A model generated the notes under the pieces. The model worked only from the letters and a program-made list of their open reading frames with translations, had not been told where the DNA came from and did not search any database. A stretch of DNA of 61,291 nt from Parcubacteria group bacterium (GTDB lineage: Bacteria > Patescibacteriota > Minisyncoccia > Phycocordibacterales > Zambryskibacteraceae): NCBI GenBank assembly GCA_028286565.1, contig JAQBRH010000003.1, positions 1 to 61,291 on the forward strand, given 5' to 3'. A program made the translations under genes and the position numbers. Below, piece by piece: positions 1 to 61,291 of this stretch (the stretch's first letter is position 1; each line of letters begins with the position of its first letter).

Positions 1-1
1 G

Positions 2-1297
2 TTCTCGGCCGGAGTCGCCCGATCTACGAACAGCATCACCGTAGACCAAAACTTCTCTCCTACCTGGACCGGAGCCCACATCTTCGACAACATCACGAGA
101 TCGACGACCACGCAGGCGACGACGACGTCTCTTGCCGTGCTAGGACTCACCGCCTCGAACTGCGATGTTAAGTCAACAACGGGCGGAACATTGTTCTGCG
201 GAACAGACGCGGGTGCCGGCGCCGCTCCTCTCCCGAACTCCAAGTGGGCAACTTCGACCATCCCTAATTCAAACGGCATCTATGTGAACGGCGGAGCGGG
301 GACCGACGTCCTTATCGGTGGTGTTGCCACCACCTCGACTCAGAAGCTCGAGGTCATCGGCGGCGCCTATTTCTCCGGCAATGTCGGCATCGGTACCACC
401 ACTCCGTATGCCAAGCTCTCGGTCGTCGGAGAAATTGTCGGCGCCTACTTCACGGGGACCACAACGGCCACTTCGACCTTCGGCGGGCCGATCCAGGCGT
501 CGTCCCTTGTAAGCCTCTTGTCTTCGACCTCGGGGCTCACGTTCGGAGGCACATCCACTCCGTCGATCCTTACCCTCGATACTATCAATAGCCGAGTCCA
601 AGTCGGTCTCGGCGCCGGATCAGCCAGCCCTTCACTTCTCGTCCTCGATACCAAAAACACGTCCGGAGATCCGGCCGGCATCAACGGTGCGATGTACTAC
701 AACAGCAATATGGGAATATTCCGATGCTTTGCGAATTCCCAATGGGGAACATGCGGGTCCCAAGCTACAACCACGAAGGTGATGCTTTCGGATTGTTCTC
801 CGAAGATCACCTCGACCGATTTCGCTCCGGGCGGATCATGGTGGCAGCCTTTGGACATGGCGAACGATCTTATCGGCATGGGAGGATGGGCCTTCCAGGA
901 AGCGACGTCGTCCGAAGTGACGTGCATTGCCCACATACCGAAAAATATTTCCGCTTCCCCTAACGCCCAGCTTTGGAGCGCCTGGACATCGACCTCGACG
1001 AGTGCGCTGAGCAACGTCCTTGATATAGACATTGCTTCGATCAATCCGGCCACCGGCTCTGTTGATCCCGCCGCCTTCACGAATATTATGGCTTCAACCT
1101 CGGCCGCCAAACGCCTCACCGTCGCCGCCGCGGCCTGGGGCTCGGTGTCCACCTCGACTTCGATCGGCCTTACTCTGCCGAACACCAATGACCTGGTGGT
1201 GAGGTTTAGAAGATATGGAGCGAACGCCAACGATTCATCGAACTCGGATCTGTACCTGTGGAGCCAATGGTTAGAAGTTAAGGTAGACTCACAATAA
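2..1297 (+). CDS. secreted/surface protein, C-terminal part (5' end lies upstream of the window)
   Basis: The reading frame is open from nt 2 with no stop before the listed ORF 137..1297. The sequence is Gly/Thr/Ser-rich with motifs such as NVGIGTTTPYAKLSV. No enzyme motif recognised. Confidence 0.55.
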   Translation, partial: FSAGVARSTNSITVDQNFSPTWTGAHIFDNITRSTTTQATTTSLAVLGLTASNCDVKSTTGGTLFCGTDAGAGAAPLPNSKWATSTIPNSNGIYVNGGAGTDVLIGGVATTSTQKLEVIGGAYFSGNVGIGTTTPYAKLSVVGEIVGAYFTGTTTATSTFGGPIQASSLVSLLSSTSGLTFGGTSTPSILTLDTINSRVQVGLGAGSASPSLLVLDTKNTSGDPAGINGAMYYNSNMGIFRCFANSQWGTCGSQATTTKVMLSDCSPKITSTDFAPGGSWWQPLDMANDLIGMGGWAFQEATSSEVTCIAHIPKNISASPNAQLWSAWTSTSTSALSNVLDIDIASINPATGSVDPAAFTNIMASTSAAKRLTVAAAAWGSVSTSTSIGLTLPNTNDLVVRFRRYGANANDSSNSDLYLWSQWLEVKVDSQ

Positions 1298-1298
1298 T

Positions 1299-2081
1299 AT
1301 GAAAAAGATACTCGTCTTCGTTCTCGTCTGTATGTACACTCTGGGGCTGCCGGCGGTTGTTTCTGCCGCGTTGACCACCGGAGCCGCAACCGGCGACTAT
1401 ATAGGAATAGGATTCGATCCGTCCATCTCAAATATCGAAAGCGAATTTACTATTATGATGTGGATCAAACCAAACTCAACCATCAGCACGAACAGGGCCC
1501 TGGTCGGCACCAGGCCGAACGCCGCTAACGGCTCTTCAAATATGTCTCTTCGAACAGCGGCGGGAGCACCAGCTACCGATATCTCTCTTAGGCTCGCAAA
1601 GACAGGAGGATTGAGGTTCGACACCACAGATGCGCCTCTGTTGCCGGGCGAATGGACGTTCATTGCCGTGACTCACAGCGAATCCGCCTCAACGACGAAC
1701 CTGTATCATGGTTCGCTGCGCCAAACGGCGATCGAGAGCACGTATTCTTTTCAAAGCACGGTCACGGGCGCTCCTACCGCCTCCGGAGGAACGGACCCGT
1801 TCGTGTGGGGGAATAGATGGGCGCCGGGCGGCCCCACATCGGCGTTCACAGGCACGTTTGCCGTAGCCGCTATCATTAACAGATCGATTTCTCTCGGGGA
1901 AGTACGCGCCTGGCAGTATGCTCCGAGAAATATACCCGGGACGGTGAATCTGATGTTCTTCGGACTGGCGAGCGGCATAGGAACCCAGCCTGATTTTTCA
2001 GGATTTAAGAACATAGGCACTCCGGTCGGTTCGGTGACCTTTAACCCGGTGAACCTGCCGTTTAAGTGGTTCAAGCGTTAA
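1299..2081 (+). CDS. secreted LamG / concanavalin A-like lectin domain protein
   Basis: Has a signal peptide (MKKILVFVLVCMYTLGLPAVVSA). The pattern FTIMMWIKP...EWTFIAVTH...NLYHG is typical of Laminin-G-3-type jelly rolls. It starts 2 nt after the upstream stop. Confidence 0.6.
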   Translation: MKKILVFVLVCMYTLGLPAVVSAALTTGAATGDYIGIGFDPSISNIESEFTIMMWIKPNSTISTNRALVGTRPNAANGSSNMSLRTAAGAPATDISLRLAKTGGLRFDTTDAPLLPGEWTFIAVTHSESASTTNLYHGSLRQTAIESTYSFQSTVTGAPTASGGTDPFVWGNRWAPGGPTSAFTGTFAVAAIINRSISLGEVRAWQYAPRNIPGTVNLMFFGLASGIGTQPDFSGFKNIGTPVGSVTFNPVNLPFKWFKR

Positions 2082-2087
2082 TTAAAA

Positions 2088-2912
2088 ATGAGATACAATA
2101 CATCTATGACGAATTTCCTTAGACCGCTCACGATCATTCTCGCTCTTTCTCTCTGCCTCTCGCCGCTCTCTGTTTTCGGGCAAGCGGAAGGAGAAGTTGT
2201 GCCTGCAGATGCGCCGGTCACAGAGGTGGATCCAACGCCGGAAGGTGCGGAGCAAGTTACCATTGACAGTTCGCTTCTCGAAACAACGGTCAATCCCCAA
2301 GCCGACACCCTGACTCCGCAAGTTCCCGACGCTCCGCCTACTGATGATGCGACAACTACGCCGATCGATATTCCGCCGGATGCAGATCCGGTCTCCATGC
2401 CGGCTCCGGTTATCGCGCCCGATATAGCGCTCGTGATAGAAGTGGACGTTCTTGAAGTGACTCCTATGGATGTCGTGGAGCTCCAGCCGAAGAAAGAATA
2501 TACATTCGCTCTTCAAGGAAATACCATTCCCGCCAAGGCAACCACCGATTGGACCAAGAGCCAAACAGAAAAAGAAAAGTCTCGCCCGGTGAAGCAGGTT
2601 TCGAATGCCGTAGCGCTCGACGTTCAAAGTAACGGCGTTCTCGAGGTGTCCGGCGCGTGCACTGATCCGTACTACGTTGTTCTTCTCTACAAGAGCGCCG
2701 ATGATTATGACAAGAGTCCGGCCTCATATATATTCAACAAGGCGTTCGACTGCGTAGGCGGAAGATATTCGTACGCCATCTCCGATCTTCCGAAGGACCT
2801 CGCTTCGGGGACATACTACCTCCTCGTCGGGGGACAGGGCGCCAAGGGCGGATGGAAGCCGATCAGCTCGCTTGCGCCTATCGCCATAACCAATCAAAAA
2901 GATGCCCAATAA
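2088..2912 (+). CDS. secreted hypothetical protein (Pro/Thr/Asp-rich linker, C-terminal globular part)
   Basis: 274-aa ORF with an N-terminal signal-like hydrophobic segment. Same strand and tightly packed with its neighbours. Confidence 0.5.
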   Translation: MRYNTSMTNFLRPLTIILALSLCLSPLSVFGQAEGEVVPADAPVTEVDPTPEGAEQVTIDSSLLETTVNPQADTLTPQVPDAPPTDDATTTPIDIPPDADPVSMPAPVIAPDIALVIEVDVLEVTPMDVVELQPKKEYTFALQGNTIPAKATTDWTKSQTEKEKSRPVKQVSNAVALDVQSNGVLEVSGACTDPYYVVLLYKSADDYDKSPASYIFNKAFDCVGGRYSYAISDLPKDLASGTYYLLVGGQGAKGGWKPISSLAPIAITNQKDAQ

Positions 2913-3303
2913 CAACCGTTGGTTCAAAGGAAGCATTATCCTCCTCCTTTCCTTGGGGCTGTCGATGGCCGGTATCTCTATGAGAGGAGCCTCCCGAGAC
3001 CTCCCTGACGGCCTCGCTGATAAATTCCAAGCCGTGTTTTTAACCGACGGGCAAGTGTATTTTGGAAAGCTCGATTCATATAATTCGAGGTTCGTTCTCT
3101 TGAAGAACGTGTACTACCTGAAGGCTGCAAGCGGACTCCAGCAAAGCACAGCCGATACGAAATCCGGGCTCAACTTGATCAAACTCGGCGGAGAAGCCCA
3201 CGGGCCGGAAGGGGATATGTATATAGCCAAGGACAAGATCTTGTTCTTGGAAAATCTTAAGAATGATTCAGCCGTAGTTAAGGCCATCAAAAACACCCAG
3301 TAG
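2902..3303 (+). CDS. membrane-anchored hypothetical protein
   Basis: 133-aa ORF with one N-terminal TM segment. Overlaps the upstream gene by 11 nt. Confidence 0.45.
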   Translation: MPNNNRWFKGSIILLLSLGLSMAGISMRGASRDLPDGLADKFQAVFLTDGQVYFGKLDSYNSRFVLLKNVYYLKAASGLQQSTADTKSGLNLIKLGGEAHGPEGDMYIAKDKILFLENLKNDSAVVKAIKNTQ

Positions 3304-3331
3304 ATCCTTGATTGTTTTTGTCTCTTGTTTG

Positions 3332-3340
3332 TGGTATAAT
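3332..3340 (+). promoter_or_regulatory. extended -10 promoter (TGGTATAAT) for RNase P RNA
   Basis: tggtataat ends 6 nt before the first paired nucleotide of the P1 helix (ggtacc at 3347). Confidence 0.5.
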
Positions 3341-3346
3341 ACAGGA

Positions 3347-3677
3347 GGTACCGGTTGATCGCTCCTCTGGTAGAGATACAAGAGGGGAGGAAAGTCCGAA
3401 CATTCGGTCCTCTCTACAGCATATGCATAGAGAGAACACGAGTAGCAGGTAACGCCTGTCGGGGGTAACCCTAGAGATGCGAACAGAGACGAATCTTTGG
3501 TATGTTCGGGGCTTGCCCTGAGCGTGTCGAAGGGTGAAACGGCAAAATTCTTACTTGAATGCAAGGCCGTGCTCCGACTTCGGTCGGAGAGTGCCGCTCG
3601 AGGGCGCGAGTGATCGCGCTCCCAGATAAATGATCATCCACCGCTTCGGCGGGGACAGAATTCGGCTTATAGGTACC
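3347..3677 (+). ncRNA. rnpB: RNase P RNA, bacterial type A
   Basis: P4 strands GAGGAAAGTCCG (about 3385) and ACAGAATTCGGCTTATAG (about 3655). Also GGTAACGCCTG, GGGTGAAACGG and CAGATAAATGATC motifs. The P1 helix pairs ggtacc 3347-3352 with ggtacc 3672-3677. Confidence 0.9.
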
Positions 3678-3681
3678 CACG

Positions 3682-3710
3682 ATCCCCGGCGCTTGCGTTC
3701 GGGGATTTTG
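3682..3710 (+). terminator. intrinsic terminator after rnpB
   Basis: 7-bp stem atccccg/cggggat followed by TTTT. Confidence 0.6.
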
Positions 3711-3782
3711 TGTATCATATCGGCTTCTCCAGTCCGGTTTTTTTGGCTATAATTATGGATATTACTCTTTATCAGTCCGTCT

Positions 3783-6149
3783 ATGCACGATATTCAAGCC
3801 AGCCCGAATTCGATCAAAAAAGAGCTCCCCGCGGAGCAAACGATCTTCTCGAAGCTTGATATGGGGAGGCTTGCATACTGGACGATCTCTCTGACCGTTC
3901 TTATCCTTCCTTTTTTCTTCATCCCGTCTTCTCTGGTCACCCTCGATGTGGCGAAGGGCATCATGGCTTCGGTCGGCATCACTCTGGCCCTCATCTTTTT
4001 CGTTCTTCATATCCTTGGGCGGGGCGAGTTCTCTTTCCCGCGCAGCAAACTTGCGTATGGGATCCTCGGGGTGCCGCTTGTCCTCGGCCTCTCGTCTTTT
4101 TTCGGGAATCCGCAGGCTCCTTCCTTGTATGCGTTCGGACTCGAGTCATACGGCGCTCTCCCAGTCATCCTCGGGTTTGTCCTCCTCCTCATCACTTCTC
4201 AGATCTTTGCCGTCCGAAAGAGGATCTTTTATTCATACTTTGCCTTGATCGTCGGGTTCCTTGTGGTTGTCCTCTTTGCGGTTCTAAAACTCGCCGTCGG
4301 GCCGGACACCCTGTCCTTCGGCGTCCTTATAGGCAAGTCATCTACTCCTGTCGGCGTTTGGACCGATGCGGCGATCTTTGTGGGGCTCGGCCTTATGCTC
4401 GTGGCGGCGGCGCTTGACCTTGAACTGCCAAAGCCTACGAAAGCCGTCTTGTATGCCGTGCTCGTCGTCGGCCTCCTCCTCCTCGCTGTATTTAATTTTC
4501 AGATGCTATGGATCGTGCTCGTTCTCTTTGCCGTCGTATTTTCTCTCTACAATTTCAGATTTCGAGCGAGGATCTCCGCCGCAGCCATCATCATCTTCTG
4601 TATCTCGAGCGTCTTTCTTGCTAACCCGGTTATCTCGTCGATCGCACTTAATGATCGCATTGCGAACGCGCTTCATGTCTCAAACATCGAGGTTCGCCCG
4701 TCTCTCTTGACTACGGCGGGGATCCTTCCTCATTCGCTGAAGAAAAATCTCCTCCTAGGCACGGGTCCCGGCACGTTTAGTCCTTTGTGGAATCTGTACA
4801 AGCCGGAAGGCATCAACCTGACGCCGTACTGGGGAACGAATTTCTTGTACGGGTTCGGCCTTCTCCCCACGTTCTTTGCGACCACCGGCATCCTCGGCAT
4901 CCTCGCTTGGGTATGGTTCTTCGCCTTTTATATTCGTACGGGAATACGGGCGTTGAAAGCACCGGAAACCGGCATATCGAATTTCTTTACCGTTTCTTCG
5001 TTTTTCGGCTCGCTCTTCTTGTGGGTGGCGAGTTTCCTCTATGTGCCGAACCTCACGATCCTTCTCCTGACCTTTTTCCTCACCGGGATTTTCCTCGGCA
5101 ACTCGGTTCTCCAAGGTGCGCCCCAGCGGACGTTCGTCTTTAAAGGTAAAAAAGCGGGAGGGTTTGCGGCGGCGGTCATGGCTATCCTTGTGCTTGTCGG
5201 AGGGGCCGCCCTGGGGTATGCCCTCGTTACGCGGGGGCTTTCAAGCGTCTACTTTAATCAGGCCGTCATAGAGGCCAATAGGGACGGGGATGTCGACCGG
5301 GCCATCCAAAGCTTGCACAAGGCGGCTTCACTTTCAGATTTTGATTTCTACTATCGCACGAACGCCGAGCTCACCATGCTCCGGATGACAAAGATGGTGG
5401 AAGGCAAGGCGGTAAATGAGGAGACGGGGAAACTTGTCAGCCAATCCCTGAACACATCTCTCGGCCTCGCGGGGTCCGCCATTGCCCGCGATCCTGAAAA
5501 TTATCAGAACCACCTCACTCTCGGCAGGATATATGACGCCCTCCTCCTTCCGCCGTTCTCGTTGCCGGAAGCGTATGAGAAGGCGAAGTCTTCGTACATG
5601 AATGCGCTCGCGCTGAATCCGCATGATCCGGAGATATATCTTCTCCTGGGGAAACTCGAGATCGAACACAACAACCTCGATGCCGCAAAGGGGTACATCA
5701 TCAAAGCTCTTGCCGAAAAGAACGATTATGTGGATGCCTATTTCCTTTCTGCGCGCATCGCTATCCTTGAAAATAATATCTCCCAAGCCCTGAAGGATTC
5801 GGAAGCCTTGGCGGCCCTGTCCCCGAACAACCCGGGCGCTTTCTTTCAGCTCGGAGTATTGCATTATAGCGCCGGAGAATATAAGGCAGCGGCCGAAGCC
5901 CTGATCCGGGCAGAAATGCTCGTGCCGGACTATGCGAACGCCAAATACTTCCTCGGCCTCACATATTACAAGCTGGGAGATGCGGGGCGCGCTTTGAAGG
6001 AGTTCCAAGACTTGCAAAAGGCCAATCCTCTGAACGCTGACCTTGCCTCGGTCATAGAAAACCTTCAGAGTAACCGCGATCCTCTCTACAAGATCAGCAA
6101 TGTAAAGACACGAGGGGAGTCGGTCACTCCGCCGCTCGGCACCCGCTAG
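3783..6149 (+). CDS. polytopic O-antigen-ligase-like membrane protein with C-terminal TPR repeats
   Basis: More than 10 predicted TM helices. LLGTGPGTF motif after the large loop. The last ~250 aa are TPR-like (AYEKAKSSYMNALALNPHDPEIY..., YKLGDAGRALKEFQ). Confidence 0.7.
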   Translation: MHDIQASPNSIKKELPAEQTIFSKLDMGRLAYWTISLTVLILPFFFIPSSLVTLDVAKGIMASVGITLALIFFVLHILGRGEFSFPRSKLAYGILGVPLVLGLSSFFGNPQAPSLYAFGLESYGALPVILGFVLLLITSQIFAVRKRIFYSYFALIVGFLVVVLFAVLKLAVGPDTLSFGVLIGKSSTPVGVWTDAAIFVGLGLMLVAAALDLELPKPTKAVLYAVLVVGLLLLAVFNFQMLWIVLVLFAVVFSLYNFRFRARISAAAIIIFCISSVFLANPVISSIALNDRIANALHVSNIEVRPSLLTTAGILPHSLKKNLLLGTGPGTFSPLWNLYKPEGINLTPYWGTNFLYGFGLLPTFFATTGILGILAWVWFFAFYIRTGIRALKAPETGISNFFTVSSFFGSLFLWVASFLYVPNLTILLLTFFLTGIFLGNSVLQGAPQRTFVFKGKKAGGFAAAVMAILVLVGGAALGYALVTRGLSSVYFNQAVIEANRDGDVDRAIQSLHKAASLSDFDFYYRTNAELTMLRMTKMVEGKAVNEETGKLVSQSLNTSLGLAGSAIARDPENYQNHLTLGRIYDALLLPPFSLPEAYEKAKSSYMNALALNPHDPEIYLLLGKLEIEHNNLDAAKGYIIKALAEKNDYVDAYFLSARIAILENNISQALKDSEALAALSPNNPGAFFQLGVLHYSAGEYKAAAEALIRAEMLVPDYANAKYFLGLTYYKLGDAGRALKEFQDLQKANPLNADLASVIENLQSNRDPLYKISNVKTRGESVTPPLGTR

Positions 6150-6152
6150 AAA

Positions 6153-7829
6153 ATGGTTAAAGCGATATTCAGGTTCTTTTATAAGGAAACCGCGACGCTC
6201 CATAAGGCGGCGTATCTCTTGGGGTTCTTTGCCATCCTTTCCCAAGTGCTGGCCTTTCTCCGCGACAGGCTCCTCGCCCATGCGTTCGGAGCGAGTTCCG
6301 ACCTCGACATTTATTATGCCGCCTTTCGAATTCCGGACTTTCTCTTTGTGACGGTGGCGTCGGTCGTGTCCCTTTCGGTCATCGTGCCCTTCATCATCGA
6401 ACGGGAGAAACAAGGGCACGAAGAAGTGCGAATGTTCGTCGACAACATCTTTTCCTTCTTCTCGATCCTGATGATCGGGACGTGCGCCCTCGCCTTCTTT
6501 CTCATTCCGCACTTCTCCGGGGTCCTCTTCAAAGGATTTTCCGGCGAAGCGCTCCACCGGGTGGTGCTCCTTTCGAGGATATTCCTCCTGTCGCCGATCG
6601 CCCTCGGATTTTCGAATCTCTTCGGCTCCCTGACCCAAGCCTATAACCGGTTCATCATTTACGCCTTCGCTCCGCTTCTTTATAACCTCGGCATTATTAT
6701 AGGGATCATCGGCCTTGGCCCTCGCTACGGCATCATGGGCGTAGCCATCGGAGTGGTCTTTGGAGCCATCCTTCACGCTCTCGTTCAAATACCTTTTGTG
6801 ATAAAGATCGGATTGTTTCCTCGGATCTCGACCAAGCTTGATTTTGCATCAATAAAAAAAGTCGCCACCCTCTCTTTTCCCCGCACCCTGACGCTTTCCA
6901 TCAACCACATCAGCACCATTTTTATGGTGTCCATGGCCTCATTGATGACCGCGGGTTCGATCTCGATATTTTCCTTTGCGCTCAATATCCAATCAGTACC
7001 GCTCTCGGTTATCGGGGTCTCGTATTCCCTGGCAGCCTTTCCGACGCTCTCCAGGCACTTTGCGGATAAGAATTTGACGGCCTTTGTGGAACAAATGGCC
7101 ACGACGGCGCGGCACATCATCTTTTGGTCCCTGCCGGTGACCGCCCTCTTCATCGTCCTCCGCGCTCAGATCGTCCGCGTCCTTCTTGGGACAGGGCGCT
7201 TCAATTGGGACGATACGAGGCTTACGGCCGCCGCCCTCGCCCTCTTCGCTCTCTCGGCGGTCTTCCAGAGCTTGATGCTTCTCTTCATCCGGGCATTCTA
7301 TTCGGCCGGGCATACAAAAAAACCGTTCCTTATCAATTTGGTCTCGACGACGATCCTCATGCTCTGCGCCTACGGATTTGTGAAGATATTCTATGCTTCC
7401 CTCGGGTTCAGATATTTTATCAGCGCCCTTCTCAAGGTGGAGGATCTGCCGGGCACCGTCATCCTCATGCTCCCGCTCGGCTACTCGATCGGTACGATCA
7501 TAAACGGCATTGTTCACTGGATAGGATTTGAAAGGGACTTCGGAGGATTCTCCAAGGAGGTGAATCGTACATTGTTCGAATCGATCGGCGCGTCGGTGAT
7601 CCTCGGATATGTGTCGTACCTCGGGCTTGGATTGTTCGAACACATGTTCAATACGGATTCGCTCGTCGGCATATTCCTCCAAGGATTCTCTGCCGGCATG
7701 CTCGGCATCGCCGCCGGCGTCCTTGTCCTCTTTTTATTGAAAAGCAGGGAGCTTCGCGAAGCGTGGAATTCTATCCATGCAAAGTTCTGGCAGGCGAAAG
7801 TGGTCTCGACCGATCCGGAGATCGTTTAG
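6153..7829 (+). CDS. murJ: lipid II flippase MurJ/MviN
   Basis: N-terminus LLGFFAILSQVLAFLRDRLLAHAFGASSDLDIYYAAFRIPDFLF and ~14 TM helices are typical of MurJ. Confidence 0.85.
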   Translation: MVKAIFRFFYKETATLHKAAYLLGFFAILSQVLAFLRDRLLAHAFGASSDLDIYYAAFRIPDFLFVTVASVVSLSVIVPFIIEREKQGHEEVRMFVDNIFSFFSILMIGTCALAFFLIPHFSGVLFKGFSGEALHRVVLLSRIFLLSPIALGFSNLFGSLTQAYNRFIIYAFAPLLYNLGIIIGIIGLGPRYGIMGVAIGVVFGAILHALVQIPFVIKIGLFPRISTKLDFASIKKVATLSFPRTLTLSINHISTIFMVSMASLMTAGSISIFSFALNIQSVPLSVIGVSYSLAAFPTLSRHFADKNLTAFVEQMATTARHIIFWSLPVTALFIVLRAQIVRVLLGTGRFNWDDTRLTAAALALFALSAVFQSLMLLFIRAFYSAGHTKKPFLINLVSTTILMLCAYGFVKIFYASLGFRYFISALLKVEDLPGTVILMLPLGYSIGTIINGIVHWIGFERDFGGFSKEVNRTLFESIGASVILGYVSYLGLGLFEHMFNTDSLVGIFLQGFSAGMLGIAAGVLVLFLLKSRELREAWNSIHAKFWQAKVVSTDPEIV

Positions 7830-8638
7830 CTCAATATAAAGGGAGAGTTCTCTCCGAAAATGCTTTTGACGAGGGTGCCCATCTCTTCGGCGGCTCTCTT
7901 GAGGTGATGGGAGTCTCTGCACAGGGGTCCGGGTTCGTTTTCGCTGTAGGGAACTATCTGGAGGAAGCGGTTGCCGTCCTTGATGCCCACATGCTTAAGG
8001 TGCTCAAATTGCTCGTGGGTGTTGTAGATGATCAAAATATCCGTCGCATCGGTGTTGAGCACGTCTCTGACCGAACTTTCCATCTGCGGCAGCAACCCCG
8101 CATCTTTGTAGTGCTTGCCGTTTATCTCGATCGATCCGGGATTTAAAAAGGGTACAGAGATGGCGGCGCGCATCATCCTTTCTATTTCTTTGGGCTCTCG
8201 GCCGTTCACTTTTTTATATTCGGCCTTGTCCGTTTTTGTATCGAGCAATCGGACGAGGAGCTTTGTCTTTGAATGCGAGAGCTTTTTATAATCGAGAGGC
8301 CTGATCTCTCGCATGATGCCCATGAGGTACTCGATGTCGACCACGTCCCAAAAACGGGCGAAGTTCAAGAATTCCTTGTTGCACAAATTTTCGTAGTACA
8401 CCTGCATGGCCGAGATGTCCTGGGTCAGATAATAGGCGGCGTTCGGAAATCCCGCAGACATAGTGTAGATCTCATCGAAGGAGTTTATGAGCCCCATCTC
8501 AAGGAGCGCCGCTCCGGCTCCGGCCCCTCGCACCGCGCTCATCAGTCCGCCCGGGAGAATAAGGGCGATCCTCCTTCGGTCATGGAACGGAGCATGTTTG
8601 TTTTTTCGAGCCTTGATATGCTCTATGACGGGATGCAT
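7826..8638 (-). CDS. patatin-like phospholipase
   Basis: Oxyanion-type GGLMSAVRGAG, nucleophile elbow YTMSAGF (GxSxG-like) and a late DAG(L) motif. Its 3' end overlaps the murJ stop by 4 nt (convergent). Confidence 0.65.
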   Translation of the reverse strand: MHPVIEHIKARKNKHAPFHDRRRIALILPGGLMSAVRGAGAGAALLEMGLINSFDEIYTMSAGFPNAAYYLTQDISAMQVYYENLCNKEFLNFARFWDVVDIEYLMGIMREIRPLDYKKLSHSKTKLLVRLLDTKTDKAEYKKVNGREPKEIERMMRAAISVPFLNPGSIEINGKHYKDAGLLPQMESSVRDVLNTDATDILIIYNTHEQFEHLKHVGIKDGNRFLQIVPYSENEPGPLCRDSHHLKRAAEEMGTLVKSIFGENSPFILS

Positions 8639-8679
8639 TTCCTTTATTTATAGCACAAAATAGGCTATAAATAGCGCCT

Positions 8680-10473
8680 ATGGATCATATTCGGAACTTC
8701 TCTATCATCGCCCACATCGACCACGGCAAGTCGACCCTGGCGGACCGCATGCTTGAGATCACGGGGACCATCGAGGCGCGCAAAATGAAGGAGCAGGTGC
8801 TCGACTCCATGGAGCTCGAGCGAGAGCGGGGCATCACCATCAAGATGCAACCGGTTCGCATGCAGTACAAGAGCGAAGGCAAGGAGTACATCTTGAACCT
8901 TATCGACACCCCCGGGCACATCGACTTCTCCTACGAAGTATCGCGCGCCCTAAAGGCCGTCGAGGGGTCGATCCTCCTCGTCGATGCGACCCAGGGAGTG
9001 CAGGCCCAGACCTTGACCACGCTCGGCATGGCCCGCGACGCCGGCCTCGTCATCATCCCCGTCCTCTCGAAGATCGATTCGCCGCTTGCGAGGATCGATG
9101 ATATCAAGGCCGAGATCGTCGAACTCCTCAAGGTGAATCCGGATGAGATCTATCTTGTCTCCGGAAAGACGGGTGAAGGAGTGAAAGAGCTTTTGGAAGG
9201 GATCATCAGGAAAGTTCCTTCACCGACCGTCCTTTCGACCCCGGGATTGCGCTCCTTGGTCTTCGATTTTAAATACTCAAATCACACAGGCGTCATCGTC
9301 TTCGTGCGCGTGATGTCCGGAAGCGTGAAGAAAGGAGACAAGCTTATTTTCAAACAGACAGGCAAGGTCTTTACCGCCCTCGAAGTGGGGTTCTTTGCTC
9401 CGGAAGAAACACCCGCTGACAGGATCGGAGAAGGAGAGACCGGCTATATTGTCACAGGCATAAAAGAGCCCGGAGTGGCCTCGGTTGGAGACACCGTCGC
9501 GAGCGCTTCGGATACTTCCGAGCCGCTTCCCGGATACATGAAAGCGCGTCCGGTCGTCTGGGCCTCTATTTATCCTGAGTCTCAAGACGACTTTGTGGCC
9601 TTGAGACAGGCCCTCGAGAAGCTCCAGCTCTCGGACTCCGCTTTTTCTTTTGAAGAGGAATCTTCAGGAGTCCTTGGGCGGGGATTCAGATGCGGATTTT
9701 TGGGCATGCTCCATCTTGAGATCATTACCGAGCGCTTGCGCCGAGAATTCGACCTCGAGCTCATCATAACTTTGCCTTCGATCACCTATCATGTGACCTA
9801 CAAGAACGGAAAATCGGAAAACATTTACAGCCCGTCGTTCTTCCCCGAAGATTATGAGATCGCGCTCGTACGGGAACCGTGGGTCGATGCAACCATCATC
9901 ACCCCGCCTGTGTATCTCGGTGAGATCCTGAAGCTTCTCTATGAACACGAGGCGGAGGTGGGAGAGACGGAAAGCTTCGGCGATGCCCGAACGTCGATCT
10001 CCTTCAAGATGCCGCTTCGGGAATTGATGCGAAGCTTCTTTGATAAATTAAAAAGCGCCACCTCGGGCTTCGCGTCGATCTCTTACGACCTCTCCGGAGA
10101 TCGGGACGCGGATGTGACCCGGCTCGATATCATCGTCGCCGACGAACCGGTGGCCGCCTTTGCCAAGGTTGTCTCGCGCCGCCAAGTCGAGCAGGAAGCT
10201 GAGTCTGCTGTCGAGAAGCTCCACAAGATCCTGCCGCGGCAGATGTTCTCCATGAAGATCCAGGGCAAGGCTCTCGGCCGTATCATCTCCTCGCGCTCGC
10301 TCTCGGGTATGAAGAAAGACGTCACGCAGCACATGTACGGAGGAGACATCACTCGAAAGATGAAGCTCCGCGAAAAGCAAAAGAAGGGCAAGAAAAAGAT
10401 GGCGGAGCGCGGCAAGGGAAGCGTCTCAATCCCCCAAGAGGTCTTTTTGAAAATGATCCGATCTGACGAATAG
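8680..10473 (+). CDS. lepA: translation elongation factor 4 (LepA)
   Basis: [28 protein letters not shown] and the LepA-specific C-terminal region. Confidence 0.95.
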   Translation: MDHIRNFSIIAHIDHGKSTLADRMLEITGTIEARKMKEQVLDSMELERERGITIKMQPVRMQYKSEGKEYILNLIDTPGHIDFSYEVSRALKAVEGSILLVDATQGVQAQTLTTLGMARDAGLVIIPVLSKIDSPLARIDDIKAEIVELLKVNPDEIYLVSGKTGEGVKELLEGIIRKVPSPTVLSTPGLRSLVFDFKYSNHTGVIVFVRVMSGSVKKGDKLIFKQTGKVFTALEVGFFAPEETPADRIGEGETGYIVTGIKEPGVASVGDTVASASDTSEPLPGYMKARPVVWASIYPESQDDFVALRQALEKLQLSDSAFSFEEESSGVLGRGFRCGFLGMLHLEIITERLRREFDLELIITLPSITYHVTYKNGKSENIYSPSFFPEDYEIALVREPWVDATIITPPVYLGEILKLLYEHEAEVGETESFGDARTSISFKMPLRELMRSFFDKLKSATSGFASISYDLSGDRDADVTRLDIIVADEPVAAFAKVVSRRQVEQEAESAVEKLHKILPRQMFSMKIQGKALGRIISSRSLSGMKKDVTQHMYGGDITRKMKLREKQKKGKKKMAERGKGSVSIPQEVFLKMIRSDE

Positions 10474-10584
10474 TTACCTAAAGAGGGAAGGCAAATAGAG
10501 GGCGACGATCGAGATGATCATGAGGACCGAGAGGATGACCCAGATGGTTTGGAGCTTTTTGCGGTTTTCTTTTTTGAATAGCAT
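10474..10584 (-). CDS. possible 36-aa single-TM peptide (below the ORF-track cutoff)
   Basis: My own translation is MLFKKENRKKLQTIWVILSVLMIISIVALYLPSLFR*. It fills the gap between lepA and the ftsB-like gene. No RBS seen. Confidence 0.25.
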   Translation of the reverse strand: MLFKKENRKKLQTIWVILSVLMIISIVALYLPSLFR

Positions 10585-10633
10585 TCGACCATGGTAGCAT
10601 AGAGGGAACGAAGTGAAAACCTAGTACCATCCC

Positions 10634-11017
10634 ATGCGAGAACTCCAAGAAAAACAGAAGCGAAAAGAGCGATTGTACTCCACCCCGGTCCTCATCGGGC
10701 TCTCTCTTATCACCCTCCTCGTGCTCCGAGGGACGTTCGTCATCATGCAAAAAGAGAGAGAAAGCAGCACCTATGTGGGAAGCCTCGAAGAGAAGGTGAC
10801 CACGCTTGCGGATCGCCAGGCCAAGCTGAAAACGGACACCGCGCGCCTGTCGACGGACGAGGGGATCGATACGGAGATCAAGACCCGTTTTAGCGTGGCT
10901 AAAGCCGGGGAACACGTGGTCGTCATCGTTGATCCGAAGGAAAAGGCCTCGACTACGGAGCCGAAATCGGGTCCGTGGTACCAAGGCGTCGTCTCCTTCC
11001 TAAAGAGCTTGTGGTAA
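10634..11017 (+). CDS. septum formation initiator (FtsB/DivIC-like) protein
   Basis: N-terminal TM segment followed by a coiled coil (LEEKVTTLADRQAKLKTDTARL) and the tail DEGIDTEIKTRFSVAKAGEHVVVI, typical of the family. Confidence 0.55.
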   Translation: MRELQEKQKRKERLYSTPVLIGLSLITLLVLRGTFVIMQKERESSTYVGSLEEKVTTLADRQAKLKTDTARLSTDEGIDTEIKTRFSVAKAGEHVVVIVDPKEKASTTEPKSGPWYQGVVSFLKSLW

Positions 11018-11060
11018 GCGGTCGAGCTCGATATAATGACTGTCTAATTCAACGAAATCT

Positions 11061-11303
11061 ATGAAAAAAGTAGAAATATATTCAACCCCGTCCTGCCACT
11101 TCTGCCACATGGCCAAGGAATACTTTACTGCGAACAATGTTCCCTTTACCGACTACAACGTCGCCACTGATACGGCCAAACGAACCGAAATGCTTGAGAA
11201 GAGCGGCCAGCTCGGCGTGCCTGTCATCGTCATCGACGACCAGGACCTCATCGTCGGATTTGATCAGGAGCATCTCGCTTCTCTTTTGGGAATTCCCGCG
11301 TAG
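11061..11303 (+). CDS. glutaredoxin-like protein (NrdH/Grx fold)
   Basis: 80 aa with CHFC active site after beta-1, and the GVPVIVIDD...IVGFD motif. Confidence 0.8.
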   Translation: MKKVEIYSTPSCHFCHMAKEYFTANNVPFTDYNVATDTAKRTEMLEKSGQLGVPVIVIDDQDLIVGFDQEHLASLLGIPA

Positions 11304-11328
11304 ATATATTTATAAAGAAAAAGCCACC

Positions 11329-11676
11329 TTATCCGGGTGGCGAAGAGGAAGTCTTTTGTTGCTGAAGAAAAAGAGGTAAGGGGAGCTCCTGATGTTCTAA
11401 CTGCTCTCTAGTGAAGATCCTTTGGCTGCGCTCCTGGGTTTCCTGTTCCAGGGCTTCAAACTCTCGCCGGAGCGGAGCTTCGGGGTCAGCCAGGAACTCA
11501 TCGAGCTCTTTCAAGACGGTGAATACGATCGAACGTCTCGCTGCTCTGCCTGCCCATAGGCAAGAGCTGAGCATGATGAGTGTGATGAATCCGGCTGCCG
11601 TGGATAGGATGAGGACATCAAGCAGTGATCCCGGCGATCCGACGGGTAAGGGCGGAAACGGTCCAGGTGTAAGCAT
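11329..11676 (-). CDS. hypothetical membrane protein
   Basis: One TM segment then a charged tail. The stop codon lies in the loop of a hairpin (gccacc.../...ggtggc) that is followed by a T-run on the minus strand. The opposite-strand ORF 11411..11716 is Ser/Arg-rich and unlikely. Confidence 0.4.
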   Translation of the reverse strand: MLTPGPFPPLPVGSPGSLLDVLILSTAAGFITLIMLSSCLWAGRAARRSIVFTVLKELDEFLADPEAPLRREFEALEQETQERSQRIFTREQLEHQELPLPLFLQQQKTSSSPPG

Positions 11677-11741
11677 TAGAATGGCTCCCAGGCTCGAGTT
11701 TCTTAAATCACCCTAACACAAATGGGAAAGCTATCAAATCT

Positions 11742-11817
11742 TGGTGCCAAGACCCAGGTTCGAACTGGGGACCCTTCCCTCTTCAGGGGAATGCTCTACC
11801 AACTGAGCTATCTTGGC
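11742..11817 (-). tRNA. tRNA-Phe(GAA), CCA encoded
   Basis: Hand-folded cloverleaf: gccaaga/tcttggc acceptor, anticodon loop ctGAAga, T loop ttcgaac. Confidence 0.93.
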
Positions 11818-11835
11818 AATGTCTGTTTTCTCGAA

Positions 11836-12138
11836 TTACAGGCCCTTAAGATACTTCTGAATCGATGCTTTGTCGAGGGTCGGAGTGCTTGTGGTGGTAT
11901 CCGGATTCTCCGGGTTCTGAAGCATGCCTTGGATCTCCTGGTAGTTATTCAGGGCCGAACCGAGGTACGGCTGCAAGAAGACGTATCCGAGGATAAGCGG
12001 GACGACCACGAGGAGGATCTTGATCACGCTCCAGAAAGCCTGCCAGCGCATGTGGCCCTGGAGCTTTTGGAGTATCTTATTGTTCTCTTCCGAAAGGACA
12101 AGTGTCCGGCGAAGCAGCTCTTTTTCTTCGGGGCTCAT
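11836..12138 (-). CDS. hypothetical membrane protein
   Basis: Start moved to MSPEEKELL. An extended -10 TGCTATACT (12147-12155, minus) sits 8 nt upstream, so the transcript is probably leaderless. Confidence 0.5.
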   Translation of the reverse strand: MSPEEKELLRRTLVLSEENNKILQKLQGHMRWQAFWSVIKILLVVVPLILGYVFLQPYLGSALNNYQEIQGMLQNPENPDTTTSTPTLDKASIQKYLKGL

Positions 12139-12197
12139 GACACAAAAGTATAGCAAAACGGGGCCAATTTTCAAATAATGTGCTATATTCGGTCATC

Positions 12198-12269
12198 GCT
12201 CTCATAGTTCAATGGATAGAACAGTTCCGTCCTAAGGAATAGATGTAGGTTCGATTCCTGCTGAGAGCA
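12198..12269 (+). tRNA. tRNA-Arg(CCT)
   Basis: Acceptor gctctca/tgagagc, anticodon loop gtCCTaa, T arm gtagg-ttcgatt-cctgc. An extended -10 TGCTATATT lies at 12181-12189. Confidence 0.9.
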
Positions 12270-12277
12270 CAGATAAC

Positions 12278-12308
12278 AAAACACCCGCACGTGCGGGGGT
12301 TTTGTTTT
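12278..12308. terminator. bidirectional intrinsic terminator (tRNA-Arg / hsp20)
   Basis: Palindrome cccgcac/gtgcggg flanked by an A-run and a T-run. Confidence 0.6.
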
Positions 12309-12762
12309 ATGACTGGCCTCGGACCTTGAGCTTGGTCTGGCGATTCTTGTCTATCTTTGGGAGGTGGAGGATGAGGAGTCCGTACTTTTCTATGGCCTCG
12401 GATTCTTCGACGTCGATCTCTTCCGGTAGGTGGACCGTTCGAGAGAAGGTTCCCCAATAGAGTTCCCGGTGGATATAATCATCCATTTGGAGAGTTCGAT
12501 CTTCTTCGCGCTTGCCGCGGATAGTGACCGAGTCCCGAGTGATGGCCACATCGATGTCTTCTGGTTTGACCCCGGCGACCATAGTCTTGATGATGATCTC
12601 TGAAGGAGTTTGATAGACGTCGACGGTCAGGTGGCCTTCTTCCTCCTCTTCGTAGATCGCTCGGGCGGGAGAATGCATTTCGATGCGCTCCTCCGTCTCC
12701 TGTGATTCTTCGAGCTTCACTGCGCCGGTCAAACGTTCAAAAAACGATCGTTTGTTGTTCAT
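12307..12762 (-). CDS. small heat-shock protein, Hsp20/alpha-crystallin family
   Basis: Alpha-crystallin domain pattern: VDVYQT...IIIKTMVAGVKPEDIDV...LTIRGKREE...GTFSRTVHLP...A....GLLILHLPK. Confidence 0.85.
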   Translation of the reverse strand: MNNKRSFFERLTGAVKLEESQETEERIEMHSPARAIYEEEEEGHLTVDVYQTPSEIIIKTMVAGVKPEDIDVAITRDSVTIRGKREEDRTLQMDDYIHRELYWGTFSRTVHLPEEIDVEESEAIEKYGLLILHLPKIDKNRQTKLKVRGQS

Positions 12763-12796
12763 AATGTGCGTATTAGAATTTTATTATATCACGCGG

Positions 12797-13531
12797 CTAT
12801 ATTTGCGGAGAAGAGTCTGCGGTGGATATCGGAGGCACAAGCGTTTTTACTTTTTCAAATATAAGCATAAGCATGGTGATGCCCGACCAGACGGTGGCAA
12901 ACGTCAGGAATGTTCCGAGGTCGTTTTGTTCGATGATAAAGAGATTGAAAACGGTGTGTATGAGGACGGCGGCGACAAACGCGATCGAGACCAATATTTT
13001 CCGTTCCCTTTTTGTTTTATAAAAACTAAGGGCGAGGGCCGAACCGATGACCGAAGAAGAAACGGTGTGGAGGAGGGAAGCGCCGATGAAGCGGAGATTC
13101 CCGGTGATAACGCTGCCCGCAATATCTTTCTGAAGGAGCGGATTAAATATAAAGAGCGCATTCTCGAGGGCGACGAAGCCGAGGGCGGCGACGATCATGT
13201 AGACGAGCGGGTCGAGAGGCTCGTTGTCGTCGAGAGATCTGATGGCCACAAAATAGGCGGCGGCGAACTTGAAGCCTTCCTCGAGTGTCGCCCAGAGGAG
13301 GAAAGTGACGGGAGTTTGTCCGGGGAACAAAGAGTCGACGAACTTTTGGAGCGGGAGGACGAGGATGACCGCCGCGGATCCCGCAAGGAATGTTTTAACT
13401 ATGCGCATGCGCGGCTCCGGATCCTTGTGATCTTCGCGGAGCCAAAACGCGAGCCAGATGAGCGCCGGCGCCAGGCCTCCGAGAAGGGCAAAGATGATAG
13501 TGGGGATGTGCGTCATGTTCGTACGGGCCAC
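12797..13531 (-). CDS. PrsW-family intramembrane protease
   Basis: Multi-TM protein with EEGFKF, ALENALF and HTVSSS-type motifs in the PrsW order. Confidence 0.65.
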   Translation of the reverse strand: MARTNMTHIPTIIFALLGGLAPALIWLAFWLREDHKDPEPRMRIVKTFLAGSAAVILVLPLQKFVDSLFPGQTPVTFLLWATLEEGFKFAAAYFVAIRSLDDNEPLDPLVYMIVAALGFVALENALFIFNPLLQKDIAGSVITGNLRFIGASLLHTVSSSVIGSALALSFYKTKRERKILVSIAFVAAVLIHTVFNLFIIEQNDLGTFLTFATVWSGITMLMLIFEKVKTLVPPISTADSSPQI

Positions 13532-15651
13532 TTCTCGACCATGAGGAGAGGCTGTGAGTTCTCGTGCTCCATGCTCTGCCAGATCTCTTCGGTCACGAAC
13601 GGCATGAAGGGGTGAAGGAGCTTCAGGGAATTCTCGAGGATATAGTAGAGCGATGCTCTATATTCGGGCTTGCCCTTGCTCTCTTCGATGATCTCGTCGG
13701 CGAAGCGGTGCCAGATGTAGTGGTAGATCTTCTCGGCGGCCAAATGGATCTGATGCTTCTCGAGATCTTCGGTGACGTCTCCCGCCATTTTCTCGAACTC
13801 TTCCTTGAGGGCTTCGTTGATCTCGCCGATCTTTTCCTGCGAGAGGACGAAACGGGTGATGTTCCACACCTTGTTCGCGAAGTTCTTGTAGCCGCGGATC
13901 TTGTCTTCGGAGATCTTCGAGTCCGTGCCTTGGGCCATGCCCATGATAAGCGAGATGCGGACGGCGTCAGTGCCGAACTTGGCGCTCATATCCAGAGGGT
14001 CGATGTTGTTCCCGAGGGACTTGGAGATCTTCCTGCCTTGGCCGTCTCGGACAAGACCGTGGAGGTACACGGTCCTGAACGGCACTTGGCCGAGAAGCGC
14101 TCCGCTCATGAGGATCATGCGCGCCACCCAGAAAAAGAGGATATCGTATCCGGTTTCAAGGAGCGCAGTCGGGTGGTACATCTCAAGGTCCGGGGTCTTG
14201 TCCGGCCAGCCCAAAGTCGAAAAGGTCCAAAGGGCGCTTGAGAACCAGGTATCCAACACATCCGGGTCCTGCTCCCAGCCTTCTCCTTCGGGAGCAACGC
14301 CGACGTATAGTTCTTCGCCTTTGTACCAAACGGGGATCCTGTGTCCGAACCAGATCTGCCGCGAGACGCACCAATCCCTGAGGTTGTCGATCCAGTGAAA
14401 ATACGTTTTCTGGAAATTTTCTCCGAGGATAGTGACCGCTCCGCTTTCGACCGCCGCGCGCATCATCCTTTTTAGGGTTGTGGTCGAGCCCGAAGCGATG
14501 CCCGGGATCTCCGAGTGATCGAGCGTGAATTCTTTGTTCATGTTCATGAACCATTGGAGCTTGGGCAGAGGCTCGACGATCCCCCCCGTCCTTTCAGCGG
14601 TGGAAATATTTTGTCGAATGGCCTCTTCCTTCTCCAAGAGTCCTTCCTCCCGGAGCCAAGCGGCCACTTCTTCCCTCGCCTCGGTTGTCTTCTTGCCGTG
14701 GAGCTTGCCTTCGACGCTCATCTTCGCGTATTCGTTGATGACCTGGATCCGAGGGAGTTCGTGCCTTTCTGCGATCTCCCAGTCGGTGTGGCTATGAGCC
14801 GGAGTGACGCCAAGGGCGCCAGTGCCGAATTCGGGGTCGACCTCTTTGTCCGCGATTATCCGTATATGAAGAGGGACATCGACGAAGACGAGATCAAATT
14901 CCCGGCCGATGAATTCTTTGTATCTCGGATCATCCGGATGCACGGCCACGGCTGTGTCCCCGACCTTTGTTTCCGGACGGGTGGTCGAAATGGAAATAGG
15001 GAAGTCTTTTGAATATTTGAATGTATAGAGCTTGGCTTCCCGCTCCTCGTACACGATCTCATCATCAGAAATAGTCGTCTGGCCCTTCGGGTCCCAGTTC
15101 ACGATGCGGTTGCCTCTATATATAAGGCCTTTGTCATACAGCCGTACGAAAGCCTCCATCACCGCCTTGTAGCGCTTGTCATCCATGGTGTAGGCATAGC
15201 GCGACCAATCGACCGATGCGCCCATACCTCGGACTTGAGAGAGAATAGTTGATTTGCTTGATTCAACGAACGAATCGATCCTCTTCAAGAGTTCTTCTCT
15301 GCCGAGATCGTGCCTCGACTTGCCTTCGGCTTTCTGGGTGTCCTTTTCAACGCGGGCTTGAGTAGCGATGGCTGCCGAATCGGTCCCTGGGATCCACAAC
15401 GTACGAAAGCCCTTCATGCGAGCGAATCTTACATATATATCTTCTACAGCGAGCATGAGGGCGCTTCCCATATGAAGCACGCCGGTCACGTTCGGAGGAG
15501 GAAGGACGATCGAGAAAGTTTCTGCAGTAGGGGAGACGAGTCCGGCTTCGACGGCCTTGTCTGGGTTAAAAAAACCGCTTTCCTCCCATAAAGCGTAGAT
15601 CCTATGCTCGGTATCTGCCGGATTATACGGCTTAAGAAACTTCTCATTCAT
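13513..15651 (-). CDS. valS: valyl-tRNA synthetase (short form, 712 aa)
   Basis: PPPNVTGVLHMGSAL (HIGH region), KISKSLGN (KMSKS) and the CP1 editing region. Confidence 0.93.
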   Translation of the reverse strand: MNEKFLKPYNPADTEHRIYALWEESGFFNPDKAVEAGLVSPTAETFSIVLPPPNVTGVLHMGSALMLAVEDIYVRFARMKGFRTLWIPGTDSAAIATQARVEKDTQKAEGKSRHDLGREELLKRIDSFVESSKSTILSQVRGMGASVDWSRYAYTMDDKRYKAVMEAFVRLYDKGLIYRGNRIVNWDPKGQTTISDDEIVYEEREAKLYTFKYSKDFPISISTTRPETKVGDTAVAVHPDDPRYKEFIGREFDLVFVDVPLHIRIIADKEVDPEFGTGALGVTPAHSHTDWEIAERHELPRIQVINEYAKMSVEGKLHGKKTTEAREEVAAWLREEGLLEKEEAIRQNISTAERTGGIVEPLPKLQWFMNMNKEFTLDHSEIPGIASGSTTTLKRMMRAAVESGAVTILGENFQKTYFHWIDNLRDWCVSRQIWFGHRIPVWYKGEELYVGVAPEGEGWEQDPDVLDTWFSSALWTFSTLGWPDKTPDLEMYHPTALLETGYDILFFWVARMILMSGALLGQVPFRTVYLHGLVRDGQGRKISKSLGNNIDPLDMSAKFGTDAVRISLIMGMAQGTDSKISEDKIRGYKNFANKVWNITRFVLSQEKIGEINEALKEEFEKMAGDVTEDLEKHQIHLAAEKIYHYIWHRFADEIIEESKGKPEYRASLYYILENSLKLLHPFMPFVTEEIWQSMEHENSQPLLMVEKWPVRT

Positions 15652-15828
15652 ACGTCTTTTATACTAGCATGGAGATATACAAACATGCGCCTGTCTATAT
15701 AGGACATTATGTACGACTTATACAGAGCATAAAGGACAAATAGACAAAATACGACTAATACAAAGGATATTCTGTCAACACTACGAACTTGCGTCATCCA
15801 TTGACAATATTTTAAAAAAACGTAGTGT

Positions 15829-18411
15829 GTGAAAACCGACATGACCAAATCACGGAAACTAACTTTTCTCTCCCGCTTCGCTGCTGTGTATATGCTTGTG
15901 GCAGTGGTCTTTTCTAATTTTCCTCTGACTGCCCTTGCGGATACTCTTCTCACCGTCTCTGCGACGGCAAACGGCCAAACCGCGCTCACTCTTGCGACTT
16001 CGACCGATAGCTTCACTGTTGACCTTTCTTCGACGAACGCCACCGCCTGCCAGATGACGAGCCCCGCTCTCTCCGGTGTCACGGTCAATGCTTCGCTCGT
16101 AGTGAATCCCGGACACCCATACTATCCGCCGCTCGGAGGCAGCACGACCTTCACCTTTAACTGTACCGACGGGACCAACACCGGATCCGCGACCGTGGTC
16201 GTCTCTCTTCCTGCCGCAAGCGTCACCCCTCCTCCTCCAGGCGGAGCTGTGACCGTGGACGTGAAGGCAAACGGCTCGGACGGTCCTGTCACTCTCGCAA
16301 GCGGAGGCACCTTTACATACACTTGGACTTCGGCTAATGCGACGGCTTGCGAACAAACGTCGCCCGCGCTTACAGGGGTCTCTACTTCGGGAATTTCTAC
16401 AACCGTCGGTTCGGGTCACCCGTACTATCCATTGGTCGGAGCTCCAACGACCGTTACTATTCAGTGTACTGATGGGACAACTACCGCGACTGATTCAGTG
16501 GTCGTCGGCTTGGCTAACAACGGCGGCACCGGCTCTACCACTCCGGTGACCGTGGATGTGAAAGTGAACGGATCAGATGGCCCCACCGTCACCATCGCTT
16601 CGGGAAGTACGTATACTTACACCTGGACTTCGGCGAACGCCACCGCCTGTGAGCAGACGTCGCCCGCTCTCACCGGAGTTTCTACATTCGGATCCTCTCC
16701 TGTTGATCCTGCCCATCCGTATTATCCAGCCACTTCAACGCCGGTAACCATCACTATCCAGTGTACGGACGGTGTCACGACCGCATCCGACTCCGTGAGC
16801 GTTGCCCTTGGAGCTGTGACTCCTCCCGGAGGCGGCGGAAGCACGGTCACCGTGGACGTGAAGGCAAACGGCTCGGACGGTCCTCTTACCATTCAGAACG
16901 GAAGCCCATATACCTATACCTGGACTTCGACAAACGCCACCGCCTGCCAGCAGACCTCACCTGCGCTTACGGGCGTCGCTACTTCAGGCTCGGACGGCCC
17001 TGTCACCCCTGGCCATCCATACTATCCGGCCACCTCGACCCCGGTCACTATCACCATCAACTGTACGAACGGCTCTTCGACCGCAACCGATTCTGTGGTG
17101 ATCAGCCTCGCGAATGGCCCTGCGAATCCCGGCTGCCCGATCCCGACCATCTCAAGCGCTCTGTCGGCAAGCGTAGGAGTTAATCGACCATTTTCATACA
17201 CCATCACCGTCAATCAGGGTTCAACCACTCCGACGGTCACTGTCTCGAACCTTCCTTCGGGCCTTACCTACGACCCCGCGTCTCGCGTGATCTCCGGCGC
17301 CGTCACTCAGACCGGAACTTTCAATGTCCTCATCACCTCAGCTGATCCTTGCGGCACTGATTCACAGACGCTTGAGATCTCTGTCACTCCCGGAAGCACG
17401 AGCGGAGGCGGTGGAGGCGGTGGAGGCGGTGGAGGCGGCGGTTCTACCACTACGCCCGGCGGACATCGCCACCCTCCTACCCCCGAGGCTCCTGCTGCCT
17501 GCGATTTCCTCAAGGATTATATGAGAGCGGATTTCCAGAACGACCCGGTCGAGGTTATCAAGCTCCAGACCTTCCTCAAAGGCATCGAAGGCTATGACTA
17601 CGTGGCCATAAACGGCGTCTACGATCAGGCGACGATAAACGGGGTCAATGCCTTCCAGATGAAGTTTAAAGATGACATTCTCACTCCATGGGGCCACACC
17701 GCTCCTACGAGCTATGTATATATTTTGACCTTGAAGAAGATCAATGAGATCTATTGCCAGCACCTCCTGCCTCTCACCCCTGATGAGCAGAACGAGATCA
17801 ATGCCTTCCGAGCCCTCATTGAAGGCCTCAGAGGCCAAGGAGCGACCGTGGAAACGGTTGTGGAGACCTCTCCGGGGGGCTACGTCGAAGTTCCGGTCAC
17901 TCGTACAGAGAGTACGACCACCATCTCGACCTCGACTCCGGTCGAACTCCCGATAGTCGGACAGATCACCCCTCAAGGACAAAATCTCACGAACCTGGCG
18001 GCAGCGGTCTTCGCTCTCCCGGACGGATTCAAAGCCGGCATGCAGTGCCTCTATGAATGGCTGCTTATCCTGATTGTCCTTTATATCCTGGGTTCTGTCC
18101 TTAAAGATGTCCTTTATAAGGACACTCCGGAGAATATGAAGAAGAGGTTCCTCACTAAGTGGATAACTATTTCCCTCGGACTTGTGGTTGCGATCCTCAT
18201 CGCCTACGTTCTCGGAGAGTGGTGCATTATCCTCCCTCTCATCATCTCCCTTATCGTCTCCCTCGTCTGGATGGCCTTCTTCCCAAAGCACGGGTCGGTC
18301 AAAGCTTCTACCAGATCTTGGTACATCGTTCTCGCCGCCCGAGCCCGCAGCATGTTCTCAAAACGAGAGCCGGCGGCTATCATCATCGGCCCTACTGAAC
18401 CGAAGAAATAA
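15829..18411 (+). CDS. large surface protein: signal peptide, 4 tandem ~99-aa repeats, Ig-like domain, poly-Gly, peptidoglycan-binding-like domain, C-terminal TM helices
   Basis: Repeats start VTVDVKANGSDGP...TYTWTS.NATAC.QTSPALTGV...GHPYYP...C(T/N)(D/N)G. Also NLPSGLTYD...ISG Ig-like motif, G13 tract, IKLQTFLKG...GVYDQATINGVNAFQ (PG-binding-1-like) and 3-4 C-terminal TM helices. GTG start at 15829, with an alternative ATG at 15841. Confidence 0.75.
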   Translation: MKTDMTKSRKLTFLSRFAAVYMLVAVVFSNFPLTALADTLLTVSATANGQTALTLATSTDSFTVDLSSTNATACQMTSPALSGVTVNASLVVNPGHPYYPPLGGSTTFTFNCTDGTNTGSATVVVSLPAASVTPPPPGGAVTVDVKANGSDGPVTLASGGTFTYTWTSANATACEQTSPALTGVSTSGISTTVGSGHPYYPLVGAPTTVTIQCTDGTTTATDSVVVGLANNGGTGSTTPVTVDVKVNGSDGPTVTIASGSTYTYTWTSANATACEQTSPALTGVSTFGSSPVDPAHPYYPATSTPVTITIQCTDGVTTASDSVSVALGAVTPPGGGGSTVTVDVKANGSDGPLTIQNGSPYTYTWTSTNATACQQTSPALTGVATSGSDGPVTPGHPYYPATSTPVTITINCTNGSSTATDSVVISLANGPANPGCPIPTISSALSASVGVNRPFSYTITVNQGSTTPTVTVSNLPSGLTYDPASRVISGAVTQTGTFNVLITSADPCGTDSQTLEISVTPGSTSGGGGGGGGGGGGGSTTTPGGHRHPPTPEAPAACDFLKDYMRADFQNDPVEVIKLQTFLKGIEGYDYVAINGVYDQATINGVNAFQMKFKDDILTPWGHTAPTSYVYILTLKKINEIYCQHLLPLTPDEQNEINAFRALIEGLRGQGATVETVVETSPGGYVEVPVTRTESTTTISTSTPVELPIVGQITPQGQNLTNLAAAVFALPDGFKAGMQCLYEWLLILIVLYILGSVLKDVLYKDTPENMKKRFLTKWITISLGLVVAILIAYVLGEWCIILPLIISLIVSLVWMAFFPKHGSVKASTRSWYIVLAARARSMFSKREPAAIIIGPTEPKK
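15940..17130 (+). repeat. four in-frame tandem repeats of ~297-300 nt inside the surface-protein gene
   Basis: Unit starts gtgaccgtggacgtgaaggcaaacggc at 16249 and 16846 (16846 differs only in its third nucleotide), and gtgaccgtggatgtgaaagtgaacgga at 16546. The first unit is more diverged. Confidence 0.7.
17404..17442 (+). repeat. 9-nt microsatellite (GGAGGCGGT)x3 plus variant units, encoding Gly13
   Basis: ggaggcggt ggaggcggt ggaggcggt ggaggcggc ggt, read directly. Confidence 0.9.
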
Positions 18412-18425
18412 CCTCACTTTCTCGA

Positions 18426-18457
18426 CCCTCTCCTAGATAAGGAGAGGGTTTTGTTTT
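18426..18457 (+). terminator. intrinsic terminator of the surface-protein gene
   Basis: ccctctcc-tagataa-ggagaggg followed by ttttgttttt. Confidence 0.65.
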
Positions 18458-19503
18458 TATAAAGAAAGATTTCCTCGAGCTTTGATCTTCTCCCCTGGTT
18501 GTATAAAAAGCGGGTCCAGTGTTTTTATGTAGGCGGTGACTCCGATCATCACAGCGTTGTCCGTGGTCAAAGATTTCTCCGGCAAAAGGAGCGTGAGTCC
18601 GGCGAATGAGTTTGCAAGCTTCGCTACTTCTTTTCGCAAATATATATTATTCGCCACCCCTCCGGCGACGATCAAGGTCTTCGCTCCGCGGGATTCGAGA
18701 GCGAGGCGAGTTTTCTCTATTAATACTTCTATGGCCGCGTCTTCAAAGGCGTGAGCCACTTCTTCCTGAAGTTCGGGCGTGATCTCTTTGTCTTTTAATA
18801 AATAGAGGACAGAGGTTTTGAGGCCCGAATATGAGAAATCAAAGTCCTTGGAGTGGATCATCGGGCGGGGGAGGATCATGCTCGGAGTAAGGCCTTTCGC
18901 TCTATGAGCCTCGGCGAGACGCGAGATCTCCGGTCCGCCCGGGTATGGAAGGCCCAAGAGCCTCGCTACCTTGTCGAAGGCTTCTCCGACCGCGTCGTCC
19001 CTGGTCTTGCCTAATATTTTATATTGGCCGAAGTTCTCTATGTGGACGATCTCTGTATGGCCTCCGGAAACAAGGAGGGCAAGGGCGGGGAAGGCGAGCG
19101 CCTCCTTCACGTTGAAAATAGCCGAATAGATGTGGCCTTCCATATGGTTCACCGGAAGCACGGGCTTCTTATATGTTTCTCCGAGTTCTTCGGCGAAGAG
19201 GATGCCGGTCCAAAGGGCGGGTTCAAGCCCGGGGCCCGAAGTGACTGCGATGAGATCTATCCCTTCGAGGTTCTCCGGAATATTCGCTTCACCGAGAGCC
19301 TTCTTTAAAATGATGGGAAGATTCTTTTGATGCTCGCGCTTGGCCAGGTGGGGGACGACGCCTCCGAACTCCTGGTGGAGATCGATCTGGGAGATGAGGG
19401 AATTCCCGAGGATCTTAAACTCGGGCTTCTCGAGCCCTCCGGCAGCCTCCAAAACGGCTATAGCCGTCTCGTCACACGATGTTTCTATGGCCAGGATTTT
19501 CAT
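18457..19503 (-). CDS. tsaD: tRNA N6-adenosine threonylcarbamoyltransferase TsaD (Kae1/Gcp family)
   Basis: Canonical start MKILAIETSCDETAIAVLE, then HMEGHIYS and VSGGHTEIV. The 38 extra N-terminal codons of the listed ORF overlap tRNA-Ser and are rejected. Confidence 0.9.
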   Translation of the reverse strand: MKILAIETSCDETAIAVLEAAGGLEKPEFKILGNSLISQIDLHQEFGGVVPHLAKREHQKNLPIILKKALGEANIPENLEGIDLIAVTSGPGLEPALWTGILFAEELGETYKKPVLPVNHMEGHIYSAIFNVKEALAFPALALLVSGGHTEIVHIENFGQYKILGKTRDDAVGEAFDKVARLLGLPYPGGPEISRLAEAHRAKGLTPSMILPRPMIHSKDFDFSYSGLKTSVLYLLKDKEITPELQEEVAHAFEDAAIEVLIEKTRLALESRGAKTLIVAGGVANNIYLRKEVAKLANSFAGLTLLLPEKSLTTDNAVMIGVTAYIKTLDPLFIQPGEKIKARGNLSL

Positions 19504-19593
19504 TGGCGGAAGAGGAGAGATTCGAACTCTCGAAGGGCTTTCGCCCTTGCTGGTTTTCGAAACCAGTGCCTTCAACCACTCAGCCACTCTTCC
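19504..19593 (-). tRNA. tRNA-Ser(CGA), long variable arm, CCA encoded
   Basis: Acceptor ggaagag/ctcttcc, anticodon loop ttCGAaa, variable arm caagggcgaaagcccttc, T loop ttcgaat. Confidence 0.9.
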
Positions 19594-19663
19594 TGAAGTG
19601 CCTGGCCATCCTAGCATTTTCGGGGAAAAATGTTAATATAAGCGGCGTTTCTAGCCTTTTTAA

Positions 19664-19735
19664 GGCCCTATCGTCTATCGGTTAGGACACAAGCTTTTCA
19701 AGCTTGGAAGCAGGGTTCGACTCCCTGTAGGGTCA
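19664..19735 (+). tRNA. tRNA-Glu(TTC)
   Basis: Acceptor ggcccta/tagggtc (G2-U71), anticodon arm caagc-ttTTCaa-gcttg, T arm caggg-ttcgact-ccctg. Confidence 0.9.
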
Positions 19736-19828
19736 TGGCATACGAAATGAGCGTCCGAGAGGGCGCCATTTTCGTACCATGACCCTAAGCAAGGTGACAA
19801 TTCACCTTGCGTCAGGGAGTCGAAAGGG

Positions 19829-19881
19829 TTTTCGTTATCGAGTATGCCGAGATCGAAAACCACCCGCGACGGTAGTCGAGA
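19829..19881 (+). repeat. 53-nt conserved module, left copy (inverted partner at 23472-23524)
   Basis: ttttcgttatcgagtatgCcgagatcgaaaaccacccgcgacggtagtcgaga. The reverse complement of 23472-23524 is identical except C/T at 19847. Confidence 0.95.
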
Positions 19882-19896
19882 CTCCCTGTAGGGTCA
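19880..19896 (+). repeat. exact 17-nt duplicate of the tRNA-Glu 3' end (G57 to discriminator)
   Basis: gactccctgtagggtca is identical to 19719-19735. Confidence 0.95.
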
Positions 19897-19973
19897 CAAC
19901 GGTTCCAAGTTATATTCCTCAACGTATTTTTCGTGTGGCCAAGGGGATAAAAACCACACAGATTATATGGATA

Positions 19974-20002
19974 AGAAAAAAAGGTTCAGCCGAAGCTGAA
20001 CC
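19974..20002 (-). terminator. intrinsic terminator of the 208-aa gene
   Basis: ggttcagc-cgaa-gctgaacc with a T-run on the minus strand. Confidence 0.6.
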
Positions 20003-20048
20003 CAAAGTCGAACATATTATATGCACAAGTACGGACATCTCGTCGACC

Positions 20049-20675
20049 CTATACGGTTGGGGACGCAATCACCTCACAAAAGTTGTGATAGTACCCTCTT
20101 CGAGAGGGATTAACCCATCTGATTTGGGCCTTCGTTGGGTAAGGTCCCCTCCCGAGTTTAGGAACCGAACCATCGGAAGTGAGAGATCCGTTACAGAGTG
20201 TGTCATCCCAGAAATCTTTTCCGCTCTCAACAAAGTGCTTGAGCCTTAGAACCAGACACTCCAGAAGCGTAACTCCAGGGATTTTGTGGTAAGCAAGATC
20301 GGTTGCTGAGGCAACCCGCCTTTCTCCATCCCGGATGTCATCCCTGAAACGGAACCAAACAGCATACGCACCGTTTTTGGGATTGCGATCGTTGTGACTG
20401 ACAAGCTCGTCGAGTGAGACCTCAGTGTGCTGATTAACCGATTTGTATTTCCATCGGTAGATCTCAAGCACACGCTCCAGTGTCAATCCTTGAGGGATGA
20501 CAATCACCGAGGAAATGGGGGCTTGGTAGACGGGCACCTTAACTAGCTCAAGGCTGATGCCGAAGTGGTTCCGGTAGAACTCGCGCCATTTTTCGATTTG
20601 TAGATCTGCACGCGGGTTGTTGAAATAATCGTACCACTGCTGTGGTGAGATTGTCCCAGTAGAAATTCTTGGCAT
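20049..20675 (-). CDS. hypothetical protein (208 aa, no recognisable motif)
   Basis: Start moved to MPRISTGT, which has AGAGGA 8 nt upstream. It has its own terminator. Confidence 0.5.
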   Translation of the reverse strand: MPRISTGTISPQQWYDYFNNPRADLQIEKWREFYRNHFGISLELVKVPVYQAPISSVIVIPQGLTLERVLEIYRWKYKSVNQHTEVSLDELVSHNDRNPKNGAYAVWFRFRDDIRDGERRVASATDLAYHKIPGVTLLECLVLRLKHFVESGKDFWDDTLCNGSLTSDGSVPKLGRGPYPTKAQIRWVNPSRRGYYHNFCEVIASPTV

Positions 20676-20822
20676 GATTGGGTCCTCTAGAAGTGGTGTA
20701 ATCGCCCAATCGTGGGCAATATAGGCTTGTGTATATAAGGAGCGACTTTTCAAACAATACAACATTTACCGAGATAATTCAAGTGGTTCATAAATGAGCT
20801 GAGGTAAGATATTTACACACCC

Positions 20823-20855
20823 GGTTCCAATCCTGTACAGCATGGGTCACTTGAC
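20823..20855 (+). repeat. T-arm-like intergenic repeat R1 with attached -35 box
   Basis: ggttccaatcctgtacagcatgggtcacTTGAC. A TTGACA-N17-TATAGT promoter follows. Confidence 0.8.
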
Positions 20856-20914
20856 AATCTAATACATTGTATATATAGTGCTTTTAGCCTGCACACTCAA
20901 CCTTTGAGGGAATT

Positions 20915-21304
20915 ATGAGCAAAAAGAATCCGCTGATCCTCGTTGCTGATACCGACGGGCATTACCGCAACGAGAAAGAGCGTATGCTCCGTGCACGAGG
21001 TTTTCAAGTAGTCCTCATGGACGAGGCAAGCGAGATTCTCGAGTTCGCCGAGCAACATCATCCGGATCTGATCATAACTACGTTACTCCTGAGTGGAAAC
21101 TCCGGCTTAAACGGAGGAGATGTCTGTGCAGCCCTCCGCCGTGGAGACGCGACGCGAGACATCAGGCTCGTGATTCATACCGGAGCAGACCTCAGACCAG
21201 AGGACATGCAATATTTTATTGCTCAGGGCGCCGACGGAGTCCTGCCCAAGTCGGAATCCCTGGATGGTTTGTATTCAGTGATCTGTGAGCTTCTGCGCAC
21301 ATGA
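20915..21304 (+). CDS. stand-alone receiver (CheY-like) domain lacking the phospho-acceptor Asp
   Basis: ILVADTDG...PDLIITTLLL...RLVIHTGAD...GADGVLPKS. Aligned by eye to CheY, T87 and K109 are kept but D57 aligns with Thr. Confidence 0.6.
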   Translation: MSKKNPLILVADTDGHYRNEKERMLRARGFQVVLMDEASEILEFAEQHHPDLIITTLLLSGNSGLNGGDVCAALRRGDATRDIRLVIHTGADLRPEDMQYFIAQGADGVLPKSESLDGLYSVICELLRT

Positions 21305-21313
21305 TCAATAGGG

Positions 21314-21338
21314 CCCCGATTTCGGTCGGGGTTTTTTT
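21314..21338 (+). terminator. intrinsic terminator
   Basis: ccccga-tttcgg-tcgggg followed by ttttttt. Confidence 0.65.
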
Positions 21339-21363
21339 CATATCAAAATTCCTGAAAAGCACC

Positions 21364-21413
21364 TATATACCTATAGACTTGGTTCCAATCCTGTATAATT
21401 AGGGTCACTTGAC
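21364..21413 (+). repeat. T-arm-like intergenic repeat R2 (extended form)
   Basis: tatatacctatagacttggttccaatcctgtataattagggtcacTTGAC. A TTGACT-N17-TATAAC promoter follows. Confidence 0.8.
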
Positions 21414-21466
21414 TTTTAATAATAATTAGTATATAACGCACTCCAGTTCTTTCACTGGAGGTTTGA

Positions 21467-21751
21467 ATGATACGCAGTAGCAAGAAACAACCTCTGCGCG
21501 GCGATGACATCGTGGCTCGCTTCCCAAACGGGTTAGATGTACCATCCTTTTGGCATAGTGAAGCGCAGCAGTACGTCGTCAACATCAGAGAGCCCATCCG
21601 ACTGTATCGTGATCCGAGCAATCGATTCGATGCCTGGTGGGTAGACATTTCTTCACTGTACGAAGAGGGTGAAGAGCCGAGGTTGATAAAACCTCAGTAC
21701 GCTAAGTACCCACTTCGCGGCAGTGCCAATCAATTCGTGATCCACGGGTAA
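21467..21751 (+). CDS. hypothetical protein (94 aa)
   Basis: ORF between repeat R2 and a terminator hairpin (gatctcacgc/gcgtgagatc plus T-run at about 21800-21830). Confidence 0.45.
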   Translation: MIRSSKKQPLRGDDIVARFPNGLDVPSFWHSEAQQYVVNIREPIRLYRDPSNRFDAWWVDISSLYEEGEEPRLIKPQYAKYPLRGSANQFVIHG

Positions 21752-21829
21752 GACGACAAACAAAAAGTCTTGTACCAAACTCCAGCCTTACAGTATCTCG
21801 ATCTCACGCCGTGCGTGAGATCTTTCGTT

Positions 21830-21874
21830 TATATACCCATAGACTCGGTTCCAATCTCGTATACTATGGGTCAC
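21830..21874 (+). repeat. T-arm-like intergenic repeat R3 (extended form)
   Basis: tatatacccatagactcggttccaatctcgtatactatgggtcac. Confidence 0.8.
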
Positions 21875-21921
21875 ATAAAGAGATACATTTTTCTCAACGT
21901 ACTTTGGTATAATACAGCCCA

Positions 21922-22821
21922 ATGAAACATGTAATTGAATCTCAACAATTTACTAGAGATTTAATTGATAAACTATTCCGTCTTGCTCATAAACTTGAGA
22001 AGAAGCCTGATAACTCTTTGAAAGGCAAAATAATGGCTTCAGTCTTCTATGAACCGAGTACCAGAACTCGGTTTTCTTTTGAATCCGCGATGATCCGATT
22101 AGGGGGAAATGTAATTACGACAGAAAATGCAAAAGAATTTTCCTCTGCTGCCAAAGGAGAAACTTTGGAGGACTCAATTAGAGTAATAAATAATTATGCC
22201 GATATAATTGTTCTAAGACACCATGAACAAGGTGCTTCAAAAAGAGCTTCTTTGGTCTCTGGCGTTCCGATAATCAATGCTGGCGATGGAATTGGACAAC
22301 ACCCCACCCAAGCATTGCTAGACCTTTATACGATCGAGAGAGAATTAGGGAAAATTGATGGCACTGTCATAGCCTTGGTTGGAGACTTGAAGCACGGGAG
22401 AACCATTAGATCCTTGGCTTATTTGTTAGGGAAGTATAAAAACATCCACATACAATTTGTATCGCCGGCTGCACTACGGGTTGGAAGTGATATAAAAGAT
22501 TACCTCACACGACATAAAGTTTCTTATTCAGAAACCGATGATCTCGAATTAGTCGTCTCTAGTGTTGATGTGGTGTATCAAACAAGGATTCAAAAAGAAC
22601 GATTTACGACCACAAAAGAATACCTCAAATATAAAGGCTGTTATCAGATCGGCACAACGTTGGTAAAACAGATGAAGAAAAAGTCCATCATCATGCATCC
22701 TCTGCCAAGAGTAGATGAGATCCTTTCAGAAGTTGATGCTTCACCTAAAGCTGCTTATTTTAAGCAGGCTAGGTATGGAGTGTTGGTTAGAATGGCACTT
22801 TTAAAATATCTCTTAAGTTAG
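21922..22821 (+). CDS. pyrB: aspartate carbamoyltransferase catalytic chain
   Basis: STRTRFSFE, HPTQALLD and HPLPR motifs. An extended -10 TGGTATAAT (21905-21913) ends 8 nt before the ATG. Confidence 0.9.
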   Translation: MKHVIESQQFTRDLIDKLFRLAHKLEKKPDNSLKGKIMASVFYEPSTRTRFSFESAMIRLGGNVITTENAKEFSSAAKGETLEDSIRVINNYADIIVLRHHEQGASKRASLVSGVPIINAGDGIGQHPTQALLDLYTIERELGKIDGTVIALVGDLKHGRTIRSLAYLLGKYKNIHIQFVSPAALRVGSDIKDYLTRHKVSYSETDDLELVVSSVDVVYQTRIQKERFTTTKEYLKYKGCYQIGTTLVKQMKKKSIIMHPLPRVDEILSEVDASPKAAYFKQARYGVLVRMALLKYLLS

Positions 22822-22923
22822 CAATTGCTAATTTGTATAATTATTGAGCCACCAGTACGGTAGCTTTTTTCATATCAAAATTCCTAAGGAATTCAGAACT
22901 GGTATAATAAGCGAATACCTACT

Positions 22924-23376
22924 ATGAAATCAGAAAAATCTACAGTACTGAGAATGGACAACATGGGCATCGTGGTAGAGTCTCTCGATGAGGTTGTTTC
23001 TTTTTTCATCGAACTCGGGCTCACGCTTGAGGGGCGGGCTATGATCGAAGGAGAATGGGCCGGCCGTGTTACCGGACTGGGGGACCAGCAGGTTGAGATC
23101 GCAATGATGATCACTCCCGACGGCCACAGCCGGCTCGAACTCTCGCGATTCATTACTCCGGTTGTAGTCGCAGATCACCGCCGGGCTCCCGTGAATGCTC
23201 TTGGCTACCTGCGGGCCATGTTCACCGTAAGCGACCTCGATGAGACGCTCGGGCGTCTTCAAACGCACGGCACGGAGCTCGTCGGTGAAGTGGTTCAATA
23301 CGAGAACTCGTATCGGCTCTGCTATGTTCGAGGCCCCGAGGGGCTTCTTATCGGCCTGGCTGAGGAGCTGCAGTAG
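22924..23376 (+). CDS. VOC / glyoxalase-bleomycin-resistance family protein
   Basis: MDNMGIVVESLDEVVSFF..LG and the second-half pattern LRAMFTVSDLDETLGRL...G..L. An extended -10 TGGTATAAT lies at 22900-22908. Confidence 0.75.
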   Translation: MKSEKSTVLRMDNMGIVVESLDEVVSFFIELGLTLEGRAMIEGEWAGRVTGLGDQQVEIAMMITPDGHSRLELSRFITPVVVADHRRAPVNALGYLRAMFTVSDLDETLGRLQTHGTELVGEVVQYENSYRLCYVRGPEGLLIGLAEELQ

Positions 23377-23454
23377 CCTCCTTATATTCGAAAATTCGGC
23401 TCTGAAACATGAGTCCATTCGCCCGCCTCAACTGAGTGCGGGTTTTTTATAGTA

Positions 23455-23473
23455 GGTGCGCGATACAGGATTC
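23455..23473 (-). repeat. exact 19-nt duplicate of the tRNA-Val 3' end (G57 to discriminator plus 2 trailer nt)
   Basis: ggtgcgcgatacaggattc is identical to 23660-23678. Confidence 0.95.
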
Positions 23474-23524
23474 TCGACTACCGTCGCGGGTGGTTTTCGA
23501 TCTCGACATACTCGATAACGAAAA
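23472..23524 (-). repeat. 53-nt conserved module, right copy
   Basis: Its reverse complement matches 19829-19881 at 52 of 53 positions. Confidence 0.95.
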
Positions 23525-23661
23525 TCTTACAGATTCTGTCCACTCATTGGATCTTTTGAAAAAAGCTCTCAATGAGTCTTGCGAAGCTCCAAGTATTCGC
23601 TTCTCACCCTTTCAAATCCTGCCGCAAAGCAAGCAGTTGCTTTGCTATCGCAAATCTCGGG

Positions 23662-23734
23662 TGCGCGATACAGGATTCGAACCTGTGACCCTCTCAACGT
23701 CAATGAGATGCTCTACCAACTGAGCTAACCGCGC
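23662..23734 (-). tRNA. tRNA-Val(GAC)
   Basis: Acceptor gcgcggt/atcgcgc, anticodon arm tctca-ttGACgt-tgaga, T arm acagg-ttcgaat-cctgt. Confidence 0.9.
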
Positions 23735-23810
23735 AGAACTCATATAAATTAGCTTAAAATCGACCGCCTGGCAACTCTACACAGGCGATCTTTAAGGTAA
23801 AATAAAATCT

Positions 23811-24578
23811 ATGAAAAAGTACCTTGCAGCTCTCCTCCTGGTCTCGCTCGGAAGCTATGCATATACATACGAGCAGGCCCCGTGCAGGCGGCCCATCGCA
23901 TACGCGATCCGGTCATTCGATAACCGGTTCAACATACCCGAGGATGAGTTTCGGAGTGCGGTCCATGATGCCGAAAGCTTGTGGGAGAAGGCCGCAGGCA
24001 AAGAGCTCTTTAAGGAAGATCCAAAGGGAAGCCTCGCGGTGAACCTCATCTATGATGAGCGCCAGGCGACCTCGGACAAGAACAAAACTCTCTTCGCAAA
24101 TCTTGATCAGACCAAAGAGACAGCAGGACAAGTGAAGACCGAATACACTCTCCTGGAAGCCAAGTACGAAACTCTCATCGCTTCGTATAAAAAAGACCTC
24201 CCAAAAGGAGGACGAGACCTCGAGTCTCGGAGGCAAGAGATCAACGCCCTGGCAGCCGAGATAAACACCTTAATTAAAAAATATAATTCTCTCGTCGATC
24301 AAGCGAACCAAAAGGTGGCTACCATAAATGAATCCGCCGGCCAAGAATTCAATGAAGGGGAGTACATTTCTGATGAAGCCGGGAGGAGCATCAATATCTA
24401 TGAATTCACCACCCGTCCGGAACTTGTGCGAGTGCTCGCCCATGAATTCGGGCATGCTCTGGGGCTTGATCATAATGCGAATCCGGACTCCATCATGTAC
24501 TACCTCAATCAGAGCGAAAACGGAGTTCCTACGGCCGAGGATACGGCGAGCCTGGCCCTCTTGTGCGGCCAAAAGTAA
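23811..24578 (+). CDS. secreted matrixin-type (M10) zinc metalloprotease
   Basis: Signal peptide, HEFGHALGLDH (HExxHxxGxxH) and an SIMY Met-turn. Confidence 0.8.
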   Translation: MKKYLAALLLVSLGSYAYTYEQAPCRRPIAYAIRSFDNRFNIPEDEFRSAVHDAESLWEKAAGKELFKEDPKGSLAVNLIYDERQATSDKNKTLFANLDQTKETAGQVKTEYTLLEAKYETLIASYKKDLPKGGRDLESRRQEINALAAEINTLIKKYNSLVDQANQKVATINESAGQEFNEGEYISDEAGRSINIYEFTTRPELVRVLAHEFGHALGLDHNANPDSIMYYLNQSENGVPTAEDTASLALLCGQK

Positions 24579-24688
24579 GGGGAGAAGGGGATCAACGTCT
24601 ACTATACAGAGCTCTTTACAATCCTTCTAGGGCGTGATACAGTACGCCTAGATCGTTCTACTCATCACGCCTCACCACGGAGCAATGT

Positions 24689-25396
24689 ATGCGTATCTCT
24701 CGGTTTTTGGGCCTCCTGGCCCTCCTCAGCATCTCGGCCCCGAGCCTCAGTGCTCAGCAACCGGCTCCCTGCCCCCTGGATCGAGCCTGCTACTATGCGG
24801 CCGCCAGTCTGAGCAGTCGCAGGATCGTCGAGCCCAAGGGCTTCCAGGTATGGGGTGTGGATTCCAGCACCCACATCAAGAGCGGGTGGCTCACAGTGGC
24901 CATTCGCGGCGGATACCGCAAGTTCATCCGCGTCGAGGACATGCAGAATTTCAATTTCCAGACCGGCGTTGCCCCCGACATGGAGCGCGTCGGTTCACCG
25001 ATGGGAATTCCCTACCGCAAGGATCAACCGGCAGTACCGGCTCCTCGAATCATTCGGATCGACACGGTCTTGCGAGTCCGCGTCGACACGGTCACGCTTC
25101 AAGGGAAGATCAGGGTCGATACGGTGCCGAAGGAGATCGTCCGCATCGACACCGTCTATCAGAAAGGCTGCGGCAACACCTTCTCGTGCCACCCCGTCGC
25201 CTGGATAGCGGGAACAGTAGCCGCCGCTGGGGCAACAATTCTCGGCGTGCAGTGTGCCAGATTCTGGTGCAAGCCGAAGGAGGTCGAGATCAACAACCAC
25301 AACCGCGCATGCGCGGGGACCGAGTGCTCGAGTTCTCCGAGCCTGGCCTTCCGCCGAAGCGAGGCGAACATTCCTATCCTCAGGTTCTTCCCCTGA
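24689..25396 (+). CDS. secreted/anchored hypothetical protein in a GC-rich islet
   Basis: Signal peptide MRISRFLGLLALLSISAPSLSAQQ, short (R/K)(I/V)DTV repeats and a C-terminal TM segment. Followed by the terminator ggcgcgc-agcaat-gcgcgcc-tttttt (25404-25429). Confidence 0.55.
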   Translation: MRISRFLGLLALLSISAPSLSAQQPAPCPLDRACYYAAASLSSRRIVEPKGFQVWGVDSSTHIKSGWLTVAIRGGYRKFIRVEDMQNFNFQTGVAPDMERVGSPMGIPYRKDQPAVPAPRIIRIDTVLRVRVDTVTLQGKIRVDTVPKEIVRIDTVYQKGCGNTFSCHPVAWIAGTVAAAGATILGVQCARFWCKPKEVEINNHNRACAGTECSSSPSLAFRRSEANIPILRFFP

Positions 25397-25435
25397 GGGC
25401 CCGGGCGCGCAGCAATGCGCGCCTTTTTTCATGCT

Positions 25436-25464
25436 TTGACTTTTTAAACTTTTTGTATTATAAT
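25436..25464 (+). promoter_or_regulatory. consensus sigma-70-type promoter TTGACT-N17-TATAAT
   Basis: Counted directly. It lies 34 nt upstream of the ATG at 25499. Confidence 0.6.
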
Positions 25465-25498
25465 CGTTTCAGAAAAAGAACCCTTACAGGAGATTCAC

Positions 25499-26422
25499 AT
25501 GCGGAGACCGTCCGGTAACAAGAAATACATATACCTTGGTGTAGTGGTTTGCACTGTCTTGCTTATCCTGGGAGTAAAAACCGGGTGGGTAAAGATAACC
25601 ACACCTTCTGTAGATACGGATGGAACGAAGAACTCATCAAAGGCTGAGTCTACACTGGCCCCCGCAGTAGCCCCCAAGTCGAGCTCAGTTAAAGAGCCCG
25701 AGGCGGTGGTGGCAGAAGATTCAGAGTCCCTTATGCGCAGGTTCAATGACCTCGGTGACTCAGTTGGCCGGTTTGCTCTCGACTCTGTCGAGCAAGGTCT
25801 CCTGCGTATGATCAGGGAAACCTACCCCGGTCCGATCCTAACTCGGCAGATACACGGCGTCGTGGTCGAAAAGGATACGAGCGGTTACTGCGGAGTATTC
25901 TACGAAAATGTTCCGAGTCCGCGGATCGGCCTCACGATCAAGCGTCTTCTTTCTCCGACATCAGTAGAATGGAGGAGCACTCTCTCCCATGAGATGGGGC
26001 ATTTCTATTCTCCAGATTTTCAGAAAAGCCTCGCTACGTACACGCACACTCCACAAGTCCACTTGGACTCACTCGAAGCTTTTGTTCCTCTCTTCAGAAA
26101 TGCATACCATCATCGTGGATCCTTTGTACGCAGCGGGCAATCTGAAATCGCTGCTTACTACAAGGATTTAACAGATGGAAAAATGAGCGAGGAAGAATTT
26201 CTAGACCAGTATCTTGCGGAGGCGATGAGTTGTTACTTCGAGTTCTGCAATGATGCGAAAGGGGAATCTCTGCTCAACAAAGAAGAGGTTGAGCTTTTCG
26301 GCAGATATCTCACCTTCATAGCAGGCTCTTTCGATCGCGCAGCTCTTTTTTTGAAGCGAGTCGAGATGGCGAACGGCCTTGCTTCTTTTCTTTCTGTTGT
26401 AAAGAAAGATCAAGTACAGTAG
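25499..26422 (+). CDS. membrane-anchored protein with an HExxH (HEMGH) zinc-peptidase-type motif
   Basis: N-terminal TM segment and the single motif LSHEMGHFY. A terminator lies at 25-48 nt past 26400 (ccgacgc/gcgtcgg plus T-run). Confidence 0.45.
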   Translation: MRRPSGNKKYIYLGVVVCTVLLILGVKTGWVKITTPSVDTDGTKNSSKAESTLAPAVAPKSSSVKEPEAVVAEDSESLMRRFNDLGDSVGRFALDSVEQGLLRMIRETYPGPILTRQIHGVVVEKDTSGYCGVFYENVPSPRIGLTIKRLLSPTSVEWRSTLSHEMGHFYSPDFQKSLATYTHTPQVHLDSLEAFVPLFRNAYHHRGSFVRSGQSEIAAYYKDLTDGKMSEEEFLDQYLAEAMSCYFEFCNDAKGESLLNKEEVELFGRYLTFIAGSFDRAALFLKRVEMANGLASFLSVVKKDQVQ

Positions 26423-26446
26423 TTCCGACGCACCTGCGTCGGTTTT

Positions 26447-27373
26447 TTATGTATTTTTATGCACGTAGAGATAGATATCCTCGAGGGCCTTCACCGCGTC
26501 GCCGGAGGCGATGTTGTTCTGGTGGAAGAGCCCGTCCGTCGCGTCTCCGGCGGCCCACAGCCCTTCGAGCTTTGTTTTCTGATCCTTTGGGTCAACGGGG
26601 ATCTGTTTGTACATATTGAGGTCGATCTGTCCTTCGAGGAATCCGGTCGTAGGGACGAGGCCGATCTCGACGAAGACGCCGGCGGCGGGGATCTCATGAT
26701 CTTCTCCGGCGGCGGTGTCCGTATATATAAGAGAAGACACAAATTTGTCGCCCTTGATCTCCTTCGGGAGAGCGTTTGTTATGAGCTTCATGTTCGGGTG
26801 CTTCAAGACCGCTTCGACCGTCATCTCATCCGCCTTCACGGTCTCTGACCTGTTCAAGAGGGTAACAGATCTACAATAGGCGAGGAGCTGGGCGGCCGAT
26901 TCGAATCCGGCGTTGCCTCCTCCGATAACCACGACGTCCGCTCCGCTGAAGAGCGGTCCGTCGCACGATGCGCAGTAGGTGATGCCCTTGTTCTCGAACT
27001 CTTTGGCTCCGGGGATCTCGAGCTTCCGTCTGGTCGAGCCGGTGGCCACGAGGACGGCCTTGGCTTCAAATTTTTCTTTAGGAGTTTCCACGATGAACTT
27101 GCCTTCCTCTTTGGAGACCTTTGTTACCCGCCGGCCCGTGACGATGTGGACAGTGTCCTCGGCGTAGGCGCGAAGATGCTTCTCGAGCTCCTTGCCGAGG
27201 TCGATGCCGCTGATCTCGACCGTGCCGATCCAGTTCTGCACGCCCATGGATTCGGTCGACTGCCCGCCGAAGGATTCGGTGATGAGGACGGTCTTCAGCC
27301 TTTTCCTCGCCGCATACACTCCCGCAGAAACTCCCGCCGGTCCGCCTCCGATAATGGCTAAATCATATATCAT
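26447..27373 (-). CDS. trxB: thioredoxin-disulfide reductase
   Basis: IIGGGPAGVSAGVYAAR, redox CASCDG, and the second Rossmann motif VVVIGGGNAGFESA. Confidence 0.9.
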   Translation of the reverse strand: MIYDLAIIGGGPAGVSAGVYAARKRLKTVLITESFGGQSTESMGVQNWIGTVEISGIDLGKELEKHLRAYAEDTVHIVTGRRVTKVSKEEGKFIVETPKEKFEAKAVLVATGSTRRKLEIPGAKEFENKGITYCASCDGPLFSGADVVVIGGGNAGFESAAQLLAYCRSVTLLNRSETVKADEMTVEAVLKHPNMKLITNALPKEIKGDKFVSSLIYTDTAAGEDHEIPAAGVFVEIGLVPTTGFLEGQIDLNMYKQIPVDPKDQKTKLEGLWAAGDATDGLFHQNNIASGDAVKALEDIYLYVHKNT

Positions 27374-27439
27374 TCGACTAGTATATCTCTTTGACAGGCT
27401 CGGAGTAAACAGAAAATTCTGATAAAGAAAAAAGCCGCT

Positions 27440-27844
27440 TTATAAGCGGCTCTGCCAGTTTCTTGTTCGCGAAGTGATCAGTCTGTCGATCACTACGGCG
27501 ACGAGTACTCCATACACCGCCATGGCAAAGAGCAGGGTGTAGAAGATCAGAGGAGTGAGGTGAAGGATCACGCCGAAGAGCGCCAGGATCCAGCCAGCCC
27601 AGTTCCAATTGCCGTAACGTTCATACAGCTCATCACCCATGTAGGACTCAGCCGCAAAGATGCTCATCAAGACGCATACAGCGAAGATGAAAGCCGCCCC
27701 TCCGAACACCTTGAAGCACAAGGCTGTCAGGGTCGGATAGATAAAGAGCCACCCGAGCCTGAGGAGGACATAGTCGATCGGCCTCACTACGTACCGGTAG
27801 TAGCAGCGTTCAAGATTGTCGACGAATGCCAAGACACGTTCCAT
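27440..27844 (-). CDS. hypothetical integral membrane protein
   Basis: 134 aa with 3-4 TM helices. A terminator hairpin agccgc.../...gcggct overlaps its stop. Confidence 0.5.
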   Translation of the reverse strand: MERVLAFVDNLERCYYRYVVRPIDYVLLRLGWLFIYPTLTALCFKVFGGAAFIFAVCVLMSIFAAESYMGDELYERYGNWNWAGWILALFGVILHLTPLIFYTLLFAMAVYGVLVAVVIDRLITSRTRNWQSRL

Positions 27845-27924
27845 GGAGATCTCCTGTTCAAGTCTTTGATTACTTTACTTTTTCCTCAGGGTTTGTAAAG
27901 AAAAAGCCGCATCGTGTGCGGGGA

Positions 27925-28305
27925 TCACGCCGGGTGATCGTCGAAGGGGAGTACCCGCCCCTTTCCTCTGATGAGCGTTATGATGAACGCCACTATCCCG
28001 ACGATGATGGTGGCGCGCACGAATGCCGGCACGGCGTCCGCCGGCAGCGTGAAGCGCACGCCGGTCCAGGCGATCATCGACTCGGTCGCCACGATCATGA
28101 CCATTGCCTTGCCGTGTACGCCCTCGTATTCGTGTAGAAAGATCCACACCAAAGCGGCGATGATAACGAAGACAAAAGTTATGATGTACCCCAGGGTGTT
28201 CGGAGGCGCTATCCGCGTAATGGACGAGAACAGCGCGGGAGCGATCAGGCTTGGGGCTGCATATCTCATCCGCATGAGTGCCTTGGAAAGAGAGAACGTC
28301 TCCAT
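27925..28305 (-). CDS. hypothetical integral membrane protein
   Basis: Start moved to METFSL, which has AGGAGG 10 nt upstream. The listed longer ORF would run through the ftsZ terminator. Confidence 0.5.
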   Translation of the reverse strand: METFSLSKALMRMRYAAPSLIAPALFSSITRIAPPNTLGYIITFVFVIIAALVWIFLHEYEGVHGKAMVMIVATESMIAWTGVRFTLPADAVPAFVRATIIVGIVAFIITLIRGKGRVLPFDDHPA

Positions 28306-28336
28306 CAAACCTACGCCTCCTATATATAAAGTCAAG

Positions 28337-28365
28337 AAAAGACCCGGTTTCCCGGGTCTTTTGTT
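28337..28365. terminator. bidirectional terminator downstream of ftsZ
   Basis: gacccgg-tttc-ccgggtc flanked by aaaa and tttt. Confidence 0.65.
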
Positions 28366-28369
28366 TATA

Positions 28370-29542
28370 TTATTTGAGTTTCGATCGGCGGAGGAAGGCG
28401 GGGACCGCGTTCCAATCGTCGTCCGAGTCGTCGACCTTTGAGGGCGCCTCCGGCTTCTTTTCTTCATGCGGCCTCTCGGTGGGAGCGGGCTTTGGGACGA
28501 AGGAAGACATGCTGTTGAAGATGCGTTCCTTGGTCACTTCTTCCTGCGGAGCGTTCTGGAAGAGAGAGGTAGCCTTGCGCTGCATGCTCTCGGGGAAGGA
28601 AGCGGCGATGACGGTGATCTTCAGTTCGCCCTTCTTCAGCTTGTCATCCTTGACCGTACCGAAGATGATCTTGGCGTTCGCATCCACGGATTCGGTGATG
28701 ATCTTCGCCGCATCTTGGATCTCGAACATCCCGAGGTCGTCGCCGCCGGCGATGGAGAAGAGAACGCCCTTGGCCCCGTTGATCGAGACTTCGAGGAGAG
28801 GGGACGAGATGGCCATGCGGGCGGCTTCTTCGGCTCGGTTGTCCCCAGAGGCGACGCCGATGCCCATGAGCGCAGCGCCCGCGTCCTGCATGACCGCGCG
28901 GATGTCTGCGAAGTCGATGTTGATGAGGCCCGGAGTGGTGATGAGGTCAGAGATGCCTTCGACCGCTTGTTTCAAAATGTTGTCGCAGGTGGCAAAGGCG
29001 TTCTTCGCGGTCGTACCCTTGTCGATCGTCGCGAGGAGCCGGTCGTTCGGGATGATGATGATGGCATCGACGGCGGCCTTGAGGTCGTTGATGGCTTCTT
29101 CGGCGATCTTCATGCGCTGCTGTCCTTCAAAGAAGAAGGGCTTAGTGACGACGGCCACAGTGAGGATGCCCGCTTCCTTGGCGGTGCGGGCGATGCCCGG
29201 AGCCGCTCCTGATCCTGTCCCGCCTCCCATGCCGGAAGCGATGAAGACCATGTCGGCGCCCTTGATGGCTTCCTGGATCTCTTCTTTGGTCTCTTCGACG
29301 GCGCGCTTGCCGAGCTCGGGGTTCATGCCTGCTCCGAGTCCGCGGGTGAGGTTCTTGCCGATATGAACCTTCTTCTTGGCGAGAGAATGATGGAGGTCTT
29401 GGGCGTCGGTGTTAACGGCGATGAAATCCACTCCCTTAACCTTGGAGTTGATCATGTGGTTGAGGGCATTGTTCCCTGAACCGCCGACACCGATGACCTT
29501 GATCCGGGCGAATGCTTCTACTTCTGGTTTAATTTGTGGCAT
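28370..29542 (-). CDS. ftsZ: cell division protein FtsZ
   Basis: GVGGSGNNALNHM and the GGGTGSGAAP tubulin signature. Confidence 0.95.
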   Translation of the reverse strand: MPQIKPEVEAFARIKVIGVGGSGNNALNHMINSKVKGVDFIAVNTDAQDLHHSLAKKKVHIGKNLTRGLGAGMNPELGKRAVEETKEEIQEAIKGADMVFIASGMGGGTGSGAAPGIARTAKEAGILTVAVVTKPFFFEGQQRMKIAEEAINDLKAAVDAIIIIPNDRLLATIDKGTTAKNAFATCDNILKQAVEGISDLITTPGLINIDFADIRAVMQDAGAALMGIGVASGDNRAEEAARMAISSPLLEVSINGAKGVLFSIAGGDDLGMFEIQDAAKIITESVDANAKIIFGTVKDDKLKKGELKITVIAASFPESMQRKATSLFQNAPQEEVTKERIFNSMSSFVPKPAPTERPHEEKKPEAPSKVDDSDDDWNAVPAFLRRSKLK

Positions 29543-29693
29543 GAAATATGGACTTTTAAGCGTTCCGTGTGGCTCCTAATGGCCACATCTTACAGAAATA
29601 CCACCCAAAAAGAAACAGTTGACATTATTTAAATACGTATCGCCTTTTTTGGCTCAACATAGGGATTTTTAAGAAAAAACCCGCCGAAGCGGG

Positions 29694-30722
29694 CTACCAA
29701 TTGAGGTAGGGGTTACAGATATCCAGATGACTGTACTCACCTAGATAATCAAGCCGCTCCCCCAGGGCAGTGTCTCTCAAGTGAGTGATGTTCCTTGATG
29801 GATTTCTGGCCAGGCGAATAACATCCTGGTCAGTCATCAAGGCAAACATGAGGAATGGGTCGCCGATCTTTAGTTGAGTCAGAAATTCAAGTACCGGCTC
29901 CATCATTGCGCGCAGATCTTGCTGTGTGACCCGTACATACACGGTCATCATGAGGGAACGGAACTTCTTGAACTTGTGCCCCCATATTGAATTCTCAAAA
30001 GAGACTTTGCCGCACGCGGCCGATTCGACGATGAGTGCGGCTATGGCAGTGCTCGTGCGCTCTCTGTGATCTAAGCCGAATTCGTCAGCCAGTGCCTTCA
30101 GCTCTTGTTCGAGAGGAAACTTCATCCGACGACTGATGTCATTGTAATCCGCGAAGAGATAGGCAATTTTGTCCGCCCATCGCACTACCCATGCTTCTTG
30201 GGTCATGCCCTCTCGAGCTGTGTCCCCACTGTGCCGCATCATGCCATCGAGCGTTTCGAAGCACAGGTTGAGCCCCAGGCCCTGGCGTTCGATCTTCTGG
30301 GCGATGAGGGGCCCCATCACTTCGTGACAGAACTCCTTACGGCCCATGGCTTCGGCCAGAAAGTGTTCCCCCGGATGACCGAACGGAACATGTCCGATGT
30401 CGTGCCCTAGAGCGATCGCCCGTACGAGGTCGATGTTGAGCCCGAGCAGTTCGGCTATTACGACCGAGCACGCCACCACTTCCATCACGTGAGTCTCGCG
30501 ACTCCGAATGAAAGGGTCTATGGGGGCGGTCAAAACCTGAGTCTTGAAGCGCAGAAGTCTAAATGCCTTAGATGAAGTGATCTTAGCCTCATCCGAGACA
30601 AAAAGATTCTTCATGGTCAGCGGATCACTGTCCGAAGAGAATTGGCGCCTCCCTTCTCCTGTTCGCAGATGAGCAAGGCAGCCATGAAGGCCGCTTATTT
30701 CCTCCCAAACTTGTTTGTACAT
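29694..30722 (-). CDS. dGTPase-like HD-domain dNTP triphosphohydrolase
   Basis: RSRETHVMEVV....IAELLG, GHDIGHVPFGHPGEHFL and ADKIAYLFADYNDI, in the order seen in Dgt/SAMHD1-type enzymes. GAGGAGG RBS present. A terminator (cccgc-cgaa-gcggg plus T-run) lies directly after the stop. Confidence 0.7.
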   Translation of the reverse strand: MYKQVWEEISGLHGCLAHLRTGEGRRQFSSDSDPLTMKNLFVSDEAKITSSKAFRLLRFKTQVLTAPIDPFIRSRETHVMEVVACSVVIAELLGLNIDLVRAIALGHDIGHVPFGHPGEHFLAEAMGRKEFCHEVMGPLIAQKIERQGLGLNLCFETLDGMMRHSGDTAREGMTQEAWVVRWADKIAYLFADYNDISRRMKFPLEQELKALADEFGLDHRERTSTAIAALIVESAACGKVSFENSIWGHKFKKFRSLMMTVYVRVTQQDLRAMMEPVLEFLTQLKIGDPFLMFALMTDQDVIRLARNPSRNITHLRDTALGERLDYLGEYSHLDICNPYLNW

Positions 30723-30773
30723 GTTACCTCCTCAAAGGTCGGGGTCTATGCCGATACTACTCCTTTCGAAAAC

Positions 30774-31988
30774 TTAAGGCAAAAATTGGGAGATCCATTC
30801 GCCGACTTTGGAGAAGAAGGTCTTGCCTCCCTTGGTGATCTTGTCTATCTGCGAGGGGCCGATAGATGAGAGGTCGTGGCCGGTGTTGAAGCCGAGGAGA
30901 GCCAATCCGTACGCCGTCGCCCACGACGAGTCCTTGGTCTTCTCCTTTTGCTGGTCCGGTTTTTCTTCTCCGAAATGCACGTCACCGAGATGCGCAGGGA
31001 GCTTCAATGAGGTTTCTGCAGAGCCCCGAATAGTATGTAAAGACGATCCTCCTCCGATGATGATCACACCGGCCGGGAGAAGGGCGTTCCTGCCGATCCT
31101 CTTTAGGTGTCCTTCTATGAGCTCGAGACAGTCCGAAAGGCGGGCGTGGATGATGTCCTCGAGCTTCTTTTTTGAATAGACGGCGTTCGTGATGGCTCCG
31201 AGCTTGATCGATTCGGCTTCTTCGAGGCCGACCTTGAGGCCGAGGGCGATGTCGTTCGTTATATCCGTGCCGCCGATAGGGAAGACCTCGAGGGAGATGG
31301 GGTTCGAGTTCTCATAGACGACCATGGAGAGAGTCTCCGCGCCCAGGTTCACAAGGACGCAGCCGGCTTTCTTCTGTTTCTTCGAAAGAGTGACGAAGGA
31401 GGCGGCGATCGGAGCGGCGACGACGTCGGTCACTTCGATGCCCGCATCCTCGATCGTTTTGATGAGGTCTTGGATATGGTGTTCGAGGCACATGATGAAG
31501 AGCACCTTCACATCCACTTTCTGCGCCTTCAAACCTTGGACCCGGCCCCAGACCACCTTGCCGTCGGTTTTGTATTCGACGGGAATAGTGTTGATGATCT
31601 TTTTATTTAAAACGACCGCGTGAGGGATAGCGGTCTCTGCGGCTTCGCCGGCCTTGTCGAGGTCGAGAGGAGTGATCTCAAGATCCGCTCGAGAGACTAT
31701 GGCGGAGCCGGTCGCGGTCACGCCCGAGAGCCCGATGCCTCCGACCGATGCGTAGGCCCGCTTGACCTGTACTCCCGCCATCTTTTCCGCCTGCCTGACC
31801 GCCAAGAGGAGCGAACGGGTGGCTTCCTCGTGGTTCGCGATATAGCCTTCATGGACGCCCTTGGATTCGCTTTGTCCCGTGCCTATGACCTTGAGCTGGC
31901 TGCGGCCGTTCATCGCCACTTCTTCGGCAATAACCACCCTCGTCCATGAGGTGCCGATGTCTATGCCTGTAGTGATGTGACGAGCCAT
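30774..31988 (-). CDS. ftsA: cell division protein FtsA
   Basis: Actin-fold start GIDIGTSWTRVVIAE and the later IIIGGGSSL motif. Confidence 0.9.
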   Translation of the reverse strand: MARHITTGIDIGTSWTRVVIAEEVAMNGRSQLKVIGTGQSESKGVHEGYIANHEEATRSLLLAVRQAEKMAGVQVKRAYASVGGIGLSGVTATGSAIVSRADLEITPLDLDKAGEAAETAIPHAVVLNKKIINTIPVEYKTDGKVVWGRVQGLKAQKVDVKVLFIMCLEHHIQDLIKTIEDAGIEVTDVVAAPIAASFVTLSKKQKKAGCVLVNLGAETLSMVVYENSNPISLEVFPIGGTDITNDIALGLKVGLEEAESIKLGAITNAVYSKKKLEDIIHARLSDCLELIEGHLKRIGRNALLPAGVIIIGGGSSLHTIRGSAETSLKLPAHLGDVHFGEEKPDQQKEKTKDSSWATAYGLALLGFNTGHDLSSIGPSQIDKITKGGKTFFSKVGEWISQFLP

Positions 31989-32040
31989 AAAGATAAATAG
32001 AAAAGACGCGAGACAGAAACTCTAAAGCGAGGGAACAAAA

Positions 32041-32397
32041 CTAGACGTTGAATTTCTTGCGGAACTTCTGTTCTGCTTTTTCCATTGTAGCCCCATGTTC
32101 CATTCCTTTCAAATGAAGAAGACCGTGGACAAAGAGAAATCCGACCTCATTCTTCGCCAATTTGAGATGTATGAAAATTTCTCCGCTGTCTTTTGTAAGG
32201 GGGAACGAGAGCACGTTCGTCGGTTTGTCTTTTTGCCTGTAGGTCAGGTTCAGCCGGTGAGAAAGCGCGTCGCCGCAGAACACGAGCGAGAGTTCGTAAG
32301 ATTTGCCGAGGATCGCGTTCTTTATTTCCTCAAAAGGAATACCCCGCAGAGAGCGGGGCGAAGTCCTGGTGGTGTTTTTGATAGAAAAGGTAGGCAC
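32041..32397 (-). CDS. ybeY: rRNA maturation endoribonuclease YbeY
   Basis: HGLLHLKGMEH (HxxxHxxxxxH zinc site); 118 aa. Confidence 0.85.
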   Translation of the reverse strand: MPTFSIKNTTRTSPRSLRGIPFEEIKNAILGKSYELSLVFCGDALSHRLNLTYRQKDKPTNVLSFPLTKDSGEIFIHLKLAKNEVGFLFVHGLLHLKGMEHGATMEKAEQKFRKKFNV

Positions 32398-32406
32398 CTT
32401 TGTGGT

Positions 32407-32661
32407 TTAGCGCTTGCGCTTGCCGAACTTGGGGGTTTCGGCGATCTTGCCGAGCTTGATGAGCTCAGCGGTCTCATCTTTCTTCTTGAGGTAGGCGAGG
32501 GTCTTGGCGCGCTTCACATTCTCGGACTTTTCGCGCTCGTGGTATCGCTTGGAGCGGACACGGGGAAGGACGCCGGCGCCCTGGACGCGCTTTTGGAATC
32601 GGCGAAGGACCGAGAGATTGTTCTCGCTCGCGCCCTTTATAACTTCAATATTGACTGCCAT
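32407..32661 (-). CDS. rpsU: 30S ribosomal protein S21
   Basis: Start moved to MAVNIEV. LRRFQKRVQGAGVL..VRSKRYHEREKSE pattern and a basic tail. Confidence 0.8.
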   Translation of the reverse strand: MAVNIEVIKGASENNLSVLRRFQKRVQGAGVLPRVRSKRYHEREKSENVKRAKTLAYLKKKDETAELIKLGKIAETPKFGKRKR

Positions 32662-32706
32662 ATAGAGGGATAATCTAACACAAGGGCCGTATTTAGGCAA
32701 CAAGTC

Positions 32707-33861
32707 CTAGAACGGCAGGTGCTTGAGGTAGTCGGGTAGGTCGTCCATCGAAATCGTGTCCTGGGCTCGGGTGGAGACGTTCCTGACGGTGACGGTGTGG
32801 TCGAGAGCTTCCTTGTGGCCCACGATGAGGAGGTAGGGAACGCGGAGTTCCTCCGAGGCGGCGAGCTGGGCGGTGATCTTGTCCTTGCCGAGGAAATGAT
32901 AGACAGGGATCCGATGAGTGCGGAGAAGCTCGATCAAGGGAAGGGATTTCAATTTGGCCTCGTGGCCGAGATGTATCAAATAGAATTTTGGCTTGGGCAG
33001 ATCTTTGTATATCTTCTCCGGGCCGTCCTTCTTCGCATGGGCAAAGATGGTCATCGAGGCCGAAGGCAATTCTTTCTTAAATCCGACACGCTTGGTGAGC
33101 CGGGAGTAGCGCGAACCTTCAGCGAGGACCATCTCGCTGTCGGCGTCGCGGATGGCGAAGATAGTGTGCGAGCTGTAGTGCTTGCTCCCGATGAGACGGC
33201 AGTCGAGGCGGAATTCGACGCCGAGGGACTCCAAGCATTCGAGCATTTCCTTGAAGTGGGCGCGCGAAGGAGAGGTAAGGGAGGCGATCGACGAGGGAAG
33301 CTGGCCCTTGATCTCTTCGGGCAGAGCGAGCTTTAAAAGTTCAAAGACGTCCTCTTTGATCCTCTTTTTGTGCTCGGGAGGGATCTCGGCCGCAACTTTC
33401 CTGACGAAGGCGTGAAGCTCTCGTTCGTAGGCTTGTACGGAATCTTTGTCTCCGACCGAGTTTACTTCTACGACGAGGCGCTTGTGGCCTTCTTCCATGA
33501 GGATGGTGAGGCCGGTGCGGATGAGGATGGCCTCGGCGACGGCCGAAGGGAATCCGAGCACGTGGAGGCAGTAATCATGGGCGCGCTTCTCCGGCTTCCT
33601 ATAAATGACTGACAGAGGGTGCGGGAGTGAGGCAAAGTCGTTCTCCGCATACATGCGGAGGAAAGCGGCCTTCTCGGCGGCGTCGTGGGTGCGGAGAGGT
33701 TTCGCCCCTTCAACTTCTATCCTGCAATCCTCGGTAAGCTTGAGATCAATGTCTTTTACCTTCGGATAGTTGATAGGAGTGAATCCAAAATGGGCAGCAA
33801 GATAGATCGGTCTGTCGAATTCATGTAAAAGGTAGGCCGGCTTCTTAGTTTGTTTGGACAT
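32707..33861 (-). CDS. histidyl-tRNA-synthetase-like class IIa protein with degenerate catalytic motifs
   Basis: The HGTP-type anticodon-binding C-terminus is present (FYLIHLG...VPYLLIVGHKE...TVTVRN). The HisRS-like core order is retained, but motif 2 reads YRKPEKRAHDY and motif 3 reads EGSRYSRL. Confidence 0.55.
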   Translation of the reverse strand: MSKQTKKPAYLLHEFDRPIYLAAHFGFTPINYPKVKDIDLKLTEDCRIEVEGAKPLRTHDAAEKAAFLRMYAENDFASLPHPLSVIYRKPEKRAHDYCLHVLGFPSAVAEAILIRTGLTILMEEGHKRLVVEVNSVGDKDSVQAYERELHAFVRKVAAEIPPEHKKRIKEDVFELLKLALPEEIKGQLPSSIASLTSPSRAHFKEMLECLESLGVEFRLDCRLIGSKHYSSHTIFAIRDADSEMVLAEGSRYSRLTKRVGFKKELPSASMTIFAHAKKDGPEKIYKDLPKPKFYLIHLGHEAKLKSLPLIELLRTHRIPVYHFLGKDKITAQLAASEELRVPYLLIVGHKEALDHTVTVRNVSTRAQDTISMDDLPDYLKHLPF

Positions 33862-34462
33862 CGATGTTTTTTGCTCCGGGCCAGATTGCCGGAGGCCAGA
33901 ATCGCACGATCGGACGGCCGATGATGTTTGCCGAAGGGACCGGACCCCAGAGTCGAGAGTCGGCGGATCCGGCGCGGTTGTCTCCCATGACGAAGTATTC
34001 GCTCGGTCCGAGGGCGAGCGTCGAAGAATCGGATTTGGTGAACTGGATGTACGGCTCGTTCAAGACGAATCCCTGCGGGTTCGCCGGATTTTTGATCGTG
34101 ACCGCGCCGCTCTTGATCTCGACCGTCTCGCCTGGGAGGCCGATCACCCGCTTGATGAAATATTTTGAAGGATCCTTGGGATATTTGAAGATGAGGACCG
34201 ATCCGCGGGCAGGAGTGGTGAAGTGATACGTGAGCTCGTCGACGATCAGGTACTCGCCGGTGTGAAATGTGGGGTCCATCGATGCGCCGTCGACGATGAA
34301 CGGCTGAGCCACGAACATCCTGAACGGAACGACGACGAAGACCGCGAGGAGGAGGAGCTTGCCGAGCTCGACAGCGAACGAAGTATGTTTCTCTTTTGGA
34401 AGAGCGGGAGGAACATGCGGAGAAGCGATCGGAGTTGGAGTGTCTTCGTGCATAATTTTCAT
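33845..34462 (-). CDS. lepB: signal peptidase I
   Basis: GASMDPTF, RVIGLPGE and GDNRAGSADSR boxes. Confidence 0.9.
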   Translation of the reverse strand: MKIMHEDTPTPIASPHVPPALPKEKHTSFAVELGKLLLLAVFVVVPFRMFVAQPFIVDGASMDPTFHTGEYLIVDELTYHFTTPARGSVLIFKYPKDPSKYFIKRVIGLPGETVEIKSGAVTIKNPANPQGFVLNEPYIQFTKSDSSTLALGPSEYFVMGDNRAGSADSRLWGPVPSANIIGRPIVRFWPPAIWPGAKNIDVQTN

Positions 34463-34501
34463 TGCATTGTATTATCTAAGTTCATTTGACACAATAGGCG
34501 C

Positions 34502-35029
34502 ATGTATATCGTCGTAGGTTTAGGCAACCCGGGAGAAGAATACGCACACACTCGGCACAATACGGGAAGGCTTTTGCTCGCGGAGCTTGCAAAAAAAGAC
34601 ATCCAAGGAGTGAAGCTCGTACACCTTGATACCTTCATGAACAAGTCGGGAAGCGGAGTAGCAAAAGCTGTGAAGTCGAAGAAAGCAGCTGAAAAACTTG
34701 TGGTTGTCTACGACGATCTTGATCTGCCACTGGGCGTCATGAAAGTCTCGTTCGATCGGGGATCCGGCGGACACAAGGGGATCGAATCCATCGTCCGGGC
34801 TCTTGGCACGGGCGCGTTCATCCGCATCCGGATCGGCATCAGCCCGACCACTCCGGGCGGGAAGATCAAAAAACCAAAAGGCGACGCAGCGGTCGAGAAG
34901 TTCATCCTCGGCGAATTCAAAAAATCCGAACTTGAGATAGTAAAAAAGGTATTCAAACGCGCAGAGACTGCGGTCGAATACCTTGCATCAGACGGACTCC
35001 AGAAAGCGATGACCGAGTGCAACGGGTAG
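34502..35029 (+). CDS. pth: peptidyl-tRNA hydrolase
   Basis: VGLGNPGEEYAHTRHNTG and GGHKGIESI. Confidence 0.93.
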   Translation: MYIVVGLGNPGEEYAHTRHNTGRLLLAELAKKDIQGVKLVHLDTFMNKSGSGVAKAVKSKKAAEKLVVVYDDLDLPLGVMKVSFDRGSGGHKGIESIVRALGTGAFIRIRIGISPTTPGGKIKKPKGDAAVEKFILGEFKKSELEIVKKVFKRAETAVEYLASDGLQKAMTECNG

Positions 35030-35031
35030 GT

Positions 35032-35496
35032 CTAGGACTCGGCTTCCTTTGAAGTTTCTACAAAGGAGAGCTTGAGTCGATATGCGTAGTCCGCGATCGT
35101 GGCAGCGGCTTCCACGTGGGGGATCTCGTGTTGCTCGAGCCACTGGTAGCGACGAAATGTGTAAGCGAAGTTTCGCTCAACTCCATCCAGGAAATGCCAG
35201 TCCTGATCCCGGCCACCGCCCAGCTCGAACTTGAAGAAGGTGCCGATGAAACCCGTCAGCATTTCTTCGACATTCAGGAACTCCTCCACGGTGATCCCGT
35301 CGTTCTTGAGCAGAAAGCTGAAAACCTCAGTTGCTCTATGAATTCGTTCGGGGTCGATGGACTCCACGCCAGTTCGATGAAGGTATTCGAACCAGCGTAC
35401 AAACAGTTCTTCTTCCCGACGCTTCCGGTGGTAGATAGGGTCCTGAGCGGCGATCATCCTGGACTCGTTCGCGAGCAGATCGAGATCTTGTGACAT
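35032..35496 (-). CDS. hypothetical protein (154 aa, orphan)
   Basis: Start moved to MSQDLDLL, which has GGAGA upstream. No motif recognised. Confidence 0.5.
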   Translation of the reverse strand: MSQDLDLLANESRMIAAQDPIYHRKRREEELFVRWFEYLHRTGVESIDPERIHRATEVFSFLLKNDGITVEEFLNVEEMLTGFIGTFFKFELGGGRDQDWHFLDGVERNFAYTFRRYQWLEQHEIPHVEAAATIADYAYRLKLSFVETSKEAES

Positions 35497-35591
35497 TCGG
35501 GTCTCCGGTCTTGGGTGAGCACTTCTGGCCTTCACCCTACGCTTTTCATATAAAAATTTCAATAAAGAAAAATTCCCGCAGTGAAGGGGAA

Positions 35592-36101
35592 TTAGAGAAC
35601 GTAGCCGGTCTCGGTGACACAGTCCGCGTACGATACCCGGCGAAAGAAGGCGCGGATGGCTCGGGGAAGCGCTTCGTGGAGCGCCGCGAGCTTCTCATCG
35701 GTCATCAAGCCGTGAAGCTCGAGCAGGAGCGCCAGGTTCTCCTGGGCGGTCGTTGGATCAGGATAGGCGGCGAACTGCGGGTTTTGATCGGACCCATGAT
35801 GCTCTGCGAGGATCTTTTGCGCCACCAGGGTCTCGAGGGCTTCGGTGATGGCCGGATATGTTCGGTCCTCGCCGCATTCGAACCCCAGTCCTCGAATATG
35901 CGCCAAGGCGAGGTCTTCGAGAAAGAAGGGGAAGACGCGGTGGAGGTATTTCTCCGGGAAGATCAGAGGCTGATCCTGATCGGAAGAATCCGCGAGCCAT
36001 CGCCTGCCCACTTCGATCCCCGCAAGCACGAAGCGGAAAACAAGTTCGCGCTGAGGGTGGAGGTCGATGGACGGTAGTACTGAAACTATGGTCGGGCGCA
36101 T
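35592..36101 (-). CDS. hypothetical protein (169 aa, orphan)
   Basis: GGAGG lies 5 nt upstream of the ATG. Its own terminator (attcccc/ggggaat plus T-run) follows the stop. Confidence 0.5.
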   Translation of the reverse strand: MRPTIVSVLPSIDLHPQRELVFRFVLAGIEVGRRWLADSSDQDQPLIFPEKYLHRVFPFFLEDLALAHIRGLGFECGEDRTYPAITEALETLVAQKILAEHHGSDQNPQFAAYPDPTTAQENLALLLELHGLMTDEKLAALHEALPRAIRAFFRRVSYADCVTETGYVL

Positions 36102-36200
36102 GAAGCCTCCATGAATGAGCGGTATGTCTCTGAGTACATTACTCCTCCTGCATTTTTTTTCAAACCCTTCGGTAGGCTCAGGATAAATAAAAAGCGACCA

Positions 36201-36662
36201 TTATGCGGTCGCGGGGGTTCCTTTGTCTCTCACTGCAGTGTAGAAAGCCGTGATAGCAGAGTCCAGGTCCTTTTCAGAGAACCCTACCGCAACCCCGCTC
36301 GCGAGTTTCAGGCAGTCTTGCATGATCTCTGTGCGATCGAACTCGCGAAGATGCATAAAGTGCCACGAAAGGTTTTTCCCGTCTGAGTGCTCGGTGAACG
36401 CTCTCTCGTAGAGAGTGACCGCCGGACAATCCTTGGTCTCTTCGTCGTACGAGTAGAGCTTGCAGTGACCAAGCCCTAGCGTCTCGGCAAAGACCGGAAG
36501 ATGCTTGTGTGTGTCCTTTACTGAAAGCCAGCGGGTGCGGTCGGCTCGGTCTACCATGTCGAGATAGACCAAAGAATGCAGGAGGCGTACTAGGTTGATC
36601 GCCCGCTGCTCATCGTTCGTCGCATCGAGGACAAAATTTACGCCGGTTGATCGAATGGACAT
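36201..36662 (-). CDS. hypothetical protein (153 aa, orphan)
   Basis: Start moved to MSIRSTG, which has CAGGAG upstream. Its own terminator gcgacc.../...ggtcgc plus T-run overlaps the stop. Confidence 0.5.
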   Translation of the reverse strand: MSIRSTGVNFVLDATNDEQRAINLVRLLHSLVYLDMVDRADRTRWLSVKDTHKHLPVFAETLGLGHCKLYSYDEETKDCPAVTLYERAFTEHSDGKNLSWHFMHLREFDRTEIMQDCLKLASGVAVGFSEKDLDSAITAFYTAVRDKGTPATA

Positions 36663-36723
36663 TGCGCACTCCTGTTTGGAAGGATCTGAGTTCACCTTAC
36701 TCTTCTTCAAAATTTTTTCAAAC

Positions 36724-36749
36724 AAAAACCCCGCGAAAGCGGGGTTTTT
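36724..36749. terminator. bidirectional terminator after rpsA
   Basis: aaaaa-ccccgc-gaaa-gcgggg-ttttt. Confidence 0.7.
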
Positions 36750-36799
36750 GCCACCCTCTCCTTGCCTAGGAGAGGGTCGAGACGCAGTCCGGGGTGAGG

Positions 36800-37909
36800 T
36801 TATTTCTTCTCGACGTAGGAGAGAGCCATTTTCTGTTCTTTCGGATCGAAGAGAGTGATCTTGAAGGAATAGGTCTTGCCCATCTCCAACTTCTCGCGGA
36901 GCTTGTCTTCGCCGCCAAATTCAGAAACATGAACGAGTCCAGCCACACCTTCCTCGATCGAAGCAAGGGCGCCGTGCTTGTTGAATTTGATGATAACACC
37001 TTCGACCACGTCGTCCTTTTTGTATTTCTTCTCGGCGCCCTTCCAAGGATTTTCCTTGAGAGCCTTGATAGAGAGGGAGATCTTGTCGTCCTTGATCTCG
37101 ATGATCTTGACTCGGACCTTCTCGCCGATCTTGAACATGGTCTTTGGATTCTCGACGAGGCCCCAGTCGATCTCGGAGATGTGGACCAAGCCTTCGAGGC
37201 CTTCTTCGAGCTTCACGAACACTCCGAAGTCGACGAGCCCGGTCACTTCGCCCGTGAGTTCGTCGCCGAGGGCGTATTTCTGGATGATGTTCTCTTTGTT
37301 CTTGGCCTCAGGAGACTTCTCGGAGAAGATCAGCTTGCCTTCCTTTGGATTGGCGCCGATGATCTGGACCGAAAGCTTCACTCCGACGAGCTTCTTCAAC
37401 TCTTCGAGAATTCTGTCCTTGTCTCCGTCAGTAACGCGAGGGTAGTGTTCAGGCTTGAGCTGAGACGCCGGGAGGAATCCGCTGATCCCTTGCCAGTTGA
37501 TGATAAGTCCGCCCTTGTTCGCATCGGTGATAGGGAGTTCGTAGACGCGCTTCTCATTGATCGCTTCTTCGGCTTCGGACCAAATGAGGGCCTGGCGAGC
37601 CTCCTTCAAGGAGATCTCGATGTAGCCGTCCTTGCCTCCGATGTGCACGACCTTTCCCGCGACGGTGTCGCCCGGGTTAATTTTCTTGATGATGTCTCGG
37701 GCGTTGATGAACTCTCGGCCGAAGATGATGCCGGTTCCGAACGGATGGAGGTCGATGTAGACCGCCCCCTTGTCTATGGATATGACCGGTCCTTCGACGA
37801 CGTCGTCCTCTGATGGAGGGGTAGGGGTCGTCTCGACGAGCTGGCCCATCAGGGAGGTGTCGACGACAGGCTCCTTCTTCACTTTCTCTTTCTTTTCTTT
37901 TGTGGGCAT
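36800..37909 (-). CDS. rpsA: 30S ribosomal protein S1 (four S1 domains)
   Basis: Repeated S1/OB pattern (G..V.G.V..I...G..V.L). Start moved to MPTKEKKEK. Confidence 0.85.
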   Translation of the reverse strand: MPTKEKKEKVKKEPVVDTSLMGQLVETTPTPPSEDDVVEGPVISIDKGAVYIDLHPFGTGIIFGREFINARDIIKKINPGDTVAGKVVHIGGKDGYIEISLKEARQALIWSEAEEAINEKRVYELPITDANKGGLIINWQGISGFLPASQLKPEHYPRVTDGDKDRILEELKKLVGVKLSVQIIGANPKEGKLIFSEKSPEAKNKENIIQKYALGDELTGEVTGLVDFGVFVKLEEGLEGLVHISEIDWGLVENPKTMFKIGEKVRVKIIEIKDDKISLSIKALKENPWKGAEKKYKKDDVVEGVIIKFNKHGALASIEEGVAGLVHVSEFGGEDKLREKLEMGKTYSFKITLFDPKEQKMALSYVEKK

Positions 37910-38091
37910 TTTTAAAGCTCTTCTCGGTCCGGGGCTTGATGAGTGGTTGCCAGAAGCCCGCGGGGATAACAAGAAGAGGAACTGCTAAAAGATGCGTCTA
38001 TACCGTACCAGAAATATATACAAATGCAAAGGCCCCGATGTGTCGGGGCCGATGCAGTACTAGCGTGAAGCCGTACTGCGAAGCGAGGAGA

Positions 38092-38571
38092 TCAGGTGAC
38101 GTGCGCGCCGGCGATGCTGTGGATCGCGAGGCGGATCTCGGTGGTGTAGCCGGCTCGATCACACGGCGTGAGCGGAATGAACCGCGCGACGAGGGGCTGC
38201 TCTGCAGTGATCCGTTGTGCGAGCGCGAGTACGGGGCTGTTCATCCGTGTCGCGCAAGGTGACCGCGGCGTCGTGGGGGAAGCGGCTGCTTCCGTCGTTG
38301 CCTGCGGCGAGGCGGTGCCTGTGCCGAACTTGGCGCCCTGCTCGATGCGCGTCTGGTCGACCATCTTGCCGCGCGCGGCTCGCATGAAGGCGAGGCTGAT
38401 GCTCGGCGTCGGTGATGCCTGTACCACATAGACGACGTCGAGGGCCGGCGCGGGGCCGAGCGTTAGGTCGGACGTGGCCAATGGCTCCTGAGCGGATGCT
38501 GCGGAAGCGGGAGGAGCGGCGGCGCACATGAGCGCAAAAGCGGTGAGGACTGCGGTTCGAACGGGTCGCAT
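38092..38571 (-). CDS. secreted hypothetical protein in a GC-rich islet
   Basis: Signal peptide MRPVRTAVLTAFALMCAAAPPASAASAQEP, GGAGA RBS and the terminator ggccccg.../...cggggcc on the minus strand. Confidence 0.5.
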   Translation of the reverse strand: MRPVRTAVLTAFALMCAAAPPASAASAQEPLATSDLTLGPAPALDVVYVVQASPTPSISLAFMRAARGKMVDQTRIEQGAKFGTGTASPQATTEAAASPTTPRSPCATRMNSPVLALAQRITAEQPLVARFIPLTPCDRAGYTTEIRLAIHSIAGAHVT

Positions 38572-39206
38572 GGTCTGTCTCCTCTGGAAGGTGCACTGCG
38601 GGAGTTAGGAGTCCTCTCTACATCAAAGTAAATGTAGAAAATAATAAATTCCTTGTCAAGTCAAGGTGTGCACAAGAAAGGTATAAAAGAAGAGGCCCGA
38701 CTGCGTGATGCAGTCGGGCCAGTGCCGCGAGGGACGCCGCGGCGGGCGAAAAGGAAGAAGATGATCTCTTGGCGAAAGGTTCCGGGCAGTCGCGCCGCCC
38801 TTCCTTGGAAGGGCGGTTGGCGCGGCGGCCGAAGTAATACGCAGTCCAATCTTGGATCAGCTCGGGGCTTGGCCTAGGGCCCGCCCCGAAGGCGTCCATC
38901 GGAGATCGAACTGGAGGCAGGGGCCTCGGTTCCCATCGTGGTTAGTTGGCGAGCCCGGACAGTTGTTCCTAGGGAACCTTTTTCCGGGTAATAACGCTAC
39001 TCCTCCTTGCGCCGCGAGGCATCTCTTCAGATGAATTGTGATCAGGGGGCCGAATGCCCCGCTGATCTCTCATTGAAAGAACGAGTCCACATCATAGCAT
39101 ATACAAAAATATTGTCAAGCATATCAGCAATTTCTCGGTGTGGGTAGCGAAAAATATACCTATGTATAGCCATATTGTGATAATAAAAAGCCCCACATGT
39201 GTGGGG

Positions 39207-39593
39207 TTAAATGGATCTTGTGCCGGGAATGAATAACCGGCAGCTCGGCGAGCGTTTCCAATCGAAGAAATACCTCTTCTTCGATATGGTGTCGATGCGG
39301 ACCCAGATCTTGTAGATGCTTCCGGCCTCGAGCTCTGGGGGTAGTACGCTCCATAGCTCAGCAGGATTCCTTTCCTTGAACGAGACTCTGTACAAGGCCG
39401 GAATGGAGTCCGTCGTCCGCTTAATTGCGGTAACCGTGCCGCAGATGGGCTGCGAAACAGTTTCCGCTTTGGCAGGTCGGGTAAGCCAGAGCATGGCCGC
39501 TATTCCGAGGAATATGGTCACGAACCATGCGATCATTTTCCTCTTGTTCGCGTCGGGCATTTCAGGATATGGAGTCTCCTGTTTTTCTTTCAT
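39207..39593 (-). CDS. membrane-anchored hypothetical protein
   Basis: 128 aa with an N-terminal TM segment. The terminator ccccaca-catg-tgtgggg follows. Confidence 0.5.
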   Translation of the reverse strand: MKEKQETPYPEMPDANKRKMIAWFVTIFLGIAAMLWLTRPAKAETVSQPICGTVTAIKRTTDSIPALYRVSFKERNPAELWSVLPPELEAGSIYKIWVRIDTISKKRYFFDWKRSPSCRLFIPGTRSI

Positions 39594-39694
39594 TCAAACC
39601 TCCCATTGAAGACAAAGAGCATGCCTTACACAGTTGAGCATACAAATACCCCTTAACTCAAACAAAAAAGTGGATAAGAAAAAGAAATCGAAGT

Positions 39695-39868
39695 TTATCC
39701 GATCTCTTGAGGCTCGGCGCGCTCTCTTTTCAGCTGGGGCCGCGAAGGGGATGAGCTGAGATAGGACAGAGCCATAATGAAGAGAACGAGCGCAATCACT
39801 ATCAACAACAGTCCGACACCGGCGCCTTTGTCCGAAGGCGATCCGGAAGGTATGGATCTTTTAGTCAC
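39695..39868 (-). CDS. possible 57-aa single-TM protein (GTG start, below the ORF-track cutoff)
   Basis: My own translation is VTKRSIPSGSPSDKGAGVGLLLIVIALVLFIMALSYLSSSPSRPQLKRERAEPQEIG*. GGGAGA lies upstream. Confidence 0.25.
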   Translation of the reverse strand: MTKRSIPSGSPSDKGAGVGLLLIVIALVLFIMALSYLSSSPSRPQLKRERAEPQEIG

Positions 39869-39992
39869 GAGTCTTTCTCCCAGAGAGAGTCTAATAAAAA
39901 GATATCACATTTTATGATAATGTCAAATTACGCGTATGTGGAAGCTCTTAAAATCATGGATTTGGCGGGGTAGATGTGTTAAAATAAGGAAT

Positions 39993-40583
39993 ATGGTCAT
40001 CACCTACCAAGGCCTCGAATCGTTCCGGATCACCCAAGGCGACCTCGCCATGGCGCTTAATCCGGCTTCCTCTCGAGCCGGAGCGGACATCACCCTTATC
40101 AGCTCAAGCGCCTTTGCCACAGACGGCAAGGGGTTCGTCATCAACGGCCCGGGCGAGTATGAGGTCAAAGATGTCGGCATCAAAGGATTCCTCTCGGAGT
40201 CGAACTACTCTTCCGATTCAGGACAAGCTGAAAAGAGATACAACACGGTTTACCAGATCAATCTCGAAGGCATGAACCTCTGCTTCCTCGGGGCTCTTTC
40301 GAATGCCGAACTCTCCTCTGAGGCCAAGGAGGCGATCGAGGATGTCGACGTGCTCTTTGTGCCGATCGGCGGGGACGGAGTGCTCGACCCTGCGGCCGCC
40401 TACAAGCTGGCGGTGTCTTTAGAACCGGCGATCATCATCCCCATGCACTATACGGAGAAGACCCTTGCGCAGTTTTTAAAGGAAGGCGGAGAAGAAAAGA
40501 ACGCCCCGGCGGATAAGCTTGTCCTTAAAAAGAAGGACCTCGAAGGCAAAGAAGGGGAGATAGTCGTCCTTAAAGAAGAATAA
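39993..40583 (+). CDS. MBL-fold (UPF0173-like) hydrolase homolog
   Basis: Starts MVITYQGLESFRI. The overall pattern resembles short metallo-beta-lactamase-fold proteins, but the HxHxDH box is not evident. Confidence 0.45.
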   Translation: MVITYQGLESFRITQGDLAMALNPASSRAGADITLISSSAFATDGKGFVINGPGEYEVKDVGIKGFLSESNYSSDSGQAEKRYNTVYQINLEGMNLCFLGALSNAELSSEAKEAIEDVDVLFVPIGGDGVLDPAAAYKLAVSLEPAIIIPMHYTEKTLAQFLKEGGEEKNAPADKLVLKKKDLEGKEGEIVVLKEE

Positions 40584-40603
40584 TTCTAATTCATCATACA
40601 AAC

Positions 40604-40957
40604 ATGAGACACTATCTCGCCACAGTCCATACGCGATCCCACTCTCACAAAAAGCGCTTCGCCTTTCTTATCTCCGGAGGCATCACGCTTTCCATATTCA
40701 TGATCTGGTCATTGTTTACATTTTCTTCATTCGGAAATGATGCGACCCTTGCAGAAAACGCCGCGCCGATAGAAAATACTGGTCCAAGCCCTTTTGAAAG
40801 TCTTCAAGGAGGAGTGGCAGCTTCGGTCGCCTCCCTAAAGGATCAATTCAATGCGGTGAAGGGGAACGTCAAGGCGGTCAACCTCCAGTCCGAATACGAA
40901 CGGATGCGCACTGACGCCTTAAATTCAAATTCCGGCACGAGCACGTATGGCAACTAA
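40604..40957 (+). CDS. membrane-anchored hypothetical protein
   Basis: 117 aa with one TM segment. Overlaps the gyrA start by 11 nt. Confidence 0.45.
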
Positions 40958-43397
40958 CGAAGAACACACACCAAAGCACGACACCGTCGTCCCGCGCTCG
41001 ATCGTCACAGAGATGAAAGAGTCGTTCATCGACTATGCCATGTCGGTCATCACTGACCGCGCTCTTCCTGATGTCCGCGACGGTTTGAAGCCGGTGCATC
41101 GACGCATCCTCTTCTCGATGAACGAGAAGGGTCTCACTTCGAGCGCAAAGTCCAGGAAATCCGCGACGGTGGTCGGAGACGTGCTCGGTTCGTATCATCC
41201 GCACGGAGACGCTTCTGTCTATGATGCGATGGTCAAGCTCGCTCAGGATTTCTCCACGCGCTACCCGCTCATCATCGGACAGGGAAACTTCGGTTCGATC
41301 GACGGAGACGGAGCGGCCGCCTATCGATACACCGAGGCCAAGATGAGCAAAGTGGCTTCGGAACTTTTAAATGATATAGACAAGGACACCGTCGACTTTA
41401 AGGCAAACTACGACGGCACGAAGAAGGAGCCGGTCGTCCTCCCGGCCGCCCTTCCGAATCTCCTCTTGAACGGGACCTTGGGCATCGCCGTCGGTATGGC
41501 CACGAACATTCCTCCGCACAACCTCGGAGAAGTGGTGGATGCGACCATCGCCCTTATCGAGAACCCTGAAGCGGCGACCGAAGATCTCCTCGAACATGTG
41601 AAGGGCCCCGACTTCCCGACGGGAGGCATTATCTTTAATCAAAAGGATATCCATCATGCCTATGCGACCGGGCGCGGAGGCATCGTCGCGCGAGGCGTAG
41701 CGGAGATCACCGAGAACAAGGCGGGGAACTTCCAGATCATCGTTACGGAGATCCCGTATCGCGTGAACAAGTCCGCTCTCATCGAAAAGATCGCTGACCT
41801 CGTTCGAGAAAAGAAGCTCGACGGCATCAAAGGCCTTCGCGATGAATCGACCAAAGACATCCGCATCGTCCTCGATCTCAAGTCCGGCTCTCAGCCGCAG
41901 AAAATTTTAAACAGCCTCTACAAATATACGCAGCTCGAAGATACCTTCCATGTGAACCTCGTGGCTCTCGTCGACGGAGTGCCGCAGACGCTTTCTTTGA
42001 AGTCGATGCTCCAGGAATTTATCAAGCATCGCCAAGTGGTGGTGAAGCGGCGGGCGGAATTCGAATTGAAGAAGGCTCTGGCCCGCGAGCATATCCTCCT
42101 CGGACTTTCGAAAGCCCTCGACCATATCGAAGAGGTGATCAAGATCATCCGCGCCTCGAAGGCCGTCGAAGACGCAAAGCTTAACTTGATGAAGCGCTTC
42201 AAGTTCTCGGACCTCCAGGCCGATGCCATCCTCGAAATGCGCCTCCAAAAGCTCGCGGGTCTTGAGAGAAAGAAGATCGAAGACGAGCTCAAGGAAGTGC
42301 AGGAGTTCATCAAATTCCTGGAAGATCTCCTCGCCTCGCCGAAGAAGATGCTCGCCGTGGTCAAAACCGAACTCATGGCCGCTCGGGATAAATACGGAGA
42401 TGCTCGCCGCACCAAAGTGGTGAAGGGTGGAGCAAAGATCCTCTCGGTCGAAGACATGATCGCCGAAGAAGACAACGCCCTCGTCTTGACCTCGGGCGGA
42501 TACATCAAGCGCACGAACCCAGACGAATATAAGCGCCAGAAGCGCGGCGGCGTCGGCGTGGTCGACCTCGACACCAAGGAAGAGGATTTTGTCACGCATC
42601 TCTTGGTCGCCTCCACGCACTCGGACCTCCTTTTCTTTACGGACAAGGGCAAAGCCTACAAGATCAAGATGTACGATATCCCCGAAGGCAAGCGCGCCAC
42701 TCGAGGCAAGTCGATCATGAACTTCATCTCGCTCTCCGACGATGAGAAGATCACCTCGATCCTCCCTATGTCCAAAGAATCCAAAGAGATCCAGGGTTCG
42801 ATCCTCATGGTGACATCCGACGGAACTGCGAAAAAGGTGGATGCCAAGTCGTTCCACGATGTTCGTTCATCAGGCATCATCGCCATCAAGCTCGCGCCCG
42901 GAGACAAACTCGTCTCCGTCTCTCTCGTCTGCACCGGAGATGATGCGACGATCGTCACGCGAGACGGCCAGTCCATCCGCTTTAAGGAATCGGATATTCG
43001 TGAAATGGGGCGCGGAGCAGCCGGCGTCCGAGGCATCAAGCTCGGCAAAGGAGATACGGTCATCGGCGCTCACGAGATCAAGAAAGCCTGGAAGACCGCG
43101 CACCTCCTCGTCATCTCGGCAAACGGCTACGGCAAGCGCACCGAACTTTCTGAATACAAAGTGCAAGGCCGCGGCGGATCGGGCATCCTCACCTCCAAGG
43201 TCACCGACAAGACCGGGCACGTCATGGCTTCTCAGATCGTCACCGAAGAAGAAGAGGAAGTGGTCGCTATCTCAAAGAAAAGCCAAGTGGTCCGCGTCGA
43301 CATCAAGGAGATCCCGGTCCTCGGCCGCCAGACCCAAGGCGTTCGCATCATGAAGCTCCGAGAAGGAGACTCCCTCGCTTCCCTTATCTGCCTCTAG
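40947..43397 (+). CDS. gyrA: DNA gyrase subunit A
   Basis: [17 protein letters not shown], the active-site AAYRYTEAK region and C-terminal beta-pinwheel repeats. Confidence 0.95.
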
Positions 43398-43449
43398 TCC
43401 AAGGACCCGCCTTGGACTGGGGATAACTTTTAATAAAAAGGCCCGCCCA

Positions 43450-44217
43450 CTATACAAGTGAGAGGGTCTGGCGCGCCAGAGTCTGCGCGATGGCTGCGTG
43501 GAGATTTTTGCGGAGGATGGTGACGAGGGTGAAGCGCGAGAAGAGCTGCTGCCCGTCGATCGAGAACCCGACATGCAAGGGGTACACACCCTTGGCCCAG
43601 CCTGACGGGCTGAAGCCGAGCGTCCGAAGCATCGGAGAGAACGAGCTGTCTTCTCCGAACATCTCGTTTAGCGTCGTGCGTCCGATCCTGATCGCGCCCT
43701 CGTCGCCTCTGCCGATCATTCGGCACGGCTGGACTCCCAGATGTGTTCCGAGCTTATCGATGATCCGCAGATCGAAGAGGTATGAGGTCTCTACGTTCGC
43801 CGCCCAGTACTCGTTGCGTTCCGAGTCCAGTTTCAATCCGCGCAAAAGCGAGATCATGTGAGTGTTCGGACCGATGCCGCGCGGACGCGGGTCGTCCTTT
43901 CGCAGCCTGCTGGACGCTTTCCAAGGCAGGAGAGCATACAGCGTGTGATCAAAGGGGACCGGAAAGTCCTCTTTGTATCCTTCGATCTGTTTGGTGCGTA
44001 GTTCGAACGAATTCAGGTCTCCTCGAGATTTGACCTCGATCCGGGCGTTGATCTCTTCGGAGAAGATATCGGCGAGCTCGGGCCGTCCGTGCGGAGTGAT
44101 CTGGCACCCGAGGGCCTGGGCCATCAGATGCTCATAGATCCGTCCGGCTTTGCCTTGTGTATCTTTCCGGCGCGAACGCCGGTAGTTGTACCGTGCGTTC
44201 GATCGCATAATCCCCAT
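43450..44217 (-). CDS. hypothetical protein with a PD-(D/E)xK-like nuclease motif
   Basis: ELADIF-x10-IEVKS, preceded by a helix with a conserved Glu (IYEHLMAQAL). The rest is unrecognised. Confidence 0.4.
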   Translation of the reverse strand: MGIMRSNARYNYRRSRRKDTQGKAGRIYEHLMAQALGCQITPHGRPELADIFSEEINARIEVKSRGDLNSFELRTKQIEGYKEDFPVPFDHTLYALLPWKASSRLRKDDPRPRGIGPNTHMISLLRGLKLDSERNEYWAANVETSYLFDLRIIDKLGTHLGVQPCRMIGRGDEGAIRIGRTTLNEMFGEDSSFSPMLRTLGFSPSGWAKGVYPLHVGFSIDGQQLFSRFTLVTILRKNLHAAIAQTLARQTLSLV

Positions 44218-44341
44218 TGTAAAGGTTCGTGGTTCTATAAGGATTATAGATTCATGACGAGTGAGTGCCTAGTAGACAAAGCTTCTCTACAACATATAAT
44301 CACCTCAGACTAGGCTTTGAACCTTATACATAGAGGATCCA

Positions 44342-45472
44342 ATGGCTCGTGTACGATATGTCATTGATCATGAGCGCGCCGAATGGGTCGTCCGTTCTCT
44401 CATCGACGCGTGGAGGCGGAAGCTTCCTCCGTTCGATCACGCGGAACCCGTGCCCGGCAGGCTCCCGAAGACCCTTGAGCCCGGAAGCGTGCAGCATGCT
44501 ATCTGGCTCATGGTCGGTCTCCTCTATATGAGGGGCAGGATCGACAGTGCCCAAGCGTTCTTGAGGCTCTGCAAGGTCTTCGACGAGCATCCGTGGATGT
44601 TCGATGTACAGACCTTTGCGGGCACCCTGAGCGAAGAGGTCAGGCTTCGGATGCACGAGATCTTGAAGGAGAACGGACTCGGATTCAATGTTCGGGAAAC
44701 CGTTCGGTTCTGGGACTTCAACCTGAAAAAGGTCAATAGGTTCTGGGAAGGAAATCCTCTTCGTATCTTTGGTGAGGCGAAGGACTACGCTGAACTTTGC
44801 CGGATCTTCATGATAGGGAAGGGTGATCCGGACCTGTCGACGGGCTTCATGGGACTTCGCGAGAAGATGGTGAGCATGTATCTCTATTTCCTCATCAATG
44901 CGAAGCTTGTGGAGCCGATGATGCATCCGGGGCCGGTCGACACTCACAATATCCGAGTGCTCGCATCCACCGAGGCGGTGAAAGCCGTCACCATGGAACC
45001 GGGAACGAGATACGAGTTCTATCAAGTATCTCCGGTGATCCGCGAAGTGTACCGCCTCTATTGCACGACAGTGGACGATGTCCTCGATTTCGCGAACGCG
45101 CTCTGGTATCTTTCCCGCGATTTCTGTTCGCGGAGCCAGGGTAACGCCTCGACGACCGGCGGCTATCGCGGCCGGGCGACGGAGGTCACAGCTAAGCGAA
45201 TCAGCTGGACCGAAAGCAAGACCGAGATCTATCATTCGACCTGCGGTCTCTGTCCGGTCGAAAGCGTTTGTGGGTGGAGCCTTCCATCGGCCCGCCAGTA
45301 CAATCAGGGCTTCCTTGAGATCCGTAGTGCCCGGCCGAAGCCTCATGCGCATCAGGAAACTCTGCTCGAGGTTCCTCGCGCCATCGTAAGCCGCGGTCCG
45401 AAACCCGTCGCTTCAAGATGGGCAGGAATAGAAGAGTTCAAGCACATGCACCAGGAAACACTGGACAAGTAA
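44342..45472 (+). CDS. HhH-GPD (endonuclease III / DNA glycosylase)-like protein
   Basis: GLREKMVSMYLYFL...PGPVDTHNIRVL (helix-hairpin-helix, Lys, catalytic Asp) and a C-terminal CGLCPVESVC (Cx2Cx5C) Fe-S-loop-like segment. AGAGGA RBS present. The terminator cccgtac-act-gtacggg-ttttt lies at 45473-45495. Confidence 0.5.
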   Translation: MARVRYVIDHERAEWVVRSLIDAWRRKLPPFDHAEPVPGRLPKTLEPGSVQHAIWLMVGLLYMRGRIDSAQAFLRLCKVFDEHPWMFDVQTFAGTLSEEVRLRMHEILKENGLGFNVRETVRFWDFNLKKVNRFWEGNPLRIFGEAKDYAELCRIFMIGKGDPDLSTGFMGLREKMVSMYLYFLINAKLVEPMMHPGPVDTHNIRVLASTEAVKAVTMEPGTRYEFYQVSPVIREVYRLYCTTVDDVLDFANALWYLSRDFCSRSQGNASTTGGYRGRATEVTAKRISWTESKTEIYHSTCGLCPVESVCGWSLPSARQYNQGFLEIRSARPKPHAHQETLLEVPRAIVSRGPKPVASRWAGIEEFKHMHQETLDK

Positions 45473-45503
45473 CCCGTACACTGTACGGGCTTTTTCTTTT
45501 TCC

Positions 45504-46052
45504 TTGTATACTAATTCTATGTTCACAAGTCCCAAACAAAATATTTTGGAGTTCGGGTTTCTTCCCGGACAAAAAGTGGCGGACCTCGGCTCCGGCGCCG
45601 GACACTATACGCACGCTCTCTCGGCCGCGCTCGGCAAGGACGGAAGAGTGATATCGGTCGACCTCGATCCGGCCCTCCTCGTGAAGGTCTACAAAGAAGG
45701 ACGCCTCGAAGGCAGAGACAATATTCGCCCGATAGACGGCAATGTGGAAGAGATGCGGGGCACGAAGATCGCCGATGAGGCGCTCGACGGAGCGGTCTTC
45801 GGCAACATCCTTTTCTTTTTGAAGGATAAGGGTACGGCGATCCAAGAAGCCAGACGAATCGTTAAAAAAGGAGGGAAGATCGGGGTTGTCGAATGGTCGG
45901 ACTCTTCATACCTTGCGCGGATAAAAACCGAAGGAGTGAACGAGGTCATCGGTGAAGATAAGGTGAAAGATCTTTTTAAATCCGAAGGCTTCGAGTTCGA
46001 ACGATCGTTCCCGGCCGGAGAGCACCACTACGGACTTATCTTTAAAAAGTGA
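45504..46052 (+). CDS. class I SAM-dependent methyltransferase (small-molecule/RNA type)
   Basis: Motif I VADLGSGAGHYT, then VISVDLD, then ARRIVKKGGKIGVVEW. Confidence 0.75.
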   Translation: MYTNSMFTSPKQNILEFGFLPGQKVADLGSGAGHYTHALSAALGKDGRVISVDLDPALLVKVYKEGRLEGRDNIRPIDGNVEEMRGTKIADEALDGAVFGNILFFLKDKGTAIQEARRIVKKGGKIGVVEWSDSSYLARIKTEGVNEVIGEDKVKDLFKSEGFEFERSFPAGEHHYGLIFKK

Positions 46053-46066
46053 TAGTATAAACGTAC

Positions 46067-47347
46067 ATGTCCAAGTTTCAGATCATTCTCCTTGCGGTCT
46101 TCGGGGTCTTTATCGTGCTCGCGGTCCTCTTGTTCTCCGTCTCTCGCGGATCTTCGAGCGCCTCAGCCACCGTGGTGGTCTGGGGGAACATGCCTTTCTA
46201 TGATTTCTCCTCTCTATTGAACAATGCGGGCCTCAACGGCAACAGCAAGCTTGTTATCAAATACGTCGAGAAGCCCGAGGCGACCTTCGATGCGGATTTT
46301 ACCGAGGCTCTGGCCGTCGGCAGCGGGCCCGATCTCGTCCTCCTCCCTCAGTCGAAGATCTGGAAAGAGCGCAACAAGCTCCTTCTCATCCCGGCAGCTT
46401 CGATCGCTCCAAAAGATTTTATCAGTACGTTCGTCGATGAAGCGGACCTCCTCCTCACAAGCGCGGGTACGTACGGCCTGCCTCTCTATATTGATCCGTT
46501 GGTCATGTATACCAACCGCGATCTCCTCTCCAAAGCTTCCTTTGCGAATCCTCCAAAGTATTGGGACGAGATCTATGACTATGCGAACAAGCTGACCGAA
46601 CGGGATAATGCGGGAAATGTCTCCACGAGCGCCATCGCCCTCGGCGAAGCCAAGAACATCCCGAATGCCAAGGATATCTTGTCTCTCCTCATGCTCCAGG
46701 CGGGAACTCCGATCACCTATTTCCAAGGCGCCGACCTTCATTCGGCTCTCGAGGACAGCTTCAACCTCCCTCTCCTTCCGGCTGCCGCGGCTCTCGACTT
46801 TTATACCCAATTCTCAAACCCCGCCAAGCCCTATTATTCGTGGAATCGCTCGCTCCTCCCGGCTAATACCGCCTTCACTTCTGGGAAGACCGCTCTCTAC
46901 CTCGGATACGCAAGCGAACTCACCCTCTTGAAGGCAAAGAATCCAACCCTTTCCCTCGGCGTCTCTCTCGTCCCGCAATCGCGGGTGTCCGGCAAATCTC
47001 TGACATACGGCAGGCTTGAAACTCTCTCGGTGGTCAAAAATACGCCGAACGCCGCGGCCGCCCTCGAAGCCGCTCTTCTGCTTGTCTCTCAGAACTCCGC
47101 CCGCGCGCTGACTCAGATCAATTTCTTGCCTCCGGCCAGGCGCGATCTTCTTTCGGAGCGCCAGGCTGATCCGAACCAGGCGACGTTCTACACAGCCGCC
47201 CTCCAATCCAAGGGCTGGATCGACCCGGATGATATAAAAACAGAAAAACTTTTCACCGACATGATCGAAAGCGTGACCTCGGGCCGGGCTCGAACCGACG
47301 AAGCTATTTCTAGCACGAGCTTCGCTTTAGACTCACTTGCAAAATGA
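46067..47347 (+). CDS. membrane-anchored extracellular solute-binding-protein-like protein
   Basis: N-terminal TM segment, a periplasmic-binding-protein-type length and a pattern (VVVWGN..., DLVLLPQ, YGLPLYIDP). Confidence 0.55.
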   Translation: MSKFQIILLAVFGVFIVLAVLLFSVSRGSSSASATVVVWGNMPFYDFSSLLNNAGLNGNSKLVIKYVEKPEATFDADFTEALAVGSGPDLVLLPQSKIWKERNKLLLIPAASIAPKDFISTFVDEADLLLTSAGTYGLPLYIDPLVMYTNRDLLSKASFANPPKYWDEIYDYANKLTERDNAGNVSTSAIALGEAKNIPNAKDILSLLMLQAGTPITYFQGADLHSALEDSFNLPLLPAAAALDFYTQFSNPAKPYYSWNRSLLPANTAFTSGKTALYLGYASELTLLKAKNPTLSLGVSLVPQSRVSGKSLTYGRLETLSVVKNTPNAAAALEAALLLVSQNSARALTQINFLPPARRDLLSERQADPNQATFYTAALQSKGWIDPDDIKTEKLFTDMIESVTSGRARTDEAISSTSFALDSLAK

Positions 47348-47742
47348 TGCGTACGCTTTCTCACATCGCCGCAACGATCTGTCTTCTTCTTTTGTTCGGT
47401 ATGCCGATTCTTGTATTAGGAGCACCGCCTTGTTCAGGCCCAAATTGTCTTATTCCTTGTGATGGGCCGGAATGCGGTTTTGACCACTTGGTCCAGCTTG
47501 GGATCGCTATCATCAACAACCTTATTATCTATGCGACCATCCTCACCGTGGCCGTCCTTGCGTACGCCGGGTTCACACTCGTCACGTCGGGAGGGGACGA
47601 GGGAGCGTTGAAGAAGGCCAAAGGCATGTTCTGGTCGGTTGTTAAGGGATACGTGTGGATACTCATCGCTTGGATTCTCGTCTATACTGTTATGAACGCC
47701 TTGGTAGACCCTTCATACAATTCTGTCCTTGGTAAACCATAA
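47344..47742 (+). CDS. small T4SS-pilin-like (TrbC/VirB2-type architecture) protein 1, Cys-rich N-terminus
   Basis: Signal peptide, CSGPNCLIPCDGPEC, then two hydrophobic helices separated by GGDEGALKKAKG. Confidence 0.6.
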   Translation: MMRTLSHIAATICLLLLFGMPILVLGAPPCSGPNCLIPCDGPECGFDHLVQLGIAIINNLIIYATILTVAVLAYAGFTLVTSGGDEGALKKAKGMFWSVVKGYVWILIAWILVYTVMNALVDPSYNSVLGKP

Positions 47743-47743
47743 A

Positions 47744-48169
47744 ATGAAAAAATATCTTCCAGGAATTCTCGCGGTTATCTTCCTACTCATGATTTCTGTT
47801 TCGGTGGCGTATGCTCAGCCAGCTCCCGGCAGCGGTACCGTGCCTGCCAACCCCCCGGGACACGGTACAGTGCCAGGAAGTAATGTCAGTGTTACCCCGA
47901 TCCTCACGAACCCATTTTCCAAAGGAGGCAATTCCCTCATCGACCTCTTCAATGCCATTCTAAAAAATATCGTTCTGCCGATCGGCGGAGTGATCATTAT
48001 CCTCGCTTTCATCTACTCGGGGTTTCTCTATGTCTCGGCTCAAGGGGATGAGAACAAGGTCAGTACGGCGCACCGCGCCTTCCTCTACACCGCGGTCGGG
48101 GCGGCCATTCTCCTCGGAGCCGAAGCGATCTCGGTTGTGATATCCAATACTATAAGCAGCCTGAAATGA
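47744..48169 (+). CDS. small T4SS-pilin-like protein 2
   Basis: Start moved to MKKYLPG. Signal peptide and two helices separated by AQGDENKVSTAHR. Confidence 0.6.
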   Translation: MKKYLPGILAVIFLLMISVSVAYAQPAPGSGTVPANPPGHGTVPGSNVSVTPILTNPFSKGGNSLIDLFNAILKNIVLPIGGVIIILAFIYSGFLYVSAQGDENKVSTAHRAFLYTAVGAAILLGAEAISVVISNTISSLK

Positions 48170-48492
48170 AATATTTTTTCCTCGCTCTCCTTGTTCCGTT
48201 TTTCGCCCATGCGGCGCCGTCGGATTTTACCGGGGTGGTAAATTTGTTCCTCTCACTCGTGAATGCGGTCATCCCCGTCCTCATGGGGCTCGCCTTCCTC
48301 CTCTTTCTGTGGGGGATCGCCCAGTTCATCAGGAACGCCGCGGATACGAAGTCTCATGAGGACGGCAAACAGATGATGATCTGGGGCATCATCGCTCTCT
48401 TTGTGATGGTCTCGTACCTCGCCATTGTTCATGCGGCGCAAGGAGATGTGTTCGGGAGATCGTTCGGACGACCGAGCTTGCCAGAAAATTAG
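48166..48492 (+). CDS. small T4SS-pilin-like protein 3
   Basis: Signal peptide and two helices separated by NAADTKSHEDGKQ. Confidence 0.6.
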   Translation: MKYFFLALLVPFFAHAAPSDFTGVVNLFLSLVNAVIPVLMGLAFLLFLWGIAQFIRNAADTKSHEDGKQMMIWGIIALFVMVSYLAIVHAAQGDVFGRSFGRPSLPEN

Positions 48493-48502
48493 AATAACAA
48501 TC

Positions 48503-48904
48503 ATGAAAAAAATACTTATAGGATCGATCGCCCTCGCACCCTTTGTCGCTTTTGCCGCTCCGTTCAACGGTCTCCTCTCTCTTATTCACCAGATAGGATC
48601 TGTTATCAAGGCCCTTATCCCCATTGTGGCCGGCCTCGCCTTGCTCTACTTTTTCTGGGGCCTCGCGAAATTCATCCTCAATGCAAACGATGAGAAGAAG
48701 CATGAAGAGGGCAAGAACATCATGATCTGGGGCATCATCGCTCTCTTTGTGATGGTTTCCGTCTGGGGCATCGTCGCATTTATTCAGAGTAATCTTGGCC
48801 TGCCTGTAACATCCACCGGAGGATCCTCTGTTACTCCGGGTTCTTCTGGCGGCGGAGCTTTCGATCCGAATTGTGGAATCGCTGCGGGCCAGGATCCTTG
48901 CTAA
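48503..48904 (+). CDS. small T4SS-pilin-like protein 4
   Basis: Start moved to MKKILIGS. Same architecture (NANDEKKHEEGKN loop). Confidence 0.6.
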   Translation: MKKILIGSIALAPFVAFAAPFNGLLSLIHQIGSVIKALIPIVAGLALLYFFWGLAKFILNANDEKKHEEGKNIMIWGIIALFVMVSVWGIVAFIQSNLGLPVTSTGGSSVTPGSSGGGAFDPNCGIAAGQDPC

Positions 48905-49001
48905 TCCACACCCACCTGGCATTTTCTTCGGATGAGGGTATGATTAATCTGTTACCCAATGATTTAAAGGGGATATTAAAAATAACGAATCTATTACGTT
49001 A

Positions 49002-49358
49002 ATGAAAAAGATCTTACTTAGTGCTCTCGCCTTCGCTCCGGCTTTCGCCTTCGCTCAGTCCGGACCTCAACTCGGCGGCATCTTCACCCTTATGAACAAT
49101 GTGAAGAGGCTCGTTGACCTCGCCCTTCCGCTTGTCGTCGGTCTCGCTCTCCTCGGATTCTTCTGGGGTCTTATGAAGTTCATCTTCGCCGCAGCCGATG
49201 AAGAGAAGCGCAAAGAAGCCCGCCAGATCATGATCTACGGAGTCATCGCCCTCTTCGTCATGGTCGCCGTATGGGGACTCGTCGGATTCGTCGGTAACGC
49301 TCTCGGCATCGCTCCCGGTCAGGACAGCGGGCACATTCCTACCGTTCAGGGACTCTAA
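49002..49358 (+). CDS. small T4SS-pilin-like protein 5
   Basis: Same architecture (AAADEEKRKEARQ loop). Confidence 0.6.
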   Translation: MKKILLSALAFAPAFAFAQSGPQLGGIFTLMNNVKRLVDLALPLVVGLALLGFFWGLMKFIFAAADEEKRKEARQIMIYGVIALFVMVAVWGLVGFVGNALGIAPGQDSGHIPTVQGL

Positions 49359-49370
49359 GATATTCCTTTC

Positions 49371-49658
49371 GTGGCAGCCGCACAGCTCTCCATCGCTCCG
49401 TTCTTGAACAAGGTCAACCAGTTCATCCTTAATCCGCTCATCGGGCTTCTCTTCGCGGTCGCTCTCTGCATCTTCATTTACGGGATCGTCCTCTTCATCA
49501 AAGATTCGAACGACAGCACGGCTCGAGAGAAGGGCAGAAGGAGCATCCTCTACGGACTTGTGGGAATGTTCATCATGTTCAGCGCCTACGGAATAGTGCG
49601 GGTCATCCTCAATACCTTCGATCTGAATACTCCGCCTTACATAGATAAGAAACTCTAG
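49371..49658 (+). CDS. small T4SS-pilin-like protein 6 (GTG start, no signal peptide)
   Basis: Two helices separated by DSNDSTAREKGRR. Followed by the terminator ccccgc-atct-gcgggg-ttttt (49662-49686). Confidence 0.5.
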   Translation: MAAAQLSIAPFLNKVNQFILNPLIGLLFAVALCIFIYGIVLFIKDSNDSTAREKGRRSILYGLVGMFIMFSAYGIVRVILNTFDLNTPPYIDKKL

Positions 49659-49737
49659 ATCAAAACCCCGCATCTGCGGGGTTTTTGGCATGAAAAAAGC
49701 CGGAAGCGCGCGAAGCGCTTCCGGCGGCGTTGCTTGA

Positions 49738-50457
49738 TCAGCAACGGGTCTTGCAGAGGTATACGGTGATCAGCTGGTCCTTCCCGATCGGGTTGAACGC
49801 ATAGATCCGAGACTTCCCGAATTCCGCGTCGTGGTTCGGACGAATGCTGTCCGTCTTCACATCCGTTTTCACGACGACAGTGTCGTTCAGGTCCGAAGGC
49901 CAGATCGCGAGATCGTACCCAGCATACTTGGAGGGTACTCTCCAGGGACGGGTGAATTCTCCCTTCTTTGCGTAAAAACCTACGCTGTCGCGTTCCGGAG
50001 TCGGCGGCGGAAGAGGGTGAAGCCGGAGGTAAGCGGCCTGCTTCGCCACCTCCACCGCTTCTACTTCCTTGCTGTGTTCCATCGCCTTCGAGCCGATGTT
50101 CGAGATGAGGAGGATGACGAACGCCCCGATCACAAGCCCTGTCCACGTCTTCTCATCTGCAGGCCAGAGGATGAAGATCGCTGCTGCGAGTGCGATGAGC
50201 CAAACATACCAGCTTGGCTTCAGATATCCGAGCACGTTCGGCCAGGAGAAGAAGAGGATGAGAAGGAAGATGATCGCCGCGAGCGTGCCGGTGATCAGTC
50301 TACCTTGGTGTTTCCCAATGTTTTCCTGGGTCTTCTCCCAAAACGTTTGGGCTGGTGCCGGAGCCGCCTGAGCGGCGGTAGAGGCAGGTGCTGCAGAGGG
50401 CGCCGCGGGTGCGGGCCGTGCAGATCTTGGTCGTGCGGGTCGAGGGGTTGTGGCCAT
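49738..50457 (-). CDS. membrane protein downstream of the SPFH gene
   Basis: Start moved to MATTPRP, which has GGAGG 7 nt upstream. Ala/Pro-rich N-terminus, 3-4 TM helices and a beta-rich C-terminal domain. Confidence 0.55.
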   Translation of the reverse strand: MATTPRPARPRSARPAPAAPSAAPASTAAQAAPAPAQTFWEKTQENIGKHQGRLITGTLAAIIFLLILFFSWPNVLGYLKPSWYVWLIALAAAIFILWPADEKTWTGLVIGAFVILLISNIGSKAMEHSKEVEAVEVAKQAAYLRLHPLPPPTPERDSVGFYAKKGEFTRPWRVPSKYAGYDLAIWPSDLNDTVVVKTDVKTDSIRPNHDAEFGKSRIYAFNPIGKDQLITVYLCKTRC

Positions 50458-50567
50458 GGTAGACCTCCAATGATGTATGTGATGAGCTTCTTTTTGCATT
50501 ATATCATCTTTATATTAAAAAGTCAATATATAAAAACCCCTACTGTCGATCGACAGTAGGGGGAATC

Positions 50568-51671
50568 TTAGGCGGCGTTTGCCTCTCCGAGTACTTTTTC
50601 GAGTACGGCCATGAGCTCGATTGCTCCTCCGGCAACAATCAGTTTCGGGTTTTGGAAAGCAGTCTGAAGCACGTCGAGCTTGCGGGCCATGATGGCGTGA
50701 GGCTTCTGCATCTGCTCGGCAACCTTCTGGATCGCTTCAGCTTCAGCATTACCCTTTACCGTGATCGCGTGGGCCTCGGCGTCAGCCTTGAGACGGATCC
50801 CTTGAGCTTCAGCTTCTTCCTGGCTGATCTTTTCTTCACGCTTCTTCAAGGCCACTGCGGCGTCAGACATCGCCTCGTTCACTCGACGACCCGGGAAGAG
50901 ATTGACGATGGTGGTGTCGTCGATGACTATGCCGAGCGGCTTGCCGTGCTTGGCGATCATCTCCTGGGTTTTTGCGTTCTTCATGTGGTTGAGAAGCAGA
51001 TCGAGCTGCTTTTCCCCCACGAACTCTACGAGAAGGACTTGGACATAGCCGCTGATCTCTTCCTTCACTCGAATACTTTCTCCGAGCGTCGTCTTCGTGA
51101 GGATGCTCTGAAGCAGAGACTCCTCGAGGTCGCGAAGCCAGCCAAAGACCTTCTCGATGTCCCCGTCGGCGTTCTGGATGAACTGAAAGAGCTTGCCCTT
51201 CACGAGATGGATCTTGATGGTGAAGCTAGCTTCGGAAGTGAGGCGCAGACTCAGCGGATCCTTTATGATCGCCTCGTAACGAGCCTTGTCCGATCTCTCA
51301 ATCTCACTGAGCTTTAGAGTCGGGCCATTCTTGATCTCATCCTCGGTCGGCTTCCAGCTGTAGAACAGCGCCTGATCAGCGGGAGCATGAGTGATGTGGA
51401 TCGGTGTTACCTGCCATCCTTCGAGCGGCTGATCATCATAGCGCTGAACATCCTCGGGTTCCCCTGGGAACTGCCGCTGTTCGGCGACCGTTGAGAACCT
51501 GCGCATCTTTTGGATAAAGCGCCACACGAGATGCGGCCCGCTTCCTTCCTCGCGGCTTGGGTTGCCGAGAGAGGATATGGCGCCGACCTCATTCGCCTCG
51601 TTGATCATGATCGAGGATATGAAGTAGAGCAACAGTATAATGATTACGCCAATGGGGATTTGCACCCACAT
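50568..51671 (-). CDS. SPFH/Band-7 (flotillin/stomatin-like) protein
   Basis: N-terminal TM segment, SPFH core and a C-terminal AEA-rich coiled coil (AEAQGIRLKADAEAHAITVKGNAEAEAIQ). Confidence 0.75.
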   Translation of the reverse strand: MWVQIPIGVIIILLLYFISSIMINEANEVGAISSLGNPSREEGSGPHLVWRFIQKMRRFSTVAEQRQFPGEPEDVQRYDDQPLEGWQVTPIHITHAPADQALFYSWKPTEDEIKNGPTLKLSEIERSDKARYEAIIKDPLSLRLTSEASFTIKIHLVKGKLFQFIQNADGDIEKVFGWLRDLEESLLQSILTKTTLGESIRVKEEISGYVQVLLVEFVGEKQLDLLLNHMKNAKTQEMIAKHGKPLGIVIDDTTIVNLFPGRRVNEAMSDAAVALKKREEKISQEEAEAQGIRLKADAEAHAITVKGNAEAEAIQKVAEQMQKPHAIMARKLDVLQTAFQNPKLIVAGGAIELMAVLEKVLGEANAA

Positions 51672-51760
51672 GATGGCTCCTTGAGGCTTGGCCTCTTTGA
51701 AAGTTAACGTACACGTTGGTCTATCGTGATTTTATCACAAAAAACATAAAAGTCAAATAT

Positions 51761-51844
51761 TGGTGCCGGGGAGAGGACTTGAACCTCCACACCTTGCGGT
51801 ACCAGTTCCTAAAACTGGCGTGTCTACCATTTCACCACCCCGGC
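51761..51844 (-). tRNA. tRNA-Leu(TAG), CCA encoded
   Basis: Acceptor gccgggg/ccccggc, anticodon loop ttTAGga, long variable arm. An extended -10 TGCTACTAT (51854-51862, minus) lies upstream. Confidence 0.9.
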
Positions 51845-52007
51845 AATGCGAGCATAGTAGCACAGCTTTTGTGGTCACGAATAGTTTCCTCGCCGCCACT
51901 CGGAAACTTTCTCGACCCCGGCTCGGTATCTCGCGTACTCGCTCGATATGCCTGCGCCTCGCACAAAATACATAAACATCCCGACTGCTCGGGATTTTAT
52001 GATTTTG

Positions 52008-52080
52008 TGCGCCCGGTAGGAATCGAACCTACGACCATCTCCTTAAGAGGGAGCTGCTCTACCAACTGAGCTACGGGCGC
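52008..52080 (-). tRNA. tRNA-Lys(CTT)
   Basis: Acceptor gcgcccg/cgggcgc, anticodon loop ctCTTaa, T arm gtagg-ttcgatt-cctac. Confidence 0.88.
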
Positions 52081-52132
52081 AAATATGGGACAAACAAAAC
52101 TATATCTAAAAACAGCCTATTATTCAATCGAG

Positions 52133-52203
52133 TGCGGGTACCGGGAATCGAACCCGGGTCTCAGCCTTGGGAAGGCCGCATTCTGCCACTAAACCATACC
52201 CGC
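52133..52203 (-). tRNA. tRNA-Gly(CCC)
   Basis: Acceptor gcgggta/tacccgc, anticodon loop ttCCCaa, T arm ccggg-ttcgatt-cccgg. Confidence 0.85.
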
Positions 52204-52424
52204 AGAAAAATAATGATACCTTCTTTGTCCGGGAGTATCTATTCTTTGTTCTTGAATGGAGGAAGCTCTTGCTGCATTCGCCGTATCCATTCGGCGGGGA
52301 CCGGGCGGGGAGTCGGGTGCGGGATCTTCTTTATATAGAGGTAGATAAGGGCCGCGCTTATCGCGAGACAGAGAGTGATGATGACTATTTGAGTCTCTAG
52401 ATTTTTTATATGCATAATTGTTGA

Positions 52425-52958
52425 TTATTGATTGACGATCGCATACGTCTGAGCGTTCCATCCGTGGAATGAATACAGCGGATTACCGTCCACCCATTTT
52501 GTCCCCGCGTGCTGGATATCGTATCGGGAGGCGTTCTCCATTCGGGCTGCCAGAGCATAGCTTGTCCCATCGCTCCAATATGCATATGTAGCCGGACCAG
52601 CTGTTGTACTCCAGGGCCACATACATACATTGACCGGATCGTGCGACTGAGCGCTGATGTATCCCGAGCTCCATGTGTACGCCCCATTATCAGGCATCCA
52701 ATTTGTGGCTTGCCAGCAATCTGCGAACCAGGTGTTTCCATTGTATGTGGTAATCGGATAATGCCCTGATGTATCCGCATACAATCTGAGAGCGGTGACC
52801 ATTTGCCTCAGGGTTTGGATCCTCTGAGCATCTCGAGCCTTTGAGCGCGCGCTTTGAAGACTTGAGAGGATGATGGACGAAAGAAGGCTGATGATAGATA
52901 TCACCACCAAGAGTTCGATCAGGGTGAAACCGCGGTTCTTTCTCGAAGATATCTTCAT
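52425..52958 (-). CDS. type IV pilin / pseudopilin (prepilin N-terminal methylation motif)
   Basis: RGFTLIELLVVISIISLLSSIIL, the class III signal peptide. Confidence 0.85.
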   Translation of the reverse strand: MKISSRKNRGFTLIELLVVISIISLLSSIILSSLQSARSKARDAQRIQTLRQMVTALRLYADTSGHYPITTYNGNTWFADCWQATNWMPDNGAYTWSSGYISAQSHDPVNVCMWPWSTTAGPATYAYWSDGTSYALAARMENASRYDIQHAGTKWVDGNPLYSFHGWNAQTYAIVNQ

Positions 52959-53255
52959 TTAATTATTATTGTTCGGCAAGGGGAGAGCGGGAATGTGCCG
53001 CTGCATTTCGCGGATCAGGCTTTGGGACGCCGGTCCGATCTGACCCTGAGGGCCGCGAGCTTTGAAAAAAAATACTCCGAGCGCGATCAAGAAAATAACC
53101 GAAGCGACGGCGAGAAGGACCTTCTTCGCGTTATCCTCGGTCGAAACGATGCCCGTTCTCATCACCATCTTTGCCATCCATGAAATGCTCGCTTGTCGGA
53201 AGGAGGGACGAATAAGCTCTGTCACATCCTCGCCGATGAATTCTACGTTTGTCAT
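52959..53255 (-). CDS. membrane-anchored hypothetical protein
   Basis: 98 aa with a central TM segment. Its stop codon directly abuts the pilin start codon. Confidence 0.45.
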   Translation of the reverse strand: MTNVEFIGEDVTELIRPSFRQASISWMAKMVMRTGIVSTEDNAKKVLLAVASVIFLIALGVFFFKARGPQGQIGPASQSLIREMQRHIPALPLPNNNN

Positions 53256-53320
53256 GGAGGAATTATACCTTGTAAATCAAAGGGAGAAAATCTTATAGTT
53301 GTGCTAAGGTAGATGACGTC

Positions 53321-53394
53321 GACCTAGTCGCCAAGTGGTAAGGCAAAGCTCTGCAAAAGCTTCATCGGCGGTTCGATTCCGCCCTAGGTCTCCA
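53321..53394 (+). tRNA. tRNA-Cys(GCA), CCA encoded
   Basis: Acceptor gacctag/ctaggtc, anticodon loop ctGCAaa, T arm ggcgg-ttcgatt-ccgcc. Confidence 0.9.
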
Positions 53395-53413
53395 TGCTCC
53401 GTGGAGCAGATTT

Positions 53414-53495
53414 GCCCGGGTGGCGGAATTGGTATACGCGCACGACTTAAAATCGTGTCTCGAAAGAGATGTGGGATCGTTGCCCACCCCGGGCA
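53414..53495 (+). tRNA. tRNA-Leu(TAA) with a non-canonical T loop
   Basis: Acceptor gcccggg/cccgggc, anticodon loop ctTAAaa, variable arm tctc-gaaa-gaga, T arm gtggg-ATCGTTG-cccac. Confidence 0.8.
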
Positions 53496-53822
53496 CTAGA
53501 GATCTTTGCTTATTTCGTCGAGCCTCTGGCGATTCCTTTCGCCGTAATCGATGCGCCAGGTTAGCTGGGGGACGATGCCGATGCGGGACTTTTCTCGCAC
53601 GAATCCGTGAAGCTCTCCGCCTTTCCTCATGAGGAACTTGAGGGCGGTGTCCTCTTCTTTCTCCGGCAGGGTGGTGAAGAAAAGATTGGCCGCTTTGCCC
53701 GACGGAGCGAGCTCAACACGAGTGACGGTGATGAGGGACGCCGGAGTAGCCTCGCGCAAGACAAAATCCGCGGCGATCTTTCTCAATATTTCTTCCATCT
53801 TCTCTTTTTTTAAGGCTTTCAT
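53496..53822 (-). CDS. rbfA: ribosome-binding factor A
   Basis: LITVTRVELAPSGKAANLFF and VPQLTWRIDYG, the RbfA pattern. Confidence 0.85.
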   Translation of the reverse strand: MKALKKEKMEEILRKIAADFVLREATPASLITVTRVELAPSGKAANLFFTTLPEKEEDTALKFLMRKGGELHGFVREKSRIGIVPQLTWRIDYGERNRQRLDEISKDL

Positions 53823-53846
53823 ATTATGTATAGTGAGCTGGTCGAA

Positions 53847-55349
53847 CTATTTAGTAACCCGTACAAAAGCTTCGAGGACGTCTCCCGGCGCGATCTCGAT
53901 CTTTGATTCGATAAGAGCCCCGAACTCGCTGCCTTCGTTCACTTTATCCGCGGCGATCTTGTTCTGCTGAAGCTCTTTCACTTTCCCTCGGCCGACCTCT
54001 TCATCTTTCCGCAGGATCTTTATTTCGGCGCCGAGCTCGAAGGTTCCGGTGTTCGCTCGGGCTCCGAGCACCTGCTTGTCCTTCTGCACACTGAATATCT
54101 TCAATACCTTTGCGGAGCCGGAAACCTCGTCGACCTCGATGCTTGGTTCGGATCCTCTGAGGAGTTCGGCTACCCGTTCGGTCAGTTTATAAATGATGTC
54201 GAAGCTTTCGATTGCGATGTTCGATCGTTCGGCGAGAGCCGCGGCTTGGGGATCGGTTTTTGTATGGAAGGCGAAGACGTGCGTACCCTCGGTGGTAAGG
54301 GCGGTCTTCACATCATTCTCGCTCACTGTACCGACACCCGAGAGCACCACTCGAGGCACGATGCGCTCGCGGCCGAGCTTGCCCACCTCATATATGATGG
54401 CTTCGAGGCTTCCGGCCGCATCGGCTTTAATGATAAGGGAGATGGTGGCCATGTTCTCCGGAGCGGAGGCGGCGGTCGATGTCCCTTGGTGCACCGCTTC
54501 GCTGTCCGCATAGAGCTTGGCGGCTTTTTTGTCCTCAAAGAGCTCGAAGATCGCGCCGACCGGCGGCGGATTGTCCCAGCCGACAAATTGGACCGGACTC
54601 GAAAAGCTGAGCTCGTCGACTTGGTTCCCCTCGGCGTCGAGGATGTATCGAAGAGGGGCGATGGCTCCCGTCGATGCGGCGACCATGCCTTTTTTGACCG
54701 TGCCGTCTTTGATGATGCCTATGGCGGTAACCCCGATCTTTGCATCGAGTCGCGATTCAATGATGATGCCCGTGCCCCACTTCGATGTGTCGCCGGTACA
54801 GCCTTCGATCTCGGCGATGAGGAAGATCATGTCCAAGAGTTCTTTCACTCCGACCCCGGTCTTTGATGAAAGGGGAACGACGGGGATGTTGCCCCCGTAT
54901 CCTTCGACAAAGATATCCGCTTCGGCCAGGCTCTGTTTGGTGCGGTCGAGGTTTGCACTCGGCTTGTCGATCTTGGTTATGGCGACCACATACGGAATAC
55001 CGCTCTCCTTTATGCGGGCATAGGCTTCGAGGGTTTGGGGCTTCACTCCGTCTTCAGCGGAGACGATAAGGACGCCGATGTCCGCGACGGATGCGCCGCG
55101 GGTGCGAATGCCGTGGAAGGCTTCATGGCCCGGAGTGTCGAGAAAGGTGGCTTTGGCCTTTGTGCCGTCTTCCTTTGTGTGCTCGATCTCATAGGCGGTG
55201 ACGTGCTGGGTGATGCCTCCGGATTCGGTTTCGGTCACATTGGATTTTCTGATATAGTCGAGAAGCGTCGATTTGCCGTGATCGATGTGTCCCATTACTG
55301 CTACTACCGGAGGGCGGGTAGACCTTGAATGTGTGGTCAAAAGTGTCAT
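53847..55349 (-). CDS. infB: translation initiation factor IF-2 (short N-terminus)
   Basis: [17 protein letters not shown] and DTPGHEAF. Start placed at MTLLTTH; a GTG at 55388 is an alternative. Confidence 0.9.
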
Positions 55350-55410
55350 AGAGGGCCTTAGAATAGCACTATTTTGGCTAAAAAACACGGCGCATACTAG
55401 AATCTAAGCA

Positions 55411-56544
55411 ATGGAATTTTTCAAGAAAAAAAGGATATTTCTCGACCACGCATCGGCCACTCCGGTCCTAAAGGAGGCGCGCCTGGCGATGGAAAAATAT
55501 TTTACCGATGAATTTTATAATCCGTCGGCTATTTATGCTGAAGGGGTGAAGGCGAGGCGAGACCTCGGAGCTTTTCGAGAGAAGGTGGCCCGGCACCTCC
55601 ACGCGGGAGCCAAGGACATCGTGTTTACGAGCGGAGGCACTGAAAGCGACAACCTCGCCATTCTCGGGACCTTTGAAAAAGCGGCCGAAAGCGTACTCCT
55701 GCCTCATCTCGTCATCTCCGAGCTCGAGCATCCGGCTATCCTCGAGGCGGCCGAAGAAGTGAAGCGCCGCGGGGGCGACTATACGATAGTCCGCGCGGAC
55801 GAAGAAGGGATCATCCGGCCCGAGAAAATAGAAAAGGCCATCACGAAGGATACGGTTCTCGTGTCTGTGTCCATGGCGGCCGGCTCGATCGGCGTCGTTC
55901 AGCCAATCTCCAAGATCGGGCGCCTTATTCGAGAGGCCAGGAAGAAAAATAATTCCTCATATCCCTATTTCCATACGGACGCCACCGCCGCCGCGAACTA
56001 TGCGTCGCTGAACGTCGACGCGCTTTCCGTCGACCTCCTGACGCTCGACGGGGCGAAAATGTACGCACCGAAAGGCTCTGGCGTGCTGGTCGTCCGTCCG
56101 GGGATCGAGTTGTCACCGATGATCGTCGGAGGAGGCCAAGAGCGCGGGCTTCGAGCCGGTACGGAAAATCTCCCTTCGATCGCGGGGTTTGCCGCCGCTT
56201 TCGACGTGGCAGTCCGCGATAGGGAAAAAGAATCTCTGCGACTCCTCGCTCTTCGCAACAAGCTCCTCGCTGCGGTACAGAACATCAAAGGGTCATTTGT
56301 CATCGGGTCTCCGGATAATCTTCTTCCGAATGTTCTTGCGGTCTCCTTTCCCGGCCAGATCTCCGAGTTTCTGGCCATATCGCTCGATCAAAAGGGGATC
56401 TGCGTCTCGGCCGGAGCGGCGTGCCAGAGCCAAAATGATTCGACGGACGACCTTGCGCTACGCTTTTCGCTCGGAAGATCGACCACCGAAAAAGATATCG
56501 AGAACACCATAACCGCATTGAAAGAGATCGTAATGCGGGCATAA
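55411..56544 (+). CDS. cysteine desulfurase (class V aminotransferase, IscS/NifS-like)
   Basis: IFLDHASATP, PLP-Lys region DGAKMYAPKGSG, and active-site loop SAGAACQS. Confidence 0.85.
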   Translation: MEFFKKKRIFLDHASATPVLKEARLAMEKYFTDEFYNPSAIYAEGVKARRDLGAFREKVARHLHAGAKDIVFTSGGTESDNLAILGTFEKAAESVLLPHLVISELEHPAILEAAEEVKRRGGDYTIVRADEEGIIRPEKIEKAITKDTVLVSVSMAAGSIGVVQPISKIGRLIREARKKNNSSYPYFHTDATAAANYASLNVDALSVDLLTLDGAKMYAPKGSGVLVVRPGIELSPMIVGGGQERGLRAGTENLPSIAGFAAAFDVAVRDREKESLRLLALRNKLLAAVQNIKGSFVIGSPDNLLPNVLAVSFPGQISEFLAISLDQKGICVSAGAACQSQNDSTDDLALRFSLGRSTTEKDIENTITALKEIVMRA

Positions 56545-56569
56545 AGCTCGTGTGCTATAATCACATATT

Positions 56570-57403
56570 ATGGCCACGATGGAAGAACTTACAAAGACAC
56601 AAATGGTTCTCCTCACTCTCTTGGTGAGCTTTGTCACGTCGATCGCGACGGGTATTATCACCGTTTCCCTTCTCGCCCAGGCTCCTTCGAGCGTCACTCA
56701 GACCATCAACCGCGTCGTTGAACATACGATCGAGAAGGTCGCTCCTGCTACGCCTTCTTCGAATACAACGACCGTTAAGGAGGTGACCGTGGTCAAAGAG
56801 GAAGACGCGATCATCAGCTCTATAGACAAGTCGGCTCAAGCGGTTGTCCGCATCAAGAGTCCGGTCGCCGACGACGGATCGCAGAGCTTCTACGCCCTCG
56901 GGGTGGTGATCTCCAAAGACGGGCTGGTGGTCTCCGACAAGCGAAATCTGGTCCTGAACGGCACATACTCGGTTACTCTTCCGGACGGCACCACTCTCCC
57001 GGCTACCGTCTCCGCCATCAGCGAAGACGACAACCTCGCGCTCTTCAAGATCAAGGGAGACCCTTCACATACGAATAATTTCAAATTCATCGCTTTCTCG
57101 CCGAACGAACTCAAGCTCGGTCAAACTATCATCGCCGTCGAAGGCCGGGACAAGAACACCGTCGGTATCGGCCGGGTGGTCTCCATCAGCTCTCGAACGG
57201 AAAAAGACGCCAAGGGGAACGACCTCAAGGTCCCGTATGCGATCGACACGGACCTTAGCTCCGGAGAGATCCAAGGCTCGCCTCTTTTTAACCTCTCGGG
57301 CGAGCTCGTCGGCATTAAAACCTCGACCGTCGATCTCATCGTTCCCGCCGGACTGTATACCTCTTCCATCCCGATGAAGAGAGTTGTCGACAAGGCAAAG
57401 TAA
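56570..57403 (+). CDS. membrane-anchored trypsin-fold (HtrA-like) protein, probably catalytically degenerate
   Basis: The fold pattern is retained ([29 protein letters not shown]). His and Ser triad positions appear substituted in an alignment done by eye. Confidence 0.55.
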
Positions 57404-57438
57404 GTTTAGAATCTAGGCCCCGTTACCTATACATAGCC

Positions 57439-60111
57439 ATGCCTCCATTCAGCCATTTTACGAGCAAAGCCAAAGAAGCCATCAGAAAAGCCCACGAGCT
57501 GGCTATTGAGCGCGGGCAGAACCACGTCAACCCGATGCACCTCTTGGCGGCGCTCATCATCCAAGAGGAAAGCATGGTCCTCTCCATCCTCGACAAGATG
57601 GAAGTCGACACCATCCTCCTCACCGACACGGTCCTCGAAACCATCGAGAATCCCGAGGTCATCCAGACTCTCGCTCCGTCGTATCAGATCTACCTTACCC
57701 CCGAGCTCGCTCATATTTTGGAATCAAGCTCCAAGGTCGCCGAATCTCTCGGAGACGAATTTGTCTCGACCGAACACCTCTTCCTTTCCGTATTGAACGT
57801 GCCCGGCGAGTCGCGCGAACTCCTTACCAAGTTCAAGATCGATCAGGACCGCGTCGTGAAGGTGATCGACGAGCTGAAACGATCGACCTCTTCCGAACCG
57901 AAGACGGAGAAAAAATTCAAATCTCTCTCGAAGTTTGCCCGTTCGCTTACCAAGCTTGCCAAGGCGAACAAACTCGACCCGGTCATCGGGCGTGATGAAG
58001 AAATTTCCCGCATTATCCAGATCCTTTCCCGCCGAACGAAAAACAATCCTATCCTCATCGGTGAAGCCGGAGTGGGGAAGACCGCCATCGCCGAGGGCCT
58101 GGCCATCCGCATGGCAAACGGGAACGTCCCCGAATCTCTCCGGGACAAAGAGCTCGTGTCCCTCGACCTCGGCCTCCTTATAGCCGGCACTAAATATAGA
58201 GGAGAATTCGAAGAGCGATTAAAAAATATCATCAAGGAGATCGAGAAATCCGAAGGCAAGATCATTCTCTTTATCGACGAGATCCATACTATCGTCGGCG
58301 CCGGAGCCGCCGAAGGATCGATCGATGCCTCGAACATGCTCAAGCCCGCTCTCGCCCGCGGTGAACTTCGGGCCATCGGCGCCACCACGCTCCGCGAATA
58401 TCAAAAACATATAGAAAAGGATCCCGCCCTTACGCGCAGATTTCAGCCGGTCCACGTGAACGAGCCGTCGATCGAAGACGCCATGACCATCCTCCGCGGT
58501 TTGAAAGAACGCTACGAGCTCTACCACGGCGTGCATATCACCGACGATGCTATCCGGGCCGCCGTCACTCTTTCGTCGCGCTACATCACCGACAGATTCC
58601 TCCCGGATAAAGCCGTCGACCTCATCGATGAAGCTGCATCGTTCTTAAAGATCTCCCTTGAGAACATGCCGCCGGTCCTCCAGGACACGCAGTCCAAAGT
58701 GATGAAGCTCGAGATCGAGCGCGAAGCCTTGAAGAAGGACAAGAATGCGAAGGCCAAGCTCCGCATCAAAGAGATCGACAAGGATATCGCGGACCTCAAG
58801 GAGAAAACCTCCGAGATCGAACTTAAGTGGAAGAACGAGAAGGAGACCGTCGCAGCCATTAAAGATATCAAAAAGAACCTCGAGACGCTTCGCCTCGAAG
58901 CCGAAGCCGCCGAAGCTCGGGCCGACCTCTCGAAAGCCGCCGAACTCCGCTACGGCCAGATCCCGCTCCTCGAGCGCGACCTCGACACCAAGGCCAAGCG
59001 CCTGAAGAAGCTCCAAAGCTCGCGCCGCATTCTCCGAGAAGAGATCACCGAGCAGGACATCGCGGACATCGTGAGCCGATGGACGGGCATCCCCGTTTCC
59101 CGCATGCTCGAAGAAGAAGCCGAGAAGCTCGGGCGCATTGAAGAATTCCTCAGAAAGAGGATCGTGGGACAGGAAGAAGCGGTCCAAAAGATCGCGGATA
59201 CTATCAAACGAAGCCGCGCGGGCATCTCGGATCCGAACCGCCCCATCGGCTCCTTTATGTTCCTCGGTCCGACCGGGGTCGGGAAGACCGAACTCACCAA
59301 GGCTCTTGCCGAATTCATGTTCGACGATGATAAGGCTCTCATCAGGGTCGACATGAGCGAATACATGGAGAAGCACTCGGTCTCGAAATTGATCGGCGCG
59401 CCTCCCGGCTACGTCGGCTTCGACGAAGGTTCTCCATTTACCGAAACCGTCCGCCATCGCCCGTATTCGGTCATTCTCTTCGACGAGATCGAGAAGGCTC
59501 ACCCGGAAGTCTTTAACATTCTCCTCCAAGTCCTCGACAACGGGCGCCTGACCGACACCAAGGGCCGGGCCGTCAACTTCAAGAATACGGTCATCATCCT
59601 GACCTCGAACGTCGGCGCCGAATACATCGACCGCATGCAGTCGATCGGATTCTCCAAGGGCGGAGAGAAAGAAAGCTACGACGGAATGAAGGACAAGCTG
59701 ATGAACTCCCTGAAGAACCAATTCCGTCCGGAGTTCCTCAACCGCCTCGACGAGATCGTTGTGTTCGACGTGCTTTCAAAGGAGACCATCCATTCTATCG
59801 TCAAGATCCAGATCGAAGCGGTGCAAAAGCGCCTCGCCGAGAAGGAGATCGAACTCGTCGTCTCGGACCCGGTCGTCGATCTTCTCGCAGAGGAGGGGTA
59901 CAATCCTGAATTCGGTGCCCGACCGCTGAAGCGCCTCATTCAAACCAAGATCTTGAATCCAGTGGCCACGATGATGATCGGGAACAAGGTTCTCTCCGGC
60001 GGAACGGTCATGGTCGGGAGGAAGGGCAAGGAGCTCGCTTTTGAAGTAGTGAAAGGCAAGCGATCCGGCACTGTCACAAGCCTCCCGAAACACAAGACCG
60101 AAGCCAAGTAA
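57439..60111 (+). CDS. clpB: ATP-dependent chaperone ClpB
   Basis: Two AAA+ modules ([20 protein letters not shown]), a middle coiled-coil domain and a Clp N-domain. Confidence 0.95.
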
Positions 60112-60177
60112 AGTTGCCCCGCTCTCTCAGTGGTGCAACAATGATCGGAGACGTACAACTCTCACCGAGGTATCCTC

Positions 60178-60549
60178 ATGCCCGAAATCTGGGTCCGCGC
60201 CGAAGGCAGGACGCTTGAAAATCTGTGCGACGAACTGCTCAGGGTCGACACCGGCACTCCGAAGATCGGGCAGACCCTGCCCTTGATCAAAGGGTCAGTC
60301 GGGGTCATCAAGAGCGACGCCACATGGGAGAAATTCCTCGAGACCACGAACAGATGGTCAGCGAAGACCTGCACGCTCGGCTTGCGGGGTGAAGGGGAAG
60401 AGGCTCTCCAGGGGCGAACCTGGAAGCTCGAACATTTCCGCGGATATAGCTTTCTCGAAACTCACCAGTGGTTCGAGAAAGATCTGGAAAAGCGGCCCCC
60501 CGCGGATTTCTCCACGCTTCCCACGCGGAACAACAGACGTTTTGCCTGA
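60178..60549 (+). CDS. hypothetical protein (123 aa)
   Basis: ORF followed by the terminator gaccggt-ac-gccggtc-tttttt. Confidence 0.4.
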   Translation: MPEIWVRAEGRTLENLCDELLRVDTGTPKIGQTLPLIKGSVGVIKSDATWEKFLETTNRWSAKTCTLGLRGEGEEALQGRTWKLEHFRGYSFLETHQWFEKDLEKRPPADFSTLPTRNNRRFA

Positions 60550-60607
60550 CCGGTACGCCGGTCTTTTTTCTTGAGAAATAGAGCCTTTTTAGTTATAGTA
60601 GGTTCGC

Positions 60608-60693
60608 GCGTCGATGGCGGAGTGGTCAATCGCACTAGACTGTAAATCTGGCGCCTTCGGGCTTCGTTGGTTCGAATCCAACTCGGCGCACCA
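60608..60693 (+). tRNA. tRNA-Tyr(GTA), long variable arm, CCA encoded
   Basis: Acceptor gcgtcga/tcggcgc, anticodon loop ctGTAaa, T arm gttgg-ttcgaat-ccaac. A terminator follows (cccgc-tttgt-gcggg plus T-run). Confidence 0.88.
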
Positions 60694-60766
60694 TAAAAAC
60701 CCGCTTTGTGCGGGGTTTTATATACCTCTTGCCAAAATAGCTCCTCTCGGGTAATCTTATAACCCT

Positions 60767-60940
60767 ATGGCACAGCAGCATCTCATAAAGCTCGTCTCCG
60801 TCGGAGATTCAAAGGGCGTCGGCAAAGGCCACGTCTATTATTCCCGCAAGAACAAGAAATCGGTCGAACGCAAGATCGAGGTCAAGAAGTTCAACCCGAT
60901 CGCCAAAAAGCATACAACTTATAAGGAAAAGAAGGCCTAG
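60767..60940 (+). CDS. rpmG: 50S ribosomal protein L33 (57 aa, below the ORF-track cutoff)
   Basis: My own translation is MAQQHLIKLVSVGDSKGVGKGHVYYSRKNKKSVERKIEVKKFNPIAKKHTTYKEKKA*, which matches the L33 pattern (IKLVS...YYT.KNK......L..KK(Y/F).P....H..YKE.K). Confidence 0.85.
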   Translation: MAQQHLIKLVSVGDSKGVGKGHVYYSRKNKKSVERKIEVKKFNPIAKKHTTYKEKKA

Positions 60941-61022
60941 ATCAAAGAAACAAAAACCCGCCAGAAGGCGGATTTTTGCTAAATAGTTGCAGAGATATTT
61001 GCATCTAGTGCTATGATATTAG

Positions 61023-61291
61023 TATGAAAATAACCCGGGTTACTCGGATGTTATCGGTCTTGTTTGTATTTGGAGTCTTGAACTTTATACTCCCATTCCA
61101 CATCACCCACGCTTCCGCCGCCACCTACTATGTTGCCAATGCCGGCAATGATTCATGTGACGGAACCTCTCAAACCATCGGCACCTCGGGCTCATGTTCC
61201 TGGAAGACCATTGCCAAGGTAAATACTTCCTCCTTTAATCCCGGAGATTCGATCCTCTTTAACAAAGGTGATATCTGGAGAGAACAACTCA
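61023..61291 (+). CDS. secreted protein, N-terminal part (beta-helix-type start), 3' end beyond the window
   Basis: Signal peptide, then ATYYVANAGNDSCDG...SWKTIAKVN...PGDSILFNKGDIW, typical of right-handed beta-helix (pectate-lyase-fold) proteins. Confidence 0.5.

Follow-up and report, generated by a model that had tools for sequence, protein, structure and literature searches.

Candidate gene-cassette arrays with tRNA-Glu-like junction sites in Patescibacteria

Several described systems bear on the accumulation of single genes at one chromosomal position. In integrons, mostly single-gene units of 0.3–1.5 kb stand in tandem, each ended by a repeated site; the sites lie in direct orientation from a fixed anchor (attI) with the integrase IntI next to it, the accessory cargo varies greatly, and units enter and leave whole. 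The attC site is an imperfect palindrome forming a hairpin with R''/L''-L'/R' boxes, and cassettes are promoterless and co-oriented, served by one promoter, Pc. tRNA-targeted integrative elements and CIMEs are bounded by an intact tRNA gene and a displaced copy of its 3′ end, with direct internal att-like repeats, and their own integrase may be lacking. IMEX elements at dif and the pdif modules of Acinetobacter are small, integrase-less modules with 28-bp sites of 11-6-11 layout, whose inner arms are conserved and partly palindromic; they are found as arrays at one chromosomal site and moved in trans by a housekeeping recombinase (Xer). Finally, the minimal mobile elements of Neisseria consist of differing genes between conserved flanks, with no dedicated mobility gene and no internal site. 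Patescibacteria (CPR) have tiny genomes with few recognisable mobile elements, and their routes of gene gain are mostly unknown.

The locus described here lies in a 61,291-nt stretch of DNA from a Parcubacteria group bacterium (contig JAQBRH010000003.1), hereafter the window; run SRR13312974 contains this island. Three repeats in the window, R1 to R3, are probably att-like junction sites in an array of gene cassettes assembled at the 3′ end of a tRNA-Glu gene. The arrangement shares with integrons the tandem units, the terminal repeated site, the direct orientation, the variable cargo and the whole-unit gain and loss. It differs in that no IntI or other recombinase stands next to the anchor, which is the 3′ end of a tRNA gene and not an attI; in that the site is a linear conserved 28-mer with neither hairpin nor GTTRRRY box; in that a cassette usually comes with a promoter and a terminator of its own and may lie on either strand; and in that the site itself may carry an outward promoter. 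As in tRNA-targeted elements and CIMEs, an intact tRNA and a displaced 3′-end copy bound the island and direct att-like repeats lie inside it, and a module next to the tRNA (module X) displays the classic identity block, which spans T loop through 3′ end. However, the sites within the island do not copy the host tRNA end (C57, a 6-nt insert and only 9 contiguous identical nt), they are conserved across distant lineages, the units are single genes and not multi-kb islands, and no integrase-bearing helper element was seen. The cassettes recall IMEX and pdif modules too, but the conservation of a dif site is reversed here, the location is tied to tRNA-Glu, whose end offers no 11-6-11 partner, and all sites are direct whereas pdif modules alternate. 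A dif/Xer reading of the 28-mer was rejected on this reversed conservation and on the tie to tRNA-Glu, which, holding in seven loci, also argues against a terminus-defined site; the cumulative GC skew curve of the 61 kb is noisy, its minimum (18–28 kb) is shallow, and it is uninformative on the terminus. As in the Neisseria elements, conserved flanks (here tRNA-Glu and a glyoxalase gene) enclose differing genes, with the difference that the units here stand in arrays with a repeated junction site between them. The features of the island are as follows.

19664..19735, plus strand: tRNA-Glu(UUC), the array anchor (attL-like, gene intact), from ARAGORN and Rfam (tRNA, 57.6 bits)
19736..19879, plus strand: module X, 144 nt inserted in the 3′ end of tRNA-Glu, from repeats, alignment and fold
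19880..19897, plus strand: displaced original tRNA-Glu 3′ end, GACTCCCTGTAGGGTCAC, a 17-nt perfect direct repeat with 19719–19735, then C
19898..20822, minus strand: cassette 0 body, with the orphan orf208 (20049–20675, minus) and a terminator (20003–19982)
20823..20850, plus strand: R1, cassette 0 junction site, GGTTCCAATCCTGTACAGCATGGGTCAC; site profile 27.3 bits, E 4e-7
20851..21380, plus strand: cassette 1 body, with promoter TTGACA-17-TATAGT (20851–20879), response regulator and terminator (21310–21335)
21381..21408, plus strand: R2, cassette 1 junction site, GGTTCCAATCCTGTATAATTAGGGTCAC; site profile 33.2 bits
21409..21846, plus strand: cassette 2 body, with promoter TTGACT-17-TATAAC (21409–21437), orf94 (21467–21751) and terminator (21800–21822)
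21847..21874, plus strand: R3, cassette 2 junction site, GGTTCCAATCTCGTATACTATGGGTCAC; site profile 30.0 bits
21875..22821, plus strand: cassette 3 body, with extended -10 promoter TGGTATAAT (21905–21913) and an aspartate carbamoyltransferase-like gene (21922–22821)
22822..22852, plus strand: probable fourth junction site, decayed (..tttGTATAATtattGAGCCAC), from local alignment to the stretch between site S3 and the glyoxalase gene in relative L024
22881..22892, plus strand: candidate relic of the ancestral 3′ end of tRNA-Glu, CCTAAGGAA (L024: CCCTGTAGGGTA), from blastn and alignment
22924..23376, plus strand: glyoxalase/VOC gene, core flank and not cargo; 86% amino-acid identity in L024, 56.5% G+C
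23455..23735, minus strand: tRNA-Val(GAC) region, with the tRNA at 23659–23735, module X' at 23474–23658 and a shared 57-nt block at 23468–23524

R1 to R3 had been picked out in a sequence-only reading of this DNA as intergenic repeats, each preceding a plus-strand gene, and both statements hold at the positions listed. The repeat pattern matches three times against 0.00 expected (100 shuffles), and pattern and profile searches of the 61 kb gave no further copy outside 20823–21874. The additional upstream stretch noticed in R2 and R3 forms part of a 45-nt family with 84% identity, the extension being conserved from 21364 for R2 and from 21830 for R3, and the permuted pieces of the repeat described at 19884–19909 are present. 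The motif GGTTCNANTCY has 11 matches in the window (8 in tRNA genes plus R1 to R3) against 1.39 expected by chance, so that these repeats are the sole T-loop-like sequences outside tRNA genes.

The site (canonical sequence GGTTCCAATCTCGTATAATTAGGGTCAC) is 28 bp long and extends to about 47 bp in its canonical form. Its parts are a T-loop-like block, GGTTCCAATCYCG, a stretch of 6 nt that is TATAAT in canonical copies, and TAGGGTCAC, which is the acceptor 3′ strand of tRNA-Glu plus AC; the 3′ terminus of tRNA-Glu genes, ..GTAGGGTCAC, is the right block of the site. The earlier reading had related the repeats to the T arm of tRNA-Val. The likeness exists (GGTTCCAATCCTGTA is complementary at 15 of 16 positions to the minus-strand tRNA-Val T arm), but tRNA-Glu matches better, and we identify the site, by its sequence, as derived from the 3′ half of tRNA-Glu and the donor as Glu, not Val. 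Contiguous identity between R1–R3 and tRNA-Glu covers only TAGGGTCAC/GGGTCAC, and the site is conserved where host T stems differ. Across 15 copies the outer ends (GGTTCCAAT and GGGTCAC) are invariant, the centre and inner arms variable. Nothing is conserved to the right of GGGTCAC, which is unusual for core sites of tyrosine or serine recombinases and counts against the reading as att-like sites.

The resemblance to the T loop and acceptor strand of tRNA-Glu, together with upstream complementarity in some copies (ACCCATAG/CTATGGGT in R3, GATTGGAA/TTCCAATC in the L002 locus), could also mean that the site acts through a structure, as a tRNA-like RNA that marks the ends of cassette mRNAs for processing or stability, or as a folded, single-stranded, attC-like hairpin. 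This is largely refuted and hardly credible: folded as a consensus (RNAalifold), 13 copies form 3 pairs at -0.66 kcal/mol with no compensatory change, the 5′ strand of the T stem is missing, and the orientation of the site is independent of that of the neighbouring gene. ARAGORN detects no tRNA in R1 to R3 and Rfam no family at E≤1, and neither GTTRRRY nor RYYYAAC occurs in the site sequence. Lacking a conserved hairpin, the site is not attC-like. The same results dispose of a known RNA family and of a tRNA gene, pseudogene or tRNA-like RNA.

Thirteen loci were fetched, of which L001 duplicates the window and L006 duplicates L003; the family is thus present, in this small sample, in 11 distinct Patescibacteria loci besides the window. 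It spans lineages named in the records as Saccharibacteria, Nomurabacteria and Parcubacteria. Five distinct loci with 32–42% G+C and unrelated flanks share one and the same canonical 28-mer (L003, a Saccharibacteria MAG; L004, a Nomurabacteria MAG; and the metagenome contigs L007, L008 and L012), and R2 is identical to site S1 of L024 at 27 of 28 positions. Copies are up to 28/28 identical across genomes of this G+C range; the sites form a conserved family travelling with cassettes, and are not local scars of this genome's tRNAs. The site is rare: a strict pattern matches 3 of 185,579 species genomes, with one matching stretch in each. It is not dispersed upstream of housekeeping genes, and a dispersed repeat (REP, MITE) or general promoter motif was rejected because there is one stretch in each matching genome and none elsewhere in the 61 kb.

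Anchoring at tRNA-Glu holds in all loci with enough flank, seven including the window: L003, L008, L010, L011, L012, L024 and the window all have their first copy 3′ of tRNA-Glu and on its strand, at a distance of 490–930 nt in the six other loci and 1087 nt in the window. Arrays of 2–3 copies, always in direct orientation, occur in five genomes (the window, L005, L009, L010 and L024). The relatives L013 and L015 (66–69% TsaD identity) have variable small genes with neither the 28-mer nor another junction repeat. No exact match to the site pattern was found in IMG/VR, no blastn match for the site or module X in a phage collection and no match for the site in a plasmid collection, and a phage or plasmid origin was rejected on these searches. 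Keyword and sequence-string searches of the literature found neither this site nor Patescibacteria cassette arrays at tRNA-Glu described.

Island content varies across relatives. Cargo lies on both strands and is wholly different from one relative to another, comprising the response regulator, orf94, PyrB, methyltransferase, HAD and a Gabija defence pair (GajA 5.8e-117 and GajB 9.8e-56), as well as an ArsP permease, an APH kinase and an EEP-family endonuclease/exonuclease/phosphatase. A HAD-type ORF, typed from its DWDGTLG N-terminus alone, occurs in L008 and L009 at different array positions. In the window, cassette 0 opens with aacGGTTCCAAG, a left-block fragment, and its orf208 has no Pfam match and a single distant homologue. 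The gene of cassette 1 (20915–21304) encodes a receiver-domain-only response regulator (PF00072, 1.9e-11), and a TTTTTTCATATCAAAATTCCT repeat lies at 21333–21353; orf94 has no Pfam match. The PyrB of cassette 3 (OTCace_N 5.7e-46, OTCace 3.2e-30) has 38.7% G+C against 53.5% for the window; its homologues are 73–85% identical across Patescibacteria, and the three homologue contexts in which the same cassettes were sought are all without the site.

The tRNA-Glu and glyoxalase flanks of L024 are those of the window, the glyoxalase gene adjoining an M10 peptidase in both, but three unrelated cassettes stand between the same sites. Homology between the two is limited to tRNA-Ser/Glu, the sites and the glyoxalase region from 22885 on, and the cargo proteins are unrelated. 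The L024 array terminates in CCCTGTAGGGTA, a remnant of the old tRNA-Glu 3′ end (the old attR), which abuts the glyoxalase promoter. By alignment, the stretch at 22822..22852 is probably a decayed fourth site syntenic with L024 S3, a weak match that 4 of 300 shuffles equal in score, and 22881..22892 is possibly a decayed remnant of the ancestral tRNA-Glu 3′ end and the right boundary of the island.

The metagenome contigs L010 and L011 are near-identical, and L010 equals L011 plus exactly one site-to-site unit of 1458 nt. The two L010 sites have in common only the 28-mer and about 4 nt. They differ at positions 6, 20 and 21, and at all three the L011 site agrees with the left L010 site, which places the exchange at position 21 or later. 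From these sequences we infer an exchange point within the GGGTCAC that ends the site and, likewise, tRNA-Glu. The proposal made from the letters alone, of cassettes in series with att-like, tRNA-derived sites between them, integron-like yet without integrase or attC, finds support in comparative data: a site 3′ of tRNA-Glu in other Patescibacteria, arrays, differing cargo between shared flanks and an indel of one unit.

The same loci could be explained by homology alone. The region 3′ of tRNA-Glu would then be a hotspot where cassettes are swapped by natural transformation and homologous or homology-facilitated recombination, with the conserved tRNA-Glu gene as one arm and the short conserved site as the second, much as in the Neisseria elements; sites would persist because cassettes bearing them spread. 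In L010, about 25 nt past GGGTCAC are common to the tRNA flank and the far flank of the array, which hints at homologous exchange and counts against site-specific exchange, and L010 and L011 have different terminator hairpins between identical flanks. The bracketing of variable content by tRNA-Glu and glyoxalase, homology between array units in the 28-mer only and the lack of a recombinase near the arrays fit this explanation as well. It is nevertheless unlikely, because an arm of 28 nt is very short for RecA-type exchange, a simple double crossover leaves whole-unit array growth in direct orientation unexplained, and homology accounts neither for the strict co-orientation with the tRNA nor for 28/28 identity between very distant lineages. 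Neither circular forms nor empty sites were observed, which counts against the junction-site reading.

A further explanation is that the site is nothing but a regulated sigma-70-type promoter (TTGAAT, a 17-nt operator-holding spacer, TATAAT), copied along with accessory genes and without any role in movement. The canonical copies do fit such a promoter at 10 of 12 positions (TTGAAT, TTGAAC or TTGGAA, then 17 nt, then TATAAT, the 6-nt insert being the -10 box), as in L003, where TTGAAT-17-TATAAT lies inside the site. In L024, the sites have 1 change in 57 over their left 19 nt and 7 changes in 27 over their right 9 nt; this uneven decay, which counts against the junction-site reading, suggests that the left block and TATAAT are maintained for another reason, for instance promoter function, and orf257 there starts 22 nt past the TATAAT of the site and has no other promoter. 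R1 and R2 also run into further promoters, as read earlier from the sequence (TTGACA-17-TATAGT, matching at 11 of 12 positions, and TTGACT-17-TATAAC). On the other hand, promoter-like matches are no commoner than chance in these AT-rich stretches, the window copies have poor -35 boxes (0–2 of 6) and R1 a poor -10 box (3 of 6), and adjoining genes lie on either strand, with a minus-strand gene downstream of the site in L004, L005 and L010. A promoter alone would not explain why the site is found at one locus per genome, always 3′ of and co-oriented with tRNA-Glu, why its right end is the tRNA-Glu 3′ end or why the borders of the unit indel fall exactly at the site. We consider this explanation improbable. 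Each site is part of the 3′ end of its left cassette rather than of the promoter that serves the gene to the right, and its canonical form may, judging from the box spacing, act in addition as an outward -35/17 nt/-10 promoter firing into the next unit.

If R1 to R3 are junction sites, the site would act as linear, double-stranded DNA reading as the 3′ half of tRNA-Glu, and a unit would be one accessory gene on either strand, usually with its own promoter and terminator, carrying the site at its right end. Units would be gained and lost whole by recombination within GGGTCAC. As this sequence is common to the tRNA-Glu 3′ end, the tRNA would stay intact and a new unit would land beside the tRNA or an existing site. 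The predicted recombining enzyme would have to act in trans, since it is not encoded nearby. In the window, a Pfam scan of 50 of the 66 non-overlapping ORFs of at least 90 aa, including every ORF of at least 215 aa, found no recombinase domain (E<0.1 for ORFs without other domains); none of the cargo genes (orf208, the response regulator, orf94 and PyrB) is an integrase, and orf208 was rejected as a recombinase because it is an orphan and not a conserved enzyme. No recombinase or integrase was found in the ORFs scanned around the site in L002 to L010, or among the called genes of the 19-kb L024 locus, which counts against the junction-site reading.

More tentatively, the locus may represent an integron-like capture platform of Patescibacteria with no integrase at the locus, in which the tRNA-Glu 3′ end would play the part of attI and a 28-bp site with a built-in outward promoter that of attC, so that single accessory genes, Gabija included, would be inserted, stacked and expressed through a recombinase acting in trans at GGGTCAC. 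The data point to a compact, tRNA-anchored cassette system with its own junction site and possibly its own promoter. If this is true, it would explain how Patescibacteria acquire accessory and defence genes one at a time, and recombination sites of a new kind could be sought. Genetic tools for the few members that can be cultivated might then have a natural landing pad. Should the sites be only promoters or homology anchors, the locus remains a well-defined hypervariable hotspot.

Module X separates the intact tRNA from the array in the window. It carries a terminator hairpin and, in antisense, a copy of the 3′ end of the tRNA that a 25-nt hairpin divides in two (19780–19824). It is absent from L013 and L024, where the tRNA is directly followed by GGGTCAC and a cassette, and a different X occupies the same place in L018. 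The duplicate of the tRNA-Glu 3′ end begins at T-loop position 57 and the array begins after its final C; the CAAC that follows the duplicate is native flank in L013, and the L018 contig stops exactly after GGGTCAC, the point where the array of the window begins, an assembly break in line with the junction-site reading. A guide of bridge-RNA type, suggested by antisense halves that match the tRNA in which the module sits, was set aside because both halves pair with the same strand. A 57-nt block of module X (19829–19885) recurs in inverted orientation at tRNA-Val, the 3′ end of which is likewise duplicated (19 nt at 23455–23473), and a duplication of 17–19 nt starting in the T loop is better accounted for by a classical integrase identity block than by a guide.

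Allowing up to three mismatches, a search for GGTTCCAATCCTGTANNNNNNGGGTCAC over the 61,291 bases of the window returned only R1, R2 and R3, the three copies of the 28-base junction site, each where the sequence-only reading had located it (0 matches expected, 100 shuffles). They are enclosed by two convergent tRNA genes, tRNA-Glu on the plus strand (19664-19735) and tRNA-Val on the minus strand (23659-23735), in a chromosomal Patescibacteria/Parcubacteria contig that carries 11 tRNA genes and encodes MurJ, LepA, LeuRS, TsaD, FtsZ, FtsA, GyrA, IF-2 and ClpB; the best matches of its TsaD are Patescibacteria MAGs.

Sites and genes between the two tRNAs
20049-20675, minus: orf208, orphan
20823-20850: R1, junction site
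20915-21304, plus: response regulator, receiver domain only
21381-21408: R2, junction site
21467-21751, plus: orf94, no Pfam hit
21847-21874: R3, junction site
21922-22821, plus: PyrB-like, 38.7% G+C (window, 53.5%)
22924-23376, plus: glyoxalase, core flank

The response-regulator, orf94 and PyrB-like genes each come with a promoter and a terminator of their own. The promoters said to adjoin R1 (TTGACA-17-TATAGT, 11/12 match) and R2 (TTGACT-17-TATAAC) were recovered, as was the upstream extension common to R2 and R3, a 45-nt family with 84% identity. GGTTCNANTCY occurs 11 times in the window, in eight tRNA genes and in R1-R3, against 1.39 expected by chance, so the repeats do, as proposed, resemble a tRNA T arm. 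Many lineages of Patescibacteria, Moranbacteria and Paceibacterota among them, have homologues of the PyrB-like protein at 73-85% identity, an unusually high conservation given the horizontally acquired look of the gene here. A perfect repeat of 21 nt, TTTTTTCATATCAAAATTCCT, lies behind two terminators, at 21333-21353 behind that of the response-regulator cassette and at 22865-22885 behind that of pyrB. The similar TTTTTTCATAT follows a terminator in a relative (L015, 6110-6121).

Scanned for the exact pattern, 185,579 species genomes gave three single matches, in MAGs labelled Saccharibacteria, Nomurabacteria and 'Burkholderiales', all reading GGTTCCAATCTCGTA(T/C)AATTAGGGTCAC. A metagenome scan added eight loci, of which L006 duplicates the Saccharibacteria locus L003, and fuzzy and profile searches revealed variant copies that make arrays of L005, L009 and L010. 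At 31% G+C and with CPR-like neighbours, the 'Burkholderiales' locus (L002, JAMPXW010000004.1) is probably a mis-binned Patescibacteria contig; in translated comparison its genes resembling MurF and PBP match the Saccharibacteria-type loci L003 and L011 at 43-57%. A tRNA-Glu gene on the same strand precedes the site wherever upstream sequence suffices (L003, L008, L010, L011, L012 and the window). The gap between tRNA-Glu and site is 490-930 nt outside the window, with one variable gene inside, and 1087 nt to the first copy in the window; L012 and the window also have a divergent tRNA-Ser(CGA) in common. The site shares its right end with the tRNA-Glu genes of these loci (..GTAGGGTCAC), so that it reads as a tRNA-Glu 3' half, with a T-loop-like block followed by the 3' strand of the T stem, an insert of 6 nt, the 3' strand of the acceptor stem, A and C.

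Several other readings of the site failed. The consensus over 13 copies folds at -0.66 kcal/mol and lacks covariation, which rejects a structured element and agrees with the earlier claim that attC-type sites are missing; no Rfam family matched. A dif site was discarded because invariant outer ends with a varying centre and inner arms are a misfit. Searches of IMG/VR and of the phage and plasmid collections gave no match to the site. A general promoter motif, with copies genome-wide at housekeeping genes, was rejected since the site is confined to one locus per genome (in the window, fuzzy and profile searches gave no additional copy) and has genes of both orientations beside it.

The 6-nt insert of the canonical site is TATAAT, and a moderately conserved TGATTGAA upstream supplies TTGAAT, TTGAAC or TTGGAA exactly 17 nt ahead of it; transcription is predicted to start around GGGTCAC and would run into the next unit. 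In L024, a Parcubacteria MAG with three sites (S1-S3), orf257 has no promoter of its own; it starts 22 nt downstream of the TATAAT in S2. The L024 sites have kept their left 19 nt far better than their right 9 nt. Given that the window copies have weak -35 boxes (R1 a weak -10 too) and that the cassettes after them carry their own promoters, the promoter is plausibly a second function of the site and not its whole explanation.

Between L010 and L011, which are ~95% identical, the difference is exactly one unit of 1458 nt running from site to site. The two L010 sites have only the 28-mer and about four flanking bases in common, and at all three positions where the right one differs (6, 20 and 21) the single L011 site equals the left one. 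By this comparison the exchange point would lie at or beyond position 21, in GGGTCAC(acg), and each site belongs to the cassette on its left. The cassette array that had been proposed is supported by tRNA-Glu anchoring, the unit indel and variable content, with corrections, among them that the sites belong to the left cassette and not to the gene that they precede, and that the tRNA concerned is Glu, not Val. The cargo is accessory (a complete Gabija pair, an ArsP permease, an APH kinase, an EEP-family enzyme), and an ORF assigned to the HAD type from its DWDGTLG N-terminus alone is present in both L008 and L009, at different array positions. The Gabija pair (L002, oriented, 482-3087; GajA 5.8e-117, GajB 9.8e-56) ends 25 nt ahead of the site. 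The same EEP-family gene lies beside the site on the minus strand in L004 (oriented, 3944-4927) and L005 (oriented, 1274-2539); in L005 an additional APH phosphotransferase gene, starting 7 nt past the site, lies between both, and no second site was found beyond it.

Comparison with L024 (TsaD 67% identical to that of the window) shows the same flanks and different content. Its order is tRNA-Ser, tRNA-Glu, methyltransferase, S1, orf108, S2, orf257, S3, 39 nt, CCCTGTAGGGTA, glyoxalase promoter, glyoxalase and M10 peptidase. In blastn only the tRNAs, the glyoxalase (from window 22885; 86% amino-acid identity, against 67% for TsaD), the peptidase and the sites match, and the cargo proteins are unrelated. 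S1 and R2 are identical at 27/28 positions, and S3 and R2 have the ATAGACTT upstream extension in common. Beside the glyoxalase promoter, CCCTGTAGGGTA is the displaced old tRNA-Glu 3' end, which implies that the whole L024 array was built by insertion at the tRNA-Glu 3' end. The same comparison delimits the window island to 19736-22884, with the glyoxalase as core. Behind pyrB, a weak alignment with S3 marks 22822-22852 as a probable fourth site that has decayed. Two relatives, L013 and L015 (66-69% TsaD identity), are without the 28-mer, and in L013 tRNA-Glu is followed by small genes of another set; in the closest relative (L018, TsaD 88%) the contig stops exactly after GACTCCCTGTAGGGTCAC. 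In the window tRNA-Val has glyoxalase and M10 peptidase on its two sides; it adjoins tRNA-Ser in L024 (7144-7217) and the peptidase in L013 (1008-1081), where DUF5667 separates it from tRNA-Ser; by this gene order, the tRNA cluster appears rearranged in the lineage of the window.

As to how cassettes move, we favour with moderate confidence the following scheme. A gene, usually with promoter and terminator, followed by its site would recombine at the terminal GGGTCAC with the identical tRNA-Glu end or with a resident site, leaving tRNA-Glu intact and pushing older units and the old flank rightward. The enzyme would act in trans: as the sequence-only reading had held for an integrase, no recombinase domain was detected in the window, in the site-flanking ORFs scanned (L002-L010) or in L024. 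All conserved sequence lies left of the junction, which is unusual compared with tyrosine and serine recombinase cores and would also fit a nicking enzyme (HUH-type) or, after transformation, exchange driven by homology. What we observe directly is how the sites and units are built, where they are anchored, the indel of one unit and the variation in content.

The cassette logic resembles that of integrons, which differ in three features that define them, an adjacent IntI, the attC hairpin and promoterless, co-oriented cassettes. Tandem accretion of integrase-less elements at tRNA genes is also similar, but here every unit is one gene, and a modified tRNA half that is conserved serves as the internal site in place of copies of the host tRNA end. 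Xer-dependent modules likewise rely on an enzyme encoded elsewhere, although the site is unlike dif. Literature searches by keywords and sequence string found no published description of the site.

Both convergent tRNAs also carry a small insertion in their 3' end, of 144 nt (Glu; 19736-19897 with its flank) and 186 nt (Val; 23455-23658, likewise). Each is flanked by a perfect duplicate (17 and 19 nt) of the tRNA stretch that begins at position 57 in the T loop and reaches the 3' end, and contains an antisense copy of its own tRNA 3' end, which a GCAAG..CTTGC hairpin splits; both have in common a block of 57 nt, 96% identical, in inverted orientation (19829-19885 and 23468-23524). These modules look like integrase att remnants. 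The 'permuted' site pieces reported at 19884-19909 are present: 19880-19897 consists of the 17 nt that perfectly duplicate the tRNA-Glu 3' end and a final C, and GGTTCCAAG, the first eight bases of the site plus G, lies 3 nt past this displaced end (19901-19909) and again in L005 (oriented, 745-753), 33 nt past a full site; it may be a broken left block. Similar inserts follow tRNA-Glu in L018 (1-230, reverse strand), L008, L010 and L011, with differing interiors in which pieces recur (AGTCGAAAG.., GCGCGACGG). In the first ~47 nt after tRNA-Glu, L010 and L011 have wholly different terminator hairpins, bracketed by GGGTCAC and inverted GTGA.
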